Assembly: GCA_040390065.1 (NCBI GenBank)
Contig: JAZJZE010000001.1
Span: 326,718 to 390,717, forward strand
Source of the DNA: a bacterium
Lineage (GTDB): Archaea > Thermoplasmatota > E2 > JACPAO01 > JAHFTW01
Reading direction: 5' to 3'
Length of the DNA stretch: 64,000 nucleotides
Every line of letters begins with the position of its first letter. Within the stretch, counting starts at the first letter, position 1. Of this stretch, positions 1-64,000 are shown one piece after another. The notes below the pieces were generated by a model. That model was not told the origin of the DNA, searched no databases, and worked only from the letters and a program-made list of their open reading frames with translations. The translations under genes were made by a program, and so were the position numbers.

Positions 1-102
1 CGCCTCATCGGTTTCAGCGAGCCGAGCAAAGCGATGGCGAGCGGACGCTGCCGCTGCGCTTGCGCGGCCGCCGAGGGAGATCGACGAAGTGCAAGTGATT
101 TG

Positions 103-558
103 ATGCAGCCCTCGTGGGCCGGCCGAATCCGACTTCGAACCCGGTGGGGCGTCGTGATTCTTCCAGCGTTGGTCGTTGTGCTCGGCCTGGTCGTGCTCGT
201 GGTGAGGCCAGGCGCGGCGGCGCTGCAGTTGATGGCAATGGACCTGGTCGTCGCCGGCCTGTTCGTCTTCCTCATGTGGTGGAAGGGCTCGGCGCGCATC
301 CAATTGGACGCGTCAGGCATTCTCCGTTCGCAGTGGCTTCGTCGCGACCAGTTGATTCCGTGGACAAGCGTCGCGCGCATCGAGCCGATACTGATGCGAG
401 GCATCTACCTCAACCTCACATTCCATGGCCAGAATCCGCCCGTGTCGCTGAATGTTCCGTTCTTCCGTTGCTCGCTAGCTGATCGGCAGCGCCTGCTTCA
501 GGCTTGTGAGGAGAAGGGCTTGGCCGAGCGCTTCGACGAGTGGAACATCCGCTTCTGA
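103..558 (+). CDS. Membrane protein, two TM helices plus bacterial PH-like C-terminal domain
   Basis: Two hydrophobic helices then 'IQLDASGI...IPWTSVARI'; ATG 103 preferred (ORF open from 34). Confidence 0.6.
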   Translation: MQPSWAGRIRLRTRWGVVILPALVVVLGLVVLVVRPGAAALQLMAMDLVVAGLFVFLMWWKGSARIQLDASGILRSQWLRRDQLIPWTSVARIEPILMRGIYLNLTFHGQNPPVSLNVPFFRCSLADRQRLLQACEEKGLAERFDEWNIRF

Positions 559-790
559 CTGTTCCAGAGCGGGCAGGCGGCGGGCATTTGGGGCCGTGCC
601 GCATCGCCCGTATGCTCGTCGGCTCCACGCGATGCGTGATGGCCTAGTTGTCGCAGAGGTCCGCGAAAACAGGAAATTTTACCCACCTCCCCGACGGGGA
701 AGTCGTCTCCTTCGTCGTGGAGCTCACGAGCATACCAACGGGGCGAAGTTCCCTCCATCCAGCCGCCCGCGTTCCTCTCCCAGAAGTCTT

Positions 791-1021
791 ATGCCCGTGC
801 AAGCCGAATCCAAGGGCGTGCACTTGAAGGTCGTCCTGGAGCCGAGTGAGGAGGGTGGCTACACCGTCACCGTCCCTGCCCTTCCAGGATGCATCAGTGA
901 AGGAAACACGAAAGCGGCGGCCCTGCGCAACATCAAGCAAGCCGTCGCGCTATACCTCCAAGACGTCCCTGCAGACGCGAACCATTCGCGCAGGGCCGTC
1001 ATCGAGGAGATTGTCGTTTGA
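791..1021 (+). CDS. hicB: HicB family antitoxin (short form)
   Basis: 'VVLEPSEEGGYTVTVPALPGCISEGNTKAAALRNIKQAVALYL' is a typical HicB motif; stop overlaps the hicA start. Confidence 0.9.
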   Translation: MPVQAESKGVHLKVVLEPSEEGGYTVTVPALPGCISEGNTKAAALRNIKQAVALYLQDVPADANHSRRAVIEEIVV

Positions 1022-1323
1022 AGGTCCCGTCCCTGGATTACGACCGTCTGGTCCGGGCGCTGCAGCGTGATGGATGGGTCGTCGTCCGGCAACGCGGCAG
1101 CCACATCCGGATGCAACGGCAGCTTGGCGATGACGTGCAGAAGTTGACCGTGCCGGCGCACAAGCCTTTGAAGCGGTCGACGCTTGCTGCAATACTCAAG
1201 GCGGCGGACTTGGGTGTCGAGCGCCTTCGCGGATTGCTCCGAATCGGTGCGTTTCTGGCTCACGACTTCTTCTTGAACCGCGCCGCGTCCTCGCTCCCTT
1301 TCGTCGCATTTCCCGCACTGTAG
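1018..1323 (+). CDS. hicA: HicA family toxin with an atypical C-terminal extension
   Basis: 'LQRDGWVVVRQRGSHIRM...TVPAHKPLKRSTLAAILK' with the GSH motif; TTG start. Confidence 0.9.
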   Translation: MKVPSLDYDRLVRALQRDGWVVVRQRGSHIRMQRQLGDDVQKLTVPAHKPLKRSTLAAILKAADLGVERLRGLLRIGAFLAHDFFLNRAASSLPFVAFPAL

Positions 1324-2465
1324 GCGTGCGCCCCTGCGCCCGCGAGCCTTCCCTTGTCAACGATGAGATATTCCGTGCGGATGGGCTTTTTCGCGAACCA
1401 ACACTCGAGGATCTCCCGCACGCCGTCGGAGTAGCGCGTCTGCGCCGACAGGCTCGTGCCTGAGACGTGTGGCGTCATGCCGTGGTGTGGCATCGTGCGC
1501 CATGGGTGGTCCTGCGGCGCCGGCTGCGGGAACCAGACGTCGCCGGCGTACCCTGCGAGTTGTCCCGACTTGAGCGCGGCGGCCACGGCGTCCCTGTTTG
1601 CGATCTTTCCCCGCGCCGTGTTGACGAGGTAAGCGCCGCGCTTCATCTTCTTGATCATCTTGGCGTCGAAGAGGTTCTCCGTCTCGGGGTGCAGTGGCGT
1701 GTTGATGGTGATGACGTCGCAGACGGCCACCATGTCGGCCACGGATTCGTGGTACGTCAGACCCAATTCCTTCTCCACGGCCGGCGGCAGGCGGTGCCGC
1801 TCGGTGTAATGGAGTCCGACGTCGAAGGGCTTGAGTCGCCGCAGCACCGCAGAACCGATGCGGCCGGCGCCCACCGTGCCAATCTGCATCCCCTCCACGT
1901 CGTACGACCGCGAGACAGCATCGGCGATGTTCCAACCGCCGTCGACCACGATCTTGTACGACGGGATGTAGTCGCGCACGAGGGCGAGGATCATCATGAC
2001 TACGTGCTCGGCAACGCTGATGCTGTTGCTGTAGCTCACCTCGGCGACCGTGACGCCGCGGCCCGCCGCTGCCTGCAAGTCCGTGTGGTCGGAGCCGATG
2101 CCGGCCGTGATCACGAGCTTCAGTTTCTTCGCCTTGGCAAAACGCTCCGCCGTCATGTACGCCGGCCAGAACGGCTGCGAGATCACGACGTCCGCGTCCA
2201 CGAGTTCCTTGTCGAAGCGCGAACCGACGCCGTCCTTGTCCGACGTCACGACCAACTTGTGGCCCGCTTTCTCCAGGTATTTTCGTAGTCCGAGAGCGCC
2301 GGACACGCAACCCAGGAGGTCACCCGGATTGAAGTCCCGGCCCTTTGGCGACGGCGTCTTCGCGCCGCCCGGATACGACTTGATCTCGGGAATGCCATCG
2401 CGGGCATACTGTGGCGGATAGCCGGCCACCGGGTCATCGTACAGCACGCAGAGAATCTTGGCCAT
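1260..2465 (-). CDS. fdh: NAD(P)-dependent, metal-independent formate dehydrogenase
   Basis: MAKILCVLYDDP start; SQPFWPAY, TAGIGSDH, GAGRIG, NTARG, GDVWFPQP and TPHVSGTS motifs; GGAGG RBS; 401 aa. Confidence 0.95.
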   Translation of the reverse strand: MAKILCVLYDDPVAGYPPQYARDGIPEIKSYPGGAKTPSPKGRDFNPGDLLGCVSGALGLRKYLEKAGHKLVVTSDKDGVGSRFDKELVDADVVISQPFWPAYMTAERFAKAKKLKLVITAGIGSDHTDLQAAAGRGVTVAEVSYSNSISVAEHVVMMILALVRDYIPSYKIVVDGGWNIADAVSRSYDVEGMQIGTVGAGRIGSAVLRRLKPFDVGLHYTERHRLPPAVEKELGLTYHESVADMVAVCDVITINTPLHPETENLFDAKMIKKMKRGAYLVNTARGKIANRDAVAAALKSGQLAGYAGDVWFPQPAPQDHPWRTMPHHGMTPHVSGTSLSAQTRYSDGVREILECWFAKKPIRTEYLIVDKGRLAGAGAHAYSAGNATKGSEDAARFKKKS

Positions 2466-2715
2466 CGCTTGTCCTCCGACCTGGCCCGATTCGGCGTGGC
2501 GTTGAAGGGCTTTGGGGGCCGACCGGGCCTGCCATGACGGTCGGACTCCGTGCTGGACGGCCATGGCCGGCCAAGCACGTCCATGGACGTCTTGACAGGA
2601 AATGACCCCTCCCCCGCCTCCAGCTTGTCCTCTTGAGCACCCCGCCAGGACCCAAATTTCCGATGGAAACCGCTAAGACCTACCTGCCCCCGTTGGCGGG
2701 TTCTGGAGCCTTGCA

Positions 2716-3948
2716 ATGGCCATCGATTCAGGCGACACCGCGTTCATGCTGGTCGCCACCGCTCTCGTCATGCTCATGACCGCCGGTTTGGCGTTCTTCT
2801 ACGGTGGCCTCGTGCGCTCGAAGAACGTGCTCACCATCAAGATGCAGAGCTTTGCCGCTCTCGGCGTCGTGGGGGCCGTCTGGGCGCTCATCGGTTACAC
2901 GTTGGCGTTCGGTCCGGACTGGCACGGCCTCATCGGCGGTTTGCAGTTCGCGGGCTTGCGCGACGTCGGCATGGAGCCGGGCCCGATGTTTGGCCCCGGG
3001 GTTCCAGGGTCGACGATTCCGCACGAGATTTTCATGGCGTTCCAGATGATGTTCGCCATCATCACGCCAGCGCTCATCTCCGGTGCCTTCGCCTACCGCA
3101 TGAAGTTCTCCAGCTACATCGCCTTCGCCGTGGTTTGGCTTCTCCTCGTCTACGTGCCGCTTGCGCACTGGATCTGGGGCGGCGGCTGGCTGGCGCAGCA
3201 GGGCGTCATCGACTTTGCTGGCGGCTACGTCGTGCACATGAGTGCCGGCTTCGCGGCGCTTGCGTGCGTCTTCGTTTTCCGGCCACGCAACATCCCGGCC
3301 GGCGAGAACGCCGCGCCGCACAACGTGCCGTTCGTGGCTCTCGGTGCCGGCCTCCTGTGGTTCGGCTGGTTCGGCTTCAACGCGGGGTCTGCGCTTGCGG
3401 CCAACGGCATCGCAGCGAACGCCTTCGTCACCACCATGCTGGGCGGCTCCTTTGGGATGCTCTCGTGGATGGCGCTCAACTGGTGGGTCGACGGCAAGCC
3501 CAGCGCCTCCGGCGCCGTGACTGGTGCCGTTGCGGGCCTTGCTACCATCACTCCGGCAAGCGGCTACGTCGCGCCGTGGGCGGCAATGGTCATCGGCGTT
3601 CTTGCCGGCAGCATCTGCCTTGCCGCCACGAAGTTCCGCGGCCGCCGCAAGTGGGACGATGCATTGGACGTGTGGGCCTGCCATGGTGTGGGCGGCACGA
3701 TTGGCGTCATCGCGACGGGTGTCTTTGCTTCGGGCGCAATCAATGGCCAAGTCGGGTTGCTCGAGGGGGGGACGAAATTGCTCCTCGTGCAAGTCGGGGC
3801 TGCCCTGTTCGTCGCGGCGTACTCGTTCTGGGTCACGTACTTGGTGCTGCACGTCATGAAGCTCATCCGCCCCATCCAGGCGTCGGAGGCCGAGGAGATG
3901 GGCAGCCGCGACATGCAGGAACACGCAGAGGCGGCATACCAGTTCTGA
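2716..3948 (+). CDS. amtB: Ammonium transporter (Amt family)
   Basis: FFYGGLVR, FQMMFAIITPALISGA, DFAGGYVVH, LWFGWFGFNAGS and DDALDVWACHG motifs. Confidence 0.97.
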   Translation: MAIDSGDTAFMLVATALVMLMTAGLAFFYGGLVRSKNVLTIKMQSFAALGVVGAVWALIGYTLAFGPDWHGLIGGLQFAGLRDVGMEPGPMFGPGVPGSTIPHEIFMAFQMMFAIITPALISGAFAYRMKFSSYIAFAVVWLLLVYVPLAHWIWGGGWLAQQGVIDFAGGYVVHMSAGFAALACVFVFRPRNIPAGENAAPHNVPFVALGAGLLWFGWFGFNAGSALAANGIAANAFVTTMLGGSFGMLSWMALNWWVDGKPSASGAVTGAVAGLATITPASGYVAPWAAMVIGVLAGSICLAATKFRGRRKWDDALDVWACHGVGGTIGVIATGVFASGAINGQVGLLEGGTKLLLVQVGAALFVAAYSFWVTYLVLHVMKLIRPIQASEAEEMGSRDMQEHAEAAYQF

Positions 3949-3982
3949 CGCCGCCGCAGCGCTGCGTATCGCGCGGTGGCCG

Positions 3983-5956
3983 TCACGACCCGAGCGTTTG
4001 CCGCCAGATCGTGTACGCCTCGGCGAGTAGGCCGTGGCCCTGCGACCTGGACCACACCCGCACGTATTGGTGGCCGTCTAGTCCTGCGCCATCGCCGCGC
4101 ACGACGACCCAGTCCGTCCTCTCGAGGCCCGTCGCCTGCGGCTCGTAGAGCACGGTGTGGTTGCGTTGGGTGCCGTCGTGCGTGATGGCGAAATAGTAGC
4201 GGTACACGTCGTTGTCGCCGACGAAGGTGAGCGAGTCGCCGTCGTGCACCATGGGCCCGAGGGCATCGGCGACCTCGGTGTTGAGCGGCCGGTTCGGCAG
4301 CGTGTAGTACACGGATCCGACGAGCAGGATGGCGAACGTCATGCCGATTGCGACCCAGGTGGCTTTGCTGCGTGGTGCGTGGCGCATGACCAGCCACGAC
4401 AGGGGGACGATTGCAAACGACACGTAGCGCACGTTGTGGATGAAGAAGTCGCGTTCGTACATCCATAGCGCGGCGTCGATGACGACGGTGAGAAGGAGCG
4501 GTAGGGTGATGGCAAGCCAAAGCCCGGAGTCGTGTTCGGAGGCAAGGCGCGGGATGCGGCGCAGTTGCGGCAGCCAGGGCAGCACCGCCATGAAGACGAG
4601 GTACCCGAGGCCGAACATGACGATGAAGGAATAGACCGTCATGCGCAGCCACAGTGTCGGATGGGCAAACGCGTTGGCGTACGCGGCGTCGAGGTGTGTG
4701 CTCGTGCTGAGGGATGCAAACAGTTCCCAGTTGCGCCATGCCCAGGCCGCGACCATGGCCGCGAAGATGGCAATGGCCCCGATGTAGGCCGGGTCACGCA
4801 GGACCTTCCATCCTTTCCAGTACAGGCGCCAGGCGAGGCCGCCGAGTCCGGCGACGATGAAGAAGTAGCCCATGGACGACTTCGTCAGGTATCCGAGCCC
4901 GGCGAAGACGGCGCCCACGATGATGAAGCGCGGCTTCTCCAGGCTCTTGAGGATGGCCCACATGGCCAGGACGAACAGGGCGAGGAGCAGGTTCTCGGCG
5001 TACGCCTTGTTCGTCGTCATGATGAGGACTGGCGACAGGGACACGAGGGCGGCGGCGATGAGCCCCTTCGTCTTGCCGTACAGGTCCTTCGTGCACAGGT
5101 AGGTGACGGCAAGGGCGGCGAATGCGAGCACGAAGGCCGCGAGGCGCGTCGTCGCGACCGAGAACCCGAACACCTTGTAGAAGCCGGCCAAAAGTGCGGG
5201 ATAAAGCGGCGGGAAGTGATGCGAGTACTGCAGCCCGGTGCCCGGGGAGTACACATCGCCCCAAGGCATGAGAAACTCGCCGTTGTGGTTGAGGGCGTCC
5301 GCCATCGCGGCGTACCGGCTTGCGTCCGGTCCGATGGCCCAGGTCCAGATGCCCGGGAGGCGTAGCAGCGCCCCCAAGCCGATGAGTCCCCACAGGACGC
5401 GCGTGTTGCCCCAAAGCCTTCGGTCCGCCCATGACGTGACGGGGCCGCAGAACGGAATCGTGACCCCGGGCGGCACGGAATCAGGCTCCAGGAGGGCATG
5501 CAGGACGAGTCCGCCAAGGATGGCAATCCATGCCCAGGCGAAGCCGAAAGCGGCGCCAATCGCGCTGTTCGCGACCGTGTCGGCGCCAGTCACGGCTGGC
5601 GCAGCCCCAAGCAAGGCGCCGAGGAGGGCCCAGGCAGCCGCCCGCGGCGCAGAGCAGCGAGCGCGCCAGGCCAGAATCGTGGCGAGGCTGACGCCGAGGG
5701 CAGCCGCCAGGTCGCCGACGCCGCCGATGAGGGGAAATGGCGGACCGACCGGGTACGTCATCGGATACCGGATGTGGAACCGCGTCAGGACACCGAACAG
5801 GCCCGGGCCGGCAAGCAGGGCCGTGAAAGCGTGGCGCCAGCGCCCCCCTACGGCGGCGACGCCGAAGACGATGAGGAACGCCAGGAGGAGGATGGTGACG
5901 CTCGAGGCCCAACCGGCCAGCGCGGCAAGCGGGGCCGGCAGCAAGGGCGTCGTCAC
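3983..5956 (-). CDS. GT-C fold glycosyltransferase (GT39/ArnT-PMT-like), multi-pass membrane protein
   Basis: 'PDASRY', 'HFPPLYPALLA', 'AENLL' and 'GLGYLTK' motifs; many TM helices. Confidence 0.8.
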   Translation of the reverse strand: MTTPLLPAPLAALAGWASSVTILLLAFLIVFGVAAVGGRWRHAFTALLAGPGLFGVLTRFHIRYPMTYPVGPPFPLIGGVGDLAAALGVSLATILAWRARCSAPRAAAWALLGALLGAAPAVTGADTVANSAIGAAFGFAWAWIAILGGLVLHALLEPDSVPPGVTIPFCGPVTSWADRRLWGNTRVLWGLIGLGALLRLPGIWTWAIGPDASRYAAMADALNHNGEFLMPWGDVYSPGTGLQYSHHFPPLYPALLAGFYKVFGFSVATTRLAAFVLAFAALAVTYLCTKDLYGKTKGLIAAALVSLSPVLIMTTNKAYAENLLLALFVLAMWAILKSLEKPRFIIVGAVFAGLGYLTKSSMGYFFIVAGLGGLAWRLYWKGWKVLRDPAYIGAIAIFAAMVAAWAWRNWELFASLSTSTHLDAAYANAFAHPTLWLRMTVYSFIVMFGLGYLVFMAVLPWLPQLRRIPRLASEHDSGLWLAITLPLLLTVVIDAALWMYERDFFIHNVRYVSFAIVPLSWLVMRHAPRSKATWVAIGMTFAILLVGSVYYTLPNRPLNTEVADALGPMVHDGDSLTFVGDNDVYRYYFAITHDGTQRNHTVLYEPQATGLERTDWVVVRGDGAGLDGHQYVRVWSRSQGHGLLAEAYTIWRQTLGS

Positions 5957-5982
5957 GTCAAGCGGCCAAATCCGGCCGCGCC

Positions 5983-7293
5983 ATGAGGCTTTCCCACTGG
6001 AAGGCCGCGCGTCGCCAAGCCCTTATGGCGAGCACCCATGGTTTGCCTGTGCCCCTGCGGCTGCTTGTGCGAGGCCAGTGGAGGTCTCGCCGGCGCCGGC
6101 AACTCGCCGTGGGCGCCACCCTCGCCGTCGGCTTGCTTGCCGTGCTCTGTGTCGGCATGCTGCTCGATGGCGCGCGTGAAGCCATCATCCGCCCCGTGCA
6201 TGACACACTCTCGGGGGACGTGCGCGTGACCGCTGGTTCGTCCGACCTCGCCGCAGGTCTTCCTTGGGCGGACGCACGGCCCGTCCAGGCGGAGATCCGA
6301 GTCATCCCCGGGGCTGTTGCCGCCCCTCGTTGGGAGGCCAGCCACGTCACGGCGCGCCAGGACCGCGTCGAGAACTGGACTGCAGGCATCCTCGTCGGCA
6401 TCGACCCGACGATTGTCGAGGAGCAAGCGCCATTGCAAGGTTACCTCGTCTGGGGCACCACGCTTCCGACGGCGCCGCCGATCGACCCTCGCACGCAGTT
6501 GGCGTACGTGCCACTCCTGGTCGGCGAGGAGGCCGCGCGTCGCCTGGACCTGCACCCCGGCCCCGGCGGCGGACCCAACTTCGCGGAAGCCCTGCGCATC
6601 ACGAGCGGCCGCTTCGTGTCGGGAACCAGCGCCCCACCGCTGGACCGGCCCGCCGTCGTCGTCGGCGTCTTCCGCAGCGGCCTCGACGCGCTCGACCGTT
6701 TCGTGGCGTTTGCCCCCATCGGGGATGCGCGTTTCCTGTCCGGCAGGGGAGAGGGCGACCCGTCCGCCAACGCCATCGTCGTGCACGGGGCTTCGCTTGG
6801 GCAGGTTCAGGCCTTGGGGCTTGGCCTCGAGGCGCAGGACGCCGATGGCGTGGCCCGCGTGGCCATGGGCCTAGTCCTCGCGGTCGTCGACGTCGCGGCC
6901 ATCGCTGTGCTGGCGCTCGTGACGGTGTTGCTTGCCGTTCTCCTGGTCCGCGAAGTGAGTCTCCAGGTCGCGCGTGACGCGCCCGCCATCGCGGCGCTGC
7001 GGGCCATCGGCGTTCCGGCGCGCACCATTGCTGGCTCTTACACGGTGCTGGCCGGGCTCACCGTGGCCGGTGCCGTGGCCACTGCGACTCTCGTCGCCAT
7101 CGCCATCGCGTGGTTCGCTCCGTCCATCTCCGTGCTGGGCCACGGCTTGGCCATCCATGTGCCGTGGGTGCTGCGGGCCGCGCCCCTTGTGGCCATGGCT
7201 GTCGCAGCCGTGGCCCTTGCCGTGGCAGCGGCGCTGGCGGCGTCGCGGCGCCTGGCCCGCCTCAATGTGGCCGAAGCCTTGCGCCCGTCGTGA
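5983..7293 (+). CDS. FtsX/LolE/MacB-like ABC permease
   Basis: TM1, large extracytoplasmic domain, 'IAALRAIGVP', C-terminal 'LARLNVAEALR'; start may be ATG 6025. Confidence 0.8.
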   Translation: MRLSHWKAARRQALMASTHGLPVPLRLLVRGQWRSRRRRQLAVGATLAVGLLAVLCVGMLLDGAREAIIRPVHDTLSGDVRVTAGSSDLAAGLPWADARPVQAEIRVIPGAVAAPRWEASHVTARQDRVENWTAGILVGIDPTIVEEQAPLQGYLVWGTTLPTAPPIDPRTQLAYVPLLVGEEAARRLDLHPGPGGGPNFAEALRITSGRFVSGTSAPPLDRPAVVVGVFRSGLDALDRFVAFAPIGDARFLSGRGEGDPSANAIVVHGASLGQVQALGLGLEAQDADGVARVAMGLVLAVVDVAAIAVLALVTVLLAVLLVREVSLQVARDAPAIAALRAIGVPARTIAGSYTVLAGLTVAGAVATATLVAIAIAWFAPSISVLGHGLAIHVPWVLRAAPLVAMAVAAVALAVAAALAASRRLARLNVAEALRPS

Positions 7294-7295
7294 TT

Positions 7296-8834
7296 CTAGA
7301 AGCGGCCCAGGTTGTTGGCGGCGACGAACGCTGCGCCAAGGAACACGGCCGTGGCAGGCATGAGTGTCGCCCCGAGGCCGAGCACAGCGGCGTGGCTGTA
7401 ATCGCCCGAGTAGCTGGTCAATTGCAGGGTCGCTTCGGAGCGCAACGACACCACGGCGTCGTTCGGGTAGTGCACGATGTGGGCGCCGGCGCTTCCCAAG
7501 GCCGCCGTGAGCGCCGTCTGCACCTGGGGGTAGTCTGCCAGGCGGAACGTCTGCGTCATCGTGCCCTGCTCGTAGACCGGCAGGTAGCTGGCGGCGTCGA
7601 GCCAGTACGTGAAGTCGAAGGAGAAGCCCTCCGGGTTGAACATCCAGTGCGCCGTCATGTGGTCGGCCATGCGCAGGGTGGAGCGCGTCTCCGTGCCCAC
7701 GGTGCGCGGCTCGATGGCCAAGACTTGGCTCGCGTAGGTGACGCTGCCGAACGGACTGCCGATGGCCAAGTGGAATTCGTCGCCGGGGATGAGGTCCATG
7801 GCCCACAGGCGCTGCACGAAGGACAAGATGGCGGCGTCCGGCTGGCGGCCGGCCGCAACGGTCTCGGTGTGCTCGGGCAGGTCCCTGCTGAAGGAGATGG
7901 TCGGCGGCAGTTCGGACCCCGGAGGCAGGCCGTGCGACGAGAAGGTGCCGTCGAAGGCGACGGACCCAGCGACGGCGGCCTTGTTGATCTGGCGCGAGCC
8001 GTCGAAGGAGAGCGTGACGTGCCCACCGAGGTTGGCCTGCACGTCGCCTGCGAGGCCGATGTCGCGCGAGTCGTTGCCGACGGAGGCGCGCACGCCGAGG
8101 TCGAACTTGGCGTGGTCGGTGAGCGAGGGCAACGCGTACGTGAGTTCGGTGCCCGAGGCCGGGGCCGTGGTCTTTGCCTGGACGGTCGCATCAAGCGTGT
8201 TCGTCAGGTTGAGGTCAAAGGATTGGACGGTCGTCGTCGTGCTACTGCGGTGGCAGCCGGAGGCGTCGCAATAGGTGGGGCCGTCGGCCATGACTGACAA
8301 GTCGTGCAGGTGGAGGTCCACGCCGCCGCCGGTGTGGATGCTCCAGCTTGCCAGGCCGGGATGGGCGGTCGCGACGGGGATCGGGTACCCTTCGCTCTTG
8401 AGCCAAGCGCGGTCGTTGCCGGAGCGCACTGATACTTGCTGCCCTGCACGTTCGACCGTCATGCCGGACAGGACGTCCATGGCCGGGTCGACCGGGTCGA
8501 TCTTGACGACGTCGCCGGCGTGCAGTTGGGTCTGCGTGGTGAACGCGGACAGCGGCGTCGTGTGCTGCAGGCCGCCGACGGCTTGGTAACGCACGGTCGT
8601 CCCGGCAACGTCCAGCGTTGCGCCGGAGTGGGTGTACTCGAAGAACGTGTGCCCGTACTTCGCCATGGCGCCGTCGATGCTCGTCGGGGCATTCGACAAG
8701 TCGGTGACGTTGATGGACACGTGGCGGGTCAGCGCGTGCGTCGTGGCAGGCGACACGCTGGACTGCGAGGCGCAGCCGGACAGGAGAATGGAGGCCACGG
8801 CGACGATGGCGAACGAGGCCTTGCGGGGCGACAT
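7296..8834 (-). CDS. Lipoprotein of unknown function with a C-terminal hydrophobic segment
   Basis: Lipobox LSGC; beta-rich body; ends AAVLGLGATLMPATAVFLGAAFVAANNLGRF. Confidence 0.7.
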   Translation of the reverse strand: MSPRKASFAIVAVASILLSGCASQSSVSPATTHALTRHVSINVTDLSNAPTSIDGAMAKYGHTFFEYTHSGATLDVAGTTVRYQAVGGLQHTTPLSAFTTQTQLHAGDVVKIDPVDPAMDVLSGMTVERAGQQVSVRSGNDRAWLKSEGYPIPVATAHPGLASWSIHTGGGVDLHLHDLSVMADGPTYCDASGCHRSSTTTTVQSFDLNLTNTLDATVQAKTTAPASGTELTYALPSLTDHAKFDLGVRASVGNDSRDIGLAGDVQANLGGHVTLSFDGSRQINKAAVAGSVAFDGTFSSHGLPPGSELPPTISFSRDLPEHTETVAAGRQPDAAILSFVQRLWAMDLIPGDEFHLAIGSPFGSVTYASQVLAIEPRTVGTETRSTLRMADHMTAHWMFNPEGFSFDFTYWLDAASYLPVYEQGTMTQTFRLADYPQVQTALTAALGSAGAHIVHYPNDAVVSLRSEATLQLTSYSGDYSHAAVLGLGATLMPATAVFLGAAFVAANNLGRF

Positions 8835-8892
8835 ACCTGTCCCACTTCTGGACTCCTATTTGGCCTTTGGCGCCTTCTGCCTCCAGGGCGAA

Positions 8893-9834
8893 TCAAGGCT
8901 GGACGATGGTTTGCAGTGTGGCCCATGGCGCACCTGCGACGTACATCGCGAGGTCGTGGGGCCCGCCGGAGTTTGGCGTCCAGGTGAAGCGGTACGCGCC
9001 GGCAGCCCCCCCATCGCCCACGGCGAGTTCGCGGCCGTCGACCCGGATGCGCACACTCTCGGCACCCGGCACCGGGGCGCCGTTGTACGGCCGCACGAAC
9101 CATTCGAGTTGGGCCGCCTTGCCGGCCGCGAGGTTGGCCGGCCATTGCAGGCTGTGGCGGAAATCGCCGACGCGGACGTTGCGGGCCACGTCGAGCGGGA
9201 ACGCCGCGGCATCCTCGCCGGACAACGTCAGTTTGACCAGGCTGGTCGCATTGATGGTCACCGGCGCCACGGCCATGCGGTCGAAGGGGAATGGATTCGG
9301 GACACCGCCCGGCAGGCGGGGCGCGTCGACGGCGGGGCCGCGCGCGATGGCATGCACGACGTCCATGCCCTGCACGACCTGGCCCCACACGGAGAAGTTC
9401 CCGTCGAGGTGGCTGGTCGCGAAATCCATGATGAAGATCTCGGGCCCCCCGGAGTTTGGATCCACGTCGCGTGCGATGCCGGCCGCTCCGGCCGAGAAAT
9501 GGTATCCCGCATCCGTCTCGAGGGGCACGCGGCGCGCATCCTCGCCGACGGCGCCACCCGCCGCGTTCGTGACCTGGATGACGTGGCCCGGCACGGTACG
9601 ATAGAAGGCACGGCCGTCGTAGTACCCTTCGCCGACGTAGGCCTTCATGAGCGCCGTGGTGTTGGGCGCCGCCTCCGGATACAGCATGACGACGATGGGG
9701 CCCGCCGTCGTGTCGAAGCGGATGGCTTCACGGGTCACGCTCGGGAGTGGCTGCGCCGGCGCCGTCGGGTGGTCGGTGCCTCCAACGCATCCGGCCAAGA
9801 GCAGGACCGCGACCAGCAACGGAGCGCCGCGCAT
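8893..9834 (-). CDS. Cyclophilin-type peptidyl-prolyl isomerase, lipoprotein
   Basis: Lipobox LAGC; 'LYPEAAPNT', 'YYDGRAFYRTVPG', 'HLDGNFSVWGQVVQGMDVVHAI'. Confidence 0.88.
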   Translation of the reverse strand: MRGAPLLVAVLLLAGCVGGTDHPTAPAQPLPSVTREAIRFDTTAGPIVVMLYPEAAPNTTALMKAYVGEGYYDGRAFYRTVPGHVIQVTNAAGGAVGEDARRVPLETDAGYHFSAGAAGIARDVDPNSGGPEIFIMDFATSHLDGNFSVWGQVVQGMDVVHAIARGPAVDAPRLPGGVPNPFPFDRMAVAPVTINATSLVKLTLSGEDAAAFPLDVARNVRVGDFRHSLQWPANLAAGKAAQLEWFVRPYNGAPVPGAESVRIRVDGRELAVGDGGAAGAYRFTWTPNSGGPHDLAMYVAGAPWATLQTIVQP

Positions 9835-10029
9835 GCTTCACTTGCCGCCGAAGGCCAGCTTGTAGAGAAGTTGGAATTGGGCCCACGTGGTCTGCGGATT
9901 CGTCCCCGACGACTCGATCTCGACGTCCCCTGATTTCAGGCGGACCTTCCAGGGGCCCGCTTCGGGTGCCTTTTCGGCCATGCGCGAACCAGCCTGGGGC
10001 TTGGCTTGAAGGCTTCGACGGCGGGGAGG

Positions 10030-10428
10030 CTACGACCGGCGTGGCGCCGGGGGCGGGTTCGCCTTGCCGGGGGCTTCCTCGTCGAGGCGGAGATACACGC
10101 GGGAGGCGTTGCCGGTCGCCATGCCGAAGCCGACATCGATGTTCGTCCATTGCCAGGCCAGGTTCTCGCACAGGCCCGCGAGGGACCCTGGCTTCTCGGC
10201 CAAAAGGATCTCCTCCACGGGCATGGACTTGTAGTGGTACGCGGCGGCGTCAAGGGCCTTGCGGGCCGCCGCCTCGTGGGCAGTGAGGAGTTGCACGCCG
10301 CCGCGGTTCGCGACGAATCCCTCGATGTTGACCTTCGCGTCGGCCAGGGTGCGCGCGAGCGTTGCCAAAGCGCCGCGCTCCGGGTTGAGGTGCACGTCGA
10401 GGAGGTGGAACTTGCGCGCCTTGGGCAT
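10030..10428 (-). CDS. ACT-domain-pair protein
   Basis: 'NPERGALATLARTLADAKVNIEG' and 'EKPGSLAGLCENLAWQWTNIDV' are ACT-like repeats. Confidence 0.7.
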   Translation of the reverse strand: MPKARKFHLLDVHLNPERGALATLARTLADAKVNIEGFVANRGGVQLLTAHEAAARKALDAAAYHYKSMPVEEILLAEKPGSLAGLCENLAWQWTNIDVGFGMATGNASRVYLRLDEEAPGKANPPPAPRRS

Positions 10429-10435
10429 GGCCCGG

Positions 10436-12775
10436 TCAAGCCCGTCCGGCGTTAGAGGCTTGCCGGCCCTTCGGGGGGCCTGGCGCGGCCGCGAACAGCC
10501 ACCAGCACGATGGCGACCAGCAGGCCAACCAGGACGAGGGCTGCGCCGCCCAGCACGACCCAGGCGGGGATGCCGGGCGCGGTGGCTGCGGACGTCTCCG
10601 GCACGGCCGCCTCGGGGGGTTCATGTCAGATGCCTTGGGCGCGGTGGCTGACGGTGCCGCCGTCGGAGCGGCGACGGCCACCCAGACGGTTTCGACCGCG
10701 ACGCTGGTGTCCTGGCCGTTGCCGACCTCGAGGGCAAAGCGCAACTGCGTCGCCTGCGACGGAGCGTTGAACGACGGTGTGGCGGAGCTTGCATCGTCCA
10801 GGACGACGGCCGGGCCTTCCCACTGGGTCCAGTGGTACGACGTGGCGCCGGTCGAAGCGCTGCCGTCCAGGGCGATGCGCGAGCCGGCGTCGGCGTTCGC
10901 TTGGCCAACCACCTGGGCCTGCAGCCCGGAGGCGGTCGGCTGGACGGTGACGGCGACGCCGTCGCTGGCGCCGCGCGAGCCATCCTCGATGGCGACTTCG
11001 AGGTAGAACGTCGTCGGTTCCGAGACCGTCGGCGCCTGGAACGTGACGACCGACGTGGTTGCGCCCTGCAAGGCCACGCTAGGGCCCGACGTCTGCGCCC
11101 ACCGGTATGTGACGCCAGACGCTGCGGTCTGCGCGTGCAGGCTGACCGTGCTGCCGGGGTTGACCATGCGGTCGCGGCCCGCGTCGACGGTCAGCGGGGC
11201 CGGAGGCGGCGCGGTCGGCGGCAGGTTGCTGTCAGTTCCCTGCGAACCCGATCCAGACGACGAGCTTGAGGACGAGCCGCCTGCCGAACCGCCGGACCCG
11301 CTTGAGCCGCCATTTCCGTTCGACGGATTCGGAGCTGCCACGTGGATCGTACGGCAGCCCTTCGTGCCGACGAGGCCGAGCCGGTCGTACGGGGTGAGGC
11401 ACGCGGAGAAGGAGCCGGCATTGCCGTAGATGTGCAACGGCCTGGAGTCGTGCGACAACGCGCCGTCACCGAAGTTCCAGTCCCAGGCGGACATGACGTC
11501 CCCTTGGTCCGGGTCCGTCGAGGAGTCGACGAAGGTGACGGTCTGTCCGGCGACGCCGTCGATGGGGTCTGCGGCGAAGAGCCCGGTCGGAGGCCGGTCA
11601 GGTCCGACAGTGAGCTTGAACGGCGTCGATCCCGTGCAGCCCGCGTCGGAGGCCCTCATCTGCATCGGATAGATGCCTGCGGACCCGAGGCCGTCCGTCC
11701 ACTGGAACGCTCCGGTCGCCGGATTGATGGTCGCGCCCGACGGGATGGTGCCGCCGAGCGAGAACGTCATTGCGTCGTTCTCGAAGTCCGTGGCCGTGGC
11801 CGTGAACTGCAGGACTTGGCCTTCGTTGGCGGTGAAATCGCCCAGGGGCGTGACGACGGGACAGCAGTTGGGGTCGCCGATGGAGGTCCACGTCTGGGTT
11901 GCCGTGTCGGTCGCGCCGAGGCTGTCCGTGATGGTGAGGCTCACCGTCTTTGCGCCGGTTGCCGTGTACGTGTGGGTGGTCGTGGCGCCGCTTTGCGCCG
12001 GTGTCGCGTCGCCGAATGTCCAGGAGGAACTGGTGATGCCGGCCTGCGGGTCCGTCGACGTGCTCGTCGCCGTCACGGTCGAGTCCTGGCACGTGCCCGG
12101 CGAGGTCAAGGAGAAGGAGGCCATGGGGCCGCGCTGGGCGCATGACAGTTGCACGTTGTCGATGAGGACGCCCGCATTGTCGCTCGACGCCCCAGGCTCG
12201 GGGAGGTTCTGGAAACCGATGGCGTAGGTGCCTGCCGCGTTGACCTTGAAGGTCGGCGCAAGCGTCACGGTGCCCCACGCGGCTTGGTATGCGATGGGCG
12301 CCGTGGACGTTGCTGCCGGCAAGGGACGGGCGATGGAGGCGACCGGGATGATGTACGCGCGCAGGGTGTCGGTGGGTGAGAAGGCGCGCTGCGTCCCCGC
12401 CTCACTGAAGCTGAGGGTGAACTGGCCCGTCGGGAAGGTCATCGTGTGGTAGAAGAATCCGGCCTGGTTGCTGGAGCCGTCCAAGTCGACGAACTTGCCG
12501 GTCGTCGTCGCGGCGAAGGTCGCCCCTGGCGCAGTGAAGTCCGCATCCGCGGCCAGCGTGTAGAAGTCCACGGAGCCGCTGAAGACCTGCCAGTTGAGCC
12601 ACGAGGTCTTGCCAAGCTCCTTGGTCCCGCTTGCCGGTGTATCGCCTTCGAAGTTGTCGGAAAACGTCGAGAAGCCCATGCAGTCGCCACCGGCCTGCGC
12701 CGCGCTTTCCGTCACGGCAAGTCCCAATCCAAGCATGAGCATGGCCAAGCATACGCTGACCCAACGAGAAACCAC
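10436..12775 (-). CDS. Secreted PKD-domain surface protein (DUF642-like N-domain, PKD, Ig-like); TM anchor lies out of frame
   Basis: Signal peptide; WTFGD/WNFGDG PKD motifs; WTQWEGP stalk domains; alternative frame after the G6 tract at 10614-10619 encodes a TM helix ending at 10452. Confidence 0.85.
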   Translation of the reverse strand: MVSRWVSVCLAMLMLGLGLAVTESAAQAGGDCMGFSTFSDNFEGDTPASGTKELGKTSWLNWQVFSGSVDFYTLAADADFTAPGATFAATTTGKFVDLDGSSNQAGFFYHTMTFPTGQFTLSFSEAGTQRAFSPTDTLRAYIIPVASIARPLPAATSTAPIAYQAAWGTVTLAPTFKVNAAGTYAIGFQNLPEPGASSDNAGVLIDNVQLSCAQRGPMASFSLTSPGTCQDSTVTATSTSTDPQAGITSSSWTFGDATPAQSGATTTHTYTATGAKTVSLTITDSLGATDTATQTWTSIGDPNCCPVVTPLGDFTANEGQVLQFTATATDFENDAMTFSLGGTIPSGATINPATGAFQWTDGLGSAGIYPMQMRASDAGCTGSTPFKLTVGPDRPPTGLFAADPIDGVAGQTVTFVDSSTDPDQGDVMSAWDWNFGDGALSHDSRPLHIYGNAGSFSACLTPYDRLGLVGTKGCRTIHVAAPNPSNGNGGSSGSGGSAGGSSSSSSSGSGSQGTDSNLPPTAPPPAPLTVDAGRDRMVNPGSTVSLHAQTAASGVTYRWAQTSGPSVALQGATTSVVTFQAPTVSEPTTFYLEVAIEDGSRGASDGVAVTVQPTASGLQAQVVGQANADAGSRIALDGSASTGATSYHWTQWEGPAVVLDDASSATPSFNAPSQATQLRFALEVGNGQDTSVAVETVWVAVAAPTAAPSATAPKASDMNPPRRPCRRRPQPPRPASPPGSCWAAQPSSWLACWSPSCWWLFAAAPGPPKGRQASNAGRA

Positions 12776-12908
12776 ATTTTTTCGACACAGACGCAGTACT
12801 AGAGGTTTGGGTTGGTCGGTTGCCTCGTCGGTCTATGGATCGCCCGCCACTTCACCAAGGGCCGGCCAGCGGCGTGGCCGGGTCTGGCGGGGCGCCGTTG
12901 TTGCGAGT

Positions 12909-13382
12909 TCAGTTGTGGCCCTGCGTGCCGGGGCAAGCCCAAAGGACGTTCCAGCCGTATTGGTATAGGAGCAGTTCGCAGACCAGGAGCTGGCCATTCG
13001 ACAGGCCGTTGGTCGTCCAGGTCACCGTTGCGTTGCGGTCGAAGGCCATGCTCGCCGGCCACTGCATGAACGACGCACAGTCCTGCGGCACTTGTTCCTG
13101 GCCGGCTTGGGCGAGGCAGCGGAGCGCGAGGCCCATGGTCGAGCAGGGGGTCGTGACGATAATCCAGCGGCCGTTCTGGGGATCGAAGACGCGGGCGTAG
13201 TGCTCGCCGCCCGAGCCCCCGGTCTGGACGAAATCGGCGCCGGGTGCAGGGTACGGTTGCTCCGCCGGCTGGGTGGTCACGCACTTCGTGTCCGGTGAGC
13301 TGGGCGGTGGCGGTCCAGCCCAGGCGGGCGTGGCGGCGAGCAGGACGATGGCGAGGCTGGCGATTGCATACAGGCGTTTCAT
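12909..13382 (-). CDS. Small secreted Cys-containing protein
   Basis: Signal peptide MKRLYAIASLAIVLLAATPAWA; ATGA overlap with the upstream gene. Confidence 0.7.
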   Translation of the reverse strand: MKRLYAIASLAIVLLAATPAWAGPPPPSSPDTKCVTTQPAEQPYPAPGADFVQTGGSGGEHYARVFDPQNGRWIIVTTPCSTMGLALRCLAQAGQEQVPQDCASFMQWPASMAFDRNATVTWTTNGLSNGQLLVCELLLYQYGWNVLWACPGTQGHN

Positions 13383-14149
13383 GCGTTTTCCTCCGAGACG
13401 AAGATCCAGTGATAATCGGCGTCGACCGAGTAAGCGGCCACGGGCGCCATTCCGGCGGGGGCGGCGGCAACGGTGTTGGGCAAGGTGCCTTGCAGGCTTC
13501 CCGCGAGGCTCACGTCGCCGACCCCTTCGCGCGTGCTGGAGTCGAATGCGCCTGCCAGCCCGAGGCCCTGCCCGTGCATGCGCCAGTCGGCGGACGCCGT
13601 GTTGTGGCGCGCAGTCACGCCGCCCAGTCGCAGGTCGAGACTGCCGCCTGCAGTGTCTTGCACGGACCAATGCGCGAGGGCGCTGTCGGCGCTGCGGTCG
13701 ATGGTGGCTTGCTGGACGTTGAAGCCGAGCTCGCCCCAGCGGGCGGCCAGCAGCGCATTGTCGACGTAGCCTTCGAGCAGGAACAGGTCGGGCGGTCGGC
13801 TAGCGTCTGGCGGCGCGACCACGGCGACGAAGGTCATGACGATCCGCACCGTTTCCAGCACGGTGGCGTTGTCGAGCGCCGCGGATTTGCACTCGCCGAA
13901 CCGGGTCGAGACCGGATACACGTTCTCGGTCGTCGGATCGTAGGAGCGCAAGGAGTAGCCGGGGGGCAGGCGGGAGCGCACCGCGGCCGCGTCGACGGAG
14001 TAGGCGGCGTCGATTGCGGTACATCCCTGCAACCAGAAGTCCGCGCCGCGGCCATGGCAGTCCTCGCAGGCCTGGGCCAGAGGCAGGCGGTCCGGGGGGG
14101 TTGCGCATCCGGCCAGGAGCAGGCAGGCAAGTGCCACGCCCAGTCTCAC
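13379..14149 (-). CDS. Lipoprotein, possibly acetoacetate-decarboxylase-like fold; contains CxxCH
   Basis: Lipobox LAGC; CEDCH; 'VDAAAVRSRLPPGY'; coupled to both neighbours by 4-bp overlaps. Confidence 0.7.
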   Translation of the reverse strand: MRLGVALACLLLAGCATPPDRLPLAQACEDCHGRGADFWLQGCTAIDAAYSVDAAAVRSRLPPGYSLRSYDPTTENVYPVSTRFGECKSAALDNATVLETVRIVMTFVAVVAPPDASRPPDLFLLEGYVDNALLAARWGELGFNVQQATIDRSADSALAHWSVQDTAGGSLDLRLGGVTARHNTASADWRMHGQGLGLAGAFDSSTREGVGDVSLAGSLQGTLPNTVAAAPAGMAPVAAYSVDADYHWIFVSEENA

Positions 14150-15768
14150 GTCGAGGCCTCCGCCGTGGCCTCGCGGGTCGGGGGCGACAGGGTGGGGGCC
14201 GGAATGGCGGCGGGCGAGTCGACGGGCAAGGCCGCCATCCCGGCAGCCACGCGCCAGGCGACGGCACGGCCGTGTGCCACGCGCTCAAGCACGCCTTCCT
14301 CTTCCAGCAGCCGCGCGTGGTACAGGACCAGCGGATGCGACGTCACGGCCAGCCCCTGTTCCGTCCAGCTTTGGCGCAACCCTGCGTAGTCGATGGGCAG
14401 GGCGGATTGTCGCACGCCATTGTAGATGCGGGCCCGGATTGGATTGTGCAGGAGCGCCATGGCTTCGAGGTTGGCGGGCGGCGGATGCGCTCCACCGGCG
14501 TGCAGGAGTTCGGTCATGCCATCGAGCCGGCCGCCGATGGCTTTGGCTCGTTGCAGGACGCGTACATGGAAACGGGTGGTGCTCTTGCTGAGTCCCAGGT
14601 GGCGAGCCATGTCGCCGATGGAGGAGCCTGGCCGGCGCGCGACCTCGCGCAGGATCTCGGCGCGGGCCGGATGCGTGGTGGCGTTGCGGCGGTGCGCCAC
14701 GGCCAGTGCGACGAGGGCGGGGCCGCGCAGGATGAGGGCGCCAAGCCCAACGCCCGCCAGGAGCGTGGCGCCCGTGGCCAGCGCACTGCGGGAACCGAAG
14801 GCTGCGGCGCCGCCGACGCCCAGGTACGTCACGTTGCCAGCAAGGCTCCAATGGGAGGCCGTCTGCTCGTACGAGGCAGCGATGTGGAGGTCGCCGATCG
14901 CCTGGAACATGGCGGTGTCGGCGTCGTAGGATTGCGGTCCGATGTCGACCGCGCCCGTGACGCCCGTGAGCGCCATGTCGCCAACGGCGCGGCCGTCGAG
15001 GCTCGCGACACAGTGCCGCCAGGTGCCGGCAAATGCTGCATTGGCGGCGCCCGCTTTGGCAATCGCGACGACTTCGTGCCGCACGAGGCCGGGGCCGTCG
15101 TGGTTGGTGCCGGTCGTGGCAGCACCGGAAGACCATGCCATGGTCCCGCCGTGCAGAAGGACGGTGAGGCCACCGGAGGCTGATGGGATGGCCGACGGAC
15201 CAAGATCGGCGATGCCGCAGGCCCCGGCCGGCGTCGTCGCGGTGGCGTCGGTGTCTGGCAGGTAGCGGCCCTCCGTGAAGCCGGGCAGCGTGAATGGTTC
15301 GAGGCGCTGGTCGCCTTGGGCCTGCAGGGCGCCGACGTAAGGCGCCGACGACAGGAACGGTACGACGAGAAGGGTCGCAGGCACGGCCGGAGTACCCTGC
15401 GGGAAGAAAGACAGGTTGGGCGCGTCGCCCTCCGCAAGGACGGTTGGTGTCAGGGGTACACTTGTCGACGGCGTCGTCGTCTCCAAGTAGTCGAAGCGCA
15501 CGACGCGATAGTGCCAAGCACCCGATGCATCTAGGGCTTTGAGGCCGTCCCCGGCGCCGAGGAGAAGGCTGGCGCGCAGATGGGCTTCGCCGGAAACCTT
15601 GCCGTGCAGGGTCCACGAACCCGTCGCCACGACTTGGCCCTCCAGGTGCCCCGAATCGGCTGCGGCGGGGACCGGGGCGGCCATCAGGGCGACCACGGCG
15701 AGGCATGCCCCCACGACAGCGAATGCGCCGGTCCGACCGTGCACGAGCTTCCCACCAAATCGAGGCAT
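14146..15768 (-). CDS. Membrane-spanning regulator: signal peptide, extracellular beta domain, TM, tandem winged HTH
   Basis: Signal peptide ending VPAAA-DSG; TM 'ALATGATLLAGVGLGALIL'; 'RAEILREVARRPGSSIGDMARHLGLSKSTTRFHVRVL' plus a second wHTH. Confidence 0.8.
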   Translation of the reverse strand: MPRFGGKLVHGRTGAFAVVGACLAVVALMAAPVPAAADSGHLEGQVVATGSWTLHGKVSGEAHLRASLLLGAGDGLKALDASGAWHYRVVRFDYLETTTPSTSVPLTPTVLAEGDAPNLSFFPQGTPAVPATLLVVPFLSSAPYVGALQAQGDQRLEPFTLPGFTEGRYLPDTDATATTPAGACGIADLGPSAIPSASGGLTVLLHGGTMAWSSGAATTGTNHDGPGLVRHEVVAIAKAGAANAAFAGTWRHCVASLDGRAVGDMALTGVTGAVDIGPQSYDADTAMFQAIGDLHIAASYEQTASHWSLAGNVTYLGVGGAAAFGSRSALATGATLLAGVGLGALILRGPALVALAVAHRRNATTHPARAEILREVARRPGSSIGDMARHLGLSKSTTRFHVRVLQRAKAIGGRLDGMTELLHAGGAHPPPANLEAMALLHNPIRARIYNGVRQSALPIDYAGLRQSWTEQGLAVTSHPLVLYHARLLEEEGVLERVAHGRAVAWRVAAGMAALPVDSPAAIPAPTLSPPTREATAEAST

Positions 15769-16004
15769 TTATCACCTGTGGCGTACGGTTGTTGAACTCG
15801 GCCTCTTTCGGCCCAACGTATCTAGACAATAGTGCCCGGATTGGGCCCGCCCTGCCGTGTTTCGCAGTAGCCGTTCCGTTTCGGGCTTGATGGCCGCGGC
15901 GCATGCCACACTTCCCCGTGGGCCCCGCTTCCCGCTGCCCTTGCAGCTTCGGGCATGGACATGGTCCCGACAAACGTCAAGACCAGGGCCCGAATCGTCA
16001 CCCT

Positions 16005-17837
16005 GTGGCTGTCCGCCTGGTGGTTGCATCCCTCGTCCTCTCGGCGGCCGTCGCGGGCGCTGCCCTTCCGGCCCCATCACCCTCGTTTGCCGGGGGGTCG
16101 GCGTACTCGCTGCACATCGTCTGCCCGACGTCGAGTGCCCTGCAGTTCAGCTCCTACTCGCGACCGACCTGTCCCGTCCGCATGGTGGATACGTCCGAGA
16201 TGCTTGGCGACCCCGCCTTGGCCATCGACCCGATGGACGGCAACAACCTGGCCATGGCGATGATCCACGGTGCGGTCGACGGCGGCGGCCCCACGGTGCG
16301 CAGTCGCATCGGCCTGCCCTTTACGACGTTCACGTCCAACGACGCAGGTGCCACGTGGGACGACGCCTTTTACCAGTCGCCGCAGGACCTCGGCAACGCA
16401 TACGGCGAGCATTCCGCTGCGGCCGTCGACCCGTACGGTCACGTCTACGTCGGTTCCACGTACGCGGTGGGCGAAAGGGGCGGCCCGTTCCGCTACACGA
16501 TCGGCGCGCAGAAGTTCGACAGCGTCGAGCAGGTGCGGCAGAAGCAGACGGGTGCCGACGGCTCGTACAACCTCGTCTACGTCGACCCGGTGTTCAAGGG
16601 CGGGAAGATCCGCCAGACGTGGTTCCTGTTCAACGCGGCCACGGACAACATGACCATGGTGTGGTTCGAGGACCGGGGCAACGCGCCGTCCGGGTCGGCC
16701 ACGGTACCCGGCGACGCCCCGCAGGCGGATGCCGATTCCTTGGATGTCCTTCCCGGCTACGCAGCGCGTCGACTTGCGCCGCCGCCCCACTCGTCACCGC
16801 CAGCCAGCAGCGTGGCGCCGCGTGGAACGATCGGCATCGTGTGGACGGGCGTCGGTGACAACGACACGTATCGCCGCCAACCCGTCGAGTGGTCCATCGG
16901 GCCGTGCAGCGGTGCAACGAATCCGGTGCTCTTCGAAGGCTGGCTGTACGTCGGCTGCCAGGCCGACCCGAAGCAGGGGGCGTTCCCATGGCATCCGGAG
17001 ACCCAGCCGGGCACGGTGGAGCTGTTTCGCATGGACCCCGACGGCGGCAAGCCCGTCTACATGGGGGCCAGTCCCATCGTTGGCGGCGCGCCAAAGCTGG
17101 GCGTGCGTTCGGATGGCCGGCTTGCCCTGTTGTCGGCCGGCGTCTCCTCGGCCAACGGCTTGGACCTCACTGGCGTCTTCGGGCACTACTCCGACGGACG
17201 CATCGACTGGACTGGCGTGCACTCGTACTCGGACGGCGTCACTCCTCTGGCCCGCGATGAACGCATCCTGCGCGCCAACATCCAGGACGTCCTGTACCGC
17301 GAGTACTCGGGCGTCGTGCACCTCATCCTGCGCGAGACCATCGAACCGGTGGGCATCGACGCCGTGCAGAAATCCATCGGCCCCAAGATCCGCAAGTGCT
17401 TCGTCGCCTTGGACGAGGATGGCGTCCTGGCCGTGCACCGACTCGACATCGGCAACGTGCTCAACAAGACGGACCCGTTCCTGAACTCGCAGCCCGAGAT
17501 GGCCTACGAGGACTTGAGCGACGACATCGTGCAACTCCCCGCCGCGCCCTTCACGTACAACGGCAAGGACCTTGGCGACACGTACCAGCGGGAATTCTTC
17601 GCCGTCGGCGACTACGGCGAGGCCATCTTCGCGGAGGTCGTGGAAGTGACCGACCTGCGCTTCGTCCCGCCCGTCCCCGTCATCGCGGCCGCCCCTGGCA
17701 TCCCCGCAGCCGCCGCGTCCGGAACGAGCAGCGCGCTCGGAGCCGTCGTCGGCGTCACCACCGGGGCCCTGCTGTTGGCCATGATCGCGGCGGGCCGAAA
17801 AACGGCGGTCGGCAGCATGGCGAAGATGCGCAAGTGA
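16005..17837 (+). CDS. Secreted BNR/sialidase-like beta-propeller protein with C-terminal TM anchor
   Basis: Signal peptide from GTG 16005 (ORF open from 15903); 'DPALAIDP', Asp-box 'TSNDAGATW'; C-terminal TM plus basic tail. Confidence 0.7.
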   Translation: MAVRLVVASLVLSAAVAGAALPAPSPSFAGGSAYSLHIVCPTSSALQFSSYSRPTCPVRMVDTSEMLGDPALAIDPMDGNNLAMAMIHGAVDGGGPTVRSRIGLPFTTFTSNDAGATWDDAFYQSPQDLGNAYGEHSAAAVDPYGHVYVGSTYAVGERGGPFRYTIGAQKFDSVEQVRQKQTGADGSYNLVYVDPVFKGGKIRQTWFLFNAATDNMTMVWFEDRGNAPSGSATVPGDAPQADADSLDVLPGYAARRLAPPPHSSPPASSVAPRGTIGIVWTGVGDNDTYRRQPVEWSIGPCSGATNPVLFEGWLYVGCQADPKQGAFPWHPETQPGTVELFRMDPDGGKPVYMGASPIVGGAPKLGVRSDGRLALLSAGVSSANGLDLTGVFGHYSDGRIDWTGVHSYSDGVTPLARDERILRANIQDVLYREYSGVVHLILRETIEPVGIDAVQKSIGPKIRKCFVALDEDGVLAVHRLDIGNVLNKTDPFLNSQPEMAYEDLSDDIVQLPAAPFTYNGKDLGDTYQREFFAVGDYGEAIFAEVVEVTDLRFVPPVPVIAAAPGIPAAAASGTSSALGAVVGVTTGALLLAMIAAGRKTAVGSMAKMRK

Positions 17838-17995
17838 GGGGCGTCGGAAGCCGCCGTGGCCATGCGGCGGCTGACGGGCCGCGATGCAACGCAAAGACCA
17901 TGCCATCGAGACATGCAATCGGTGGGCGCCGCCGGACACGCCCCGTGGCGCGAACGGTGAAACAACGCAATCCAGCAACGCCGTCGTCCAGGCGG

Positions 17996-18577
17996 CTAGT
18001 ATCCAACAGCCCCGCCGCGGATCCTGGGCCGTGGTCCGACCGTGTCCTCGCGGGGCGGGCCGCGCCATGTTCGCCAATGGAGCGCCACGTCCGTCGGTGT
18101 GAAGGAAAGACTGACTGTCATGACGAGCGGCGTCTCTTGCGTCCGCTCCATCCAAGCGCGAATCCATTTGGCTTCTGCGACGTCCTGTTTCATGTGCATG
18201 AGGGCACGGCCCCGCCAAACCTTCCATTCGATGACGGCCAACGGAAAATGGGTTGGCGTCCAGCTCGTGCCGCCCGACTCCCATGCGGTGCCATACGGTT
18301 CGGGCCAGATGACCAGGTCCTTCGCGATGGCGGCTTTCCGCTTGCCGTTCGTGGCGACGCCGTTGGGGATGCTGACCTCGATTCCGATCTGGCCGACGTC
18401 CTGCAGCGGGCTCCCGGCATGACCAACCTTGGGCAACAGGTGGCGGAAAACGAAGCGATTGACGGCCTCGCGTTCCCGCCCAACCCATCCGTCGCCCGCG
18501 GCATCCGCCACGAATTCCTGGAGTGCCTCTATGATGACAGTCTGCAGGGTGCGGCAGGATTCGGGGTCGCCCGCCAT
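17996..18577 (-). CDS. Putative PD-(D/E)XK superfamily nuclease
   Basis: ATG 18577, 193 aa; 'IGIEV...KDLVIW...LAVIEWK' fits the E..D..ExK catalytic pattern. Confidence 0.55.
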   Translation of the reverse strand: MAGDPESCRTLQTVIIEALQEFVADAAGDGWVGREREAVNRFVFRHLLPKVGHAGSPLQDVGQIGIEVSIPNGVATNGKRKAAIAKDLVIWPEPYGTAWESGGTSWTPTHFPLAVIEWKVWRGRALMHMKQDVAEAKWIRAWMERTQETPLVMTVSLSFTPTDVALHWRTWRGPPREDTVGPRPRIRGGAVGY

Positions 18578-18657
18578 GGGGGAATGCCCGGGCGTGCTGC
18601 CAGCCACGCTCGGCCAAAGGGGAGCTCCACCATGAGGTTGACGCAACCTCGCGAGCC

Positions 18658-19035
18658 CGCAGCGTTCCTCGCCGCTTCGCGGCATCGGCAAACCTGTCCT
18701 GGCACCTACGACGTGCTCGCTTCGCTCGCGGTCTCAGTGCACAGGACAGGATTTGGCGCTGCGGCCGCGCAGGCGCAGCCGCAGCGTTCCTCGCCGCTTC
18801 GCGGCATCGGCAAACCCTGCCCATGCACCTGTCTGTCGCCGGCGGGCGCTCGGCGCCGCCGATGCGACGCGACTTAGTGCACAGGACAGGATTTGGCGCT
18901 GCGGCCGCGCAGGCGCAGCCGCAGCGTTCCTCGCCGCTTCGCGGCATCGGCAAACCCTGCCCATGCACCTGTCTGTCGCCGGCGGGCGCTAGGCGCCGCC
19001 GATGCGACGCGACTTAGTGCACAGGACAGGATTTG
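18658..19035 (-). repeat. tRNA-Leu 3'-end-derived array: two 140-bp units plus one partial unit
   Basis: agtgcacaggacaggatttg at 18736, 18876 and 19016 (the last is the real tRNA); inverted imperfect copies at 18689-18705, 18811-18828 and 18951-18968; the two full units differ at one base. Confidence 0.95.
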
Positions 19036-19099
19036 AACCTGCGAACCACAAAGGAGAAGGCCCTGAACCTTCCGTCGTTGGCCACTTGACTACCTGTGC
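19018..19099 (-). tRNA. tRNA-Leu(CAG)
   Basis: GCACAGG acceptor stem, GAAGG-TTCAGGG-CCTTC anticodon arm, long variable arm, GGTTCAAATCC T arm, A73; CCA not encoded. Confidence 0.95.
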
Positions 19100-19176
19100 A
19101 TTTGGGGAAAAGGGCCAGCCCTTGCGGAGGGCTGCATCCGGCCGACTTCAGGTTGGCACTTGAGGGTTGCGCCCAG

Positions 19177-19294
19177 GCGAACCACAAAGGGGAAGGCCGT
19201 AGCCCTCGGGCCATCAGGTCCGAGGGCGCGACGTGGACGCCGCGAAGCGGCGGCCCGGCCAACCTTCCGTCGTTGGCCACTTGACTACCTGTGC
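19177..19294 (-). pseudogene. Partial tRNA-Leu copy with the anticodon replaced by a 62-nt hairpin insert
   Basis: 19261-19294 is identical to the tRNA 5' part; 19177-19198 matches the 3' anticodon stem and variable arm (21/22); insert at 19199-19260; T loop and 3' acceptor strand absent. Confidence 0.9.
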
Positions 19295-19334
19295 AGACGG
19301 TTGGGAAGAGGGGAGAAGTGGATTCCCTTGAACC

Positions 19335-20129
19335 TTACATCTCGAGTTCGCCGATGGCGTCCGCGAAGCGCTTGAAGCGCTCGCCCAGGAGGTCGAGGGC
19401 CTTCATGAGGGCGTCCTCGGCCTTGAGCGACCCGTCCGTCTCGAAGCGGAAGATGAACTTGCGGTCGTCGTAGGTGATCTTGAGGCCGCCCTGCGTCAGC
19501 TTCTCGGCTTCGTCCGCGCGGTTGATCTCCTCGGGCTGCAGGATGACGAGCTTGCCGCCATCGAGTCCCAGGATCCCCGCAGGCGTGCGGGCGACGGCTT
19601 CCTTGGCCGCCTCGGGCTTGATCTTGCGATTGTCCAACGTCGCCGTCGGGTAGTACTTGTAGCCGACCGCGGAGCAGACTTGCCACTTTGCGTGCTGCGT
19701 GCCGTCGCCGAGGATGGCTTCGGCCTCGAGGATGAGGCGCTGGCCTTCCAGGAGGTCAACGAGCGGGACCTTCGCGTCCACGATGCTGAACTTCTTGTCC
19801 TCGGGCTCGAGGTCGCCGGAGTACACCGTGCACGGGCCCTCCTTGGTGAGGGTGTAGCGCACGAGGTACGTCGGCTTGCCTTCGGCGTCGACTTGGCCCT
19901 TCATGTTGAGCGTGGAGGGGTCGGTCGGCACCGGCAGCAGGCCGATGCGGTGGGCCAGGATCTCGTCGAAGAGCGCGGAGGTGTTGTCGTAGAACGTCAC
20001 CTTGTCGATGGCGAGCTTGGGCACTTCCGACAACAGGACGCGGCGCAGGGCATTGACGAAGTACGGGTGAACGCCGTCGATGACGAGCTTGCACTCGCGG
20101 TCCGTGACGTTGCGAATCTCGATCTTCAT
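19335..20129 (-). CDS. rpoD: DNA-directed RNA polymerase subunit D (Rpo3)
   Basis: 'NALRRVLLSEVPKLAI', 'NTSALFDEILAHRIGLLP', 'HAKW', 'FETDGSL'. Confidence 0.97.
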   Translation of the reverse strand: MKIEIRNVTDRECKLVIDGVHPYFVNALRRVLLSEVPKLAIDKVTFYDNTSALFDEILAHRIGLLPVPTDPSTLNMKGQVDAEGKPTYLVRYTLTKEGPCTVYSGDLEPEDKKFSIVDAKVPLVDLLEGQRLILEAEAILGDGTQHAKWQVCSAVGYKYYPTATLDNRKIKPEAAKEAVARTPAGILGLDGGKLVILQPEEINRADEAEKLTQGGLKITYDDRKFIFRFETDGSLKAEDALMKALDLLGERFKRFADAIGELEM

Positions 20130-20138
20130 GTCAAGCAC

Positions 20139-20528
20139 CTACACGCGCCGGCCGCGGCGGCCACCCTTCTTGCGGCAGCCGTCGTGCGGGATGGGAGTGA
20201 CGTCCTCGATGCGGCCGACCATGATGCCGTTGCGTGCCAGGCCGCGGATGGCGGCTTGGGCGCCGGGGCCGGGGCTGCGGGCCTTGTTGCCGCCGTAGCC
20301 GCGCACGCGGATGTCGACCGTCGTGAAGCCTTTCTCCTTCAGGGCCTCGGCGATGCGCTGGGCGCACGCCATGGCTGCGAAGGGACCGCCCTTGTCCTTG
20401 TCGGACTTGACGGCCATGCCGCCCGAGGCCTTCGCCACCGTCTCGGCGCCCGTGGCGTCGGTGACGGTGATGAGCACGTTGTTGTAGCTCGCGAAGATGT
20501 GCGCGATGCCGCGCTTGTCGGCGCTCAT
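20139..20528 (-). CDS. rps11: 30S ribosomal protein uS11
   Basis: '[21 protein letters not shown]', '[11 protein letters not shown]', 'GGRRGRRV'. Confidence 0.98.
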
Positions 20529-21130
20529 GCACTACCTCCCGGACCGGTGGCGCCGGCCGGGGCCGGAGCCTCCGCCAGCGACGGCGCCGGCGTCTCGAAG
20601 CCCTGCGCCTTGGGGCGCACGGGGTGGTTCTCGTCGGCGATGGCGGCGGTGGGGTCGATCATGATCTGTTCCTCTTCGCCGCGGCGCACGACGTACGACG
20701 GCACCGTCACGCGGCGGTCGCCAATCTTGATGTTGCCGTGGCTCACGAACTGGCGCGCCTGCTTGGGCGTGCGGGCCAATCCCTTGAGGTAGACCTGCGT
20801 CTGGAGGCGGCGGTTGAGGACGCGCTCCAGATCCAGGCCCAGCACTTCGTTGAGCGTCGCGTTGTCGCCGAGGTAGCCGCTGCGCTGCAGGCGGGCGATG
20901 AGCAGGCGCGACTCAGTCACGGCCTGTTCGTCCGCCGGGTTGCGCGTGCGGGCGATGAGGGCACGGGCCTGGCCGCGCACGTCGCGCAGGATGGTCTGGG
21001 CCTTCCAGATCTCGGTCTTGTTCTTGAGACCGTACTTGGACTTGACTTCGTTCTCCGCTTTGATGCGTTCGCCTTGCCACGGGTGGCTCGGCGTGTCGTA
21101 GTGGCGGCGGTTGAATTTGGGCTGGCCCAT
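20525..21130 (-). CDS. rps4: 30S ribosomal protein uS4
   Basis: 'YDTPSHPW', '[10 protein letters not shown]', 'RRLQT', '[10 protein letters not shown]'. Confidence 0.98.
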
Positions 21131-21865
21131 CTACTTCTTGCCTCCTGCGGGTTTGGCGGGGGCGCCTGCAGCGGGCTTCGCCGGGGCTGCGGCCGCCTTG
21201 GCCTGGGCACCCTGTGCTGCGCTGGGGGCTGCGGCGGGCTTGGCGCCGCCGAGCGGCTTGGCCCCTCCGCCACCGGCGGCCTTCGGGGCCGCGGCTGCGG
21301 CCGGTGCGCCTTCGGCACCGGGTGCGGGCTGGCCCTCGATCTTGCGCTGCACACCGACAGCGGAGCCGAAGCGTCCGTTGTTCTTGGTGCGCTGGCCGCG
21401 CGTCGGGAGCTTCTTCTCGTGGCGGTGGCCGCGCCAGGAACGGATCTTCTTGAGGCGGTTGAGGTCCTCGCGGAGCATGATGGTGATCTCGGTGCCGATC
21501 ATGTGGCGGTCGTCGCCGGACTCGGGGTCCTTGCGGCGGTTGACCATCCACGCGGGCAGCATCTCGGTCAGGCCTTCGATGGCGGCGTTGACGGCGGCAA
21601 TCTCGGGGTCCTTGAGGTTCCCGATGCGCTCGTCGGGGTCGACGTTGGCTTCGCGGGCGACGACGTACGCCAGGCGCTTGCCGACGCCGGGGACGTAGGC
21701 GAGGGCGGTGGCGACGTTCTTCTTGCCGTCCAAGTCGGTGTTGACGAGGCGGACCAGGTGGCGGAAGTCGGGGCCGAACTCGATCTTCTTGGCGGGTTCG
21801 GATTTCTCCTTCGGCGGGCCTTTCGGGGTCTCCGCCTTCGTGTCGGGCTTGGTGTTCTCTGCCAT
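21131..21865 (-). CDS. rps13: 30S ribosomal protein uS13 with N- and C-terminal low-complexity extensions
   Basis: 'FRHLVRLVNTDLDG', 'PAWMVNRRKD', 'WRGHRHEKKLPTRGQRTK'; GGGGGAG RBS. Confidence 0.97.
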   Translation of the reverse strand: MAENTKPDTKAETPKGPPKEKSEPAKKIEFGPDFRHLVRLVNTDLDGKKNVATALAYVPGVGKRLAYVVAREANVDPDERIGNLKDPEIAAVNAAIEGLTEMLPAWMVNRRKDPESGDDRHMIGTEITIMLREDLNRLKKIRSWRGHRHEKKLPTRGQRTKNNGRFGSAVGVQRKIEGQPAPGAEGAPAAAAAPKAAGGGGAKPLGGAKPAAAPSAAQGAQAKAAAAPAKPAAGAPAKPAGGKK

Positions 21866-21985
21866 GGTGACTCCCCCCTCGCCTCGAAGGGCGCGAGGAT
21901 CGATGCCGATGCGAACCGTGGAACCGAAGTTCCAGCGGCGTGGCGTGGGCGAACCCACGTCCGCCCGGGTTGCCCCGGACGCTTC
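21866..21985 (-). promoter_or_regulatory. Structured 5' leader of the rps13 operon
   Basis: Hairpins CCGGG-GCAA-CCCGG, CGTGGG-TTCG-CCCACG, TGGAAC-TTCG-GTTCCA, plus a stem adjoining the RBS. Confidence 0.6.
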
Positions 21986-22009
21986 TGCAAGCTTCGCGAC
22001 AAAGGGGAT

Positions 22010-22017
22010 GTATAAAA
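22010..22017 (-). promoter_or_regulatory. TATA box of the rps13 operon
   Basis: TTTTATAC on the minus strand in GC-rich DNA. Confidence 0.7.
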
Positions 22018-22054
22018 GAATTGGGCTGGCCCCGGTGGTGCAAAAGGACTGATG

Positions 22055-22082
22055 GAAACGAAGGGAAGAGGGGGAGAGGGAG
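22055..22082 (-). terminator. Pyrimidine-rich archaeal terminator candidate
   Basis: CTCCCTCTCCCCCTCTTCCCTTCGTTT just after the stop at 22095. Confidence 0.5.
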
Positions 22083-22094
22083 CGACCTGTCGGC

Positions 22095-22724
22095 TTACGC
22101 GACGATGTAGATGATGCAGACGTTGTGGTTGCCGATGAGGTAGTCGCTGGTGTTGTTGCAGGTGGCAAACGTGGCGCCCGCGGCGACGTACGCCGTGCCG
22201 ACGGCGGCGTTGCAGACGATGGAGCCCATGGTGGAGCCGTACGTCAGGGTGGCGCCGACGACGCCGGGGCCGTAGTTGGACGGGTCGGCGCAGGAGATGT
22301 AGACCGCCGACGTGGTCGTGCTGGCAGAGGCCGGCATCGAGATCCCCGTCTCCGTGACGTACACGATCTGGCGCAGCCAGTCGCCGATGGGCGAGACCGG
22401 CGGGTCGCAGGTGCAGGTCGTGGTGCAGCTGCTGCCGAACAGGTAGTTCATCGTCGCCGCGCAGGAGTCGAGGGCGGTGCTGACCGCGATGGCGAGCTCC
22501 TGGTCGCGCGCGTTGCAGAGGACCGCCGCTTCCTGGGAGACGTACAGCTCGGTGGCGCCAACGACGCCGCCGCTGCCGCCGACACTCGGGCAGCGCGTCA
22601 GGCACTGCACCGTGCCGCAGATCGTGACGCCGCCGTCGGCCGTCGCCGGGGCGGGGACGGCCAGGATGGCCGTGGCTGCAAGCAGGCTTGTCGCAAACAG
22701 GGTTCGGAGTTTCATGCGGTTCAC
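22095..22724 (-). CDS. Secreted Cys-rich protein with an internal ~45-aa duplication
   Basis: Signal peptide; two GVVGAT..Y......CNA...C..T..YL.G repeats. Confidence 0.75.
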   Translation of the reverse strand: MNRMKLRTLFATSLLAATAILAVPAPATADGGVTICGTVQCLTRCPSVGGSGGVVGATELYVSQEAAVLCNARDQELAIAVSTALDSCAATMNYLFGSSCTTTCTCDPPVSPIGDWLRQIVYVTETGISMPASASTTTSAVYISCADPSNYGPGVVGATLTYGSTMGSIVCNAAVGTAYVAAGATFATCNNTSDYLIGNHNVCIIYIVA

Positions 22725-22768
22725 CAGTCCGGCCGTTCCGCCAGACGGTCCGGCATGCCCTGCGCCAC

Positions 22769-23698
22769 TTAAATCTTCAAGGTCGACAAAATCGGGGAGC
22801 CTGGTCGGGGCATTGCGCCGCGGCTCATGGCTTCAACACAACCCGTATCCGGGCACGGCTCCGGGTCGACGGCGACGACCTTGATGAGGAAGACGAGTGG
22901 TTGCCCGTACAGCGGATGGCCCGCGTGCGCCGCATCCGTGTACGCGTCCTCGGGCGCCAGCCGGACGACGCGCACGGTGTTTGTGGACAATCCCTTGAGG
23001 GCCTTGTTGAAGCCCCGGATGGTCGTGAAGTAGTCCCATGCCGTTCGGTTTCCAGTCGCCGGCCCGACCGGCGTGCCAGCCGTCGTTGCCGACCACTGTG
23101 CGCCGCGTTCGCCGCGTTCGCGGTCGTAGACGTAGACGGGCAGCGCGTCACCGCCATCCCACGAATAGATGGGCGATCGGGCCCACCTCGAGTCGTTCTG
23201 CACGGCCTCGATGTTGGTGTAGAACAGGGTGCCGTTCTCTAGGAAGCCGGCCGTGAGGACGCGCACGCCGACGCCGGGACGCGCGACGTCGCCGGGCGTC
23301 GGGGCCGCGACCGCCCAGCGCATGTGGCCGGATTGGCTGGCGCGGCACCCGTCCGCTTCGCCGCGCGTCGTCCAGGCCAGCGTGACGTTGGCGGTGGTCG
23401 CCGTCGCGGGCTGCACCCGCACGCGTACGAGCGACGGCGAGGCCGTGCCGTTTCCTAGCCGCTCGGCGTCCGCCCGCCAGGCGTCGGGATGGGCGGCGAC
23501 GGTCGCGTTCCAGTGCAGCCCCGGGGCGTCCTGCAGGACGAGCGTGTCCCATGGCTGGCGGCCGTCGGTCGCCATGAAGTCGGCGCCGACGTGCGGCGTC
23601 GCAAGCAGCGGCACCGCCATGGAACCGCACGCCGTATCCGCGACGCAGCCGGAAAACGGTATGACTGCCAAGGCCCAGAGGAGGCCCGCCCAACGCAT
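22769..23698 (-). CDS. FKBP-type peptidyl-prolyl isomerase, lipoprotein
   Basis: Lipobox FSGC; 'GFLENGTLFYTN', 'IRGFNKALKGL', 'LAPEDAY', 'HPLYGQPLVFLIKVV'. Confidence 0.8.
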   Translation of the reverse strand: MRWAGLLWALAVIPFSGCVADTACGSMAVPLLATPHVGADFMATDGRQPWDTLVLQDAPGLHWNATVAAHPDAWRADAERLGNGTASPSLVRVRVQPATATTANVTLAWTTRGEADGCRASQSGHMRWAVAAPTPGDVARPGVGVRVLTAGFLENGTLFYTNIEAVQNDSRWARSPIYSWDGGDALPVYVYDRERGERGAQWSATTAGTPVGPATGNRTAWDYFTTIRGFNKALKGLSTNTVRVVRLAPEDAYTDAAHAGHPLYGQPLVFLIKVVAVDPEPCPDTGCVEAMSRGAMPRPGSPILSTLKI

Positions 23699-23778
23699 GG
23701 CCGGCCACGCGGCGCGGCGCGACTTAAGCGTTCCCTGCGTGCATACTGTTCTTCAGGGGCTCGCGTCCTGCGCGACGC

Positions 23779-24900
23779 GTGAAGGTGACCGTGGTGGGCG
23801 GCGGCGTGCTCGGGTGCGCAGGCGCCTTGGGGCTGGCCGATGGGGGGCACGAGGTGACGCTGGTCGAGCGTCGGACCCTTGGCTCGGGGAACTCCGCGAA
23901 AGCGGCGGGCATCCTGTCGTCGTTTGCCTGGAACGACGCGGACTACAAGCTCATCGCCGAGACGCGTGGCGCCATCGGCGAACTCATCTCGCTCGCCATG
24001 GCGGCAGGCGAGCGCAACGCCCGCAATGCTTGGCGGCCGACGCCGTCCATCGTGGTGGGCAAGGGCGACTCGCTGCGGCTGCTCGACCAATTGCAGGAGC
24101 GCGTCGAGCGCCACACGGAGGAATGCGAACGGCTCGACCACCGCAGCGCCGCGCGCGATTTCCCCGAGATGCGGTTCGAGCCAGGCGAGGAGATCCTCGT
24201 GGCGCAGGAGGACGGCATCGTCGAGGTGGGGGATCTCACCGCCGCACTGCGCGCGCGGCTCGTGAGCGAAGGCGTGGCCGTCGTCGAGAACGGGGCGGAT
24301 GCCCTTGCCGTGGCGGGCGGCCGGGTGCACGGTGCGGACGCCGTCGTCGTCGCCGCGGGCGTATGGACCGCCCCTCTTGTTGCGCGCCACGGCGTGCGTC
24401 TGCCGGTGCAGAACTACCGGACGCAGCTGGCGAGCCTGGCCATGCCGTCGGAGAACCTGCCCATCGTGCATGACCTGGTGCAGCACTTCTACGCGCGGCC
24501 CGAGTCGGAGTCCTCCATGATGGCAGGCGACGGCACGCAGTTGCGCCCGTTCGATCCTGAGCACTACAACGAGGCGGCCGATCCTGAGTTCATCGAGGCC
24601 ACGGCCGAGCGCGTCGTGCGGCGCTTCGACGATGGCGGCGAGGCGACGGTCCGCTCGGGATGGGCGGGTCTCTGTGTGGCGACTCCGGACCGGCGTCCGT
24701 TGTGCGGTCCGGTCGACGGGGTGGAGGGGCTGTTCGTCCTGACGGGGGACAACGGCTTCGGGGTCATGCGCAGCCTGGCCCTCGGCGCGAAGCTGGCGGA
24801 TGCAGTGCGGGGCAGGGTCGACGCCGGCCTCGATCCGCGGCGGTTTGGCAAGGATGCGACGTCCGAGTTCCAGATGCGCGAAGGATATGGCGCCCCGTGA
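23779..24900 (+). CDS. FAD-dependent oxidoreductase (DAO/sarcosine oxidase family)
   Basis: VVGGGVLG, 'SGNSAKAAG', 'VVVAAGVW', 'GWAGLCVATPDRRPLCGP', 'GFGVMRS'. Confidence 0.9.
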   Translation: MKVTVVGGGVLGCAGALGLADGGHEVTLVERRTLGSGNSAKAAGILSSFAWNDADYKLIAETRGAIGELISLAMAAGERNARNAWRPTPSIVVGKGDSLRLLDQLQERVERHTEECERLDHRSAARDFPEMRFEPGEEILVAQEDGIVEVGDLTAALRARLVSEGVAVVENGADALAVAGGRVHGADAVVVAAGVWTAPLVARHGVRLPVQNYRTQLASLAMPSENLPIVHDLVQHFYARPESESSMMAGDGTQLRPFDPEHYNEAADPEFIEATAERVVRRFDDGGEATVRSGWAGLCVATPDRRPLCGPVDGVEGLFVLTGDNGFGVMRSLALGAKLADAVRGRVDAGLDPRRFGKDATSEFQMREGYGAP

Positions 24901-24971
24901 TGCGACGGTCATCGCATTCCGCGCCATTGAAACGCCGTTTTCCTAGCCCTCGCGATGTCCATACTTGAACA

Positions 24972-27032
24972 ATGACTGGATTTCTGAGAAATCCATGCGT
25001 CGGACTCCGAAAAGACGAAAATCCTTTTCAGGAAAACCAGCGTGAGCCTCAAGGTATGTGGGGAGCACGTGGTGGATTGGGCGCCGAAGCCGGCGCCCCG
25101 AGCAGGGATGAAACGCAGTCGGACCAGGCCCGCCGCGCCTCGCGCGCCCTGTCGGCAGTCGTCCTCGCCTTCCTTGCGACGTTTGCCGGCCTTGCCATCC
25201 CGCTCTTGCCGACCGCGACGGCGGCCCCCGGCGGCGCCGTCTTGGATAACGGCGTCGTCGCCCTCGGCGTCCTGCCACTTGGCAGCCTCGGCGTCGACAG
25301 CGCGGTGATGACGAACTGCAACCGCGCCAACCAGCCGCAGCACGCCGACCCGATCACGCTGCGGCACGACGGCCTGAACTCGGACGCCAACTGCCAAGCC
25401 TACGAGGCCTGGGGCCTGGCGTATACGGGGGCATCGTCCTGCTGGGCCACGGCCACCAGCGTCGCTGTTCCATGGGCGGGGTTGAGCTCGCCGCCGCCTA
25501 CACCTGTGTCCTTCACCGCCACCGCCACGACGGCGGTCTCCGTGGTGACGTGCGGCGACATCCAGATGACCCAATCCTTCAGCCCGCAGCCGGGATTCCC
25601 GCAGATCTTCCGCGACGACATCCAGATCGTCAACACCTGCATGACGTGCACTCTGACGAACGTGCAGTTCCGCCGCACAATGGGCTGGTTCGACATGAAC
25701 ATGCACACCAACTATGGCGGCAACTGCCAATGCCAGACGGCGCAGGACATCGACACGCTCCCGACGGCGGCGCCGACGCCCGCAAGCCTCGTCGCGACCG
25801 GCCTGGTGGAGCCGTACGCCATCGGCCCGCCGGCGCTCAGCGGCCCCGTGCCCGACCCGACCGTTCCCCTGACGTACGCGGTGCAAGGCCCCCCAGGCGG
25901 CCCCCCAGTGTACCACTTCGCCTACGTGCAGACGCAGTCGATGGTCTACGACCTCAACTTCGGGACCCTCGGTCCGGGAAGCATGCAGCCTTTCGTCTTC
26001 TACTACGGGGCGGATACGAGCACAGACGCCGCGACGGCGGCCCTCACGACCATCGGGGCGCAGGTGTACAACTACGACAATCCGGTCCCGAACTGGGACA
26101 CGCAGGCACCGACCCAGCTCCCCGGGCCTGTCGGCGTGTTTGCCTACCAGGAGCTTCCCAAGATCGACGTGACCCCGCCCGCAGGGCCGACGGCGAGCCA
26201 CAAGGGCCAGCAGACGAACGGCTGCGGACTTTCGCCCGTCCAGTTCACCGACTCGTCAACGGCCGGCGGCGCCCCCATCGTGGGCTGGGCCTGGGACTTT
26301 GGCGACGGCAGCACCAGCACCGACCAGAACCCCCTGCACTACTATGGCGGAGAGGGCACGTACGCCGTCACCGAGACGGTCACCGACGCCAACGGAAACA
26401 CGAACACCGTTTCGTCCACGGTCGACGTCACGACGACCCAGTGCACGGAACCGACGATCTCACAGTCGGACCCGCAGGGGATCCGGCCACCGCACGATGG
26501 CACCGACCCGGCAATCGCCGGCGCAGACGCGGACGGTGACGGCGTGGCGAACGCCTTGGACAACTGCGTGTTTGCAGCCAACGCCGATCAAGCCGACAGC
26601 GATGCGGACCTGGCCGGCGACGCGTGCGACATCGACGCCGACAACGACGGCTTGGCCAACAACGCGGACAACTGCCCGACGACCGCGAATCCCAACCAAG
26701 AGGACCTCGACGGCAACGGCGAGGGTGACCCATGTGACGACGACCAAGACGGCGACCATGTCCTGAATGGCATGGACAACTGCCCCACGGTCCCGAACAC
26801 GCTGCAGGGCGACGTCGACGCAGACGGGGTCGGCGACGCGTGCCAAATCAAGACGCTGCAGGCCTTGGCGGTCGCGCCCACGGCAAGCCGAGATCTGACG
26901 ACCGACCGCGGTGTCTCTGCCCCGGCACAGCCGCAGTCCACAGTGCCGCTCCTTCTGCCGGTCAGCATCGCGGCCGCCCTAGGGGCATTTGCCATCGGCC
27001 TCGTTGCAGCCGGCCGCCGGCGGAGGCGGTAG
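24972..27032 (+). CDS. Surface protein with PKD domain, thrombospondin type 3 repeats and C-terminal TM
   Basis: WDFGDG; repeated DNCP/DxDxDxxGDAC; TM plus RRRRR; true start probably downstream (ATG 25056 or later). Confidence 0.85.
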
Positions 27033-27033
27033 C

Positions 27034-30000
27034 ATGGCGTTCCAGCGGGCCACGCTGCTCGCCCTGGCGCTTGCCGTCCTTGCAAGTGGGCTGGCCCTGT
27101 TTGCCCACACCGCGGCGGCAGGCGGCACCGGGTTCGAGATCCTGGCGGACAGCACATCCGACCATACGGGCGGCAGCCAGGACGCCGAGATCGTGCGCAT
27201 CGGCGCCTCGTCCGACGCATCCCGGATCTATTTCTGGGTGAAGGTCGGCGACTCGAGCTCCTCGTATGACCCGACGGCGGCTGCCAACCACGTCACGGCC
27301 CTGACGTTTCCCGTCAACTTGATCGACAAGTTCGGCACCTCCCGCTGGTTCACCAACAAGTACGACACTGCGGGAGCGTGGTCCGGAGCCGACTTCGCGG
27401 TCGGCAACAGCGACTCCGGCTCCTCCACGCAACCGACGCCGTACACCGTCACGTGGGCCTGCAATGAGGTCAAGTATTCAGTCAGCCGCACGGGCTGGGG
27501 CGCCGCGGGTTCGCAAAACCCGGCGGACGGCGATGCCTGGACGGGCATCTGGGTCGATTCCAAGGATTTCGCCGCCGCGACGCTGTTCGACTCGGCTGGC
27601 CGCTCGACGCCCCCACCGGCCGGAACCGGATCCGGTGCATGGACCGTTGGCCAGAACGGAAACACCTGGCAAGACGCACCGACCCTCTCCGCCCTGACCC
27701 CGGTCGGGGACAACAAGGTTCGCGTCTCGTGGTCTGCGGCAGCGGACAACGGTGCCCAAGCCGTCTCCGCCTACCGTGTGTACCGCAGCGTGAACGGAGT
27801 CCTCCCGTTCGGGCTCGTCGCCACGGTGAGCTCCCCGAGCACGACGTACGATGACACGGGCCTCACGACGGGGTCGACGTACGCCTACAAGGTGTCCGCC
27901 GTCAACTGCCCACAACTACCGGCCAAGACGTCGGCGCCACCCGCGGGCGAGCCCTCTTACGTAGGCGGCGAGAGCCTGCGCAGCGCATCCATGTCCATCG
28001 TGCCCGACTTCCGGCCGCTCGCGGCAACCGGGCTTGCGGCTGGATCCCCCACGGCGGACTCGCTGCAGCTGACGTGGACCGCGCCGACGGACTGCCCCGC
28101 GGCATCTTGCACCCCGGCCGGGTCGGGTGGCAGCGGCATCCAGGGCTACAAGGTCTACCGCGGACCGTCGGGCGGCGAAGCCCTAGTGGACGACGTACTG
28201 GCCTCGGCGGTGTGCACACCTGCGTGCGCCTACACCAGTTCGGGCCTGACCGCCGCGACACACTACTGCTACTACATCCGGGCGTACGACAACTACGCCA
28301 CGCCGAACCTTGGCCCCGCCTCGGCGGAGGCGTGCGGCGATACGACGTCCAGCGGTCCCACGCCGCCTGCGGCCGTCGCCGATTCTTTCAACGCAATCAA
28401 GGACACGCTCTTGACCGCGACCACTGCGTGCGTTCCGGCAGGCACGCCGGCCGCATCGGGCGGACCGTACGCGGGCGTCGTCTGCAACGACCAAGACACC
28501 GCGAACCACGTCATCACGGCGCTGCTGGTCTCCGGCCCGACCCATATCACGCCCGGAGGGACGTTTTCCCTCGACGCCAAGGGCGGCGTGACGTACCAGG
28601 CGGCGACCGGATACTGCGGCGGCACGGGCGATTCCTTCCAGTACCAACTGAAAGACATCGACACAAACACGCTGCTCAACACGGTCACGGCCAGCATCGC
28701 CGTCGCTTGCACTGCCGCCGACCCGTTCGCCTTGGCGGACTCCTATTCGCTCTCCGAAGACTGCAGCGCCGCTGCGGCCCTCCTCTGTGCAACGCCCTTT
28801 GCGGCAAGCGGGTATCCGGCCTGCGGCGGCACGGCGGGCGTGTTGTGCAATGATGTGAACACCCTCGGCCACGCGATCCGCGCCATCCTGGGGGCTGGTG
28901 TCCTGCACGGCTCCTTGACGCTCTCGTCGAACGGCGCCTTCTCCTACACGCCCACCGCCAACTATTGCGGCAGCGACGCCTTCACCTACACGTTGCACGA
29001 TGACACCACGGCCGCCGACGTCAACACCGTGGCGGTCACCCTGACGCTTGCATGCGTCAATGACCTGCCGCAGCCGACCAACGACAGCTATCTCGTCATC
29101 ACGAACGCGGCACCGGCCTTGCTGAGCCCGAGTGTGACCGCCACGGACGGCGACCCCGACGCAGGCGTGGCCGCTTCTCCTGCCGCTTGGAGCACGCTCA
29201 GTATCACTGGCGTCACCCTGCCGAACTTTGGCGGCACGGCGACCATCGTCGGCAGCAACATCCGCTACAACCCGGCCGTCGGGTTCTCCGGTACCGAGAC
29301 GTTCAGCTACACATTGTCGGACGCCGGCGGCTTGTCCGCAAGCGCCATGGTCAGCATCACCGTCCGCGCCAACCAGCTGCCCCATGCCCACTTCGTGGCC
29401 AATCCCGGCAGCCCCGTGGTCGGTCAGCCGGTCACGTTCATCGACTCGTCTGCCGACCCGGATCCCGGGGACGCGGTGCAAACCCGGGCGTGGGACTTCG
29501 GCGATGGGTACGCATCCGCCGCGACCAGCCCGACGCACGTCTTCGGAACAATCGGCGGCGCCAAGGTCTGCTTGACGGTCAAGGACGGCTTCGGCGCGTT
29601 CAGCCTCCCCTACTGCCAGAGTCTGGCCGTGCTCGCGCCGTCCGGTCCAGCCAATCCGCCGGGCTCGGGGCCTGCGCCGCCGACCCAGCCTCCGGCACAA
29701 CCGCCGGCGGAGCAACCGGGGACGCAAGCCTTCCATGTGGATGCCGGGCCGGCCCAACGTGTGCCGGCGGGCTCCGCGGTGACGCTGCACGCGTCCGCCG
29801 CAGGCGCGACCGCCTTCGCTTGGATCCAGACGGCGGGCCCGCACGTCGACCTGCAAGCCGCGGGCACGGCGTCGCCGACGTTTGCCGCCCCCAAGGTCGC
29901 CAATCCGTACGCCGTGCTGTTCTTCGAGGTCACCGCACAGGGTGCGACGCAGAGCGCCGTCGGCGGCGTCATGGTGACCGTGGAGGCCGGGCCGGGCCCG

Positions 30001-30483
30001 GTCGCCGCCGTGAACTCCGACTCCTCCGCCGAGCCAGCGCAGACGGTGGCCCTCGACGCAAGCATGTCCAAGGATGACAACGGCGAGAGCCTCTCGTACC
30101 ACTGGACACAGTGGGAAGGGCCGCCCGTCGTCATCGCCGACCCGAACGCGGCCCGGACGACGTTCACTGTCCCCGATGCGCCATCCGGTACGAAGCTGCG
30201 CTTTGGCCTCGAGGTGAGCGACGGCCAGGCCTCGGGCGTCGCCGTGCAGACCGTCACGGTCGCCCCGTCCTCGATCGAAGTTCCCCAAGTCCCCGGCGAT
30301 GGCGAGAAGGCCGCGCAGGACACCGCCGCCGCGGCGCCGGGAGGGGGGGCGTCCGTCCCGCAAGCAGCGGCCGCCGATTCCGGGGCGAAGGTCGGATTGG
30401 CGGTGTGGATCGTCGTAGCAGTTGCTGCCGTAATCGCCGTGGTCCTGCTGGTCGCATTGTGGCCGCGCAAGGGCACCACGTAG
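27034..30483 (+). CDS. Large surface protein: FN3 x2, Ig-like/tandem-95 repeats, PKD, stalk domains, TM anchor
   Basis: Signal peptide; 'YRVYRS...YAYKVSAVN'; 'GAFSYTPTANYCGSDAFTY'; WDFGDG; WTQWEGP; TM plus PRK. Confidence 0.9.
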   Translation: MAFQRATLLALALAVLASGLALFAHTAAAGGTGFEILADSTSDHTGGSQDAEIVRIGASSDASRIYFWVKVGDSSSSYDPTAAANHVTALTFPVNLIDKFGTSRWFTNKYDTAGAWSGADFAVGNSDSGSSTQPTPYTVTWACNEVKYSVSRTGWGAAGSQNPADGDAWTGIWVDSKDFAAATLFDSAGRSTPPPAGTGSGAWTVGQNGNTWQDAPTLSALTPVGDNKVRVSWSAAADNGAQAVSAYRVYRSVNGVLPFGLVATVSSPSTTYDDTGLTTGSTYAYKVSAVNCPQLPAKTSAPPAGEPSYVGGESLRSASMSIVPDFRPLAATGLAAGSPTADSLQLTWTAPTDCPAASCTPAGSGGSGIQGYKVYRGPSGGEALVDDVLASAVCTPACAYTSSGLTAATHYCYYIRAYDNYATPNLGPASAEACGDTTSSGPTPPAAVADSFNAIKDTLLTATTACVPAGTPAASGGPYAGVVCNDQDTANHVITALLVSGPTHITPGGTFSLDAKGGVTYQAATGYCGGTGDSFQYQLKDIDTNTLLNTVTASIAVACTAADPFALADSYSLSEDCSAAAALLCATPFAASGYPACGGTAGVLCNDVNTLGHAIRAILGAGVLHGSLTLSSNGAFSYTPTANYCGSDAFTYTLHDDTTAADVNTVAVTLTLACVNDLPQPTNDSYLVITNAAPALLSPSVTATDGDPDAGVAASPAAWSTLSITGVTLPNFGGTATIVGSNIRYNPAVGFSGTETFSYTLSDAGGLSASAMVSITVRANQLPHAHFVANPGSPVVGQPVTFIDSSADPDPGDAVQTRAWDFGDGYASAATSPTHVFGTIGGAKVCLTVKDGFGAFSLPYCQSLAVLAPSGPANPPGSGPAPPTQPPAQPPAEQPGTQAFHVDAGPAQRVPAGSAVTLHASAAGATAFAWIQTAGPHVDLQAAGTASPTFAAPKVANPYAVLFFEVTAQGATQSAVGGVMVTVEAGPGPVAAVNSDSSAEPAQTVALDASMSKDDNGESLSYHWTQWEGPPVVIADPNAARTTFTVPDAPSGTKLRFGLEVSDGQASGVAVQTVTVAPSSIEVPQVPGDGEKAAQDTAAAAPGGGASVPQAAAADSGAKVGLAVWIVVAVAAVIAVVLLVALWPRKGTT

Positions 30484-30610
30484 CCGCCGGCGCCTTCGGC
30501 GGTCCCTGACGGTTGAAGGCTCGGGCCCCGGCAACCGGAAAGAGGCTGTTCTTCCCACACATCGCGAGGCCGCCTTATCCAGGGCACGCGCGTTGGTTGC
30601 CCGGGTCCGC

Positions 30611-31594
30611 ATGACACGAACCATCCCCTTGGCGCTTGCCGTGATTGCCGCTGTATCGCTCTTCGTCACGGCCGCCGCCGTCCGCGGCCCCGAAGGCTCG
30701 CCCGCCCCCATCGCGACGCACGCGGCCCCCCTGCCCTCCGTCCAGGAGATTGCTGCGTCGATGTCGGAACCCCCCGTTCGCCACATGATGAAGCCATTCA
30801 GCCACGCGCCGGCCGTCACGCTCCCCGTCCCCACCCCGCCGGTCGCGGCTGACGCCCTGCCGTCGGGCGGAGGGAACCTCGTGTACCACGGCGGGCCCGT
30901 CCAGACGGCCCCCAAGGTCTACCTGGTCTACTGGGGCTGGAACGGCGTCGACCCAGCCAACGTCGAGCCCTACCTCACGGCGTTCTTCAACGGCGTTGGC
31001 GGCACGGGCTGGGCCAACATCCAGACCCAATACTCCAGCATCACCAACCCGACCGGCCAGCTCGCCGGCGTGTGGCACGACAACTCGGCTCTACCGCCAA
31101 CGATCCCCGACCTGTGGCTGCCCGCCGAAGCAATCCGGGCCGAGGCGTACTTCGGATACAGCGCGGACGCCGACTACATCATCGCGACGCCGCCGTACAG
31201 TTCCACGGCGGGCTTCGGCGCGGAATTCTGCGCCTGGCATTCGACCACGACGGACAGCCTGAGCCGCAATGTCGCGTTCACCAACCTGCCGTACATGCCG
31301 ACCATGCCGGAGACCTGCGGCGCCTACTCGGTCAACGGTGGCCTGCCCTACCCGGGCCTTCTCGATGGCGTCAGCATCGTGGCAGGGCACGAGTACGCCG
31401 AGGTCGTGACGGATCCCGTGCCGGTCACCGGATGGGCCGACTCGACCGGCGGCGCCGGCGAGAACGCCGACAAGTGCGCCTGGGTGACCTCTGGACCCGG
31501 CCACATGCAGAACGTCGCCTGGAGCACCGGCACGTTTGCGGTCCAGGGTCTCTGGAGCAACGCCGCCAGCGGTTGTGTCATCACGTACCCGTAG
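30611..31594 (+). CDS. Secreted EXORDIUM/Phi-1-like protein
   Basis: 'LVYHGGPV...VYLVYWG', 'FCAWHS', 'GHEYAEVVTDP', 'ENADKCAW', 'VQGLWSN'. Confidence 0.75.
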   Translation: MTRTIPLALAVIAAVSLFVTAAAVRGPEGSPAPIATHAAPLPSVQEIAASMSEPPVRHMMKPFSHAPAVTLPVPTPPVAADALPSGGGNLVYHGGPVQTAPKVYLVYWGWNGVDPANVEPYLTAFFNGVGGTGWANIQTQYSSITNPTGQLAGVWHDNSALPPTIPDLWLPAEAIRAEAYFGYSADADYIIATPPYSSTAGFGAEFCAWHSTTTDSLSRNVAFTNLPYMPTMPETCGAYSVNGGLPYPGLLDGVSIVAGHEYAEVVTDPVPVTGWADSTGGAGENADKCAWVTSGPGHMQNVAWSTGTFAVQGLWSNAASGCVITYP

Positions 31595-31654
31595 TTGCCG
31601 AGGAATGCGAAATCCATGCCAGGCTCATGAGGGCCCGGCCATGATGCGGCGGCC

Positions 31655-32797
31655 ATGCCTTTGGGCCTGCGTCGCGTCGTGCCGGCTGCCATCCTGGTCG
31701 CCCTCCTCGCCGGGCCGTCCACGGGGCTGGCCCCGACATCGGCGTTGCAGCCGCCCGACGTCGAGTCGTTCTGCGACATGCACACCAAGCACTGCGAGCC
31801 CGTGCCCCTCGACCTGAGGCAATGGCTGGTCCCGCAGAGCCAACCGATGTCGCAGACGTCGGATTCCGACACACAGCGCTGGCTCGTGGCGCCGATCCGT
31901 GGCTACCTCACGCACGACGAATACCAGATCATCCAAGGCCTGGTGCCGGACATCCCGACTGTGCCGCTCGCAGCACCGCCGGGGGCCATCAACGAGACAG
32001 TCGGGGAAAACGTGACGGTGCACAAGGAGGTTGCCGGCATCACGCTGGACGGCCAGGCCACGCTCAGCGCCACCGTGCTCGTCCCGCTGCCGCCGGAGCA
32101 AGGAGAGGCCCCCGCGGGGTCCGTCCCTTGCACCGACCCGCGCGGCTGTCCTGACCTGACGGTCGACGCCGCCCGGCTTGCCGACGGCATCCTCGAGAAG
32201 CGCACGTTCACGTCGTCGTCGTGCGCCGTCGTCGAGAACAGCACGTCGCCCGGAACGCGCCGACTCCTGCGTTTCACCTTCGCGACGCCGAACATCGGCG
32301 ACGGCGACCTGCTCATCGGGGACCCCGCCGAGCATCCCTCCTGGTTCCAGTGGGGTGCGTGCCATGGCCATTGGCACTTCAGGCAGTACGCCGAGTATCG
32401 TCTTTGGACGCTGCGGGCGTACGTCGCGTGGCGCCACGCCCGCGACGCCGCCCCGACCGCCACGGCGGCGCAAGTCCTGGCGCAGCATCCGGAGCTGGCT
32501 GCGGGCTTCCTCAGTGGGCACAAGCAGGGATTCTGCGCCATCGATGTCGTGCCCTACGCGCCGCTCGAAGCCCCGCGATACCAATCGTGTGCCACCCACC
32601 AGGGGATCTCGCGCGGCTGGGCGGACGAGTATGGCTACGCGCTCGACGGCCAGTGGGTGGACATGACCGGCGTGGCGGCCGGCGCGTACGTGCTCGAAGC
32701 GGAAGTGAACCCCGCGCGCTTCTACCAAGAGACGGTGTACACGAACAATTCGGGGGCGCTGCTCGTCGTCATCCCGCCCGACACCCCTATCGTGTGA
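31655..32797 (+). CDS. Lysyl oxidase family protein (secreted)
   Basis: 'RRLLRF', Cu-binding 'CHGHWH', 'HKQGFC' (LTQ Lys), 'GISRGWADEY' (LTQ Tyr), 'QWVDMT', 'EVNP'. Confidence 0.88.
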   Translation: MPLGLRRVVPAAILVALLAGPSTGLAPTSALQPPDVESFCDMHTKHCEPVPLDLRQWLVPQSQPMSQTSDSDTQRWLVAPIRGYLTHDEYQIIQGLVPDIPTVPLAAPPGAINETVGENVTVHKEVAGITLDGQATLSATVLVPLPPEQGEAPAGSVPCTDPRGCPDLTVDAARLADGILEKRTFTSSSCAVVENSTSPGTRRLLRFTFATPNIGDGDLLIGDPAEHPSWFQWGACHGHWHFRQYAEYRLWTLRAYVAWRHARDAAPTATAAQVLAQHPELAAGFLSGHKQGFCAIDVVPYAPLEAPRYQSCATHQGISRGWADEYGYALDGQWVDMTGVAAGAYVLEAEVNPARFYQETVYTNNSGALLVVIPPDTPIV

Positions 32798-32992
32798 TGG
32801 TCACCGCAAGTAGGTTCACGGACGCGCCGTTCCTCCGAGAAACATGGCAATTGCGCGGTCGCGGCAAGCGCGGTTGGCAAATGGTTTCACGCGTTCGTTC
32901 TTGGATTTCCCACAAGTCCCGTCAATCATTATCATCGGCGCCCATTATCGACGCCCGCCCGCCGGGACAACCTGGCGGTTGGAGACATCGAC

Positions 32993-34000
32993 ATGCACAA
33001 GAGAACACTGAGTCTGGGCCTCGCGGCCCTGTTTGCAAGCCTCGCTTTGGCGGGCCCGATCGCATCGGCCCTCCCCGGCGACAACCAAGACCTGAGCCGC
33101 ACGTTCTACATCAACGCGGCCCGCGTCACCACGCCCGGTATCGGCTGGTTCCAGAACACGCCTCATCAGGTCTGTGTCATCGAGCTCTTCGGTGTCCAAG
33201 CCCCTCTCGGCGTCTTCTACTACGAGAGCCTGCGCGTCTACACCAACGCCGGCACGTCGACGACGATCCCTGCCCTCATCCCGCCGGTCCCGCTCGCTTG
33301 CCCGGCCGCCATCAATCCGGCCTGCAACAACCCGGGCCCGGTTGACCCCTGCGCCATCCAGGTCGGCGGCGTTACGCTGGCCGGTGGCCAGTTCATCAGC
33401 CAGGACGCCCTGCACTGCCTCAAGGACGCGGTCAACAACTGCTTCGCCGTCGCCGGCACGCAGGAGTGGACCCTGACGCGCTGCCCCTACGCGAGCATCG
33501 TCTACACGGCCCCCATGGCTCAGGGCAAGGGCACCTTCGCGGGCACCCCCCTCGACGGCGTCCTCATGACCCCCGCCATCCACTGCACGGCAGGCGCAGC
33601 CGGCGCGGCCAGCTTCGACGCCTCGGCCTACATCGACTTCTTCACCGACGGCGAGTCGGGAACGAGCTTCAACATCGTCCCGGTCGGCACGATCGTGCCG
33701 GCCGCCGCTGGTGACAGCTACGTCATCTCGTGCTACAACGTCGACAAGCTCATCCTGTCCGGCGTGCCCATCTCGTCGCACACCGACCTCGGTGAGGACT
33801 CCGAGTCGCACGACTGGGCCCTCGTCCTCGACCAGAACGACGTCCCGGCCAGCCACCAGGCCGCCATCACCGCCCACCTGGGCGGCGGCAACCTGCAGGG
33901 CCTGTACGACCTCAGCGGCCAGAACGGCTGCGATGACGGCTCCAACGTCGCCTACATGGACGTCGACGACCCAGCCGGCGCGACCGTCCTGACGCCGTAG
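32993..34000 (+). CDS. Secreted Cys-rich protein of unknown function
   Basis: Signal peptide, GGAGA RBS, strongly C-ending codons, about 10 Cys, T-rich terminator. Confidence 0.8.
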   Translation: MHKRTLSLGLAALFASLALAGPIASALPGDNQDLSRTFYINAARVTTPGIGWFQNTPHQVCVIELFGVQAPLGVFYYESLRVYTNAGTSTTIPALIPPVPLACPAAINPACNNPGPVDPCAIQVGGVTLAGGQFISQDALHCLKDAVNNCFAVAGTQEWTLTRCPYASIVYTAPMAQGKGTFAGTPLDGVLMTPAIHCTAGAAGAASFDASAYIDFFTDGESGTSFNIVPVGTIVPAAAGDSYVISCYNVDKLILSGVPISSHTDLGEDSESHDWALVLDQNDVPASHQAAITAHLGGGNLQGLYDLSGQNGCDDGSNVAYMDVDDPAGATVLTP

Positions 34001-34015
34001 AGCGGTCCTGAGACC

Positions 34016-34045
34016 ATCCCTTTCCCCCTTTTCCTCCGTTTTTCG
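34016..34045 (+). terminator. Pyrimidine/T-rich terminator
   Basis: ccctttcccccttttcctccgtttttc after the stop at 34000. Confidence 0.6.
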
Positions 34046-34102
34046 TCGGCGAACCTGCTAGCGATGAGTGGGAAATCCAGTCAACCTTGAAGGCGGCCCC
34101 AC

Positions 34103-37100
34103 ATGTCGACGGCTGCTTTTCCCATGACCGGCCCAACGACAACCTCACGCCGGCCATCCGGCGCAATCCTCGCAGCCTTGGTTGCACTCCTCGTCCTTCC
34201 TGCACTCCCCGCCGAGGCCGCGACCCCGCAGGACGTGTGGGTCCAGGCGACCGATGCCGTCGTGGCCCGCGCTCCCGCCAGCCTCCTCGACGAGCCGGAT
34301 TTCCGTAATGCCAGCGCCCACCATGCCTACCGCACCGCCATGCTGGATGCCAGCGTTGCCCATGCCACCGCCTTGGCCCACGCGCTCTGGGAGGAAGCAC
34401 AGAACGCGCCGAACCCGGCCCAGCAGTACTTGTATGAGCTGGCCAACGAGACGCAAGCCAACGCCGGTCGCATCGACCACGCGAGCGCGCGCATGGCCGC
34501 CCTCGAGGCCGGAGACCTGCACGCAAACCAGCTCGAAATCCTCCTCACCGCGGCCAACGTCCTTGCCGATGCCGAACAGGAACACGTGCACGCCGTCGGG
34601 TACTTGATGCCCGAGCAGTCCGTCGACGTCTTCCGCTCCGAGACCGGGCGATACTCGTTTGCCCACCCCGTCGCCATGGCCGGCGACCTCGCGGCCGCGA
34701 CCGAACGCATCCTCGATCTCGTGCCGGCGCCATCCGGGCCGCGGGCCGACCTTGCGGGCATGGCCCAGCGGATCAACGGGCTCTCGCTGCCCACGTTCCA
34801 GTGGCCGGTCGCCCATCCCGGCATCGTCGAGGAGACGGCGCGTCGAATCTATGCATACTCGGCTCTCCAGGGCAACACGACGGTCGCCGAGCTTGACGCA
34901 GTGATCCAGCAGTTGCCCGCTGAACGTCAGCGTCTGCAGGATGCCGGATATGACGGCGTGCATATCGTCGAAGTGCAAGGTGATGCCTCCTGGTGGCTGA
35001 CGCAGGCCCGGGCCGACCCCGACTCTGCAGTCACCGCTGGCGTCGTGCGCAGCCAAGCGGCGTACGCGCACGGTGCCATCCTGGAGGCCAACCTGCTCGC
35101 TGCTCCGGCCAACCGGCCGTCGTCGGCGGCCATGTGGATTGGCCTTGCGTGTGCGGGAGTTGCCCTCGTGGGCGGCCTGTGGTGGCGCGGACGCCGAAGG
35201 TCTGGCGGGCGGAAGGGCAAGGCGCTCCTTGGGCTGCTGGCACTGCTCATGGTGCTGCCACCGGTCCAGGGTGCGCTTGGAATGGCCGCCGTCAACGACC
35301 CGTCCGCCCCGCCGACCGTCGTCCCCGGCCCCGAAGGTGGAGCCTGGGGTTCTGCCGCCGCCCTTGCCAACGGCACACTGCTGTTTGCCTGGCCGTCCTG
35401 TCCCGGCACGTTCGTGGACGGGTGCTCCGACCTCTACCTGCGCATGTACGACCCAGTGGCCGACAAATGGAGCGCGTCGTGGCGCGCCGTCGACGACCTG
35501 TACCACGTCTCGATTGCCAAAGTGTTCCTCGTTGGGGCGGACGTCCACGTCGTCTGGGAGGAACAGCTGGGCAACGCGACCGCCCCCGTCGTCCTCGTCC
35601 ATTGCGTGCTGTCCGGTCGCACGTGCGGCGCCCGCGAAACGTTCACGGACACCGCCGGAACGGCCATCATGTTCAGCGGCGCCGTCGGCGGCAACGGCCA
35701 CCTGCGGATCGCCTACTTGCGCTCTGACCTGATGCAGGTGCATGTGCGCGAATGGTCGAGTGCCGGCTGGGGAGCCGACAAACGCTTCGACACGGGCTCG
35801 TCCCTGCAGACGCGCCCCAACGTCCTATGCGGGACCGACGGCGCCTGCTACGTCACATGGGAGGAGGGCGTGCCCGGATCCAAGGAGACGAAGGACCGGC
35901 GCGTCGAACTCGCCATCGTCGATGCCGGCGCAGATGTCGCCCGCAAAGTCATCACGGTCCCAGCCCAGGGCTCCTTCCAGCAGATGGCCGCCGCCTTCCC
36001 CATCCCCGAGGGCGTCGGGGCCCTGTACGGCACGCAGCGGGACTTGTTCTTCGCGGTCCTCGACCCGGCCACGGGCCAATGGTCGGCGGCCACCAACGTG
36101 TCGCGCGGGCATCCGCCCACGGCCCCAGCCCTCGTGGGCGCGTACACGCTGGGCGGCGGTGACGTGCTTGCCGTGTGGCAGACCGGGACGGTCAACACGT
36201 TCCAGATGTGGGCGGCACGGCGCTCCGGCGGCTTCTGGCTCGCTCCCGAGCTGCTCGTCGGCAAACCCTACCAAGAACACATGTTCGTCCCGATGGCGCA
36301 GCCCCAAGCGTCGGGCGACCTGGTGTTGGCGTGGACCGGCAATGGGCCCGGCATCGCGGACAATATCCTGCTCACACGCCGCATCGCCGGCGGCACGGCC
36401 CCGCCCCCAGGGCCTCCGACCGTGACGTGGCGCGAGCCTCGTGCTGGCGGCTGGACGGGTTCGGCCGTCGACCTGGCAGCGCAACTCGAATTCGCCGCGA
36501 CGCCGGACGCCGCCTCCGTGGTGCTCACCGTCGACGGCCGGGCGCTCGCAACGACGTTGTCGCCCGACGGCCACGCGCACGCACGTGCGACGGGGCTTGC
36601 CGAAGGGGCGCACCACGTGACGCTGCATGCTGCAGACCGCTTGGGAGCAGCCTGCGATGAGCAATGGGATTTCGCCGTCGATGCAACGGCGCCGGCACTG
36701 AGTGTGCAGATCGTGGGTCCCGCGACATCCGCGTCTGCGCCCTGGGCAAACCAGGTGCTGACGGTCGTCGCCTCGGCTCCACAGGATGGCGGCAGCCCCG
36801 TCCACTTGCAGGTCGACCATGATGCCGCGGGCGATTGGCGCGACGCCACGGCGGCCGGCTGGAAGGCTGTCGGGCTGGTGCCGTCGATCATTGGTGCCGC
36901 CGTGCCCGAGAACCGCCTTCTCGACGTTCGCCTTCGTGCGGTCGATGACGCGGGGAACGTTGCCCTTGGCTCGCCGATGGCCCTTGGCTGGGACGCCACC
37001 CCGCCCCTGATGCAAGGCGGGCCGGCCCCGACGACGCGGCCAGGCCGGGTTCCTCTCCTCTTGACGGACCAGGCCGCAGCGGGATCTCCACTCCACTACG

Positions 37101-37612
37101 AACTCCAGGTGTCGGGGCCCGGCGGCAACGCGCAGCAGACCTCCATGGACGGCATGGTCATCCTTCCCGCGGAAGGAACATGGCAAGTCCGTGGGCGCGC
37201 ATCCGACGCCGCCGGAAATGCACAATCAATCGGCCCGTGGACCGTCGTGGTGGACGGCACGCCGCCGACGGTCTCGGTGGCGTGGCAGGGCGACGACTTC
37301 CGTCTCACCGCCAGCGACGCGGGAGGCCTCGCCCATGTGGCCATGACGGCTGGCGACGGCCGGCCCATCGAGTCGAACGCGACCGGCACCTCGGCGGCGT
37401 CGGATGGCCGCTGGGAGGGCGCCCCCATCGGGGTCAACGTCCGCGACGCGGCCGGAAACGAACTGTCGGGTTTCATTGCAGAGTCCGGCGGCCAACTCGT
37501 CGCGTCGGCGCCGGAAAAGCCGGCGGGGAAGTCGACGCCGGCACTGCCCCTCGCGCTGGTCGGCCTGGCCGTGCTGGGCCTTGCCCTAGGCCGGAGGCGC
37601 CAGGATGGCTGA
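34103..37612 (+). CDS. Large composite surface protein (helical domain, TM hairpin, beta-propeller-like, Ig-like repeats, C-terminal sorting signal)
   Basis: Signal peptide; internal TM-RRR-signal-like segment; DATAP/DAAGN Ig repeats; KSTP-TM-RRR tail. Confidence 0.8.
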   Translation: MSTAAFPMTGPTTTSRRPSGAILAALVALLVLPALPAEAATPQDVWVQATDAVVARAPASLLDEPDFRNASAHHAYRTAMLDASVAHATALAHALWEEAQNAPNPAQQYLYELANETQANAGRIDHASARMAALEAGDLHANQLEILLTAANVLADAEQEHVHAVGYLMPEQSVDVFRSETGRYSFAHPVAMAGDLAAATERILDLVPAPSGPRADLAGMAQRINGLSLPTFQWPVAHPGIVEETARRIYAYSALQGNTTVAELDAVIQQLPAERQRLQDAGYDGVHIVEVQGDASWWLTQARADPDSAVTAGVVRSQAAYAHGAILEANLLAAPANRPSSAAMWIGLACAGVALVGGLWWRGRRRSGGRKGKALLGLLALLMVLPPVQGALGMAAVNDPSAPPTVVPGPEGGAWGSAAALANGTLLFAWPSCPGTFVDGCSDLYLRMYDPVADKWSASWRAVDDLYHVSIAKVFLVGADVHVVWEEQLGNATAPVVLVHCVLSGRTCGARETFTDTAGTAIMFSGAVGGNGHLRIAYLRSDLMQVHVREWSSAGWGADKRFDTGSSLQTRPNVLCGTDGACYVTWEEGVPGSKETKDRRVELAIVDAGADVARKVITVPAQGSFQQMAAAFPIPEGVGALYGTQRDLFFAVLDPATGQWSAATNVSRGHPPTAPALVGAYTLGGGDVLAVWQTGTVNTFQMWAARRSGGFWLAPELLVGKPYQEHMFVPMAQPQASGDLVLAWTGNGPGIADNILLTRRIAGGTAPPPGPPTVTWREPRAGGWTGSAVDLAAQLEFAATPDAASVVLTVDGRALATTLSPDGHAHARATGLAEGAHHVTLHAADRLGAACDEQWDFAVDATAPALSVQIVGPATSASAPWANQVLTVVASAPQDGGSPVHLQVDHDAAGDWRDATAAGWKAVGLVPSIIGAAVPENRLLDVRLRAVDDAGNVALGSPMALGWDATPPLMQGGPAPTTRPGRVPLLLTDQAAAGSPLHYELQVSGPGGNAQQTSMDGMVILPAEGTWQVRGRASDAAGNAQSIGPWTVVVDGTPPTVSVAWQGDDFRLTASDAGGLAHVAMTAGDGRPIESNATGTSAASDGRWEGAPIGVNVRDAAGNELSGFIAESGGQLVASAPEKPAGKSTPALPLALVGLAVLGLALGRRRQDG

Positions 37613-38285
37613 CCCCGTGGAAAACGGCAATCCAGGCAGGGCGGAAGGTCCCGGGGCGAGCCCTGGTCCCCACCATTGGACGCGACGCAACTCGCCCTCC
37701 CCCCGAAAGGCTGAAACACATGCACGCCTCTCCCGGAATGTGGTCGTGCCCGGTCTCCTGGTCCAGGATAGCGCGGGCCGGCCCTCCGCCGACGGCGAAG
37801 TGACCCGCCGACTCGCAGTCGTCGCCCGGATCCTCGCCGAGCAGCCCGGCTGCACGATCCAGGAAGTCGCACTCCAGCTGCAGTGCAGCCACACGACGGC
37901 CGCGTATCACCTCTCCAAGATGGCCGCGGCGGGCCGCGTCCTGCAGCGCCGCGAAGGAAGGGTCGTGCGCCACTACTTGGCCGGCGATGAGACGCCCGCC
38001 GCCTGGCTGCGCGCGTTTGTCGCGGAACCCAAGCGCCGCGAGCTTGCGGTCACCCTCGGCGGCACCGAACGCCGCGAATGGCCGGTGAACAAGCTTGCCC
38101 GCCACATCGGAATGCATCACGGATGGGTCATGCGATCGCTGCGCATGCTCGAGACGCAGCGCTTCATCGTCCTCATTCGGCCCCGCGCCAGGTATTACGT
38201 GCAACGGACCGCCGCGTTGCAGCAGGCGCTGCAAGAGGCGCAAACGGTTCGCGTTGTCGTCGAAGTCGTGACGGACCCGTCGTAG
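37605..38285 (+). CDS. Tandem winged-HTH transcriptional regulator
   Basis: 'QPGCTIQEVALQLQCSHTTAAYHLSKM' and 'VNKLARHIGMHHGWVMRSLRML'; true start may be downstream. Confidence 0.75.
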   Translation: MADPVENGNPGRAEGPGASPGPHHWTRRNSPSPRKAETHARLSRNVVVPGLLVQDSAGRPSADGEVTRRLAVVARILAEQPGCTIQEVALQLQCSHTTAAYHLSKMAAAGRVLQRREGRVVRHYLAGDETPAAWLRAFVAEPKRRELAVTLGGTERREWPVNKLARHIGMHHGWVMRSLRMLETQRFIVLIRPRARYYVQRTAALQQALQEAQTVRVVVEVVTDPS

Positions 38286-38350
38286 GGCCGGAACCGCGAG
38301 GCCGGCCGGGCCCCTGCAGAAAGTCGTGCTGACTCGAACGGAGTGCGGAC

Positions 38351-38625
38351 CTAGAGGTCATTGCATAACCTCCAGGAGGTCTGCGCGCGCCGGTTTGCAA
38401 GGAGTGCTAGGAGGTTGGGCCGACTTCGTGGCAGCGCCACGACGAGGTCCAGGCGACGACGCAATCCGCCGCAAAGCGGCGCGCCCTTGCGGGTCGTTTT
38501 CCGGCCACACACTCCTGGCGCCGGCGGTCTTGGCGGACTTCCGGCCCGCCGGCGACCGCCCCCGCCAGGATCGCGAAGGCCGGAAAACGACGCAGGCACC
38601 CTGGAAGCTATGCAATGACCTCTAG
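38351..38625. mobile_element. MITE (non-autonomous, IS5-like ends)
   Basis: CTAGAGGTCATTGCATA...TATGCAATGACCTCTAG perfect 17-bp inverted repeat including CTAG, extending imperfectly to about 26 bp; no transposase; internal nested inverted repeats. Confidence 0.85.
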
Positions 38626-40127
38626 TGTTCGCTTCGTCGTGGGCGGCGCGACGGCCAGCCCCCAAGCAGGCTACGCAGAGCTGGATCGCCCTCTGCGTCT
38701 TCGTGGAGGGTCGGGTCATGGCGGCGAGCGATGTCCAGCCAGGCGAGCGCGTCGTCGCGCAGGTCCAATCGGGCGAAGGTGCGCGCAGCCGTCAAGGCGT
38801 TGCTTGCCATCGCCTCTCCTTCATCGGCCGGGAACCGACGCTGCGCCTCTTGGTGGTCGCGGCGGGCCAGGTCGGCCTTTCCCAAGGCGCCATGGCAGCG
38901 GGCCCGCACTGCGTACGCGTCAGCGCACGATGGATCGAGTCGGATGGCCCGCGTGGCCCAGCGCCGCGCCTGTCGCCAGGCGGAATCCTCCGCACTCGTG
39001 TGCGCGTGGGCCAATGCCCGGGAGGCGGCGGCGCGGCGGCGCGGACTCACGCGGGTCGGCAGGCGACGCCGCAGCAGGGCGGCGATTGCGATTGCCACGA
39101 GAGCGGCGCCTAGAAGGTCAAGCCATAGCCATCCAGCGGGTCCAGGCGACGTGGCCATCGTCGCTGGGGACGTGGGGCCGGCCGTCTGCCCCGAGACCGC
39201 TACCGGGATGCCCGATTGAGCGGGGCCTGCCCGCAGCTTGAGGCTGCCCTCGAGGTGGAGGGTCAGACCGCCAACCGGCCCAGCCACCCCATCGCGCACG
39301 AGCGTGCCGACCGGGTTGTGCAGGTCGAGGCGGCCTTGGACGACCATCTCTGGCTGCTGCACGTAGACGAAGGCGATGTCGCCCAACTCGCTGGGGACGG
39401 TGAGCGCGCCGTGGGTGACTTCGAGGAATGCTTCCTGGTCGCGGGTCGCCCCGGGGTCCGCGCTCGGCCCGGCAAGGGGTTGCATGCCCGTCGGAATGGA
39501 AACCCTTCCTTCCAGACTGTCGAGTTGCACGTCCCACTGCCAAAGGGCCAGGACGAAGTCTCCGGTGATGGTCGCGTTGGCAGGCGCGCACGGCTGCATG
39601 TGCACGGCTGCCTGGACGTCCGCCGTCAGCGTCGCGTGGACGCCGAGTTGGGAACTGTAGGTGAGGCTCTGGGCGTTCGTCGGCCGAGCGACGTTGCAGG
39701 TGATGGAATCGGTCCAGACTGGGGGCGCGTGGCCGGGCATCGGCTGCACGACGAACCAGTAGCCAGGTCGGTTCACGATTCCCGTGACGCTCGCAGCGTG
39801 GTAGTCGTTCTCGCTGTGATGGCGCCCCTGGGGCTGGCTCGCGATGATGCCGTGGACGACGATGTCCGCTTCGTCCACGACCAGGTGCAGGGCGTCTGCC
39901 CGCAGGGAGAAGGGCGACGAGGCCTGGGCATTGCTTGGGGCTCCTACAGGGACGTTGCCGCCCGAGGCCAACTCGAACGCACCCAGCGGGCCGCTTGTCG
40001 CGGTGAGGCCCGTGAGGTCGGCTTGGCTGACGGTCAGGGACCCCTGCACGTCGCTAGCCTCGGCAAGGCCGGCCATCGCAAGGACAGCACAAATCAAGGC
40101 GGCGGGGAGGAGAGCGCGGGCCGTCAC
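38622..40127 (-). CDS. Single-pass membrane protein: extracellular beta domain, TM, cytoplasmic TPR
   Basis: Signal peptide from GTG 40127; TM 'WLWLDLLGAALVAIAIAALLRRR'; TPR 'AIRLDPSCADAYAVRARCHGALG'. Confidence 0.75.
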   Translation of the reverse strand: MTARALLPAALICAVLAMAGLAEASDVQGSLTVSQADLTGLTATSGPLGAFELASGGNVPVGAPSNAQASSPFSLRADALHLVVDEADIVVHGIIASQPQGRHHSENDYHAASVTGIVNRPGYWFVVQPMPGHAPPVWTDSITCNVARPTNAQSLTYSSQLGVHATLTADVQAAVHMQPCAPANATITGDFVLALWQWDVQLDSLEGRVSIPTGMQPLAGPSADPGATRDQEAFLEVTHGALTVPSELGDIAFVYVQQPEMVVQGRLDLHNPVGTLVRDGVAGPVGGLTLHLEGSLKLRAGPAQSGIPVAVSGQTAGPTSPATMATSPGPAGWLWLDLLGAALVAIAIAALLRRRLPTRVSPRRRAAASRALAHAHTSAEDSAWRQARRWATRAIRLDPSCADAYAVRARCHGALGKADLARRDHQEAQRRFPADEGEAMASNALTAARTFARLDLRDDALAWLDIARRHDPTLHEDAEGDPALRSLLGGWPSRRPRRSEH

Positions 40128-40134
40128 GAGGCGA

Positions 40135-40632
40135 TCAGACCGGTGGCGGGAGGAGGCATTCCGTCCGGAGGTCGTAGAACGGGAAGCTCGGCAGCGAACG
40201 CACAATATTGGTGCAGTACGGGTACGGGAACAGGGTGCCGTCAATCAGGGTGGGCAGGCCGAGGGTGCCGAACACGCCGTTGTAGAGGGGTGGCGAGTGG
40301 ACTACGATGGCTGCGGGGCCCTCGCCATCAGCCGTGATGGCGGCGATGCTGAAGACCGTCGGCATGGGGTCCGCCGCCGTCGTGAAGGTGAGGAGCGGGC
40401 CTTCGTAGACAATCTGGGCGTTGGCCTTGATGACGTAGCTCGTCACCGGGTTGGAGCCCGCGATGACGGGCGGGTCCCAGCGCAGCGCCACCGTGTTGGT
40501 GCTGTCGTCGTAGGCCGCGTTGACATGCGTCGGCATGCCGGGCGGCGTGTTGACTGGGTCGGCGTAGGTCGAGGCAGGAACGAGGATCATGAACAGGGCC
40601 GTCAGGAGGATGGCAGTAAAGGGTCGCGTCAC
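40135..40632 (-). CDS. Small secreted fibronectin type III domain protein
   Basis: Signal peptide; 'VALRWDPP...VTSYVI...FSIAAITADGEGP'; TATA-like TATAT about 35 nt upstream. Confidence 0.75.
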   Translation of the reverse strand: MTRPFTAILLTALFMILVPASTYADPVNTPPGMPTHVNAAYDDSTNTVALRWDPPVIAGSNPVTSYVIKANAQIVYEGPLLTFTTAADPMPTVFSIAAITADGEGPAAIVVHSPPLYNGVFGTLGLPTLIDGTLFPYPYCTNIVRSLPSFPFYDLRTECLLPPPV

Positions 40633-40759
40633 GGGACAATCCACCACGGTTGGCACAGAGCCGCGGCATATAGATGGGCGCCGTTCTTTTCATTCATCCA
40701 TAGAGCGATGCGATGATGCCTGGATTTGCGGTAAATCTGCATTGGCCTGAAGATGGCCG

Positions 40760-41320
40760 GTGGTCTTCGGCCGCGTGGTGGTGCCGGGACCTTCGAGTCG
40801 ACATCGGCTACGCAAGCCGAACGTGAATCGCAACCGCATCGAGGACACGGTCCGGCGCAGTCCGGGTGTCACCAAGAGCGAGTTGGCGCGCCTTTTGGGG
40901 CTTGGCTGGGGGACCATCTCCCATCACTTGGCCTTCCTCGAAAGCCAGGGCATCGTTGCGGCGTTCCCCGTCGGCAAGGGCGTACGCCTGTACCCGGCTG
41001 GGCGCCCCGAGGCCCGTCTTCTCGCCGTCCTGTCGGATGGTCCCGGCGCCGCGCTCACGGCATTGCTGGCGCACCGCCCCGGCCAGACGCTCAGCGACCT
41101 GAGCCGCGGCCTCGGAATCTCCCGCAAGATCGTCCGCCGCCACCTCGGGCAGTTGGGCCGCGAGGGACTCGTCGGCGAGGCCGGCATGCACCGGCGCCGC
41201 TACTTCCTCCATGAAGGCGCGGCCGAGCGGGCCCAAGGCCTGCCCATCGAGGCTCCGGCGCCGCGCCTCTTCGTCGTCGCGAACCAACCGGTGCTCCAGT
41301 CGGCAAGTCAGCCGGGGTAA
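40760..41320 (+). CDS. Tandem winged-HTH transcriptional regulator
   Basis: 'SPGVTKSELARLLGLGWGTISHHLAFL' and 'PGQTLSDLSRGLGISRKIVRRHL'. Confidence 0.8.
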   Translation: MVFGRVVVPGPSSRHRLRKPNVNRNRIEDTVRRSPGVTKSELARLLGLGWGTISHHLAFLESQGIVAAFPVGKGVRLYPAGRPEARLLAVLSDGPGAALTALLAHRPGQTLSDLSRGLGISRKIVRRHLGQLGREGLVGEAGMHRRRYFLHEGAAERAQGLPIEAPAPRLFVVANQPVLQSASQPG

Positions 41321-41323
41321 GGT

Positions 41324-42724
41324 CTACGCTTCGTCGACGGCGTCGCCAACGCGGCCGGCCGCGACGCCGCCACCGCCCATCTGCGCGCCCGTCTTCGAGG
41401 TCTTCACGAAGACGCGCGGCTTGCGCAGCACGAACTCATCGAAGAACGCTGCCCAGGCGACGATGCTCAGCATGGTGTAATACACGGGGAGGAAGGGCAG
41501 GGCGGCCACTTCGCGCCATTCGTGGCGGACACCGTCGATGGCATCGCGCACCATCATCGTGGCCCAGGACACAAACGGCGCCACGGCGGCCGCCGTCCAG
41601 ATCCAAGTCCATTGCGACGGCAAGGCCCCCACGTCGTACCCGAAGCGCCCAAGGATGCCAAGCGGCAGCAGCAGGATCAGCGCCATCGGGATGAAGACGT
41701 ATACGAACGTGAGGTACAGGTCGAGGCGCGGCAGGGCACGCACGCGCAGGCGATGGATGCGCGGCAAGTAGTGGGCTGCAACCTGGAACCAGCCGCGCGC
41801 CCAGCGCTTGCGTTGCGCCCACCAGGCCGCAAGGCGGGCGGGGTTCTCCTCGTGGGTCTGGATGCCCGGGTCGACGCGCAGGCGGCCGCCGCTGGCGTGG
41901 ATGCGCACCGAGTAGTCGATGTCCTCGACGAGCTGCTCCTCCGAGTAGCCGCCGACGCGGTCGAACACCGACCGCCGGAAGAACACCTGGCCACCGCCGA
42001 AGAACGTGAAGCCGGAGGCCAGCTGTCGGGCGTAGATGTCGCCGCGTTCCAGGATGTCGCGCTCGATGCGCATCATGAGCGCCAGGGGCGATTCGCGGCC
42101 GTTCAGCCCAATGGCGCGTCCCTTGATGCAGTCGAGCTTCGGGTCGGCGAGGAACCAGCGGGCGGCGCGCTGCACGGCGTCGGGCTTGAGGACTTGGTCG
42201 GCGTCGAGGCCAACGAGGATGTCGCCGTGGCACTGCGCCACACCGTCGTTGAAGGCAGCGGACTTGCCCGGCCGGCCGCCGGAGCGCTCGAACACGCGGA
42301 AGCGCGGGTCGCGTTCGGCCTGGTCGCGAAGGAGTTGCTGCGTGCCGTCGTTCGAGCGCGATTCGCAGACGTACAGGAACTCGATGCGGTCACGCGGATA
42401 GTCGACGTGGGCGAGGGCCGCCATGGACCGCGGCAGGACGTTGGCCTCGTTGTACGTGGGGATGAGGATGGTGACGCGCGGCCATTCGGCGCCGTCGGGC
42501 TTGGCGGGCGGTTCCGGGTTGCGGCGCAGCCCCGCGATGCACGAGCCGTAGGTCCGCACGAGGGGGAACGCCATGAGGGCCACGAGGACCACGCCGACCA
42601 CGGCGAAGTAGTGGGGCACGAAGAAGCCGGGGACGAGCAGCAGGAGCGTGCAAGCCAGCATGGCGAGCGTGGTGGCGACGATCTCGCCCCAGTCCGGGCG
42701 GTCGCGGTGCAGGCTCACTTCCAT
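41324..42724 (-). CDS. Processive GT2 glycosyltransferase (cellulose synthase/PgaC-like)
   Basis: IPTYNE, GKSAAFN, LDAD, EDID, QRKRW; flanking TM helices. Confidence 0.9.
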   Translation of the reverse strand: MEVSLHRDRPDWGEIVATTLAMLACTLLLLVPGFFVPHYFAVVGVVLVALMAFPLVRTYGSCIAGLRRNPEPPAKPDGAEWPRVTILIPTYNEANVLPRSMAALAHVDYPRDRIEFLYVCESRSNDGTQQLLRDQAERDPRFRVFERSGGRPGKSAAFNDGVAQCHGDILVGLDADQVLKPDAVQRAARWFLADPKLDCIKGRAIGLNGRESPLALMMRIERDILERGDIYARQLASGFTFFGGGQVFFRRSVFDRVGGYSEEQLVEDIDYSVRIHASGGRLRVDPGIQTHEENPARLAAWWAQRKRWARGWFQVAAHYLPRIHRLRVRALPRLDLYLTFVYVFIPMALILLLPLGILGRFGYDVGALPSQWTWIWTAAAVAPFVSWATMMVRDAIDGVRHEWREVAALPFLPVYYTMLSIVAWAAFFDEFVLRKPRVFVKTSKTGAQMGGGGVAAGRVGDAVDEA

Positions 42725-44145
42725 GGCATGGCCTCTTCGAGGATGGACTCCGCCCGGACGGGCGCGACGGCGGGGGCGGCGGGCAAGGCGGGCTCCGCGC
42801 CGGTTTTGGACGTCTTCACGTACACCGGCTTCGTCCGCAGCACGAACTCGTCGAGGAAGGCGCTTGCGAACACGGCGCCCTGCAGGACAAGGTAGGGCCA
42901 AAGGAGCGGCACGGCCAACCACTCGACGGCCGCGTGCTTCACGCCGTCGCGCCGGTCGTGCCACCACATGCCGATCCAGGCCACGGTGGGCATCGCCGCG
43001 AAGAAGATGCCGCCGAAGGTCTCGACGGCTTGCGGGAAGAACGTGCGGACGTGGATGCCGAGGAAGGGCATGATGACGAACGGCAGCGTCATCAGCAGCA
43101 CGACCGGCAGGAGCGAGAACGCGAGGTTGTAGAACAGGTCGGCGCGCATGCCAAGCGGTGCGCGGTTCATGGTCGACAGGTGCGGCAGGTAGCGCTCCAC
43201 CAGTTGCATGCCGCCGCGCGTCCAGCGCGTGCGCTGCGCCCACCACGCCGACCAGTTGGCCGGGTGCTCCTCATGGCTAATCACGAACGGGTCGACGACA
43301 AGGCGGTAGCCGGCCTGGTGGATGCGCACCGAGAAGTCGATGTCCTCGATCAGGACCTCCTCGTCGAAGCGGCCGATCTGCTCGAACAGGCTGCGGCGGA
43401 AGAACGCCTGGCCGCCGCCGAAGAACGTGAAGCCGCCGACGACCTCGCGGAAGTAGGTCTCGCCGCGCTCGACGACGTCGCGTTCGAGCGTCGTGCACAG
43501 GGCCAGCGTCGACTCCGTCGCGTTCACGGCCATGGGGCGACCCTTCACGCAGGCGATGTTCGGGTCCGACAGGAACCAGCGCACGGCGCGCTCGATGGCG
43601 TCCGGCTTGAGGGCGTGGTCCGCGTCCAAGGAGACCAGGATTTCGCCCGTGCAGTGGTCGAGGCCGAAGTTGCACGCCGCCGCCTTGCCGCCGCGCTTGT
43701 CGTTTCGTTCGACCGGCACGATGCGCGCGTCGCGTTCGGCAAAGGAGCGGATGATCGCGGCCGTCGCGTCGGTGCTGCGCTTCTCGTAGACGTACACGAA
43801 CTCGATGCGGTCGCGGGGGTAGCGCACATGCTCCATCGCAGCCATCGTGCGTGGCAGGACCGCCGCCTCGTTGTAGGCGACGATGAGGACGGACACGGTC
43901 GGCCACTCGATGCCGTCGGGCTTTGCCGGGGGGTCCACGGGGCGTCGACCGGTCAGGATCGTGGCCGCCAGGGTGCGCACGCCGAGGATGGCCAGGCCGA
44001 CGAAGCCGGCGGTGGCAAGCACGCGGAAGTAGCCGTCGACGTACAGGCCGGGGGCGAGGGCCAGGAGGAGCAGGCCGAGGCCGATGCCGAGCTTGCGCGC
44101 CACGTCGCGTGGCCGTGCGCGCCTGCCCGACAGCTTGACCTCCAT
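42715..44145 (-). CDS. Processive GT2 glycosyltransferase (paralog)
   Basis: IVAYNE, GKAAACN, LDAD, EDID, QRTRW. Confidence 0.9.
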   Translation of the reverse strand: MEVKLSGRRARPRDVARKLGIGLGLLLLALAPGLYVDGYFRVLATAGFVGLAILGVRTLAATILTGRRPVDPPAKPDGIEWPTVSVLIVAYNEAAVLPRTMAAMEHVRYPRDRIEFVYVYEKRSTDATAAIIRSFAERDARIVPVERNDKRGGKAAACNFGLDHCTGEILVSLDADHALKPDAIERAVRWFLSDPNIACVKGRPMAVNATESTLALCTTLERDVVERGETYFREVVGGFTFFGGGQAFFRRSLFEQIGRFDEEVLIEDIDFSVRIHQAGYRLVVDPFVISHEEHPANWSAWWAQRTRWTRGGMQLVERYLPHLSTMNRAPLGMRADLFYNLAFSLLPVVLLMTLPFVIMPFLGIHVRTFFPQAVETFGGIFFAAMPTVAWIGMWWHDRRDGVKHAAVEWLAVPLLWPYLVLQGAVFASAFLDEFVLRTKPVYVKTSKTGAEPALPAAPAVAPVRAESILEEAMPWK

Positions 44146-44263
44146 CGCATTGTCTCCCGGGCAGGCCCCACCGGACCCGCCGCACCCTCGCACGACCTCC
44201 CCACATTCATGAAGGTATGGGTTGACTTCCTTCCTGGGGCGAGGAAAAAAGGCGGCGTTGCGG

Positions 44264-46024
44264 CTACCGGTGGTAGGCCGCGTCGAAGTCCTTGCGGGCC
44301 GTTGCATCCTTCAGGATGGTCGCGGCGTAGACGTCGGATCCGGCCAGCCGGCCCGCCTCGCCCGTGTGCCGTGTGTCCGCCCAGAAGACCGTGGCCGATT
44401 CCTTGCTCGTGTCCAGCCCGATGTAGTCGCCGATGAAGGGCGCGCCGCTCTGGTGGTGGCCGAGGTCGCCATCGAACGAGCGCTCCGTCACGCGCACGTT
44501 GGGGTGGAAACTGTCGCCGCCGTTGTCCGAATAGGCGTAGTACACGTCGAGCAGGCGGTTGTCCGGCGAGTTGCGCCGGTCGTACCACGCGACGTGCACC
44601 CCGCCCAGCGGGTCGACGTCGACCCAGGGCACGAATTGGTCGCCCTTCTCCGTGTCGCTGACGCGCACCGGTGCACTCCAGGCCATGCCATCGTCGGAGT
44701 GCCGCATCATGAGCTGCACGTCCGTGTTGACGCGCCCGGTCTGCTCGGCGTAGACGACGTAGCGCCGGCCATCGTGGGCCCCGCCGGATGTATCGATGGC
44801 GAGCACCGGGTACGTGGCGACGCGGAAATGGCTGGGTCCGGTTCCGTCGCGCGGGCCGACGCTTGGGTCGGACTTGATGGGCGAGATGGTGAACGTCGAC
44901 ATGACGGGGGCGAAAACGGTGCCGCCGGGTGTGACCGTCCCTTCCGTGTACGACAGTTGGTCGCCGTTCGGGTGGACGCCCACGGGCAGGGTTCCGTCGG
45001 TGTCGGCCGCCCAGATGACAGCGACGCGCGGCATGCCGCCGGGACCGTTGGGCAGATACTGCGGCATGGAGAATTGCGAATCGAGGCCGCTCGACGTGCC
45101 GGGGGCGAACGTGTGCTGCGGGCCCCAGGTCTTGCCACCGTCCATGCTCTCGCAATAACTGATGACGCTCGTCGACTGCGCGAGCAGGCCGGTCGGGTCG
45201 GGGACGCCGCTGGGCAGCGGCGGCGTCGAGTAGTACGGTGTCCACGTCACGATCGCATGGTCGCCGCCCGGCTGCAACGCGAACCACTGCTTGTCATTGA
45301 ATTGGATGCCGTTGTCGCCGACACCGCAGAACGAGATGGCGCCGAAGGTCTTGCCGCCGTCCGTGCTGGTTGCGAAGTAGATCTGTGTTGCCGTGGTGGC
45401 GTCCGTCGACCCCGGATAGACCGGGTTGGGCTGGCTCGGAACCTGACCGGCATGCGCACCGCCGTAGTTGAGGCCCGAGAACACGAAGGTGCCATCGTCG
45501 TCGAACGCCACGACCGGGTCCGTGTTGCAGGTGTTTCCAGAGATGGCGCTTGGACGCTTGTCGCCGGGGAAGCCAGGCATGAGGTCGTCGTTCCACGTCA
45601 GGCCGCCGTCCAGGCTGGAGAACGTGCCCATCCACACGTTGTATTTCCCGCAACCTGCGCCGCCCCCGAGGTAGGAGACCGTGTAGTCCTTCGCGCCGCC
45701 CGCGACGTTGAGCGGGTTCGTCGGATTCACGGCGACGGACACCTCGTTGCCCGGCCCATGCTGCGTCGTCCAGTCCATCGTGTGGTTGTCGACGAGCGGA
45801 TGCGTCACGCGATGGTTGCACTCGTCGATGCCGGCCTGCGACGCCGCCGCCCCGATGCGGTAGCCGGCATTGCACAGGAAGATGGTGTACGGTGCGGCGC
45901 CCGCCAGGTCGGAGTCGGTCGCCGTCGGGGGCAACGCCGGCCCCGTGTCGTCGCTGCCGCCGAAACAGCCGGCCAGCAAGGGGACCAGAAACGCCGCCAG
46001 GGCAAGTGCGGGCTTTGCCTTCAT
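44264..46024 (-). CDS. BNR/Asp-box sialidase-like lipoprotein
   Basis: Lipobox LAGC; Asp-boxes SLDGGLTW, STDGGKTF, SMDGGKTW, SDDGMAW, SDNGGDSF; FIGDYIGL. Confidence 0.85.
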   Translation of the reverse strand: MKAKPALALAAFLVPLLAGCFGGSDDTGPALPPTATDSDLAGAAPYTIFLCNAGYRIGAAASQAGIDECNHRVTHPLVDNHTMDWTTQHGPGNEVSVAVNPTNPLNVAGGAKDYTVSYLGGGAGCGKYNVWMGTFSSLDGGLTWNDDLMPGFPGDKRPSAISGNTCNTDPVVAFDDDGTFVFSGLNYGGAHAGQVPSQPNPVYPGSTDATTATQIYFATSTDGGKTFGAISFCGVGDNGIQFNDKQWFALQPGGDHAIVTWTPYYSTPPLPSGVPDPTGLLAQSTSVISYCESMDGGKTWGPQHTFAPGTSSGLDSQFSMPQYLPNGPGGMPRVAVIWAADTDGTLPVGVHPNGDQLSYTEGTVTPGGTVFAPVMSTFTISPIKSDPSVGPRDGTGPSHFRVATYPVLAIDTSGGAHDGRRYVVYAEQTGRVNTDVQLMMRHSDDGMAWSAPVRVSDTEKGDQFVPWVDVDPLGGVHVAWYDRRNSPDNRLLDVYYAYSDNGGDSFHPNVRVTERSFDGDLGHHQSGAPFIGDYIGLDTSKESATVFWADTRHTGEAGRLAGSDVYAATILKDATARKDFDAAYHR

Positions 46025-46091
46025 GCTGCAACGGCACTGGCCTGCGCTTCATCACGTTTGGGGCATTGGTGCGGATGGAGCCGGCCTTCCG

Positions 46092-47435
46092 TCAGTACGA
46101 TTCCAAGGTACGCTGCAGGCGGCACCGGGCCAGGAGGTCCGCATGGGCCTGCCACGTCTTGAACTGGCAGTGCCGGTCGATGTGGCGCAGTGCGGATTCG
46201 ACGTCTTCGAAGACGAGCGGCCGAGCGGCCATCGTCAAGCGGGACACTTCGCGCACGACCCAGACGCCAAGCGGTGTCGTGTAGTCGTCGGTAATCTCGC
46301 GTAGGACGATTGCGGTCGCCTGGCGGCCAGTCGCAATCATGTGTTCGAGGACGGCCAGTCGCGTGGCGTAGTATCCCCCCGCGGTGGCGGCGTACGTCGT
46401 GCGGCCCGCGTGGTCTTCCCAGTCCGCCTCCACGATCCCGGATGCCCCCTCGGCCAGGGGCATGCCAGAGCTGGCCCAAAAACTCCCCTTCAGCCAGGCC
46501 TCGATGGATTCGAACCCCCAAACGCGCGGCAGCAGAAGCGCGAAAAAGCGGTTGCCGAAGCGCTCGCCGACGTGCAGAATCGGTTTGTCGATGGTCGGCA
46601 GGTCACGCACCTTCTCGATCAAGGCCTTGCCGACCTGGTCGTCCGTCGCCGTGATGGCCCAACGCGTCGGCACGAGCTTGCGGTTCTGCCCGAGGCCGAG
46701 CAGGCCCGCCGAGAGCACCCGTTCCAATTGGTACACCGAGGTGCCGCCGGCGTACAGGCCCGCGATGGCTTCGCCGGCCCGCAAGTCGGTGTCGCCCGCC
46801 GCGCGTTCGAGGGGCCGCTCGACGCGCACGTTCTCGGCAAGTGTGGCGCGCTCCACTTCGGCGCTCGGCCCGTGCGGTGGGGCAAAGTCGCCCACGGTCG
46901 GGGCACCGAAACGCGGGGCTTTTGCCAGATGCACCTCGGTGTCGATGGGCCGGGCGGCGAGCGCGAGCTCTTGGCTGAGGCGGGTGATGCGGTCGGGGGA
47001 GAACACGTCGCCGGCAAGCCGCGCCACGTCGCGCACGGCCACTTTGTGCGTGGTGCGCAGCAGGCTCGAGCGCAGGCCCACGATGTCCGGGATGGTCATG
47101 CCAAGCCACTCTGCGGGCGAGTCGAGGCGGCGCGCGGCGTCGGCCTCGCGGTGCTCGGGGGGCAACATCGGGCCGATTGCCACATTGGGGTATCCATGGC
47201 GGCCGACGAACAGGCTCGGCGGCGAACTGCCAAACACGTCGCGCCCCAGATGTCCCCCCTCGCGCACGACCTTGGGCATCTGCGAGCGGATCTTCTGCAA
47301 CAGCGGGCAGGGGTCGTAGCCGCAGAGCATTCTCGCCCCCTTGCACGAGACGCAGAGCCTCGGGTCGATGGTGGCGAGGACCTGATCCAGCTCCGTGCCG
47401 TCGCCATGGCCACCACACGCTTTAAGAATCCCCAA
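46092..47435 (-). CDS. nreA: Archaeal DNA repair protein NreA
   Basis: CxxC-x6-C-x4-C zinc motif, 'GSSPPSLFVG', 'LVPTRWAITATD', 'GGYYA', 'PLGVWVVRE', C-terminal PIP-like QRTLESY; start uncertain. Confidence 0.88.
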   Translation of the reverse strand: MGILKACGGHGDGTELDQVLATIDPRLCVSCKGARMLCGYDPCPLLQKIRSQMPKVVREGGHLGRDVFGSSPPSLFVGRHGYPNVAIGPMLPPEHREADAARRLDSPAEWLGMTIPDIVGLRSSLLRTTHKVAVRDVARLAGDVFSPDRITRLSQELALAARPIDTEVHLAKAPRFGAPTVGDFAPPHGPSAEVERATLAENVRVERPLERAAGDTDLRAGEAIAGLYAGGTSVYQLERVLSAGLLGLGQNRKLVPTRWAITATDDQVGKALIEKVRDLPTIDKPILHVGERFGNRFFALLLPRVWGFESIEAWLKGSFWASSGMPLAEGASGIVEADWEDHAGRTTYAATAGGYYATRLAVLEHMIATGRQATAIVLREITDDYTTPLGVWVVREVSRLTMAARPLVFEDVESALRHIDRHCQFKTWQAHADLLARCRLQRTLESY

Positions 47436-47449
47436 GGGGAGGCCGACAC

Positions 47450-48871
47450 ATGGGCAGGGCCACCGTCGCAGTCGCCGTCTTGGCGCTGTTTGCCGCGGGG
47501 TGCGCCGTGCCCGCGCCGACCCATCTGCCCGGTCGGACGCCGCCCGAGACGCCGCTCGAGATCCCGACCGTGGGCGTCATGGAAGGCGCCTTCGCGGTCA
47601 TGCATCGTGGCGGCACCTTGTCCTTCGGCTTGTCCGCAGGCGCAGCCAACCTCACGCTCTTTGCGCCCGACGACCACCGCGTCGCCGGCTTCCGACTCGA
47701 TACGATCCACGCACGCCTCGACATGCAGGCGGCCGCGGGTGAATACGTCATGGTCGCCGTGCCGCAGAGGCAGGTCGCCATCGGGTTCTGGGTCGCGTCG
47801 GCGGGGGAAACGCTGCCCGTGCTGCGCAAGTTGCCGTGGGTGTCCGGATTCGCCGTGCTCGCCGATGACAACTCCTTGCCGACCGAAGGCATGCTGCCGG
47901 GCGCCGGCCCATCGGTCCGCCAAGTGAACGTGACCGTGGAGGCGCCCCCTGTGTGGGCCGTGGCACTCGTCGCCGCCGGCGAATACCAGGACCTTGAAGT
48001 CGAGTTGCACACCGACGCGGGCGCCCTCCTCGAGGCCAGCAGTGCCGGGAGCCCGTTCGGCCTGCTCGTGCCCCTGCCCGCCCTGCAAGGCCATCAGGAG
48101 TGGAGCGTGCCTGCAAAGACCTACCTCGGCAGCGCCTCGGGCCACGTGGTGGCTGGCGTCGTGCGCTACACGGCCCTCGACGGCGCCATTCTGCTGACCT
48201 GGACGACGTACAGCCGGGCGGGTCACCTCTCCGCGGTCGCCACGGAGCCCTCCCCGACCGGCTTCTCGTACGGTCCGCTCGGGCCTCGCCCGCTCTTGGC
48301 CCACGTCAGCGGCGACGCCGCGAAGCTGACCCTTGCAGCGCCGGACCCCATGGCCGGCCCCGGCATCGTGCAAGTGTGGGACCCGGACGATCACCCCCTC
48401 GGGCCGTTTCGCGTCCCTGCGGGTGCCAACGTCAGCCTGCCCGTGCACCGTGGCGGCGCCTACATCTTCCTCGTCCTCAACGGCACGGTCGAACTCGGGG
48501 CCGACGACGCCCCGGCGGACCAGTCCCTGTACACGTTGCCGGTGGAGGCACAGCAATTCCCCCTCCGCCGCAGCAGCGTGAGCGGCCGCTTCGTCGAGGA
48601 GACGCAACCCATGGCCGTGGCAACGGGCGCAGTCCCCTTCGGCTTGCAGGCATCCGTCATTTCGCCCTCCACGGCAATCGGATTCTGCTCCGACGACGTC
48701 CACCTCCAGGTCTTGCAGGGGAACGCGACGATCGGCTCGAACGGCCCGGGCGACTGGTGGCAGGCGGCCATTTTCATGGACGGGCAGCCACTGCAGATCC
48801 ATTCGACGGGCTTCGGCGAGGACAGCTGCGAGCAAGCCGGCGTCGACCTCTTGTCCTTTTCCCGCCCGTAG
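47450..48871 (+). CDS. Lipoprotein of unknown function
   Basis: Lipobox AAGC; TTTAAG about 25 nt upstream (leaderless-type promoter). Confidence 0.7.
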   Translation: MGRATVAVAVLALFAAGCAVPAPTHLPGRTPPETPLEIPTVGVMEGAFAVMHRGGTLSFGLSAGAANLTLFAPDDHRVAGFRLDTIHARLDMQAAAGEYVMVAVPQRQVAIGFWVASAGETLPVLRKLPWVSGFAVLADDNSLPTEGMLPGAGPSVRQVNVTVEAPPVWAVALVAAGEYQDLEVELHTDAGALLEASSAGSPFGLLVPLPALQGHQEWSVPAKTYLGSASGHVVAGVVRYTALDGAILLTWTTYSRAGHLSAVATEPSPTGFSYGPLGPRPLLAHVSGDAAKLTLAAPDPMAGPGIVQVWDPDDHPLGPFRVPAGANVSLPVHRGGAYIFLVLNGTVELGADDAPADQSLYTLPVEAQQFPLRRSSVSGRFVEETQPMAVATGAVPFGLQASVISPSTAIGFCSDDVHLQVLQGNATIGSNGPGDWWQAAIFMDGQPLQIHSTGFGEDSCEQAGVDLLSFSRP

Positions 48872-48916
48872 CCGCACGGCCCCGGGCCTTATGAGTCGCC
48901 GGACCTTGGCGCCCGC

Positions 48917-50266
48917 GTGGACCTCGTCTGCCCCCTCGATTTCCGCTACGGCCGCCCGGAGATGAAGGCCCTGTGGACGGAAGAGCGGCGCCTGCGGTAC
49001 CTGCTGCAAGTCGAGGCGGCACTCGCCCACGCCCACGCCGCCACGGGCACCATCCCGAAGGACGCGGCCAAGCGCCTGCAGAAGGTCGCCGATTCGGGCA
49101 AGGTCAAGGCGGACCGCGTCAAGGCCATCGAGGCCGAGATCAAGCACGACCTCATGGCGGTCGTCAAGGCGATGACGGAGGTCGCGGGCGCCGCCGATGG
49201 CAAGTACATCCACCTCGGGGCGACGAGTTACGACATCATCGACACGGCCAACTCGCTGCAGTTCCGCGACGCCATCGCCGTGCTTCGCGGCGGCCTGCGC
49301 GCTCTTCGCGACGCCCTCCTCAAGCAGGCCGATGCCCACCGGCACACGACCATGCTCGGCCGCACACACGGACAAGCCGCCGTCCCCATCACATTCGGTC
49401 TCAAGATGGCCGTGTTCGCAAGCGAAGTCGGGCGCCACCTCGAGCGCCTCGCCGAGGTCGAACCCCGCGTCGCCGTCGGCATGATGAGCGGCGCCACGGG
49501 CAGCATGGCGGCCTTCCGCGGCAAGGGCATCCAGGTCCAAGCCGCCGTGTGCGCCAAACTCGGCCTTCGGCCCGTGACGGCGTCGACCCAGATCATCCAG
49601 CGCGACCGCTACATCGAACTCTTTGGCCTCATCGCGAACATCGCGACCAGCCTTGAGAAGTTCAGCACCGAAGTGCGCACCCTGCAGCGCAGCGAGATCG
49701 GCGAAGTGGCCGAGGGCTTCGACGCCAAGAAGCAGGTCGGCAGCTCCACCATGCCGCACAAGCAGAACCCCATCACCTCGGAACAAGTCACAGGACTTGC
49801 CCGCCTCGTTCGCTCGATGGTCTTGCCTGTGTGGGAGAACGCCGTGCAATGGAACGAGCGCGACTTGGCCAACTCGGCGCCAGAGCGCTTCCTGCACCCG
49901 CACGCCTTCATCCTCCTCGACCACATCACGCACCAGATGGCCAAAGTCTTCCGTGAACTGCGGGTCCGCCCAGACCGGATGCAGGACAACATGGACCGCG
50001 CCCAGGGCCTCATGATGGCCGAATCGGTCATGATCTCGTTGACCGAGAAGGGCGTCGGCCGGCAGGAAGCCCACGAGATGTCGCGCGCAGCCTCGATGAA
50101 GGCCATCGCCAAGAACGTCCACCTGCGCGTCGCCCTCGCCGCCGACAAGCGCATCGTCAAGCTGCTTGGCAAGAAAGGCCTCGCCGACGCGATGGACCCG
50201 GCCAAGTACGTCGGCCCCGTCGACGCCATCATCGACCAGGTCATCGCCGAGACGAAGTCGTTGTGA
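48917..50266 (+). CDS. purB: Adenylosuccinate lyase
   Basis: 'HLGATSYDIIDTA', 'GRTHGQAA', signature 'GSSTMPHKQNP'. Confidence 0.97.
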   Translation: MDLVCPLDFRYGRPEMKALWTEERRLRYLLQVEAALAHAHAATGTIPKDAAKRLQKVADSGKVKADRVKAIEAEIKHDLMAVVKAMTEVAGAADGKYIHLGATSYDIIDTANSLQFRDAIAVLRGGLRALRDALLKQADAHRHTTMLGRTHGQAAVPITFGLKMAVFASEVGRHLERLAEVEPRVAVGMMSGATGSMAAFRGKGIQVQAAVCAKLGLRPVTASTQIIQRDRYIELFGLIANIATSLEKFSTEVRTLQRSEIGEVAEGFDAKKQVGSSTMPHKQNPITSEQVTGLARLVRSMVLPVWENAVQWNERDLANSAPERFLHPHAFILLDHITHQMAKVFRELRVRPDRMQDNMDRAQGLMMAESVMISLTEKGVGRQEAHEMSRAASMKAIAKNVHLRVALAADKRIVKLLGKKGLADAMDPAKYVGPVDAIIDQVIAETKSL

Positions 50267-50349
50267 ATCCGCGGGACCGGCGGGCCGCCTGGGCCTGTCG
50301 TAGCCACAAGGGATAACCTCCCGTTGCATCGTCTGCGACCAGGATTCCC

Positions 50350-51717
50350 ATGGCCGTCCGACCTCGCACCTACCTCATGTTCGCCGCTGTCCTGCTGGTC
50401 CTGGCGACGCTTGCCTCAACCGCTCCCGGATTTGCCACAGCCCAGCCCTCGCCGACCGGCCAGGTCGAGAAAGCCGCAGGCGACCTCGTGCCGACGACGG
50501 ACCTGGCAATGACGTTCGCCTCGGGCACCGTCACGCCCGCCGTGGGCGTCTTGCAGGACCTCTACGAGCCGACCGTCACGGTTTCCGGGACGGGAGCCAT
50601 CTATGTGGCTGGCCACGTCATCGGCGCCTACTCGACCGGCACGCCCGCCTACGTGAGCAACAACAACGGCGTGTCGTGGACGCAACTGCCCGCCGTCTCC
50701 AGCGTGTCCACCGCGCCCGTCCAGGGCTCGGCCCAGCCCGGCGGCGACGAGGGCATCGTCGTCGCGGACGGCACCGGTCGCGCGTGGCTCGTCGACATGG
50801 GCGCCCAGGGCATGTCCGTCACCGGGTATTGCGGCAATGGCGCCAACGTGTGCTACACGCTGCCTGACGCGTGGAGTCCGAACCAGTCGGTGGCCTCCGG
50901 ATGCGGTGTGGCCTCGGTCGCGACCGACAGGCCTTGGGCAGCCTACGCCAACAACCAACTCCTGCTCGTGAACAACGGGTACCTCGGGACAGCTGGAAAC
51001 CGCGTCCAGTTGAGCCTGCTGAACGTCGCCCCCGGCGTTGCGCCCCCTGTCACGCCGCCGTTCTGGAACGGCTGCGCCAGCGCCGCTGGCTTCATTCCTG
51101 GCGTGCCTGCCTTGCGGGGCTCCGATGGCCGGTACGTGATTCCGCACGTCCAAGGCGCCAACTTGCGCGTCATCACGGGAACGACGCTTGTCCCCAGCGC
51201 AACCACGACCGACTTCGCCGTCGCCTCGACGGACCTTGCGTGCCCAGGCAGCGGCTACGGCGCCAACTGGGGTTTCTCCACAGTCAGTCAGCCCGGCACG
51301 TTCTATGTCACGGCCGCGAAGGACGCCACACACTTCAGTGTCTCGGCCACCACGACCGGCACCACGTTCAAGACGGGAACGTTCGCGACGGTCGCGGGCA
51401 ACATCGCGTTCCTGTGGATCTCGGGCTCGCAGCTCGCGGAGGGCGCCCTCGTGAGTTGGGCGGAGGACAACGGGTCCTGCTTCAACCCGACTTTCTACGC
51501 AGCGCACATCAAGCTTGACGCCACCGGCACGCCCGTCATCAGTGACATCACGACGATCGGCGCCGTCAACGGCGCATGCGGCGACCTCATGGGCTCCAGC
51601 CTGAGCCCGAGCGGCAACGCCTACGTCGTGGTCTTCGCGCAGCCCAACGGATGCACTGACTTCCCCTTGGTGACGCCGCTGCGGGTGTACAAGCAGACGG
51701 CCGGCCCCATCCTGTAG
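50350..51717 (+). CDS. Secreted beta-propeller-like protein
   Basis: Signal peptide; 'YEPTV', 'SNNNGVSW', 'TDRPW'. Confidence 0.7.
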   Translation: MAVRPRTYLMFAAVLLVLATLASTAPGFATAQPSPTGQVEKAAGDLVPTTDLAMTFASGTVTPAVGVLQDLYEPTVTVSGTGAIYVAGHVIGAYSTGTPAYVSNNNGVSWTQLPAVSSVSTAPVQGSAQPGGDEGIVVADGTGRAWLVDMGAQGMSVTGYCGNGANVCYTLPDAWSPNQSVASGCGVASVATDRPWAAYANNQLLLVNNGYLGTAGNRVQLSLLNVAPGVAPPVTPPFWNGCASAAGFIPGVPALRGSDGRYVIPHVQGANLRVITGTTLVPSATTTDFAVASTDLACPGSGYGANWGFSTVSQPGTFYVTAAKDATHFSVSATTTGTTFKTGTFATVAGNIAFLWISGSQLAEGALVSWAEDNGSCFNPTFYAAHIKLDATGTPVISDITTIGAVNGACGDLMGSSLSPSGNAYVVVFAQPNGCTDFPLVTPLRVYKQTAGPIL

Positions 51718-51770
51718 ACCGACGCGACGCGGGGCGCTAGGCCTAAGGGCGCGTTGCACGTCCGACGCGC

Positions 51771-53108
51771 GTGGACAACCAGCCCGCCCGGGAAATCCAG
51801 CGCCCCCGCGGCACCCGCGACTTCGCCCCGGCCGAGATGGCCGTGCGTCGTCACGTGGCCGACCAGATGCGCGGCGTGTTTGCGCGTTTCGGGTACCGCG
51901 AGGTGCAGACGCCGGCCTTCGAGGAACTCGGTTTGTTCACGGCGAAATCTGGCGAGGGCATCGTCGAGGAATTGTACAACTTCAAGGACAAGGGCGAGCG
52001 CGACATGTGCCTGCGGCCGGAACTGACGGCTCCCGTCATGCGCATGTATTTCCAGGAACACTTCAACGACCCGAAGCCCATCAAGTGGTTCTACCACGGC
52101 GCGTGCTACCGCTACGACCGGCCGCAGGCAGGGCGCTACCGAGAATTCTGGCAGTTCGGCTGCGAGCAGATTGGTGCGGGAACGCCGTTGGCCTACGCCG
52201 AGCTGCTGGCCTTGGCGGACGCTGTCATGCGCGAAGTCGGGCTCGTCGAGCGCGAGTTCTTCGTCGGCCATGTCAAGATCCTGAAGCACTGCGTGGACAC
52301 CTTCGGCTTCGACGCCGCCACGCGCGGCAAGCTCATGCGCGCCATCGACAAGGGCGACCGGGCCGAGGTGCAGCGGCTCGCGGATGCGAAGGGCGGATGC
52401 GAAGCGGCGCTCGACCGGCTCTTCCTCATCATGGACGCGCCGACGGTCGCGGCCGCGCGCCACGCTCTGCTGATCGACGCGACGTCCGTGTCGGAGGACG
52501 ACGCTGAACTGCGGGCTGACCTCGCCGACCTCGATGCGGCGCTTCGCTTCCTCGACGGGTTCGGTGTGAAGGGCGTGCGGCTCAACCTCGGCATCGCCCG
52601 CGGCCTCGACTACTACACGGGCATCGTCTTCGAGATGCATTGCCCCATCCTCGGCGCCGAGAAGCAACTCCTGGGAGGCGGCGGCTACGACCTCTCGGCC
52701 GTCTTTGGCGGCCAGCCGACGCCCACGATGGGCTTCGGGCTCGGGTTCGACCGCACGATCGTCGCACTCGAGAAACAGGCGGAACTCGCCGGCCAGAAGA
52801 CTGCCTTCCCCGCGCACGCCGGACCTGCCGCGTACTTTGCCGCCCTCTCGGACGCCGCCGCCGCGAAGGTGCTGCCAATCGTCTCGGGGCTGCGCGCAAA
52901 CGGCCTCGTCGTGGAGCTGGACCTCGCTGGCCGCAAGCCAGGCGCCGTGGCCAAGCACGCCGACGCGGTTGGGGCACGGACCCTTGTCATCCTAGGCGAC
53001 CGCGACCTCGAAGCCGGCAAGGCGCAGGTCAAGGACCTCGCCACGGGGAACACCGAGGACGTGGCAATCGATGCCCTGCCTGCCTGGTTCGTTCGGCACC
53101 GTACCTGA
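51771..53108 (+). CDS. hisS: Histidyl-tRNA synthetase
   Basis: PRGTRDF, LRPELTA, RYDRPQAGRYREFWQ, RGLDYYTG, GGGYD. Confidence 0.97.
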   Translation: MDNQPAREIQRPRGTRDFAPAEMAVRRHVADQMRGVFARFGYREVQTPAFEELGLFTAKSGEGIVEELYNFKDKGERDMCLRPELTAPVMRMYFQEHFNDPKPIKWFYHGACYRYDRPQAGRYREFWQFGCEQIGAGTPLAYAELLALADAVMREVGLVEREFFVGHVKILKHCVDTFGFDAATRGKLMRAIDKGDRAEVQRLADAKGGCEAALDRLFLIMDAPTVAAARHALLIDATSVSEDDAELRADLADLDAALRFLDGFGVKGVRLNLGIARGLDYYTGIVFEMHCPILGAEKQLLGGGGYDLSAVFGGQPTPTMGFGLGFDRTIVALEKQAELAGQKTAFPAHAGPAAYFAALSDAAAAKVLPIVSGLRANGLVVELDLAGRKPGAVAKHADAVGARTLVILGDRDLEAGKAQVKDLATGNTEDVAIDALPAWFVRHRT

Positions 53109-53202
53109 CCGCGAGGTGTATGCCCGCGCGCGGCGTTTCGTGCGCATGGCCCCTCTTGCCGCGATGCGGTGCCTGAAGCGACGCCCCGATCGTCCGGCCG
53201 CC

Positions 53203-53949
53203 ATGGGACTGCGTGTCCTTGCCGTCTGCGTCGTTCTGTTGCTGGCCGGCTGCTCCGGCTCGTCCAAGCAGGATTCCTCGTCGCCATCCGCCGCGCGCCC
53301 CGCCACGTCCTCGTCGGCAGCCCCTCCACCGCCGCCTCCACCTCTGGCGCCGATGCCGCCGCCTCCGCAGGCGCAGCCCGAGCAGCCGCCGCAGACGTAC
53401 CGCGTCCTCAAGGTGGACTTGTGGCTGAACGGGACCGGGCCGCCAGCGCCGCCGCCCGCCAACCCGGTGCCTTGCGACGACGACGGTTCGGCCCAGGCCG
53501 ACTTCGGGACGCAGATGCTGCACTTGCGCGGCGACGGACACGATTTCGTCGTGGGCCAGACGGCGCTTGTCACATACGTTGTCCCCCGGCTGCACGACCC
53601 ATCCGTCCCGCTTGGCGAATGCCCGCCGGAAGGCGAGCCCCAGTTCGACGCATGGGACGCTGGCAACCAAACGTTCGCCTACGTCCTGCACGGCCACCGG
53701 GAACGCGTCGCCATCGAACCGACCGGTTTCGGCGTCCGCGCCGACGGTGTGGCGCTCGCGGCGGGCAAGTCGACGGAGCGAGCCGTGCGCTTCGATTGGA
53801 CCCAGCCGTCCGACGGCGCGCACTACCGCTACGTTGGCCTCCTGCGTGTGACGTTCGTCGGCTTCTGGTCCTACACCAAGGTGAACGAGGCCTTCAGCTC
53901 GAACGGCCCAGGCTACGACGCGGGCGAAGGAAACTGGCACGTTGGCTGA
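53203..53949 (+). CDS. Lipoprotein with Pro-rich linker
   Basis: Lipobox LAGC; poly-Pro linker. Confidence 0.7.
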   Translation: MGLRVLAVCVVLLLAGCSGSSKQDSSSPSAARPATSSSAAPPPPPPPLAPMPPPPQAQPEQPPQTYRVLKVDLWLNGTGPPAPPPANPVPCDDDGSAQADFGTQMLHLRGDGHDFVVGQTALVTYVVPRLHDPSVPLGECPPEGEPQFDAWDAGNQTFAYVLHGHRERVAIEPTGFGVRADGVALAAGKSTERAVRFDWTQPSDGAHYRYVGLLRVTFVGFWSYTKVNEAFSSNGPGYDAGEGNWHVG

Positions 53950-53981
53950 GCTTGGCCAGCGCGCAGGTGGGGGCGCGCCCG

Positions 53982-54191
53982 TCAACCGCCACTGAACGCC
54001 GACAGCAGGACAAGGGTCTCGCCATCGACGACGGGCTCGTCCTCGGGGACCGGCGTCGAGCCGCGAATGGCAAGCGTGTGGTCCGGCGATTGACCGACGG
54101 CGCGAAGCACGTCCCCAACCGTCGCACCGGGCGACAAGGCGACGTCGCGGGGCGGCTCTCGGGCGGGTCGGAAGACAATGCGGACCTGCAA
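53982..54191 (-). CDS. Ubiquitin-like sulfur carrier (SAMP/MoaD/ThiS family)
   Basis: 69 aa; 'GATVGDVLRAVG...PVPED'; C-terminal SGG; TTG start. Confidence 0.85.
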   Translation of the reverse strand: MQVRIVFRPAREPPRDVALSPGATVGDVLRAVGQSPDHTLAIRGSTPVPEDEPVVDGETLVLLSAFSGG

Positions 54192-54192
54192 G

Positions 54193-54275
54193 CGCCGAGG
54201 GCAGGATTTGAACCTGCAAATCCAGGGGACACTGGTTTTCGAGACCAGCGCAATACCGGGTTATGCGACCTCGGC
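54193..54275 (-). tRNA. tRNA-Ser(CGA)
   Basis: GCCGAGG acceptor stem, CTGGT-CTCGAAA-ACCAG anticodon arm, variable arm, GCAGG-TTCAAAT-CCTGC T arm, G73. Confidence 0.95.
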
Positions 54276-54691
54276 AGGTAAGTCGGCCGACTTGTGGCCG
54301 CTATTTCCAGGTTTCGTGCCGTGCGAGCGCGACGCGCGAGCCATCAGGGGGTCGCGGGGGGCGGTAAGCCCCCCCGCAGGTCCGCGGGGCCGCAGGCCCC
54401 GCTGCCCAAATGATCGACCTGTTTGCAGGTCGAGGGACACTGGTTTTCGAGACCAGCGCAATACCGGGTTATGCGACCTCGGCAGGTAAGTCGGCCGACT
54501 TGTGGCCGCTATTTCCAGGTTTCGTGCCGTGCGAGCGCGACGCGCGAGCCATCAGGGGGTCGCGGGGGGCGGTAAGCCCCCCCGCAGGTCCGCGGGGCCG
54601 CAGGCCCCGCTGCCCAAATGATCGACCTGTTTGCAGGTCGAGGGACACTGGTTTTCGAGACCAGCGCAATACCGGGTCATGCGACCTCGGC
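54276..54691 (-). repeat. Two 208-bp tandem units, each containing the 5' 50 nt of tRNA-Ser(CGA)
   Basis: tRNA fragment at 54434-54483 (identical) and 54642-54691 (1 mismatch); hairpin-rich 158-bp spacers. Confidence 0.95.
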
Positions 54692-54796
54692 AGAAGGGCG
54701 CTGGGGCGGAGGCCAGGGCTCGCCTATATTCCCATTTCGAGGGGCCGCAGGTCGACCCACCCAAACCTCATGTGGGCGGCGCCGATAGGATACGCC

Positions 54797-55804
54797 GTGC
54801 GCAAGCGCCTGGCCATGGCCGCCCTCGTCCTCATGCTTCTGCCGGCCGTTCCGGCCCGCGCCGCCGACCCTGGCGACGGCATCGTGATCGCCGTTCTCGA
54901 CACGGGCGTCGACTCGAGCCACCCGGAACTGAAGGACCGCGTCGAGCGCATGAGTTTCTACCGATCCCCCATCCCGCCGGTTCCCGGCTTGCCAGACCCG
55001 ACGACGCTTCAGCCGGACCCCGATGGCCACGGCACGGCGGCGGCGAGCGTCGCGGCGGCCAAGTCGTTCGGCGTCGCCTCCGGCGCCCGCATCCTGGACA
55101 TGCAGGTCAGCGCCCGCTACACGCAAGGCGCCCTCGACCCGACGGCGGAGGAAGCGGCCACGCGTGCGATGGATGAACTGCTGCGCCACCACGGCGGCAA
55201 CGGCACGGCGGGACCGCGCGTCGTGCTGCTGTCCTTCGCGAACAACTTGACGGCATCCGGGGCCGCGACCTTGGCCGCGCAGGCGCACGACCTGTGGGAT
55301 GCGGGCGTCCTTGTCATCGTGCCTGCGGGCAGCCACTCGCCGCTTCACGACAGCCCATACGTCGTCACCGTCGGCGACCGCGACGCTACGTGTGCAGCGG
55401 GCGTTCCGGCGGCCGGCGTCCTCAAGCCCGACCTGGCGGCCGCGGCTCGCAACGTCAAGGTGGCGACGCCTGGAACGCCCACGGGCGGCCAAGGCCAGGC
55501 GTCGGGCACCGCGTTTGCATCGGCGTCCGTCGCCGGGGCCGCGGCCCTCATGTGGCAGGCCCGTCCTGGACTTCCCGTCGCCGCGCTCGCCGCCATCATG
55601 CGTGACACGGCGGCCGACAAGGCCGCAGCCGGTCCCGACGGGTGCACCGGTTTCGGCGCCTTGGACGCGGAGGCGGCCGTCGTCGCCGCGAAAGCCTGGA
55701 GCGATCCCGTTCCGCCGGGCACCCCATCAGCGGCCAAGTCGCCGATGCCGATCGGCCCCTTGGTCGCGCTGGTCCTGTTGGCCTTGGCGGCTCGTCGGAG
55801 GTAG
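54797..55804 (+). CDS. Subtilisin-like S8 protein, probably catalytically inactive, with C-terminal sorting signal
   Basis: AVLDTG, GHGT and KPDL present, but SGTAFA replaces SGTSMA; KSP-TM-RRR tail. Confidence 0.85.
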   Translation: MRKRLAMAALVLMLLPAVPARAADPGDGIVIAVLDTGVDSSHPELKDRVERMSFYRSPIPPVPGLPDPTTLQPDPDGHGTAAASVAAAKSFGVASGARILDMQVSARYTQGALDPTAEEAATRAMDELLRHHGGNGTAGPRVVLLSFANNLTASGAATLAAQAHDLWDAGVLVIVPAGSHSPLHDSPYVVTVGDRDATCAAGVPAAGVLKPDLAAAARNVKVATPGTPTGGQGQASGTAFASASVAGAAALMWQARPGLPVAALAAIMRDTAADKAAAGPDGCTGFGALDAEAAVVAAKAWSDPVPPGTPSAAKSPMPIGPLVALVLLALAARRR

Positions 55805-55805
55805 C

Positions 55806-55997
55806 ATGACGGCCGATGCCGAAGAGTGCCAGACCTGCCAGGCGCCGCTGTCATGGGTCGACGCCGCCTACTCCTGCGCCCTCGACTGCACGTTCTGCCC
55901 TGATTGCGCGGAGCAATACGGCCACGTCTGCCCCAATTGCTCCGGCGAGCTGACCATGCGGGCCCGCAAGACGCAGCCAGTAGGCCCTCGGCGATGA
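55806..55997 (+). CDS. DUF1272-like Cys-rich small protein
   Basis: 'CQTC...AYSCALDCTFCPDCAE...VCPNCSGEL'. Confidence 0.8.
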   Translation: MTADAEECQTCQAPLSWVDAAYSCALDCTFCPDCAEQYGHVCPNCSGELTMRARKTQPVGPRR

Positions 55998-56518
55998 CGG
56001 TGTCCGTCTTCGTCGGCGTCAGCGTCGACGGCTTCCTGGCGCGCCCCGACGGCGGCCTCGATTGGCTCCCCTCGCCTGGCGGCGATGACGCAGGCTATGC
56101 CGACTTCATGGCCGGCATCGACGCCCTCGTCATGGGACGAAAGACGTTCGAGACCGCCCTTGGATTCGGCAAGTGGCCGTACACCGGCAAGCGCGTCGTG
56201 GTCCTGAGCAGCAAGCCCGTCGACCTCGCGGCCGTACGCGGCCACCGCGTCGAAGCGATGGCGGGCACGCCCGCCGACATCGTGGAGCGCCTTGCGTTGA
56301 CGGGGGCCCGGAACTTGTACGTCGATGGCGGAGCGACCATCCAGGGCTTCCTGCGCGACGGCCTCGTCGACCGGCTCATCGTCACGCGCGTCCCCGTCCT
56401 CATCGGCCAAGGCATCCCCCTGTTCGGGCCGCTTGCCAACGACGTCCGACTGCGGCAGGTGGCGACGCGCACGTTTTCCGGTGGCTTGGTCCAGACCGAA
56501 TATGCAGTCGTCCGCTGA
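55994..56518 (+). CDS. Dihydrofolate reductase-like/RibD C-terminal domain protein
   Basis: 'SVDGFLARPDGGLDWL', 'MGRKTFE', 'VDGGATIQGFL', 'PVLIGQGIPLF'. Confidence 0.9.
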   Translation: MTVSVFVGVSVDGFLARPDGGLDWLPSPGGDDAGYADFMAGIDALVMGRKTFETALGFGKWPYTGKRVVVLSSKPVDLAAVRGHRVEAMAGTPADIVERLALTGARNLYVDGGATIQGFLRDGLVDRLIVTRVPVLIGQGIPLFGPLANDVRLRQVATRTFSGGLVQTEYAVVR

Positions 56519-56542
56519 CCCTGGAAGGCGCCCCATCACCTC

Positions 56543-56829
56543 TTTATACCCCCCCTCCGTCGCCGCGTTTAGCAGCTTCACCAGACGCTGTCGGGCAATG
56601 CCTTGTGCAACCCGGTGCGGCAAGTCCGCCTTCCAGTGATGGAGGGCCCCCTTGGACATGCAGCAGGCGTCACGGTGGAACCGCGTCGAAGTCCTTCGGG
56701 ACCTCGGCAGTCATCCGTCTTGGGCGATAGGGGCTCTTCCACGATCTCGTGGTGGAACCACCCGTTCCAAACACCAGGCGCGACGGCGGCATAGGGGCCG
56801 CCTGACCGTCAGCACAGGAGACACATCAC
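56543..56829 (+). promoter_or_regulatory. TATA box and long structured leader of the rpl3 operon
   Basis: TTTATA at 56543; hairpins at 56628-56647 (GTGA loop), 56691-56702 (TTCG), 56753-56769 and 56785-56802; AGGAG RBS. Confidence 0.6.
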
Positions 56830-57831
56830 ATGGGCAAACGTTCTCACCCGCGACAGGGCTCGATGGGGTTCTACCCCCGCAAGCGCGCGCGCTCCACCGT
56901 CCCGCACGTCAAGGCCTGGGCCGCTGACGCCGGACAACCGAAACTGCAGGGCTTCGCCGGCTACAAGGCCGGCATGACGCACGCCTTGGTCATCGACTAC
57001 CGGCCGACCTCCGACACGTCGGGCCAGGAAGTCCGCATGCCCGTCACCGTCATCGAGACGCCGCCCATGGGCGTCGTCGCGGTCCGCCTGTACGAGAACA
57101 CCCCGTACGGCCTCAAGACCATCACCGAGATCTGGGCCGACAAGGTCGACCAGCGCCTCGACAACCGCCAGCCCCTCGGCAAGCAGGCCGACGTCGCCGC
57201 GAACTGGAAACTCGTGAGCGAGTCCGTCATCGCCGATGTCCGCGTCCTGGCCCACACGCAGCCCGTCGAAGTGACCGGCGTCGACTCGAAGATCCCCGAG
57301 ATCATGGAGATCCGCGTCGGCGGCGGCGACCTCAAGGCCCGCGTCGAATACGCCAAGTCCATCCTGGGCAAGACCATCTCGGTCGACCAGGCACTCAAGT
57401 CCGGCCAGATGATGGACGCCCTTGCCATCACGAAGGGCTACGGGTTCGAGTCGCGCGTCGTGCGCTTCCACACCAAGTTGCTCTCGCACAAGAACTCCAA
57501 GCACCGCCGCATGATCGGCACCCAGGGCTCCTGGCACCCGAACTGGGTCCAGAGCACGGTCCCGAACGACGGCCAGCGCGGCTTCCACCAGCGCACGGAG
57601 TACAACAAGCGCGTCCTCAAGATCGGCACCGATGGCGCCGAGATCACGCCTGCCGGCGGCTTCCCGCACTACGGCGTCGTGCGCAACGGCTACATCATCG
57701 TGCACGGCAGCATCCCGGGCCCGACGCGCCGCCTCATCCGCATGCGCGACGCCGTCCGCTACACGCGCGGCATCGAGGTCCAGCAGGCCGACATCCGCTA
57801 CGTCTCCACCGCCAGCAAGCAGGGGGCCTGA
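56830..57831 (+). CDS. rpl3: 50S ribosomal protein uL3
   Basis: 'GSMGFYPRKRA', 'GYKAGMTH', 'GFHQRTEYNKR'. Confidence 0.98.
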   Translation: MGKRSHPRQGSMGFYPRKRARSTVPHVKAWAADAGQPKLQGFAGYKAGMTHALVIDYRPTSDTSGQEVRMPVTVIETPPMGVVAVRLYENTPYGLKTITEIWADKVDQRLDNRQPLGKQADVAANWKLVSESVIADVRVLAHTQPVEVTGVDSKIPEIMEIRVGGGDLKARVEYAKSILGKTISVDQALKSGQMMDALAITKGYGFESRVVRFHTKLLSHKNSKHRRMIGTQGSWHPNWVQSTVPNDGQRGFHQRTEYNKRVLKIGTDGAEITPAGGFPHYGVVRNGYIIVHGSIPGPTRRLIRMRDAVRYTRGIEVQQADIRYVSTASKQGA

Positions 57832-57833
57832 AG

Positions 57834-58595
57834 ATGACGAAGATCACGATCCATAACAAGGAAGGCAAGTCGGCCGGCTCGGTCGAACTGCCCGCCGTCT
57901 TCGACACGCCGCTGCGCATCGACCTCATCCGCAAGGCCGTCAACGTGGCCCAAGCCAACCGCCGCCAGCGCTACGGCGCCATGCCGGTGGCCGGCGAGCG
58001 CCCGTCCGTCGAGTGGCCCGGCAAGGGCAAGGGCATGGCCCGCACGCCGCGCATGAAGCAGGCCGACGGCGCAGCCTTCGTGCCCAACGCGTACCACGGC
58101 CGCCGCGCCCACCCGCCCGAGTCGCGCCACTTCTGGACCGAGAAGATCAACACGAAGGAGCGCCGCCTCGCCATCGCGTCGGCCCTCGCGGCGACCGCCA
58201 ACGGCGCCATCGTGCGCGCCCGCGGCCACAAGGTCGACGACAAGCTCGCCCTCCCCGTCATCGTGACGGACGACGCCATCGGCGCCGCGAAGACCAGCGA
58301 CCTCGCCGACATCTTCGGCAAGCTAGGACTCGCCGGCGACCTCGAGCGCGCCAAGAACGGCGTGCACGTGCGCGCCGGCATGGGCAAACTCCGCGGCCGC
58401 CGCTACAGGACCCCGAAGTCGGTCCTCCTCGTCACGGCCGACGGCAAGGCCCCGGGCGCACGCAACCTTGCTGGCGTCGAGGTCGTCGCGGCCCGCAACC
58501 TGTCGGCCGAACACCTCGCCCCCGGCGGCGACGCCGGCCGCCTCACGGTCTTCACGCAAGGCGCCATCGCCGCCATCCAGGAGGCCTTCCAATGA
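57834..58595 (+). CDS. rpl4: 50S ribosomal protein uL4
   Basis: 'GRRAHPP', 'KINTKERRLA', 'LAPGGDAGRLT'. Confidence 0.98.
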   Translation: MTKITIHNKEGKSAGSVELPAVFDTPLRIDLIRKAVNVAQANRRQRYGAMPVAGERPSVEWPGKGKGMARTPRMKQADGAAFVPNAYHGRRAHPPESRHFWTEKINTKERRLAIASALAATANGAIVRARGHKVDDKLALPVIVTDDAIGAAKTSDLADIFGKLGLAGDLERAKNGVHVRAGMGKLRGRRYRTPKSVLLVTADGKAPGARNLAGVEVVAARNLSAEHLAPGGDAGRLTVFTQGAIAAIQEAFQ

Positions 58596-58852
58596 TTGAC
58601 CCGCACGACGTCCTCCTGCACCCGATGGTGACGGAGAAGACCATGATGCTCATGGACCGCAACAACTCGCTCGAGTTCCTGGTGCGCCGCACCGCGAACA
58701 AGCCCGAGATCAAGTCGGCCATCGAGCAGCTCTTCGACTGCAAGGTCGCGACCGTCAACACCCGCATCACGAAGGACGGCAAGCGCGCCATCGTCAAGTT
58801 CGCGGGCGAGACGACTGCTGAGGACATCGGCATGCGCATCGGGGTGTTCTAA
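58592..58852 (+). CDS. rpl23: 50S ribosomal protein uL23
   Basis: 'HPMVTEKT...ANKPEIK...IGVF'. Confidence 0.97.
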   Translation: MIDPHDVLLHPMVTEKTMMLMDRNNSLEFLVRRTANKPEIKSAIEQLFDCKVATVNTRITKDGKRAIVKFAGETTAEDIGMRIGVF

Positions 58853-58909
58853 GTGAGCATTCCACAGATTGCCAATGGGAACTCACCGACAATCCAGGGG
58901 GGTTTCTAG

Positions 58910-59617
58910 ATGGGAAAGCGCATCCTGACACGCCGCCGCGGAGCCATGGCCCCGCGCATGCTGTCGCCCAGCCACCGCCACTCCGGCAACGTCAGCTACC
59001 CGGTCAACTTCACGGGCAGCGGCACGGTCGAGAAGCTCGACCACGCCCCGGGCCGCACCTGCATCCTCGCCACCCTGAAGCTCTCGGACGGCAAGGAGCT
59101 CCTGCACATCGCGAGCGAAGGCATGTCGGTCGGGCAGGTCGTGACCTTCACGGCCACGACGCAGATCCTCCCCGGCAACGTCACCATCGTCTCCAAGATT
59201 CCGGAAGGCACCCCGATCTACAACATCGAGGCGCGCCCCAACGACGGCGGCAAGTTCGTCCGCACCGCCGGCACGGCCGCCGAGATCGTCACGCACGCGG
59301 AGGGCCGCACGGTCATCCGCATGCCTTCGGGCAAGTTCCGTGACTGCCACCCGCTGGCCCGCGCCACCATCGGCCTCATCGCCGGCGGCGGCCGCGGCGA
59401 CAAACCGTTCCTCAAGGCCGGCAAAGTGTACCACCACATGCGCGCCCGTGGCCAACGCTGGCCCCGCGTGCGCGGTGTCGCCATGAACCCCGTGGACCAC
59501 CCCCACGGCGGCGGCGCACACAACTTCCGTGGCGGTCAGACCTCGGTGGCTCGCGGGGCACCCCCGGGCCGCAAGGTCGGCAAGATCGCACCCAGCCGAA
59601 CCGGCATGAGGAGGTAA
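58910..59617 (+). CDS. rpl2: 50S ribosomal protein uL2
   Basis: 'WPRVRGVAMNPVDHPHGGG'. Confidence 0.98.
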   Translation: MGKRILTRRRGAMAPRMLSPSHRHSGNVSYPVNFTGSGTVEKLDHAPGRTCILATLKLSDGKELLHIASEGMSVGQVVTFTATTQILPGNVTIVSKIPEGTPIYNIEARPNDGGKFVRTAGTAAEIVTHAEGRTVIRMPSGKFRDCHPLARATIGLIAGGGRGDKPFLKAGKVYHHMRARGQRWPRVRGVAMNPVDHPHGGGAHNFRGGQTSVARGAPPGRKVGKIAPSRTGMRR

Positions 59618-59621
59618 TTCC

Positions 59622-60086
59622 ATGGCAAAACGCGTCATCGTCAACGTCGGCGCCGCCCGCCGCAAGCTGCGCAAGGCAAAGGCGGTCATCGAGACCCGCT
59701 CCAAGAAGGAGTTCCTGTACCGTGGCAAGAGCCTCGCAGAGTTGCAGGCCATGCCCCTGGACCAGGTGCTGCCCCTGCTGCCGAGCCGCACCCGCCGCCT
59801 CTACACCCGCGGTGTGAAGCCGGAGGAGAAGCGCTTCCTCGAGAAGGTCGAGGCCGCCAAGCCCGGCGAGGTCGTGCGCACGCACTACCGCCACATGGGC
59901 ATCCTGCCGCGCTTTGTCGGCAAGATCGTCGCCGTGCACAACGGCCACGAGTTCCAGAACGTGACGGTCCAGCCGGAGATGATCGGCCACCGCCTCGGCG
60001 AGTTCGCGATCACCACGAAGGCCTGCATCCACTCGGGTGTGGGTGTCGGTGCGACACGGTCGAGCAAGCATGTCCCCCTGAAGTGA
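59622..60086 (+). CDS. rps19: 30S ribosomal protein uS19
   Basis: 'PEMIGHRLGEF', 'GVGATRSSKHVPLK'. Confidence 0.98.
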   Translation: MAKRVIVNVGAARRKLRKAKAVIETRSKKEFLYRGKSLAELQAMPLDQVLPLLPSRTRRLYTRGVKPEEKRFLEKVEAAKPGEVVRTHYRHMGILPRFVGKIVAVHNGHEFQNVTVQPEMIGHRLGEFAITTKACIHSGVGVGATRSSKHVPLK

Positions 60087-60091
60087 TTGCC

Positions 60092-60706
60092 ATGGCGACC
60101 TACTACTCCACCGTCAGCGATTCCGAAACCACCGCTCGCGCCTATGGCCGCGACCTGGACTGCTCCCCGAAGAGCGGCCGCAACGTCGCCCGCGCCATCA
60201 AGGGCATGCCCGTCGCGCGCGCCAAGACCTTCCTGCAGGAAGTTGCCGAGCTCAAGACGCCGGTCCCCTTCAAGGTCCGCAACCGCAAGATCCACCACCG
60301 GCGCGGCCAGGGCTTCGGCCCCGGCAAGTACCCGGTCGGCACGGTCACGCGTATGCTCAAGGTGCTCGAGTCCGCCGAGGCGAACGCCGAATACAAGGGG
60401 CTCGACAAGGAGCGCCTCGTCATCACGCACGCCACGGCCTACCAAGGCACCGTGAACCAGGCGTTCACGCCGCGCGCCCAGGGCCGCGCAACGCCGCACT
60501 ACAACCGCAAGTGCAACTTCGAGGTCATCGTCAGCGTCATCGAGGAGGACGAGGAGTCGGCGTCGCCCCGCAAGGGCCGCGCCGCCAAGTCCGCCAAGAC
60601 CGCGAAGCCGAAGGCAGAGAAGGGCGAGAAGGCCGAGGCCAAGGGCGCCAAGGCCGACAAGCCGGCCCCGAAGGCCACGAAGGAGTCCAAGGGAGCTGAG
60701 AACTGA
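60092..60706 (+). CDS. rpl22: 50S ribosomal protein uL22 with Lys/Ala-rich tail
   Basis: 'GKYP', 'ANAEYKGLD', 'PRAQGRATP'. Confidence 0.97.
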   Translation: MATYYSTVSDSETTARAYGRDLDCSPKSGRNVARAIKGMPVARAKTFLQEVAELKTPVPFKVRNRKIHHRRGQGFGPGKYPVGTVTRMLKVLESAEANAEYKGLDKERLVITHATAYQGTVNQAFTPRAQGRATPHYNRKCNFEVIVSVIEEDEESASPRKGRAAKSAKTAKPKAEKGEKAEAKGAKADKPAPKATKESKGAEN

Positions 60707-61575
60707 TGGCAGTCGAACGCAAATTCATCAAGGAATCCGTCAACCGCCTCCTGGTCAAGGATTTCGTCAAGAAGGAGACCGAGCGCGCCGGCTACGGCGG
60801 CATGGACATCCAGCGCACGCCGCTCGGTACCCGCGTCAACATCGTCGCCGAGCGCCCGGGCATGGTCATCGGCCGCCGCGGCGAGACCATCAACAAGCTC
60901 ACCTCCCGCCTGCACGGCGAGTTCGGCCTCGAGAACCCGCAGATCTCCGTCGAAGAGCCGAACTACAACCCCGGCTTGAACGCGCAGATCATGGCCATCA
61001 AGGTCGCCGAGTCCCTGGAGCGCGGCTGGCACTTCCGCCGCGTCGGCCACAGCACCGTCCAGCGCGTCATGGCATCCGGCGCCCAGGGCGTCATCGTCGA
61101 GATCGCCGGCAAGCTCACGGGCCAGCGCAAGCGCCGCGAGAAATTCATCGCCGGCCACGTCAAGTACTGCGGCGAGACGGCCCTCACCCTGATGGACGTC
61201 GGCTACGCCCAGTGCAAGAAGAAGCTCGGCATCATCGGCTGCACCGTCCGCATCATGAAGAAGGACGCCCACCTGCCCGACGAAGTCAAGATCTTCGCGC
61301 CCGGCGAGAAGGATGCCGCAGAGGCAGCCCGCAAGGCCCGCGTCGCCCAGCAGGCCGCTGGCGTCCAGACCGTGGCACCCGACTTCGGCGGCGGCGCCGC
61401 AGCCGGAGCCAGCCCGCAGACCGGCACGGCATCCCCCGCCCCGGCAGCGCCGGCGGCCCCGGCCGGCCCCCGCATGCCCGCATCGTCGGGACCGGTGGAG
61501 CCGCCCTCGAAGACGGGCGACCGCCGCGAGCGCAAGTCCTTTACCGTCGGCGGCACCTCGGGAGGTAGCCAATAA
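60706..61575 (+). CDS. rps3: 30S ribosomal protein uS3
   Basis: 'RTPLGT', 'PGMVIGRRG', 'LERGWHFRR'. Confidence 0.98.
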   Translation: MAVERKFIKESVNRLLVKDFVKKETERAGYGGMDIQRTPLGTRVNIVAERPGMVIGRRGETINKLTSRLHGEFGLENPQISVEEPNYNPGLNAQIMAIKVAESLERGWHFRRVGHSTVQRVMASGAQGVIVEIAGKLTGQRKRREKFIAGHVKYCGETALTLMDVGYAQCKKKLGIIGCTVRIMKKDAHLPDEVKIFAPGEKDAAEAARKARVAQQAAGVQTVAPDFGGGAAAGASPQTGTASPAPAAPAAPAGPRMPASSGPVEPPSKTGDRRERKSFTVGGTSGGSQ

Positions 61576-61829
61576 TGCTCAAGGCCAACGAAGTCCGCGC
61601 CATGCCCAAGGAAGACCGCAAGTCCCGTCTGTCGGAACTGCGCCGGGAACTCATGCAGGAGCGCGGCATCCAGGCCATGGGCGGCTCGACGCCGAACCCC
61701 GGCAAGATTCGCACGCTGCGCCGCGAGATTGCGCGCATCCTGACCATCCAAAACGAAGATGTCCATGGTATCAAGCGTGGCCCGGCGGTCGTCGTCGCCG
61801 GCCGCGCCAAGAAGGAGTCCGCGAAGTGA
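61575..61829 (+). CDS. rpl29: 50S ribosomal protein uL29
   Basis: 'NPGKIRTLRREIARILT'. Confidence 0.96.
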   Translation: MLKANEVRAMPKEDRKSRLSELRRELMQERGIQAMGGSTPNPGKIRTLRREIARILTIQNEDVHGIKRGPAVVVAGRAKKESAK

Positions 61830-61866
61830 ATTCCGACGTCTCCCGGGCAGCCCGCGGAGGCCCGCA

Positions 61867-62160
61867 GTGATCTGCGACACCTGTGGCCTTCCCAAGGAGA
61901 TTTGCGTGTGCGAGGACATCGCACGCGAGCAGCAGGAGATCCGCATCACGACGGACTCGCGCCGCTACGGCAAGAAGATGACGATCGTCGACGGCATCGT
62001 CGACAGCACCATCAGCCTGGACAACCTCCTCTCGACCCTGAAGTCGAAGTGCGCTTGCGGTGGCACCATCAAGGAAGGCGCCATCGAGTTGCAGGGCGAC
62101 CACGCCAAGAAGGTCCAGAAAGTGCTTCTCGAGATGGGATTCCAGGCCCGCGTTGAGTGA
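61867..62160 (+). CDS. Translation initiation factor aIF1 (SUI1)
   Basis: 'CDTCGLPKEICVCE', 'RRYGK', 'ACGGT', 'IELQGDH'. Confidence 0.95.
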   Translation: MICDTCGLPKEICVCEDIAREQQEIRITTDSRRYGKKMTIVDGIVDSTISLDNLLSTLKSKCACGGTIKEGAIELQGDHAKKVQKVLLEMGFQARVE

Positions 62161-62400
62161 GCATTTCGCAGAATCCCTTCGGTCCGTCATCCATCTGGAT
62201 GCCTCGCAGATTGACCAAACCGGGAAAAAACAATCCGTGGAATCTGCTCCCAGTCCGCGCCATTGCAAGACGTGCAAGAGCTCACCAGGGGGATACCTGA
62301 GATCTCGGGGGAATCTGTGGATTGGTGGCGGGTACTCCGCAACGAGCGCACCAAGGCCTGTTCGACGGCGTTCAGGAACGTCGGCTGCCTCGGCTCTCCC

Positions 62401-62796
62401 ATGACCCGCTCGCGGCCGCAAGACTCGCCTGAGACGCAGACCATCCTCCAAGCCGCAGTCGGCATCCACAACTGGCTCGGCGGCGGCCACCCGTGGGCAG
62501 CGTACCGCGAAGCGTTGGCATGCGAGTTCGCGCTGCGCGCCATCCCGTTCTGGCGCGAGCCGTTTCGTCCCGGCCACGCCGTCGACTTCCTCTGCTCTCC
62601 GGGAATCGTCGTGGACGTGCAGCGCGACGTGGACGACGGCCGCGAACGCGACGTGCACGAGGTGCTGCAGGAGACCGGCCTGGCGTTCGGGCTTCGCCTG
62701 GATTTCGCGGGCCCATGCCTCGAAGTGCACCAGATCTGCCTCCGTCACGGGCCCAACCTGGTTTTTCAACGGCCGGCGCCCTCGGCCGCGTCGTGA
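62401..62796 (+). CDS. Degenerate GxxExxY family (PD-(D/E)XK-like) protein
   Basis: 'ILQAAVGIHNWLGGGHPWAAYREALACEF...VDFL...IVVDV...GLRLDF' resembles GxxExxY proteins. Confidence 0.65.
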   Translation: MTRSRPQDSPETQTILQAAVGIHNWLGGGHPWAAYREALACEFALRAIPFWREPFRPGHAVDFLCSPGIVVDVQRDVDDGRERDVHEVLQETGLAFGLRLDFAGPCLEVHQICLRHGPNLVFQRPAPSAAS

Positions 62797-63086
62797 AGCG
62801 CACCATCCCCCGGCTCGAGGGGGCCGCGCGGGCCGTCGCCCGGGGCGAACTCATTGGCCTTGCCGTGGCCGTCGTGGAGTCGACCGACCCCGGGCTGGTG
62901 GGCTTGGCCGGCGTCGTCGTGGACGAAACCCTCCGGACCCTGGTGGTTCGGCGTGGCGATGGGCGCGAAATGCGCGTCGGCAAACCCGGGACCACCTTCG
63001 AATTCGCTTCAGCCGGCGGTCGTGTTCGTATCCCCGGCGCTGCCATCGAGTTCCGCCCCGAGGACAGGACCAAGAAGGTCCGGTAG
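62793..63086 (+). CDS. rnp1: Ribonuclease P protein component 1 (Rpp29/POP4)
   Basis: 'ELIGL.V.VVESTDPGLVGLAGVVVDET', 'RPEDRTK'; expected operon position. Confidence 0.92.
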   Translation: MKRTIPRLEGAARAVARGELIGLAVAVVESTDPGLVGLAGVVVDETLRTLVVRRGDGREMRVGKPGTTFEFASAGGRVRIPGAAIEFRPEDRTKKVR

Positions 63087-63407
63087 GGGAAAACCGTCCT
63101 TGTCTGCGTGGTCGTGGTGTCGGTGGTGGTGGGCTCCGCCGTCGCCGGTGGGCGCGCCGTCGTCCGGCGCGGCGGCGTCCGCCTTGTCGCCCTGCTTCAA
63201 GGTTTGGGGCTCGATTGGCGCCGAGGCCACGGGTTGCGGCCCCTCGGCGTGGGCGCTTCCCGGGACCAAGGACTGCTGCAGGGCGGTCGGCGCGGCAAAC
63301 GGCCGGCCAACCTTCCCCAGGTCCGCACGGTCGGGAAAGGCGACGACGGGGGCAAGGAGGACGAACGCCATGAGCGCGCCCAAGATGGGACTTGACAGGT
63401 CCCTCAA
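63009..63407 (-). CDS. Hypothetical exported protein with His-rich segment
   Basis: Hydrophobic N-terminus and HHHRHHDH; overlaps the rnp1 3' end, so uncertain. Confidence 0.35.
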   Translation of the reverse strand: MRDLSSPILGALMAFVLLAPVVAFPDRADLGKVGRPFAAPTALQQSLVPGSAHAEGPQPVASAPIEPQTLKQGDKADAAAPDDGAPTGDGGAHHHRHHDHADKDGFPLPDLLGPVLGAELDGSAGDTNTTAG

Positions 63408-63549
63408 GGTTGCCCCTCACGACGGCGGCACGCGCGCATGCCCACGCTCTTGGCGCGGTGGGGCCAGATACCTTGCGACAAAATTGCCCGCATGGGGCCA
63501 GCGACCCCTGACCTGCAAGCTTATCGCGGGGCCCACCCTGGACGCAGCC

Positions 63550-63765
63550 ATGCCTGGAACGTATGCGGTCACGAAGCGGGGCCTCAAGGGCGAACCCCTC
63601 GAGATCCGCTGCGAGTCGCACGAGGGTTGCACCTGGACCATGAAATCCACCGGCCCCAAGTCCGACCGCGACCCCATCTTCGAGGCGCAGTGGAAGAACC
63701 ACATGATGGAGGCCAAGACACCCGACGTGCAGGCCTTCGGCCACCTGCGCCGCTCCCGCAAGTAG
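63550..63765 (+). CDS. Small hypothetical protein, possible Zn-binding
   Basis: 71 aa with C-x5-C...H; CTTATC about 25-30 nt upstream. Confidence 0.55.
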   Translation: MPGTYAVTKRGLKGEPLEIRCESHEGCTWTMKSTGPKSDRDPIFEAQWKNHMMEAKTPDVQAFGHLRRSRK

Positions 63766-63772
63766 GTGCCCC

Positions 63773-63994
63773 GTGGACCAGCACAAGCGCATCGCCCACC
63801 TCAAGGATCTGCAGAACGAGAACGACATCCTGCTGCACCAGATGCAGGACCACTTGGCGAAACTGCAGCGCCACCACGCCTCCCGGGAACGCGACCGCGG
63901 CATGCTGCACGCCACCAAGGCCATCGCGCGCGCCGAGAAGGAGAAGCGCTGGCTGGACAGGCAGATGCGCAACGAGTCGAAGCGTTCGAGCTGA
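63773..63994 (+). CDS. Small coiled-coil hypothetical protein
   Basis: GTG start with AGGTG upstream; charged helical sequence. Confidence 0.5.
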   Translation: MDQHKRIAHLKDLQNENDILLHQMQDHLAKLQRHHASRERDRGMLHATKAIARAEKEKRWLDRQMRNESKRSS

Positions 63995-64000
63995 TCCGCT

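Follow-up and report, generated by a model that had tools for sequence, protein, structure and literature searches.

Tandem units that open with the end of a tRNA are known from the tyrT locus of Escherichia coli, where each 178-bp repeat starts with the 3′ end of the tRNA. Integron attC and CTX-phage attP are folded single-strand recombination sites, their targets being attI or dif, and casposons, with their Cas1 casposase, make a fixed target duplication of 14–15 bp. The att-site duplications left by tyrosine-integrase elements in tRNA genes consist of a direct repeat of the tRNA 3′ end that leaves the gene intact, with protein-gene 3′ ends also serving as targets (PMC9897764; bioRxiv 10.1101/2020.12.28.424599), MITEs carry terminal inverted repeats and target duplications of 2–10 bp (PMC11602168), and in Caldiarchaeum subterraneum a 5′ tRNA fragment that precedes an intact tRNA, itself partly rebuilt, has been explained by the insertion of a mobile element (PMC3293823).

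Here we refer to the whole stretch of archaeal DNA that was analysed (64,000 nt) as the window and to its draft source genome, which is 89% complete, as G000. An initial annotation had reported an interrupted tRNA copy, an intact tRNA-Leu and downstream units made of tRNA 3′ ends after rpoD, all of which were confirmed; ARAGORN and Rfam recovered the intact tRNA and TRF the tandem units. The units have the order T-A-T′-B-C, an architecture common to their MFE folds, in which T corresponds to the final 17–35 nt of the gene upstream (at tRNAs it reaches from the T loop through the discriminator, at protein genes it covers the last codons and the stop), A is a short hairpin that often includes a mini-hairpin of the GCGAAGC type, T′ repeats T imperfectly in inverted orientation, and B and C are sequence-conserved hairpins. 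The element is non-coding and about 85–140 nt long, and the spacers between the repeats (81–188 nt) hold hairpins only, with no integrase or cargo. The features of the tRNA-Leu locus are the following:

19335..20138, minus strand, rpoD, archaeal RNA polymerase subunit D/Rpo3 (Pfam RNA_pol_L 2e-17, RNA_pol_A_bac 4e-13)
19261..19294, minus strand, relic 5′ tRNA-Leu copy (tRNA positions 1-34), a 100% repeat of 19066-19099
19199..19260, minus strand, 62-nt two-hairpin insert, standing in place of the anticodon in the relic copy
19177..19198, minus strand, relic copy of tRNA positions 38-59 (22 nt, 95% repeat of 19041-19062)
19100..19176, minus strand, spacer between the relic and the intact tRNA, with a promoter-like box and a GC hairpin, by eye
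19017..19099, minus strand, intact tRNA-Leu(CAG) (ARAGORN; Rfam tRNA 48.5 bits)
18896..19016, minus strand, remainder of unit 1, with A hairpin 18971-19016, T′ 18951-18970, B 18929-18950 and C 18898-18925 (MFE fold)
18756..18895, minus strand, unit 2, with T 18877-18895, A, T′ 18811-18830, B and C, 99% identical to unit 1
18622..18755, minus strand, unit 3, diverged and truncated, with T 18737-18755, a different A, T′ 18689-18709, B 18667-18688 and a broken C
17996..18577, minus strand, 193-aa ORF, a probable PD-(D/E)XK-fold protein, outside the repeat element

The gene rpoD marks the conserved position of tRNA-Leu(CAG); the two were linked in 13 relative loci, with a gap of 27–105 nt in 8 of the 12 same-strand ones. 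The relic 5′ copy lies 40 nt past the rpoD stop, approximately at the site of the tRNA in most relatives, and belongs to an exact 35-nt repeat (19261-19295 = 19066-19100). Positions 38-59 of the relic correspond to the 3′ side of the anticodon stem and the variable arm. A homologous insert, with compensatory stem changes, was found inside the relic copy of the relative G005, and a 68-nt version was seen in a contig of run X7. The box in the spacer resembles those before other tRNAs and may be a promoter. A split or permuted tRNA or a BHB intron was rejected by inspection for both the relic and the units, the relic having no Leu anticodon after any simple excision and no T arm.

Downstream, the first T of the array is the last 19 nt of tRNA-Leu (19017-19035). 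This sequence occurs three times versus 0.02 expected by chance, and the array is a real structured repeat rather than a chance one, in support of the initial annotation; TRF gave a period of 140, 2.1 copies and 99% matches at 18736-19035, and a 36-nt block occurs three times versus 0 expected, once at 18657-18692. Unit 3 has no closing tRNA-end copy. The hairpin that the initial annotation had seen in both the upstream insert and every downstream unit corresponds to a common 17-nt arm, which is in opposite orientation and 94% complementary. The reported absence of rpl13 after tRNA-Leu was also borne out, as the gene is on a different contig. Within the window, no distal copy of the tRNA-Leu end that closes a genomic island was found at up to 3 mismatches, Rfam at its gathering threshold detected the two tRNAs only, and a permissive Rfam scan of 18500-19400 returned sub-threshold chance rows only.

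A survey of all tRNA loci for self-derived fragments, which had been suggested as a check, was positive in G000: 22 of the 52 ARAGORN tRNAs have same-strand fragments of themselves within 3 kb, with 3′ fragments placed downstream and 5′ fragments upstream. One tRNA-Tyr pair accounts for two of the 22. For 17 of 51 tRNAs, the last 15 nt recur within 700 nt downstream with up to 2 mismatches. Partial copies flank about one third of the tRNA genes in this lineage, which confuses tRNA annotation, and they could pass for split or intron-bearing tRNAs. With R1, a covariance model built from 16 units, 19 matches were obtained in G000 at E≤0.01, including unit 1 (18875-18971) and unit 2 (18735-18830) with 76.3 bits each. 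Thirteen matches are behind 9 tRNA genes and one is behind a displaced tRNA-Lys end; the others are 2 partial matches, one orphan and 2 behind protein genes, namely those for an acyl-CoA dehydrogenase and ribosomal protein S15. At these two genes the last 33 nt are duplicated with synonymous differences. At the acyl-CoA dehydrogenase, the downstream T copy looks native (GC3-rich codons and its own stop), and at S15 the upstream T copy matches the closest relative.

The spread is family-wide as well as genome-wide. R1 matched in 12 of 41 genomes (G000 and 11 of 40 relatives), all belonging to one family (f1), and 15 of the 22 inspected matches in relatives directly follow a tRNA and repeat the end of that gene. 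Different loci and species share a conserved core sequence. None of 80 fetched viral loci matched R1 at E≤0.1, and the degenerate core motif hits over 119 viral stretches are therefore attributed to chance. A hammerhead or K-turn was considered for the B junction, but the core nucleotides, compared by eye, do not fit. No description of such units was found in the full-text literature that we searched, subscription journals being outside its coverage.

T and T′ covary. In 44 distinct units, 85.7% of cells were paired versus 68.0% in shuffles (0 of 500 shuffles reached this value), the covariation score was 0.42 versus 0.15, with slid partners at no more than 0.12, and 26 of 31 pairs were changed on both sides; hairpin C covaries at 6 of 7 pairs. 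As the alignment was fitted to the model and T′ copies T by construction, these values demonstrate an inverted repeat rather than prove a fold. The model-based alignment was used in place of a plain MAFFT one, on which RNAalifold recovered the inner stem and hairpin C only, since bulges shift the register of T′. At single loci T′ was weaker, with p≤0.01 in 4 of 19 spacers by strict DNA alignment, and p≤0.01 in 5 of 19 and p≤0.06 in 9 of 19 by a duplex-energy test. In the Asp, Met and Leu-GAG spacers T′ was not detectable, which indicates that units of different kinds exist. Among units whose two flanking T copies are not identical, T′ fits the upstream T better in 15, the downstream T in 2 and both equally in 8.

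These units share features with several described systems and differ from each of them. As at tyrT, tandem units lie downstream of a tRNA gene and each opens with its last ~19 nt; however, tyrT is a single bacterial locus, whereas about one third of the tRNA genes together with protein genes are concerned here, across an archaeal family, and the present units include an inverted copy of the target as well as a hairpin core that is conserved. As in attL/attR scars, inserted DNA is flanked by direct repeats of the 3′ portion of the tRNA, mostly from the T loop onwards, and the gene is intact, but only about 85–140 nt separate the repeats, and the units have no integrase or cargo between the repeats, and carry the conserved hairpin core and an internal inverted target copy, with one family at many targets. 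Like MITEs and REP/REPIN sequences they are small, non-coding, hairpin-forming, intergenic, multi-copy and lineage-specific, and often lie just after genes. Unlike in MITEs, the duplication is 17–35 nt and the inverted repeat is formed by T with an internal T′ and not by the termini. The variation of the duplication from 17 to 35 nt also differs from casposons.

Neither an enzyme tied to the element nor an excised or circular form of it was seen. In G000, at 89% completeness, there were no matches to Y1 transposase/RAYT (PF01797), in contrast to REP/REPIN systems, to Cas1 (PF01867), in contrast to casposons, or to reverse transcriptase (PF00078), in contrast to a retroelement or SINE-like copy, and TnpB was not found. 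Six generic tyrosine recombinases (PF00589) were detected, none of them on the contig of the window, in agreement with the earlier remark that no integrase was present. The integron integrase TIGR02249 was above cut-off in the relatives G015 and G004 only, with none in G000. The 5′ fragment upstream of the intact tRNA-Leu recalls the archaeal case of Caldiarchaeum subterraneum; there, the insert is 1.8 kb and encodes a recombinase, whereas the inserts here are 76–160 nt, non-coding and tandem (PMC3293823).

Evidence for mobility comes from presence/absence polymorphism. Four of 6 congeners, the closest among them, have no element at the S15 site, which shows that the units are insertions; the site is occupied in G000 and G007, by different-looking elements. 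Within the genus the number of R1 copies ranges from 0 to 19. We consider it most likely, with a probability of roughly 0.6, that the array is a local cluster of a small, hairpin-rich, non-autonomous mobile or duplicative DNA element that keeps its target gene intact. Among the options offered in the initial annotation (selfish element, integration decoy or defence), the selfish element is the one that fits best. By landing at the 3′ end of a gene, such an element would keep the gene complete on one side and have the gene end duplicated on the other, and tandem arrays could result either from further insertions or from unequal recombination of T copies with each other. If this is true, it is a very small site-specific mobile DNA that spares essential genes by carrying their ends.

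The element would presumably move as DNA, with its enzyme supplied in trans, and tyrosine recombinases, the only classical candidate enzymes detected, may be responsible. The T:T′ stem could then be a folded single-strand mimic of the target, as in attC and attP, where an imperfect hairpin likewise imitates the target duplex; here this likeness is sequence-based, coming from the pairing and covariation, and is weak at single loci. The apical part is variable and sometimes branched, as in those sites, and a single exchange of strands at the left border of T would yield precisely gene-T-A-T′-B-C-T. On the other hand, the units differ from integron attC in having no visible GTTRRRY/RYYYAAC core, no cassette ORFs and, in G000, no integron integrase next to them, and they target the ends of genes instead of attI or dif. 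By this analogy, there is about one chance in three that a folded-att strand-exchange step is involved. More doubtfully, archaea of this family may carry an undescribed class of miniature cargo-free integrative elements, each with a replacement and an inverted copy of the gene end. Folded as a single strand, such an element would offer a hairpin that mimics its attachment site and be recombined in trans, comparable to an integron cassette without cargo that is directed to the 3′ ends of tRNA and protein genes. Target-specific arms would need templated rewriting at each new site, and we know of no precedent for this. The origin of the inverted copy for each new target is a concrete question, which can now be tested, and the units, if they do move in this way, would show that hairpin att sites matched to their targets occur in nature beyond integrons and filamentous phages.

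The most serious alternative, although an unlikely one, is that the units are functional structured RNAs derived from tRNA 3′ trailers, with transcription continuing from the tRNA promoter as far as the T-run behind the last T. In them, T′ would pair with a tRNA-end copy and so regulate 3′ processing or stability, or serve as a decoy. The sense folds are more stable than the antisense ones (mean -58.1 vs -53.3 kcal/mol, Wilcoxon p=0.008, n=22), T-runs follow some of the terminal T copies by eye, and both the conservation of the core and the covariation of hairpin C noted above speak for an RNA. Moreover, T:T′ mismatches are G.U-compatible on the sense strand in 41 cases versus 9 on the antisense strand (G.U versus A.C, which is 110 to 35 over all model pairs). 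This sense-strand bias would fit a functional RNA equally well, but a mutational strand bias near highly transcribed genes could yield an equal G.U excess, and for the units of two other genera it is the antisense strand that folds better. The patchy presence of the units, with the empty S15 sites and the range of copy numbers in one genus, argues against a functional RNA, as do decayed units in several relatives, the lack of an Rfam family match and the occurrence of the element behind protein genes as well.

Less probable still are scars of kilobase-sized virus or plasmid integrations in tRNA genes, the cargo of which was deleted to about 100 nt and the remainder amplified by unequal crossover. 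The T loop is a usual crossover place, and most T copies begin there. The six tyrosine recombinases are also compatible with such events, and ordinary integration does occur in G000, where a clear 12.5-kb integrase-bearing element is inserted in tRNA-Lys with a 17-nt att repeat. The right end of this genuine element has no B-C core, however, and random deletion remnants would not have in common a conserved B-C core, the A motif and the inverted copy of the target, as the units do at no fewer than 9 tRNA loci, at 2 protein genes and in 11 further genomes; in addition, there are no integrase fragments within the units. Fragments of tRNA genes derived from integration are common in archaea (PMC9897764; PMC3293823).

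The initial annotation had favoured a module in which a PD-(D/E)XK nuclease, encoded by the 193-aa ORF, works with the array RNA; defence, a decoy and a toxin-antitoxin-like pair were considered as its roles. The ORF is coding-like (GC3 0.77), and its reported E..D..ExK motif is conserved in homologues as E..D..(E/Q)xK. In 6 homologues the blocks EREAV, QIGIE, KDLVIW and (E/Q)WK are conserved, and the invariant residues in the 7 sequences are E35-R36-E37, E67, K86-D87 and W118-K119, position 117 being E or Q. In the predicted model (pLDDT 68.7, pTM 0.70) these lie on helix 35-50 and strands 64-71, 83-90 and 114-122, an arrangement with the acidic residue upstream, D in the second strand and (D/E/Q)xK in the third that is characteristic of the PD-(D/E)XK catalytic motif. 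The best Foldseek match was Cas4 SSO0001 (E 3.9e-3), and almost all top rows of VIA-align were restriction-endonuclease-like folds, at Z 6.0–6.7, which is below 8 and not decisive, with rmsd 3.3–4.7 over 114–140 residues. No Pfam, PADLOC (defence) or PHROGs match was found for the ORF, and a profile of its family gave one unrelated weak row only against PDB sequences. The proposed fold is therefore backed by the conserved motif and the structural matches and not by any sequence match in Pfam or the PDB, and the protein probably has a PD-(D/E)XK-like fold, as judged from the model.

The link between this ORF and the array, however, did not hold. The ORF starts ~45–60 nt after the last unit on the same strand, and some of its homologues adjoin AbiEi, Mrr or another PD-(D/E)XK gene, which together with the nuclease-like fold would suit such a module. 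Against this, it occurs in one of the 41 genomes searched (in G000, as a single copy, and in 0 of 40 relatives), no tRNA is present within 3 kb at any of 7 bacterial homologue loci, which is the finding that had been named beforehand as refuting the link, and no homologue is found in the rpoD-tRNA-Leu loci of 13 relatives. Eleven of the 40 relatives have units and none has the ORF, so the two do not co-occur as a type III toxin-antitoxin-like module would. Moreover, units of the same family lie behind at least 9 other tRNA genes and 2 protein genes in G000, none of them with the ORF. The units are independent of the ORF, and a nuclease-RNA module is very improbable. The region downstream of tRNA-Leu is different in every relative examined, and the ORF is a horizontally acquired passenger in this variable region, a sporadic accessory gene. 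It represents a rare family that is of biochemical interest by itself, apart from the element.

An independent assembly (Logan contigs) breaks at each repeat, the repeat pieces have a depth of 17–20 versus 12–14 in the flanks, and 18687-18865 is not uniquely covered by any independent contig piece; thus, the number of 140-nt units is not independently fixed. Arrays of this kind break assemblies, with contig ends falling inside them and N-runs present within arrays at another G000 locus and in G005. These signs would agree with repeats made or inflated by short-read assembly of a metagenome bin, but this is barely conceivable given that the same architecture recurs at many loci and in 11 further genomes, each with an assembly of its own, the independent contigs that join the tRNA end to A-T′-B and C to T-A, and the 35-nt 5′ repeat at about twice the flank depth.

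The second tRNA of the window had been said to show a related pattern, and this was confirmed by two upstream units at the following positions:

54192..54275, minus strand, tRNA-Ser(CGA), the second tRNA of the window (ARAGORN, Rfam)
54276..54691, minus strand, two tandem ~208-nt units upstream of tRNA-Ser, each with promoter region, tRNA 5′ part and E2

No inverted copy was detected above shuffles in any of 7 such 5′ units. The relic 5′ copy at tRNA-Leu and the 5′ units at tRNA-Ser are regarded as a second, related kind of event, namely duplications around other inserted repeats, in which an intact promoter and tRNA are kept and no inverted copy is present. The first 50 nt of tRNA-Ser are repeated at 54434-54483 and 54642-54691, and all three 5′ copies have the same anticodon, which counts against a split-tRNA reading. 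Each of the two units also carries a copy of a second interspersed repeat (E2).

The window is archaeal DNA of high GC, C1:326718-390717 of a draft genome (G000) of 2.68 Mb, with a GC content of 66.7% and a completeness of 89%. The tRNA-Leu(CAG) locus within it comprises the following features.

Features of the tRNA-Leu(CAG) locus (window coordinates, all on the minus strand)
S13-S4-S11-rpoD genes, preceding the tRNA-Leu relic, the intact tRNA, the array and the ORF
19261-19294: relic 5' tRNA-Leu copy, an exact repeat of tRNA positions 1-34
19199-19260: two-hairpin insert of 62 nt, occupying the anticodon place within the relic
After the insert: second relic piece, tRNA positions 38-59 at 95%
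Between the relic and the intact tRNA-Leu: spacer of 77 nt
19017-19099: intact tRNA-Leu(CAG)
Downstream of tRNA-Leu: two tandem units of 140 nt, mutually 99% alike
After the 140-nt pair: third unit, diverged
18577-17996: ORF of 193 aa, after the third unit

For the last 19 nt of tRNA-Leu, 3 occurrences were counted where chance predicts 0.02, and for a 36-nt block 3 where it predicts none. As these repeats are far above the chance level, the initial annotation described the locus correctly in its relic, intact tRNA, repeat units and ORF. In an independent assembly of the best-matching DNA run, contigs stopped at every repeat, repeat pieces had a depth of 17-20 against 12-14 in the flanks, and 18687-18865 had no unique coverage; this assembly backs the junctions tRNA-end/A/T'/B and C/T/A (letters as defined below), but not the exact number of units. 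Scaffold gaps (N runs) also lie inside tRNA-end arrays of two genomes (G000 C1:249835-250260 and locus L007 of its relative G005), indicating that such repeats break short-read assemblies. A 164-nt contig from sequencing run X2 over the ORF start (window 18452-18581) carries adapter-like letters at both ends and is probably a library artefact.

The tRNA-Leu array is one case of a genome-wide pattern. Self-derived fragments of 18-67 nt were found within 3 kb of 22 of the 52 tRNAs predicted by ARAGORN in G000 (two of the 22 make one tRNA-Tyr pair), all on the strand of their tRNA, downstream of it where they derive from its 3' part and upstream where they derive from its 5' part; for 17 of 51 tRNAs, the last 15 nt were copied within 700 nt downstream. 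The downstream units share a common plan, T-A-T'-B-C followed by the next T, in which T is the end of the gene and T' its imperfect inverted copy; A is a short hairpin in which a mini-hairpin of the GCGAAGC or GCGCAGC type is frequent, B is a short hairpin between CCGA...GAGG flanks, and C is a long GC hairpin. A covariance model (R1) built on 16 units gave 19 matches in G000, 13 of which lie behind nine tRNA genes (Leu-CAG, Leu-TAG, Gln-TTG, Gln-CTG, Gly-GCC, Gly-TCC, Arg-CCG, Glu-TTC and Phe). The others were one behind a displaced tRNA-Lys end, two partial matches, one orphan and two behind protein genes, namely those for an acyl-CoA dehydrogenase and ribosomal protein S15. Both protein genes have the final 33 nt of their reading frame in duplicate, the two copies differing synonymously, and the A motif begins with the TGA that serves the working copy as its stop. 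A separate trailer unit of ~87 nt with a GGCGC-GAAG-CGCC hairpin is common to tRNA-Val(CAC) and tRNA-Pro(TGG) (C1:287900-288140 and C5:100900-101140), in tandem after tRNA-Val.

Matches to R1 were detected in 12 of 41 related genomes, all from the family of G000: besides G000, 11 of 24 members of this family had matches, as compared with 0 of 16 genomes outside it, and copy number within the genus ranged from 0 to 19. Fifteen of the 22 inspected matches in relatives lie directly behind the tRNA whose end is copied, across eight isotypes. By eye, units that keep the plan but not the sequence were recognized after tRNA-Leu in further genera and in a second family (G013, G017 and G026), and in several relatives decayed units follow tRNA-Leu. 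The S15 site is polymorphic: in 4 of 6 congeners, including the closest (93% S15 identity), it is empty, with the stop codon followed by an unrelated spacer; it is occupied in G000, where T measures 33 nt, and in G007, where the element looks different and T measures 24 nt. The units are thus insertions, and those at S15 in G000 and G007 are probably independent.

In a model-based alignment of 46 matches (44 distinct) from G000 and its relatives, 85.7% of paired cells were compatible with pairing against 68.0% in shuffles (reached by 0 of 500), both sides had changed in 26 of 31 pairs, and the covariation score was 0.42 against 0.15 in shuffles and at most 0.12 with slid partners. Because the model itself guided the alignment and T' is copied from T, what this comparison of sequences shows is that the inverted repeat is maintained; it does not prove a fold. 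In hairpins B and C, sequence and pairing are both conserved, so units at different loci are homologous. Where the flanking T copies differ, T' is closer to the upstream T in 15 cases, closer to the downstream T in 2 and equally close to both in 8 (one locus pair was entered twice); in the relative G012, the first T' agrees with the present tRNA end, and later T' copies agree with a T variant of another acceptor sequence. Judged by these patterns, the evolving unit is T-A-T'-B-C, with the first T inside the gene. As to which T is the original, the acyl-CoA dehydrogenase and S15 loci gave opposite directions.

G.U-compatible T:T' mismatches numbered 41 on the sense and 9 on the antisense strand, and the sense strand folded more stably (-58.1 against -53.3 kcal/mol, p=0.008, n=22); units of two other genera reverse this order of stability. 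At single loci T' was weak against GC-rich shuffles: strict DNA alignment reached p<=0.01 in 4 of 19 spacers, and duplex energy did so in 5 of 19, with p<=0.06 in 9 of 19. Neither measure detected T' in the Asp, Met and Leu-GAG spacers. There is more than one kind of spacer.

We suggest that the element would enter where T begins on its left side (in tRNAs, at the T loop), and that one intact gene copy would survive by virtue of a T copy on either side of the element. Arrays could then lengthen either through further insertions or through unequal recombination among the T copies; that the two 140-nt units are 99% identical suggests a recent duplication. If the gene exchanged a single strand with a folded T-A-T' hairpin, exactly the order found here would result, and we put the chance of this route at roughly one in three. 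The same logic of folded-single-strand exchange applies to integron attC and CTX-phage attP sites. Six tyrosine recombinases of G000 are candidate enzymes; no Y1 transposase, TnpB, Cas1 or reverse transcriptase was found in the 89% complete draft. Integron integrases above the curated TIGR02249 cut-off are present in two relatives of the same family, G015 (C200:136-1065, locus L197, 414 bits) and G004 (C7:60098-61011, locus L198, 282 bits, the gene being split into two matches), and none in G000.

Partial tRNAs left by kilobase-scale integrations are well known (PMC9897764, bioRxiv 10.1101/2020.12.28.424599 and PMC3293823). G000 has such a 12.5-kb element with a tyrosine recombinase in tRNA-Lys(CTT) (C4:105117-117857), with an exact 17-nt copy of the tRNA end at C4:117701, followed by an R1-type unit with one mismatch in its closing T. 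The units differ from such integrations in size, in being devoid of genes, and in their conserved hairpin core and inverted target copy. They also fail the definition of MITEs by short duplications and terminal repeats (PMC11602168). Full-text literature searches turned up no published account of such units, although one may exist. Elsewhere in G000, a 22-nt exact copy of the tRNA-Val(GAC) 3' end (C11:126084-126105) is separated by 92 kb from that tRNA and by ~1.7 kb from the gene of a tyrosine recombinase (C11:123914-124396), and may be an island's far end or a rearrangement.

The 193-aa ORF is coding-like (GC3 0.77); a search of 5.8 billion proteins gave two distant homologues, and scattered bacterial genomes contain a further seven. 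In an alignment of seven sequences, the first long helix retains an acidic pair, the second strand a D and the third strand (E/Q)xK. No curated family matched the ORF. Its AlphaFold model was of middling quality (pLDDT 68.7), and no Foldseek match to it went below E 0.001; the top rows of an all-against-all structural search (Z 6.0-6.7) were almost all restriction-endonuclease-like proteins. Given the conserved motif and these rows, a PD-(D/E)XK-like fold is likely, though not proven. The proposal that nuclease and array form one tRNA-anchored module with a structured RNA fails: the ORF is present in G000 alone among 41 genomes, no tRNA lies within 3 kb at any of 7 homologue loci, the genes beside these homologues are diverse (AbiEi, another PD-(D/E)XK protein, Mrr, a methyltransferase), and the sequence downstream of rpoD-tRNA-Leu was different in all 13 relative loci checked. 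The ORF and the units are independent of each other, and we regard the element family as of moderate to high interest and the nuclease idea as of low interest. Window 10030-17837 holds a run of ORFs with no Pfam, PADLOC or PHROGs matches, including a protein of 644 aa whose C-terminal tail is hydrophobic and one of 540 aa that contains an ArsR-type HTH; since no homologues of these lie beside tRNA-Leu in relatives, it is a variable region.

On the 5' side, the distance from rpoD is 40 nt to the relic and 235 nt to the intact gene; 8 of 12 same-strand relative loci have an rpoD-tRNA gap of 27-105 nt, with the tRNA at approximately the relic's place. The relic recurs in G005, where its two-hairpin insert is homologous and its anticodon stem shows compensatory changes, and G015 has a relic of 15 nt. 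The second hairpin of the insert (window 19199-19260, G005 L007 and a contig of run X7) has a CTGATG loop region, and the insert stems show compensatory changes between G000 and G005.

Two ~208-nt units at window 54276-54691 each repeat the promoter region and first 50 nt of tRNA-Ser(CGA); among nine genus genomes with a match, they occur only in G000 and G002. Their spacer is a copy of E2, an interspersed repeat opening with a short hairpin followed by G-run/C-run hairpins, which is also present in relatives and has at least ten other copies in G000 (C1:22026, C5:70547, C2:89937, C6:75636, C6:10129, C1:180374, C1:105536, C21:24927, C17:93431, C17:91078, C9:136628). Three of 11 inspected E2 copies have long flanking direct repeats (39, 67 and 77 nt). 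None of seven 5' units contains an inverted fragment copy, and therefore they are not the same element as the 3' units; they are a related outcome, an insertion preserving one intact gene. At least three tandem 120-nt units precede tRNA-Ser(TGA) at C31:1-473, where the contig begins within the array, each consisting of tRNA positions 1-26, a 53-nt insert with a 4-nt flanking repeat, positions 23-39 and the promoter region.

Follow-up and report, generated by a model that had tools for sequence, protein, structure and literature searches.

Non-coding hairpin units bearing sense and antisense copies of the gene 3' end behind tRNA-Leu(CAG) and other genes of an archaeal genome

The window (the whole stretch of 64,000 nucleotides analyzed here) contains a tRNA-Leu(CAG) gene that is followed by further copies of its own 3' end, and it raises the question of what these copies are, how far they extend beyond this locus, and whether their structure is maintained in RNA. 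That sense and antisense copies of the tRNA 3' end alternate here had been pointed out in a first-pass annotation, whose coordinates and repeat structure agree with the sequence. The same annotation held that the mismatches between the copies are all G-U wobbles on the transcribed strand, and took this as a sign of selection on RNA structure. Features are described below on the minus strand (the tRNA-sense strand), and downstream means towards lower coordinates. The genome containing the window is designated G000 and the genomes of its relatives G001 to G012, while R1 denotes a covariance model of the unit core. An acyl-CoA dehydrogenase from a neighbouring contig has its nearest relatives (90, 90, 84, and 77% identity) in metagenome-assembled genomes of Thermoplasmata or Thermoplasmatota, one of the relatives being labelled Halobacteriales, and the gene upstream of the tRNA encodes RNA polymerase subunit D. 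The host is therefore an archaeon, to which archaeal processing enzymes apply.

The array behind tRNA-Leu(CAG)

The tRNA-Leu(CAG) gene lacks CCA, and its last 19 nt (19017-19035) are the template of the arms listed below. Two 140-nt tandem units and a truncated third lie 3' of it; Tandem Repeats Finder (TRF) gave this array a period of 140, 2.1 copies, 99% matches and a score of 593, and a repeat search returned the same families. The gene of RNA polymerase subunit D was used as the anchor for locating orthologous tRNA-Leu(CAG) loci. The features of the locus are as follows.

19335-20138, minus: archaeal RNA polymerase subunit D (Rpb3-like; RpoD), with Pfam RNA_pol_L and RNA_pol_A_bac
19177-19295, minus: upstream partial copy of tRNA-Leu(CAG), with tRNA positions 1-34 at 19261-19295 and about 38-59 at 19177-19198
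19017-19099, minus: tRNA-Leu(CAG) by ARAGORN (19018-19099 by Rfam tRNA, 48.5 bits, E 1.3e-08)
19017-19035 (the tRNA itself), 18877-18895 and 18737-18755, minus: sense copies of the last 19 nt of tRNA-Leu(CAG), exact in sequence
18951-18968, 18811-18828 and 18689-18705, in minus-strand reading: antisense copies of the tRNA-Leu(CAG) segment from T loop to discriminator
18877-19016, minus: unit 1, adjoining the tRNA, 140 nt (TRF period 140)
Parts of unit 1, minus: spacer hairpin 18971-19013, antisense arm 18951-18968, HP1 18929-18950, HP2 18897-18926, sense arm 18877-18895
18737-18876, minus: unit 2, 140 nt, 99% identical to unit 1 (TRF, repeat search, RNAfold and R1)
Parts of unit 2, minus: spacer hairpin 18831-18873, antisense arm 18811-18828, HP1 18789-18810, HP2 18757-18786, sense arm 18737-18755
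18640-18736 (lower boundary approximate), minus: unit 3, distal and truncated, with a 38-nt repeat at 18657-18694
Parts of unit 3, minus: loop-motif hairpin 18706-18736, antisense arm 18689-18705, HP1 18667-18688 and the start of HP2; no sense arm

Unit 1 folds in RNAfold at -92.2 kcal/mol with the helices listed, and its R1 match (18877-18969) scores 76.5 bits. Since the arm and HP1 of unit 3 resemble those of the lone unit behind the orthologous tRNA in G004, unit 3 is probably the oldest, or ancestral, unit of the array, and units 1 and 2 are probably a recent duplication. The Rfam search of window positions 17500-20500 at E <= 1 found only the tRNA and one chance-level match (17.4 bits against a threshold of 61), and nothing for the units.

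In the upstream partial tRNA copy, a 62-nt hairpin-rich insert (19199-19260) replaces the anticodon, and the T loop and the 3' strand are missing. ARAGORN did not call this copy even with introns allowed, a setting that gives many implausible calls genome-wide. The same arrangement is found in G005, and the partial copy is probably a related but separate event.

Each of the antisense copies in units 1 and 2 forms 18 pairs with the tRNA end, three of them G-U, and has one bulged base, exactly the wobbles and the bulge that the first-pass annotation had described for the transcribed strand, and the predicted energy is -26.3 kcal/mol on the tRNA-sense strand versus -17.1 kcal/mol on the opposite strand. 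The third antisense copy had been said to have diverged in a different manner, and indeed it forms 17 pairs with the tRNA end, none of them G-U, with two single-base bulges and -25.0 kcal/mol on both strands. When both strands of the region 18650-19035 were folded, a check that had been proposed with the original description, the tRNA-sense strand was the more stable (-254.8 versus -219.3 kcal/mol). Folded together, the tRNA and a unit reach their minimum energy with the antisense arm bound to the 3' end of the tRNA itself, at the expense of the T arm and the acceptor stem, while in the fold of the whole array every antisense arm pairs with the preceding sense copy. Judging from these predicted folds, a gating of tRNA maturation by the antisense arm would be possible in thermodynamic terms. 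A mimicry towards RNase Z by the arms would also be plausible.

A unit family in one archaeal lineage

In G000 (2.68 Mb in 50 contigs, 66.8% G+C, 89% complete), 18 of the 52 tRNA genes called by ARAGORN have their own 3' end repeated in direct orientation, one to three times, 70-300 nt downstream. In most cases such a copy begins within the T loop, at position 55-57, and runs to the discriminator or to the base after it; its length is not fixed, being 18-27 nt at tRNAs and about 26-34 nt at the ends of protein genes. The unit that carries it is 80-160 nt long, contains no gene, and is built, in tRNA sense, from five parts. First comes a spacer hairpin, whose loop is often of the GCGAAGC type. 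Next is an antisense arm, complementary to the last 18-34 nt of the gene, which at tRNAs means the stretch between about position 56 in the T loop and one base past the discriminator. A short hairpin, HP1, and a long, G+C-rich one, HP2, with conserved junction bases between them, lead to a sense arm, which is the direct copy of the same gene end and is followed by the original flank.

Thirteen units align around a conserved core, with GGGTTTGCC and a GAGG-A/T-A-T/C junction, and have a consensus fold in common; R1 was built from this alignment. It has 19 matches in G000 at E <= 0.1, of which 15 lie directly 3' of tRNAs, all strictly co-oriented with the tRNA, while the others lie behind a displaced tRNA-Lys end (one), at protein-gene ends (two) or at an unexplained partial match (one). 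The unit subtypes at the Arg-CCT, Arg-TCG, Gly-CCC, Thr-CGT, Asp, and Leu-GAG tRNAs are missed by R1. The units are a genome-wide, lineage-restricted element family, a point that was absent from the first-pass annotation, as were the protein-gene sites and the turnover described below.

Around the conserved core, the arms are specific to the gene: they differ at every locus, match the local gene end, and share only the inner 7 bp. The outer arms pair with their own partner at a mean of -12.3 kcal/mol against -8.1 kcal/mol in cross-pairings (own median percentile 0.09), and the own pairing is among the best 5% of cross-pairings in 22 of 52 units and among the best 20% in 34 of 52. When whole unit regions were set against the 13-nt tails of all tRNAs, the tail belonging to the unit came first in only 2 of 24 cases, GC-rich sequence pairing strongly by chance, and the arm energies at 65 loop-motif sites were barely apart from those of a displaced control (-29.5 versus -23.9 kcal/mol).

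The core also follows at least three protein genes, two of them in G000 (on contig C9, near 218.2 kb and 35.4 kb) and one in G005 (locus L058), and a related pair of units follows a gene on contig C43. At these sites the sense arm repeats the final 26-34 nt of the coding sequence, and a T together with the first GA of the loop motif forms the TGA stop; a stop is missing from one distal copy, whose frame continues. Among 12 orthologous loci of an acyl-CoA dehydrogenase gene, four have units (G000, G001, G006 with two, and G011) and eight are empty, the empty sites ending mostly in TAG or TAA. The two copies at protein-gene ends were compared in seven pairs, in which 17 synonymous and 2 non-synonymous codon differences were counted by eye, and the distal copy in G000 is identical to the functional gene end of G001 (33/33). 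One copy was probably once a working gene end in another lineage, because the decay of a neutral duplicate would not give differences biased towards synonymous ones, and because of this probable former service elsewhere, units together with their arm appear to move between lineages, by a mechanism of their own or by homologous recombination.

Among the genomes searched, the units are restricted to one family, f1, to which G000 belongs. R1 matches were found in 9 of 24 other genomes of this family (6 of 12 in the same genus) and in none of 16 genomes of other families, and in all 38 genomes of the order, at E <= 1e-4, in 8 of 31 other genomes of the family and in none of 6 outside it, figures that come from samples of incomplete genomes in which a unit not found is not necessarily a unit absent. 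Of 21 loci in relatives, 15 have an ARAGORN tRNA whose own end recurs downstream, one has tRNAs without an exact copy, and five have no called tRNA; the last five comprise three with a first copy running from T loop to 3' end, one contig start and one protein-gene end. Some units of relatives lie behind tRNAs that are free of units in G000, namely Pro-GGG, Arg-TCT, Val-GAC, Ala-CGC, and Pro-CGG.

Turnover between species is seen at the tRNA-Leu(CAG) locus itself, which was recovered next to RpoD in ten other genomes of the genus with 0-3 units of two types. There are no units in G001, one each in G004 and G010, three each in G007 and G012, two in G006 (one of each type), and, of the second type, in which the loop motif is in reverse orientation, at least one in G002, at least two in G005, and one in G008. 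The three units of G007 have a nearly identical HP1-HP2 core, with spacers that cannot be aligned and with different antisense arms. In metagenome contigs, the exact 30-nt pattern of the RpoD gene end had no match, and the RpoD protein was found at 19 loci, four of them close; three of these four have no tRNA in their short downstream sequence, and the fourth ends at the T arm inside the tRNA.

The most similar cores at different loci belong mostly to orthologous tRNAs of different species, with 80-84% identity, and for this reason many units would be old and inherited, with their number and type turning over. The comparison of cores across loci revealed no unit that had recently jumped from one target to another, and the 80-84% identity fits old vertical inheritance as well as mobility.

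Structure on the tRNA-sense strand

For the counts of structure, 64 R1 matches (60 distinct) were aligned to the model, whose 19 pairs gave 1088 cells. On the tRNA-sense strand, 934 of these are Watson-Crick, 102 G-U, 12 A-C, and 40 other. Standard pairs occupy 95.2% of the cells versus 77.0% after shuffling, and both sides have changed in 171 cells versus 37, neither value being reached in any of 500 shuffles, although these statistics lean towards structure, given that the sequences are relatives of one another and were aligned by fitting them to the model. Sliding the 3' partner by one column lowered the pairing to 55-57%. In addition, the tRNA-sense strand gives the more stable fold in 46 of 51 units, and the two strands differ by -6.3 kcal/mol on average.

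The gene-specific arms of 40 non-duplicate units gave 670 aligned columns and 72 mismatches, of which 27 are wobbles on the tRNA-sense strand, 3 are wobbles on the other strand, and 42 are transversions. A purine stands in place of the pyrimidine of the complement in 35 of the 42 transversions, mostly as purine-purine oppositions. Many wobble positions, the two commonest wobble columns included, belong to a shared consensus in which GGGTTTG lies opposite CAAATCC or CGAATCC and pairs with either, and for this reason they are not independent events.

The strand asymmetry is thus general across the family, while the all-wobble pattern is local to tRNA-Leu(CAG): the claim that all mismatches are G-U wobbles holds there and fails family-wide, with wobbles in 27 of 72 cases. 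Random non-wobble substitutions in orthologous units, which the first-pass annotation had named as evidence against itself, are in part what the arms contain, 42 of their 72 mismatches being transversions. Its further claim of selection on RNA structure agrees with the favoured structure of the transcribed strand (102 G-U versus 12 A-C cells), but the excess of wobbles could also have arisen from copying errors. The asymmetry itself could reflect selection on the fold of RNA or of single-stranded DNA, or it could be the signature of copying errors that place G opposite T and T opposite G.

At the tRNA-Leu(CAG) orthologues of G012 and G006, the antisense arm tracks a change in the acceptor stem. 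In G012 the acceptor stem of the tRNA is changed on both strands relative to G000, and the antisense arm is of the new type while the distal sense copy is of the old type, which gives modest support to a maintained pairing, or to repeated templating, between the gene end and the antisense arm. A comparison of antisense partners, limited to the arms, divided the 60 matches into 6 that were skipped, 27 with identical 18-nt copies, and 27 with differing copies; among the differing pairs, the gene-side copy is the better partner for the antisense arm in 14, the distal copy is the better one in 5, and the two are equal in 8.

The possible nature of the units

We consider it somewhat better than an even chance that these are lineage-specific, non-coding, hairpin-rich insertion units of 80-160 nt that copy the 3' end of their target and are co-transcribed as tRNA trailers. 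They would be selfish or domesticated insertion elements, whose insertion would duplicate the target 3' end as a long target-site duplication, and whose antisense copy may be gained or kept through synthesis templated by the target, as in fold-back copying or the correction of quasi-palindromes. Unequal recombination or slippage, acting between the direct copies, would lengthen and shorten the arrays. Within a tRNA transcript, to which the units would belong as trailers, their fold would be under constraint, and the antisense arm may find its partner there in the 3' end of the tRNA itself or in the sense arm of the unit. Among the public sequencing runs listed for the locus, none was of RNA. 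Because it can pair with either partner, a second sense copy would relieve the tRNA, and this copy could in addition offer RNase Z a second acceptor/T-like helix.

Several known kinds of element resemble the units in part. Miniature inverted-repeat elements (MITEs), REP/BIME/REPIN, Correia, ERIC, and Rickettsia palindromic elements are likewise short, non-coding, hairpin-forming, multi-copy, and lineage-restricted, and these small prokaryotic repeats lie beside genes, are co-transcribed with them, and vary between strains. Unlike in MITEs and REPs, however, the arms of the units are the 3' end of the flanking gene and are specific to the locus instead of being conserved terminal inverted repeats, the duplication is 18-34 nt instead of 2-10 bp, and the units insert strictly at the 3' boundaries of genes, in the orientation of the gene. 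A MITE was rejected on the grounds that terminal inverted repeats are not conserved among the copies and that the duplication has no fixed length, and REP/BIME with RAYT on the grounds that G000 (89% complete) has no match for the Y1 transposase (PF01797; RAYT), which 6 of 14 control genomes have.

Casposons and CRISPR spacer integration (Cas1 family) target the 3' ends of tRNA or aEF-2 genes with a duplication of 14-15 bp, and they are comparable to the units in their integration at archaeal tRNA and protein-gene 3' ends, their target duplication, and their possible repeat-insert-repeat arrays. The units, in contrast, lack terminal inverted repeats, their duplication is longer and varies in length, and their insert is very small and non-coding; a casposon was rejected for want of a Cas1 (PF01867) match in the 89%-complete genome. 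The primer-binding site of retroviruses and LTR elements is an 18-nt complement of a tRNA 3' end, and the unit behind tRNA-Leu(CAG) likewise holds an 18-nt complement to a specific tRNA 3' end, but without a complement to CCA and downstream of the tRNA gene itself. A tRNA-primed retroelement was rejected, as G000 (89% complete) has no match for reverse transcriptase (PF00078) and as AGG, not TGG, precedes the arm at the tRNA-Leu(CAG) locus. Overall, no transposase or recombinase linked to the units was found in a search that covered reverse transcriptase, Cas1, and Y1 in the 89%-complete G000.

Plant mitochondrial t-elements, mascRNA, and the tRNA-like element beside haloarchaeal 5S rRNA are tRNA-like processing signals, and, like the units, they set a helix that imitates the acceptor/T region beside a gene, where it may be a cut signal for RNase P or RNase Z. 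The units are predicted, in contrast, to form a continuous duplex of 17-19 bp with a three-way junction cap, not a 12-bp stack with a T loop. A bulge-helix-bulge consists of two 3-nt bulges separated by a 4-bp helix, and a bulge-helix-bulge stem or intron was rejected on the single 1-nt bulge of the predicted arm helix, while K-turn and hammerhead readings of the junction were dropped on the predicted folds and the Rfam result. Of each known kind compared here, the units lack at least one defining feature among those tested. A literature search over titles and abstract openings found no units of such a kind described. The units would be small structured insertion repeats of a variety without a match, and there is a real chance that they stand further from the known kinds.

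The conserved structure and the compensatory changes could also mean a function for the host in place of a selfish element. That the units are selected functional parts of the tRNA transcript is a possibility to which we give a rather low but appreciable probability. The antisense arm might hold the 3' half of the tRNA in a long hairpin until released, or the arms might form an acceptor/T-like helix at which tRNase Z or RNase P frees a Y-shaped small RNA or sets the 3' end; a domesticated element could act likewise, and to this extent such a module overlaps with the insertion elements proposed above. Strand-asymmetric conservation of structure with compensatory changes is consistent with it, yet two thirds of the tRNA genes do without units. 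Units are kept at orthologous tRNAs across species while their spacers diverge, but the same tRNA has 0-3 units in sister species, with none at tRNA-Leu(CAG) of G001, which argues against a needed function, and the core occurs also at a few protein-gene ends. The exact stop of the sense arm at the discriminator plus one base, the minimum-energy fold that joins the antisense arm to the tRNA's own end, and the tendency of this arm to follow the gene-side copy (14 better, against 5 for the distal copy and 8 equal) would all suit a module acting on the tRNA, whereas the closing helix has 17-19 bp instead of the 12 bp of the acceptor and T stack, and the units have no Rfam match at E <= 1. A run of four T occurs in only 1 of 18 arrays, which also speaks for such a module, although, since such runs are rare throughout G000, T runs cannot place the transcript ends.

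It is also conceivable, but we think unlikely, that the units are a new class of archaeal mobile elements with recognition of their target by nucleic acid. Such elements would copy the last 18-34 nt of the gene twice, forward and backward, their arms would guide them home to the same gene in other cells, and they would exploit tRNA-processing enzymes to free a Y-shaped RNA or a single-stranded intermediate, possibly with an enzyme of a new kind. Guide-like homing of this sort would explain the nearly synonymous-only differences between the copies at protein-gene ends.

Tyrosine integrases that target tRNAs make attL/attR repeats, among them a class that runs from the T loop to the 3' end, and the units could be leftovers or miniatures of such islands, that is, remnants of internal deletion or small att-bearing passengers mobilized in trans, a proposal that we regard as doubtful. 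The element would bring its own copy of the tRNA 3' end, which yields direct repeats from T loop to 3' end and leaves the tRNA intact, as found in a genuine island of G000, where tRNA-Lys(CUU) (C4:105117) is followed by an integrase gene and, at a distance of 12.5 kb, by a copy of its 3' end. An R1 unit lies just beyond the distal repeat of this island, but the end of the island at that repeat has no core, and the R1 unit is older than, and distinct from, the island. Six integrase-like genes (PF00589) are present in G000, yet none of the six adjoins a unit. An element-borne replacement end would fit the differences seen at protein-gene ends; against this, the inserts are 80-160 nt long without integrase, cargo or any other gene, on which grounds a tyrosine-integrase island was rejected despite the direct repeat of the tRNA 3' segment, and the antisense arm and the two-hairpin core are not features of att remnants. 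The tandem arrays and the occurrence at protein-gene ends set the units apart as well. The 3' strand of HP2, whose bases adjoin the sense arm on its left, forms no inverted core-site of the type expected around a crossover.

A metagenome bin could have been assembled wrongly where a tRNA end is repeated, a suspicion raised by the N runs in arrays elsewhere in G000, by the Logan contigs of the best-matching public run, which break inside the array, and by related metagenome contigs that stop at the tRNA, but such an error is hardly credible as the source of the tandem units, as the same architecture recurs at 18 tRNAs of G000 and in independent assemblies of at least nine other species, with species-specific sequences, and as separate short contigs of one public run match pieces of the units without differences. 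In four public runs the contigs break at the repeats and support no joint that skips a unit, two joints coming from other organisms or repeats; an error in the architecture is very unlikely, and the exact copy number of the units is the sole uncertain point of the assembly.

If the units are insertion elements that copy their target and are transcribed as trailers, a third of the tRNA genes in an uncultured archaeal lineage would have trailers that both imitate and complement the acceptor/T region. This would be a natural system in which to see how pre-tRNAs escape being trapped by a perfect competitor helix, and a test bed for the recruitment of archaeal tRNase Z and RNase P to helices that are not tRNA. 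Arrays of this kind break metagenome assemblies at tRNA genes, with contigs that end at the T arm and with N runs, and they may be mistaken for the att sites of integrases. Arms that are copied from the target and not inherited would place the family outside the usual schemes of MITEs, REPs, and att sites, and they hint at a templated, possibly guide-like insertion.

Partial tRNA copies on the 5' side of tRNA genes

Partial copies of tRNA sequence were found on the 5' side of two tRNA genes in the window, at the following positions:

19177-19295, (-) strand: incomplete tRNA-Leu(CAG) copy, on the upstream side of the real gene
54192-54275, (-) strand: tRNA-Ser(CGA); its upstream copies lie at about 54434-54483 and 54679-54691

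The partial copy upstream of tRNA-Leu(CAG) holds tRNA positions 1-34 and about 38-59, while the T loop and the 3' strand are missing, and a hairpin-rich insert of 62 nt occupies the exact place of the anticodon. The same arrangement was seen in the related genome G005, where the first and last bases of the insert match those in the genome of the window (G000). Ahead of the tRNA-Ser(CGA) gene lies a tandem duplication of 208 nt; each of its copies reproduces the leader plus nucleotides 1-50 of the tRNA and then continues into hairpin-rich sequence. Elsewhere in G000, comparable 5'-side partial copies precede tRNA-Val(CAC), tRNA-Pro(TGG), tRNA-Leu(CAA), tRNA-Gln(TTG), and tRNA-Ser(TGA), the last of which has three of them with a period of 120 nt.

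Another incomplete tRNA belongs to a pair on contig C9 of the same genome:

G000 C9:471398-471649: tRNA-Tyr(GTA) in two copies, 177 nt apart

In the second copy, the acceptor strand is missing its first 8 nt. The intervening spacer contains the loop motif together with a further shared hairpin element; the latter recurs behind tRNA-Leu(GAG) and also, in inverted orientation, before tRNA-Val(CAC).

The loop motif and other unit-like sequences

The 11-nt loop motif, GAGCG[A/C/G]AGCGA, occurs 65 times in G000 versus 20 times in reversed-sequence controls; it usually serves as a hairpin loop on stems that vary, and several other repeat families contain it as well. One such hairpin lies in the window:

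18706-18736, (-) strand: loop motif hairpin

Frames of 100 codons or more stop at 8 of these 65 sites, each in a TGA formed by the preceding T and the GA of the motif. Long open frames often arise by chance at the G+C content of G000.

A second type of unit was found behind tRNA-Leu(CAG) in four related genomes (G008, locus L172; G002, L173; G006, L176; and G005, L180), in which the antisense and sense arms are present, the core is different, and the loop motif is in the reverse-complement orientation. Unit-like sequence was also found at window positions 36-71 on the (-) strand, remote from every called tRNA, as a stretch of 27-36 nt with 89-93% identity to the unit's HP2/HP1 part.

Protein-gene ends and integrated elements

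At the protein-gene ends (the acyl-CoA dehydrogenase locus L060 at G000 C9:217600-219400, loci L070-L072, and L058 in G005), the paired gene-end copies differ, counted by eye, almost only at synonymous third positions. A separate repeat of ~270 nt adjoins the acyl-CoA dehydrogenase unit (about 1258-1600 of the reverse complement of L060, i.e., about 217.8-218.1 kb of G000 C9); with a 1.8-kb query containing it, 36 matches were obtained in G000 and 29 in the related genome G004, many of them on the repeat stretch.

A classical integrated element is present in tRNA-Lys(CUU) of G000:

C4:105117-117717: integrated element, about 12.5 kb
C4:106228: integrase gene
C4:117701: copy of the tRNA-Lys(CUU) 3' end

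In addition, the end of tRNA-Val(GAC) on contig C11 recurs as a distant copy 92 kb off, close to another integrase-like gene.

Unit arrays and assembly breaks

Runs of N lie inside the unit arrays behind tRNA-Leu(TAG) in G000 (C1:249835-250250) and behind tRNA-Leu(CAG) in G005 (locus L180), and related metagenome contigs stop at the tRNA T arm. Such arrays break short-read assemblies.

Follow-up and report, generated by a model that had tools for sequence, protein, structure and literature searches.

The intact tRNA-Ser(CGA) gene in the window (the whole 64,000-nt stretch of DNA that was analysed, from an uncultured archaeon) is preceded by two tandem 5' fragments of itself, each comprising nucleotides 1–50 of the tRNA and followed by a 158-nt spacer. 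This arrangement had been noticed in a sequence-only reading of the window, and ARAGORN, Rfam, Tandem Repeats Finder, and blastn agree on it. The first 112 nt of each spacer are a copy of a hairpin element, E1, and the last 46 nt are a tRNA promoter and leader. We put at roughly 0.5 the probability that such loci form when cassettes led by E1, which bring in the end of a gene and in many cases its signals, recombine with a resident gene within its conserved part. The tRNA fragments are most likely by-products. The features of the locus are listed below.

53982–54191, minus strand: SAMP2-like small modifier gene (Pfam PF21965 SAMP2, E = 4.5e-8), starting 1 nt past the tRNA 3' end
54192–54275, minus strand: tRNA-Ser(CGA) gene, intact, without an encoded CCA (ARAGORN; Rfam RF00005, 57.2 bits)
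54276–54321, minus strand: promoter and leader of the working copy, with TATA-like GGAAATAG at 54301–54308 and the initiator box AAGTCGGCCGACTT at 54280–54293
54322–54433, minus strand: E1 hairpin element, proximal copy, member of a dispersed family (model R1, 78 bits; covariation in hairpins A and B)
54434–54483, minus strand: dead 5' fragment, middle copy, tRNA nt 1–50 (blastn 50/50; Rfam tRNA, 25.8 bits)
54484–54529, minus strand: second copy of promoter and leader, identical to 54276–54321 (spacers 100% identical; outward identity 40/40)
54530–54641, minus strand: E1 hairpin element, distal copy (model R1, 78 bits)
54642–54691, minus strand: dead 5' fragment, leftmost copy, tRNA nt 1–50 (blastn 49/50)
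54692–54775, minus strand: upstream region of the leftmost copy, with TATA-like AATATA at 54725–54730

The array has a period of 208 nt, one fragment plus one spacer (Tandem Repeats Finder: 2.2 copies, 99% matches, 54226–54693). The two spacers are 100% identical, and the fold of the 208-nt unit beats those of 200 out of 200 shuffles (z −3.5). A hairpin, TCGACCTG-CAAA-CAGGTCGA, abuts the 3' end of each fragment. It had been read as containing an inverted piece of the tRNA itself. A 9-nt inverted match between hairpin A and tRNA-Ser does exist, one equalled in 13 of 2000 shuffles, but hairpin A belongs to the dispersed family as an invariant module and does not come from this tRNA. A fragment taken together with the start of the hairpin scores 25.8 bits on RF00005, below the 29-bit gathering threshold, and ARAGORN calls the full tRNA-Ser gene and neither fragment. 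A search of positions 53000–56000 with the Rfam RtT family (RF00391) gave no match at E ≤ 1; the matches there were to tRNA only. Reading the locus as a split tRNA was rejected because a complete tRNA-Ser gene is present, and this gene is 96–100% identical across nine genomes of the same genus. The similarity of the leftmost fragment to the gene extends for 2 nt past tRNA nt 1 on the upstream side, and the local score of the flank is at z = 0.0. Farther out, the 15-mer TCGACCTGCGGCCCC occurs at 54741–54755, and a gapped alignment of this region to the spacer has z = 1.9, a value equalled by 19 of 500 shuffles; this is a weak hint that the 15-mer may be a remnant of E1 with an internal deletion.

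The promoter portion of the spacer consists of GGAAATAG and, 11 nt on, AAGTCGGCCGACTT, which is the pattern TATA-N10-11-AAGTCGGC. Visual inspection shows this pattern before at least 13 tRNA genes, and it is the tRNA promoter normally found in this genome. The palindrome noted 4 nt before each tRNA start is indeed present, as AAGTCGGCCGACTT; it is the initiator box of the tRNA promoter. Two motifs shared with tRNA-Leu had been offered as a link between the Ser and Leu loci, and the link did not hold: AAGTCGGC is the promoter consensus, present 335 times in the genome against 102 expected and with eight exact copies, in sense orientation, in the 70 nt preceding tRNA genes, and GCCATCAGG is at chance level, with 48 occurrences against 34 expected. 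The Ser promoter and leader resemble, by eye, the native tRNA-Ser promoters of relatives, and the promoter of the middle fragment is identical to that of the working gene. The SAMP2-like gene, which is the neighbor of tRNA-Ser in genomes G004 and G005 too, is probably co-transcribed with the tRNA, and all three promoters may feed read-through transcription into tRNA-Ser and this downstream gene.

It is scarcely credible that the tandem array is an artefact of assembly. Short reads do resolve a 208-nt repeat poorly, and tRNA repeats hold the start or end of several contigs in this assembly (2.68 Mb, 66.8% GC, 89% complete, 50 contigs, with the window on contig C1). However, in a unitig assembly of the probable source run, the flanks are covered at a depth of 13–14, a repeat unitig of 232 nt reaches 23.2 (1.7 times the flanks), and the 36 nt that all three copies contain reach 55 (~4 times the flanks), and the same junction between fragment and E1 occurs in related genomes from other studies. 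These depths, which come from the same sample as the assembly and hence are not independent of it, therefore indicate the presence of about two units.

Occupancy of the site varies within the genus, as shown by a comparison of ten of its tRNA-Ser loci. G002 and G010 have the fragment–E1 junction with one unit each (a contig end cuts the G010 locus), in G001 and G005 the 5' piece is 11 nt long and, judged by eye, is joined to another hairpin filler, and the remaining six loci have no 5' fragment. A 16–19-nt 3' piece lies downstream of tRNA-Ser at five loci, in two of them along with an inverted copy of the piece. The orientation of tRNA-Ser relative to its SAMP2-like neighbor is inverted between two groups of same-genus genomes, and the arrangement in G000 is that of G004 and G005, both of which are without E1. 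Because occupancy varies and these two genomes share the arrangement and lack the element, the array is, to judge from the compared loci, a polymorphic and recent feature.

E1 is non-coding and 55–140 nt in length. Its fixed end is module A, the perfect hairpin CGACCTG-CAAA-CAGGTCG plus ATCATTTG. Module B is a second hairpin, the stem sequence of which varies among copies; long copies add GC-rich hairpins (C and D in the Ser copies) and terminate in GCGCTCGCA. The far end is thereby variable, the palindromes are internal only, and no terminal inverted repeats were found in E1. Nucleotides 1–112 of the spacer have 29 blast matches across the genome at E ≤ 0.001, and a pattern search located 23 hairpin-A sites. 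The covariance model of the element (R1, built from 39 E1 copies) gave 31 matches in the genome at E ≤ 0.01. In the alignment of these two hairpins, 91.5% of cells are paired, as compared to 28–41% with partners slid, and 34 cells have compensatory changes, as compared to 10.7 in shuffles (0 of 500 as high). Hairpins A and B are conserved as structures.

The family is narrowly distributed. With the best 32 candidates per genome scored, model R1 matched 17 of 151 genomes sampled from the class, all of them in the family to which the window belongs (16 of the 31 other genomes there and none of the 119 outside it). Exact matches to the first hairpin of the spacer were limited to metagenome-assembled genomes titled Thermoplasmatota archaeon and two titled uncultured Halobacteriales archaeon. 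The hairpin-A word had no match in viral contigs and three short matches in metagenome contigs, two of which entered the E1 alignment. A sister element, E2, has a different terminal hairpin and the same kind of B hairpin, and its three copies all lie at tRNA loci (Val, Tyr, and Leu-GAG).

Repeats flanking E1 are either absent or 19–124 nt in length and variable. A direct repeat ends 0–2 nt from hairpin A at 9 of the 23 hairpin-A sites in this genome (23–124 nt) and at 13 of 22 loci in other genomes (23–102 nt), with six of these loci at tRNA genes. A variant E1 adjoins tRNA-Asp along with a 19-nt dead 3' piece. Elsewhere, hairpin A is found at the same site of tRNA-Met as here, directly after an intact tRNA-Arg in one copy, and at nt 30/31 of tRNA-Ala(CGC) in three genomes of another genus, where a tandem array is included. 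Away from tRNA genes, too, fragment and element form tandem arrays. A role for E1 as a terminator behind genes was considered and is not claimed: nine of the 23 sites in this genome follow a long open frame within 45 nt, as compared to 9% of random sites, but such frames are a poor guide at 67% GC. The three tRNAs that host E1 in this genome rank first, fourth, and fifth of 52 in words shared with hairpin A, in a ranking made post hoc. The suggestion of miniature tRNA-targeting elements comes near to this picture: E1 is small, non-coding, hairpin-forming, and strongly enriched at tRNA genes, although it also lies at protein-gene ends and in intergenic DNA.

The Ser array is one instance of a genome-wide pattern. 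The sequence-only reading had held that the same process acted at tRNA-Ser and tRNA-Leu, and this was supported and understated: blast comparison of 52 predicted tRNAs with the genome showed partial tRNA copies 70–300 nt from at least 14 tRNA genes. These copies are distributed as follows.

5' pieces, upstream of the tRNA gene: Val-CAC, Leu-CAG (19261–19294 of the window), Ser-CGA, Pro-TGG, Leu-CAA, and Ser-TGA
3' pieces, downstream of the tRNA gene: Arg-CCT, Arg-TCG, Leu-GAG, Gly-CCC, Met, Thr-CGT, and Gln-CTG
Second, near-full copy: tRNA-Tyr (75 nt)

An intact anticodon arm is absent from most of the fragments at other loci, as the 3' pieces begin at nt 45–56 or 66 and the 5' pieces stop at nt 11–35. 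Local direct repeats are present at 23 of the 48 tRNA genes that remain when four dubious ARAGORN calls are removed from the 52 predictions. Counted as clusters (repeats of at least 22 nt, 40–500 nt apart), 20 of 96 are within 300 nt of a tRNA gene, and tRNA genes with their margins make up ~1.2% of the genome. CCA is not encoded in tRNA-Ser or in the other tRNA genes read. An RNA-templated origin of the fragments was rejected because the 3' fragments carry no CCA, some of the blocks include promoters, and the 3' cases would need antisense templates.

Three regularities bear on the mechanism. The first is polarity. At 16 of 16 assignable loci, made up of seven tRNA loci (Ser, Met, Asp, Val, Tyr, Leu-GAG, and Ala) and nine protein-gene ends, hairpin A abuts the truncated copy, and the working gene lies on the side of the variable far end of E1; six loci were left out of this set as unassignable (C2:89937, L049, C1:22026, C6:10133, C5:296971, and L041). 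The second concerns boundaries. In 7 of 13 fragment–gene pairs in this genome, identity breaks off 0–2 nt from where the mature tRNA ends, and the flanks show no relationship. The flanks of the Val and Tyr pairs are related but diverged (z of 8.8 and 3.6, respectively), with tRNA parts matching at 43/43 and 67/67 positions, and in four of the 13 pairs the block of identity extends 14–40 nt past the tRNA end. The leftmost Ser copy belongs to the class with a sharp boundary, and the middle Ser copy to the class with an extended block.

The third regularity is in the divergence of dead from working copies at five protein-gene loci, where stop codons are at the same place, as in the pair GMKESNVDLAGQSFRIDVEILKTRKDG* and ...ETLKPRKDA*. 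The copies differ at 29 codons, and 22 of the 29 differences are synonymous, a small count made on reading frames inferred in a genome of 67% GC; for a stump decaying beside its parent, a synonymous share of ~40% would be expected by rough estimate. The synonymous excess suggests that, while diverging, each copy was for the most part a functioning gene end, and the two would therefore be alleles of different lineages that were recently joined.

Recombination of an E1-led cassette would explain why hairpin A faces the dead copy, why identity stops so sharply, why paired copies diverge as alleles do, why arrays form, and why tRNA genes are preferred. On this model E1 is mobile, small, and non-coding, a hairpin element whose one defined end lies at hairpin A and whose far end varies. 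A piece of DNA starting at hairpin A and reaching into the adjacent gene would recombine inside a conserved segment of the resident gene, through Campbell-type, att-like, or one-sided homologous integration. At the Ser locus, the cassette would consist of E1, the promoter, and tRNA nt 1–50, with recombination taking place within the shared 50 nt. This would strand the promoter and initial 50 nt of the resident gene next to hairpin A, with the leftmost copy retaining the resident upstream region, and would place the incoming promoter and 5' part before the rest of tRNA-Ser. From then on the gene would depend on the incoming end and on the promoter or stop signal that came with it. A second round or unequal crossing-over could supply the second, identical unit, and iteration would yield arrays. 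tRNA genes would be the favored hosts because they are the best-conserved anchors for recombination. We infer from the regularities above that the cassette ends at hairpin A, that it enters by a recombination route of this sort, and that one copy of each pair is foreign and comes from a related lineage. Running counter to this account, the blocks in G002 and G010 and at tRNA-Pro, tRNA-Gln, and tRNA-Arg(TCG) continue for 14–60 nt beyond the tRNA and are near-identical. Such blocks look like plain target duplication, and a cassette could produce them if its donor were near-identical. The expected donor arrangement, E1 and promoter joined to tRNA-Ser with no dead fragment, was not found in the 12 same-genus genomes searched.

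The same repeats could also have been made by E1 acting as a non-autonomous transposon, with breaks of wide stagger, followed by fill-in, generating a long and variable duplication of its target (~20–120 nt); an insertion close to a gene end would be tolerated because one copy stays intact, and the second Ser unit would be a later tandem duplication. The direct repeats of 23–124 nt lying 0–2 nt from hairpin A (9 of 23 sites here, 13 of 22 loci elsewhere) are what this account predicts, and the blocks in G002, in G010, and at tRNA-Pro include the promoter at near identity. The genome has two reading frames of the DDE_Tnp_1 type, both outside E1, and the accessible text of PMC2266710 reports variable direct repeats of 8–514 bp for IS1634 and IS1549. 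We nevertheless consider target duplication unlikely: a symmetric staggered cut leaves the polarity (16/16), the stops of identity at gene ends (7/13), and the synonymous bias (22/29) unexplained, and E1 is without terminal inverted repeats. Template switching during replication at tRNA genes would form a duplication around a templated insert, with a fork or repair synthesis that stalls at the entrance to a highly transcribed gene copying the hairpin element from elsewhere and resuming behind the stall. Such a process fits the bias toward tRNA genes and gene ends, the variable lengths of the duplication and of the E1 far end, and the polarity relative to the gene boundary. The junctions at hairpin A, however, are blunt, always have the same first base, and show no microhomology, and the allele-like divergence of the copies is left unexplained; this route strikes us as very unlikely.

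A further possibility is that the loci are scars of a virus or plasmid having a tyrosine integrase and an attP equivalent to tRNA nt 1–50, which perhaps integrated twice (accretion) and was then nearly all deleted, E1 and the promoter remaining. Blocks of identity that stop where the tRNA does are a usual feature of att sites. The genome has six matches to tyrosine integrases (PF00589), on contigs C2, C4, C5, and C11, and a distant 3' fragment of tRNA-Val(GAC) is located 2 kb from an integrase on C11. Archaeal tRNA fragments resulting from integration are well documented (PMC9897764). The archaeal cases in the accessible text of that source are, however, 9–23 kb, as compared to 70–300 nt at no fewer than 14 loci here, with no sizes seen in between, and one E1 module abuts many different cores, including the ends of unique protein genes. 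Contig C1 is without an integrase, and hairpin A had no match in viral contigs, all of which makes integrase scars a distinctly unlikely origin. The fragments might instead be functional, as promoter-driven half-tRNAs with a decoy role against anticodon nucleases or a regulatory role as small RNAs. In support, the promoter of the middle fragment is that of the gene, and the Ser fragments retain the D and anticodon arms and reach 25.8 bits on the tRNA model. This score is nonetheless under the Rfam gathering threshold, and the same element flanks dead ends of protein genes. The decoy idea, raised in the sequence-only reading, fails because the anticodon arm is absent from most fragments at other loci and occupancy is patchy among close relatives; a function for the fragments is highly improbable.

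The search for an enzyme that might act on E1 gave no Y1 transposase (PF01797) or TnpB (PF07282) match and detected no reverse transcriptase or Cas1 in the assembly, which at 89% complete does not prove absence. The only GIY-YIG hits in the genome are a frame of UvrC size and, on contig C10, a gene resembling a homing endonuclease within a virus-like region, and E1 is absent from the vicinity.

Several known systems resemble parts of this one, the layout of which behaves as a miniature att system would. In E. coli, the 178-bp distal repeats of tyrT (RtT RNA) are tandem units beside a tRNA gene, each starting with a piece of the tRNA, and their origin is unexplained. In tyrT the repeated part is the 3' end, downstream of the gene; here it is the 5' end with its promoter, upstream of the gene, and the filler is a dispersed mobile family. 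Repeats of tRNA fragments at att sites, as described in the accessible text of PMC9897764 and PMC3119063, likewise place a partial tRNA beside a full one, with identity often running to the exact terminus, and the incoming DNA supplies the part of the gene that is displaced; repeated integration can build arrays. The leftmost Ser repeat similarly runs to the tRNA terminus, with identity from 2 nt before nt 1. The att elements in these sources are 9–50 kb and carry an integrase, whereas the fillers here are 70–300 nt of non-coding hairpins with no linked integrase, and in place of a kb-sized element there are 158 nt of non-coding DNA between the Ser repeats. Unlike in the att repeats described there, replacement is as frequent for 5' parts, with their promoters, as for 3' parts, and the element also lies at protein-gene ends.

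E1 also resembles the REP/REPIN sequences associated with RAYT and the haloarchaeal PATEs (PMC3119063, accessible text), which are short, gene-less, palindromic, intergenic repeats with conserved hairpins and no terminal inverted repeats. Short, dispersed palindromes with conserved hairpins describe E1 as well as they do REP/REPINs, but the cognate Y1 (RAYT) gene has no match here (PF01797, 0 matches). PATEs are described in that text without target duplication, whereas E1 often has flanking repeats of 23–124 nt and a polarity relative to gene ends. E1 differs from PATEs and the IS200-IS605 group in the zero matches to TnpA and TnpB and in the long flanking repeats at 9 of 23 sites, and it differs from MITEs in lacking both terminal inverted repeats and a short target duplication of fixed length. 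IS1634 and IS1549 share with E1 the long, variable direct repeats (8–514 bp), for which the accessible text of PMC2266710 gives no accepted mechanism; these are DDE insertion sequences of 1.5–2 kb with inverted ends, in contrast to E1, which at 55–140 nt has neither a gene nor inverted ends. Homology-facilitated illegitimate recombination (PMC3240628) and transformation-triggered tandem duplication (PMC3784515) are alike in that one-sided homology leads to integration and duplication and that repeats of the donor fragment drive unequal pairing. As far as the accessible text of these two sources goes, both were described in competent bacteria, on scales of kb to hundreds of kb, and with no fixed hairpin end or specificity for gene ends.

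E1, E2, and the other hairpin fillers might together constitute an undescribed form of archaeal mobile DNA, a proposal that we make tentatively and with the odds against it. These would be gene-less, hairpin-led, gene-end cassettes that have one fixed end, capture the adjoining gene end with its promoter or stop signals, and spread within and between related lineages by recombination in the conserved part of that gene, putting a foreign end in place of the resident one and leaving the old end as a stump, with tRNA genes favored as the best-conserved anchors. In the literature within reach, which excluded bioRxiv supplements and subscription journals, we found no account of hairpin elements flanked by stumps of tRNAs or gene ends at such a scale. 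If the proposal is true, tiny non-coding elements would have a cheap route for persisting inside essential genes without lethality, and gene ends (tRNA promoters and protein C-termini) would be exchanged between related archaea. It would also explain breaks in assemblies at tRNA genes, the multiplied promoters at tRNA loci, and possibly calls of partial genes by tRNA predictors, and it may bear on the origin of the tyrT repeats and of split or disrupted archaeal tRNA genes. Hairpin A would provide a sequence-defined handle toward the enzyme behind E1.

Inverted pairs of E1 copies 2.3–6.6 kb apart were considered as the ends of transposons, and this was rejected. On contig C17, an inverted E1 pair brackets frames resembling Nop5 and fibrillarin, as judged by eye from their translations.

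The tRNA-Ser(TGA) gene of the window's own genome also has an array of partial copies upstream, and within the window tRNA-Leu(CAG) is accompanied by a fragment of itself.

Contig C31, 1-473: upstream array of tRNA-Ser(TGA), at least three units of 120 nt
Window, 19017-19099, minus strand: tRNA-Leu(CAG) gene, within the region 18657-19294
Window, 19261-19294: 5' fragment of tRNA-Leu(CAG), 34 nt

Each 120-nt unit before tRNA-Ser(TGA) comprises the leader and tRNA nucleotides 1-38, interrupted past nucleotide 26 by a hairpin insert of 54 nt; the contig begins within the array. The tRNA-Leu(CAG) fragment has its own promoter-like patch and a different hairpin filler (the DNA between fragment and gene). 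Downstream of this gene are more direct repeats, one a 140-nt tandem.

In two same-genus relatives (loci L013 in G008 and L010 in G002), the 3' filler downstream of tRNA-Ser repeats the tRNA's final 15-16 nt in inverted orientation, and this inverted copy precedes a direct 3' fragment by about 57-64 nt. The two can thus pair as a long stem-loop. A comparable inverted T-arm piece occurs at tRNA-Gly(CCC) in the window's genome.

In the element E2, a sister to the dispersed hairpin element E1, the terminal hairpin GCCCCnCGAAGGGGC is followed by CCCCTTTCGAAACC and after that by a hairpin of the B type. Only three exact-core copies occur in this genome (C1:220791, C1:288319, and C9:471488), all adjoining dead tRNA pieces (Leu-GAG, Val-CAC, and Tyr). 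The site of a variant at C9:577641 is a direct repeat of non-tRNA sequence.

The motif TATA-N10-11-AAGTCGGC, exemplified at window positions 54280-54308, is common to tRNA promoters genome-wide. Its octamer AAGTCGGC is 3.3-fold over-represented across the genome and therefore may serve this lineage as a general initiator element. A SAMP2-like gene adjoins the intact tRNA-Ser(CGA).

Window, 53982-54191, minus strand: SAMP2-like (ubiquitin-like modifier) gene, 69 aa, starting 1 nt past the tRNA-Ser 3' end

As this gene lies downstream of tRNA-Ser in some relatives but upstream and inverted in others, tRNA-Ser has switched orientation relative to it within the genus.

Copies of E1 also occur as inverted pairs, and a separate group of features lies on contig C4.

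Contig C17, 90985-93665: inverted E1 pair, hairpin A outward, flanking two reading frames
Contig C4, 101653-106731: 663-codon frame (SWIM-like zinc finger and DDE_Tnp_1 domain), tRNA-Lys(CTT), and tyrosine integrase

By eye, the translated frames on C17 look like Nop5 and fibrillarin. Contig C9 has two inverted pairs of a similar kind. A repeat family with members of 200-280 nt occurs at C9:188938-189218 and some 25 further sites, and some E1 copies have it immediately upstream; it probably represents a conserved 3' end shared within a multi-copy gene family. Several contigs start (C8, C17, and C9) or end (C11) within tRNA genes or E1 copies; these repeats therefore break the assembly, and real copy numbers are probably higher. 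The three C4 features, all within 5 kb of one another, likely constitute a conventional integrated element.
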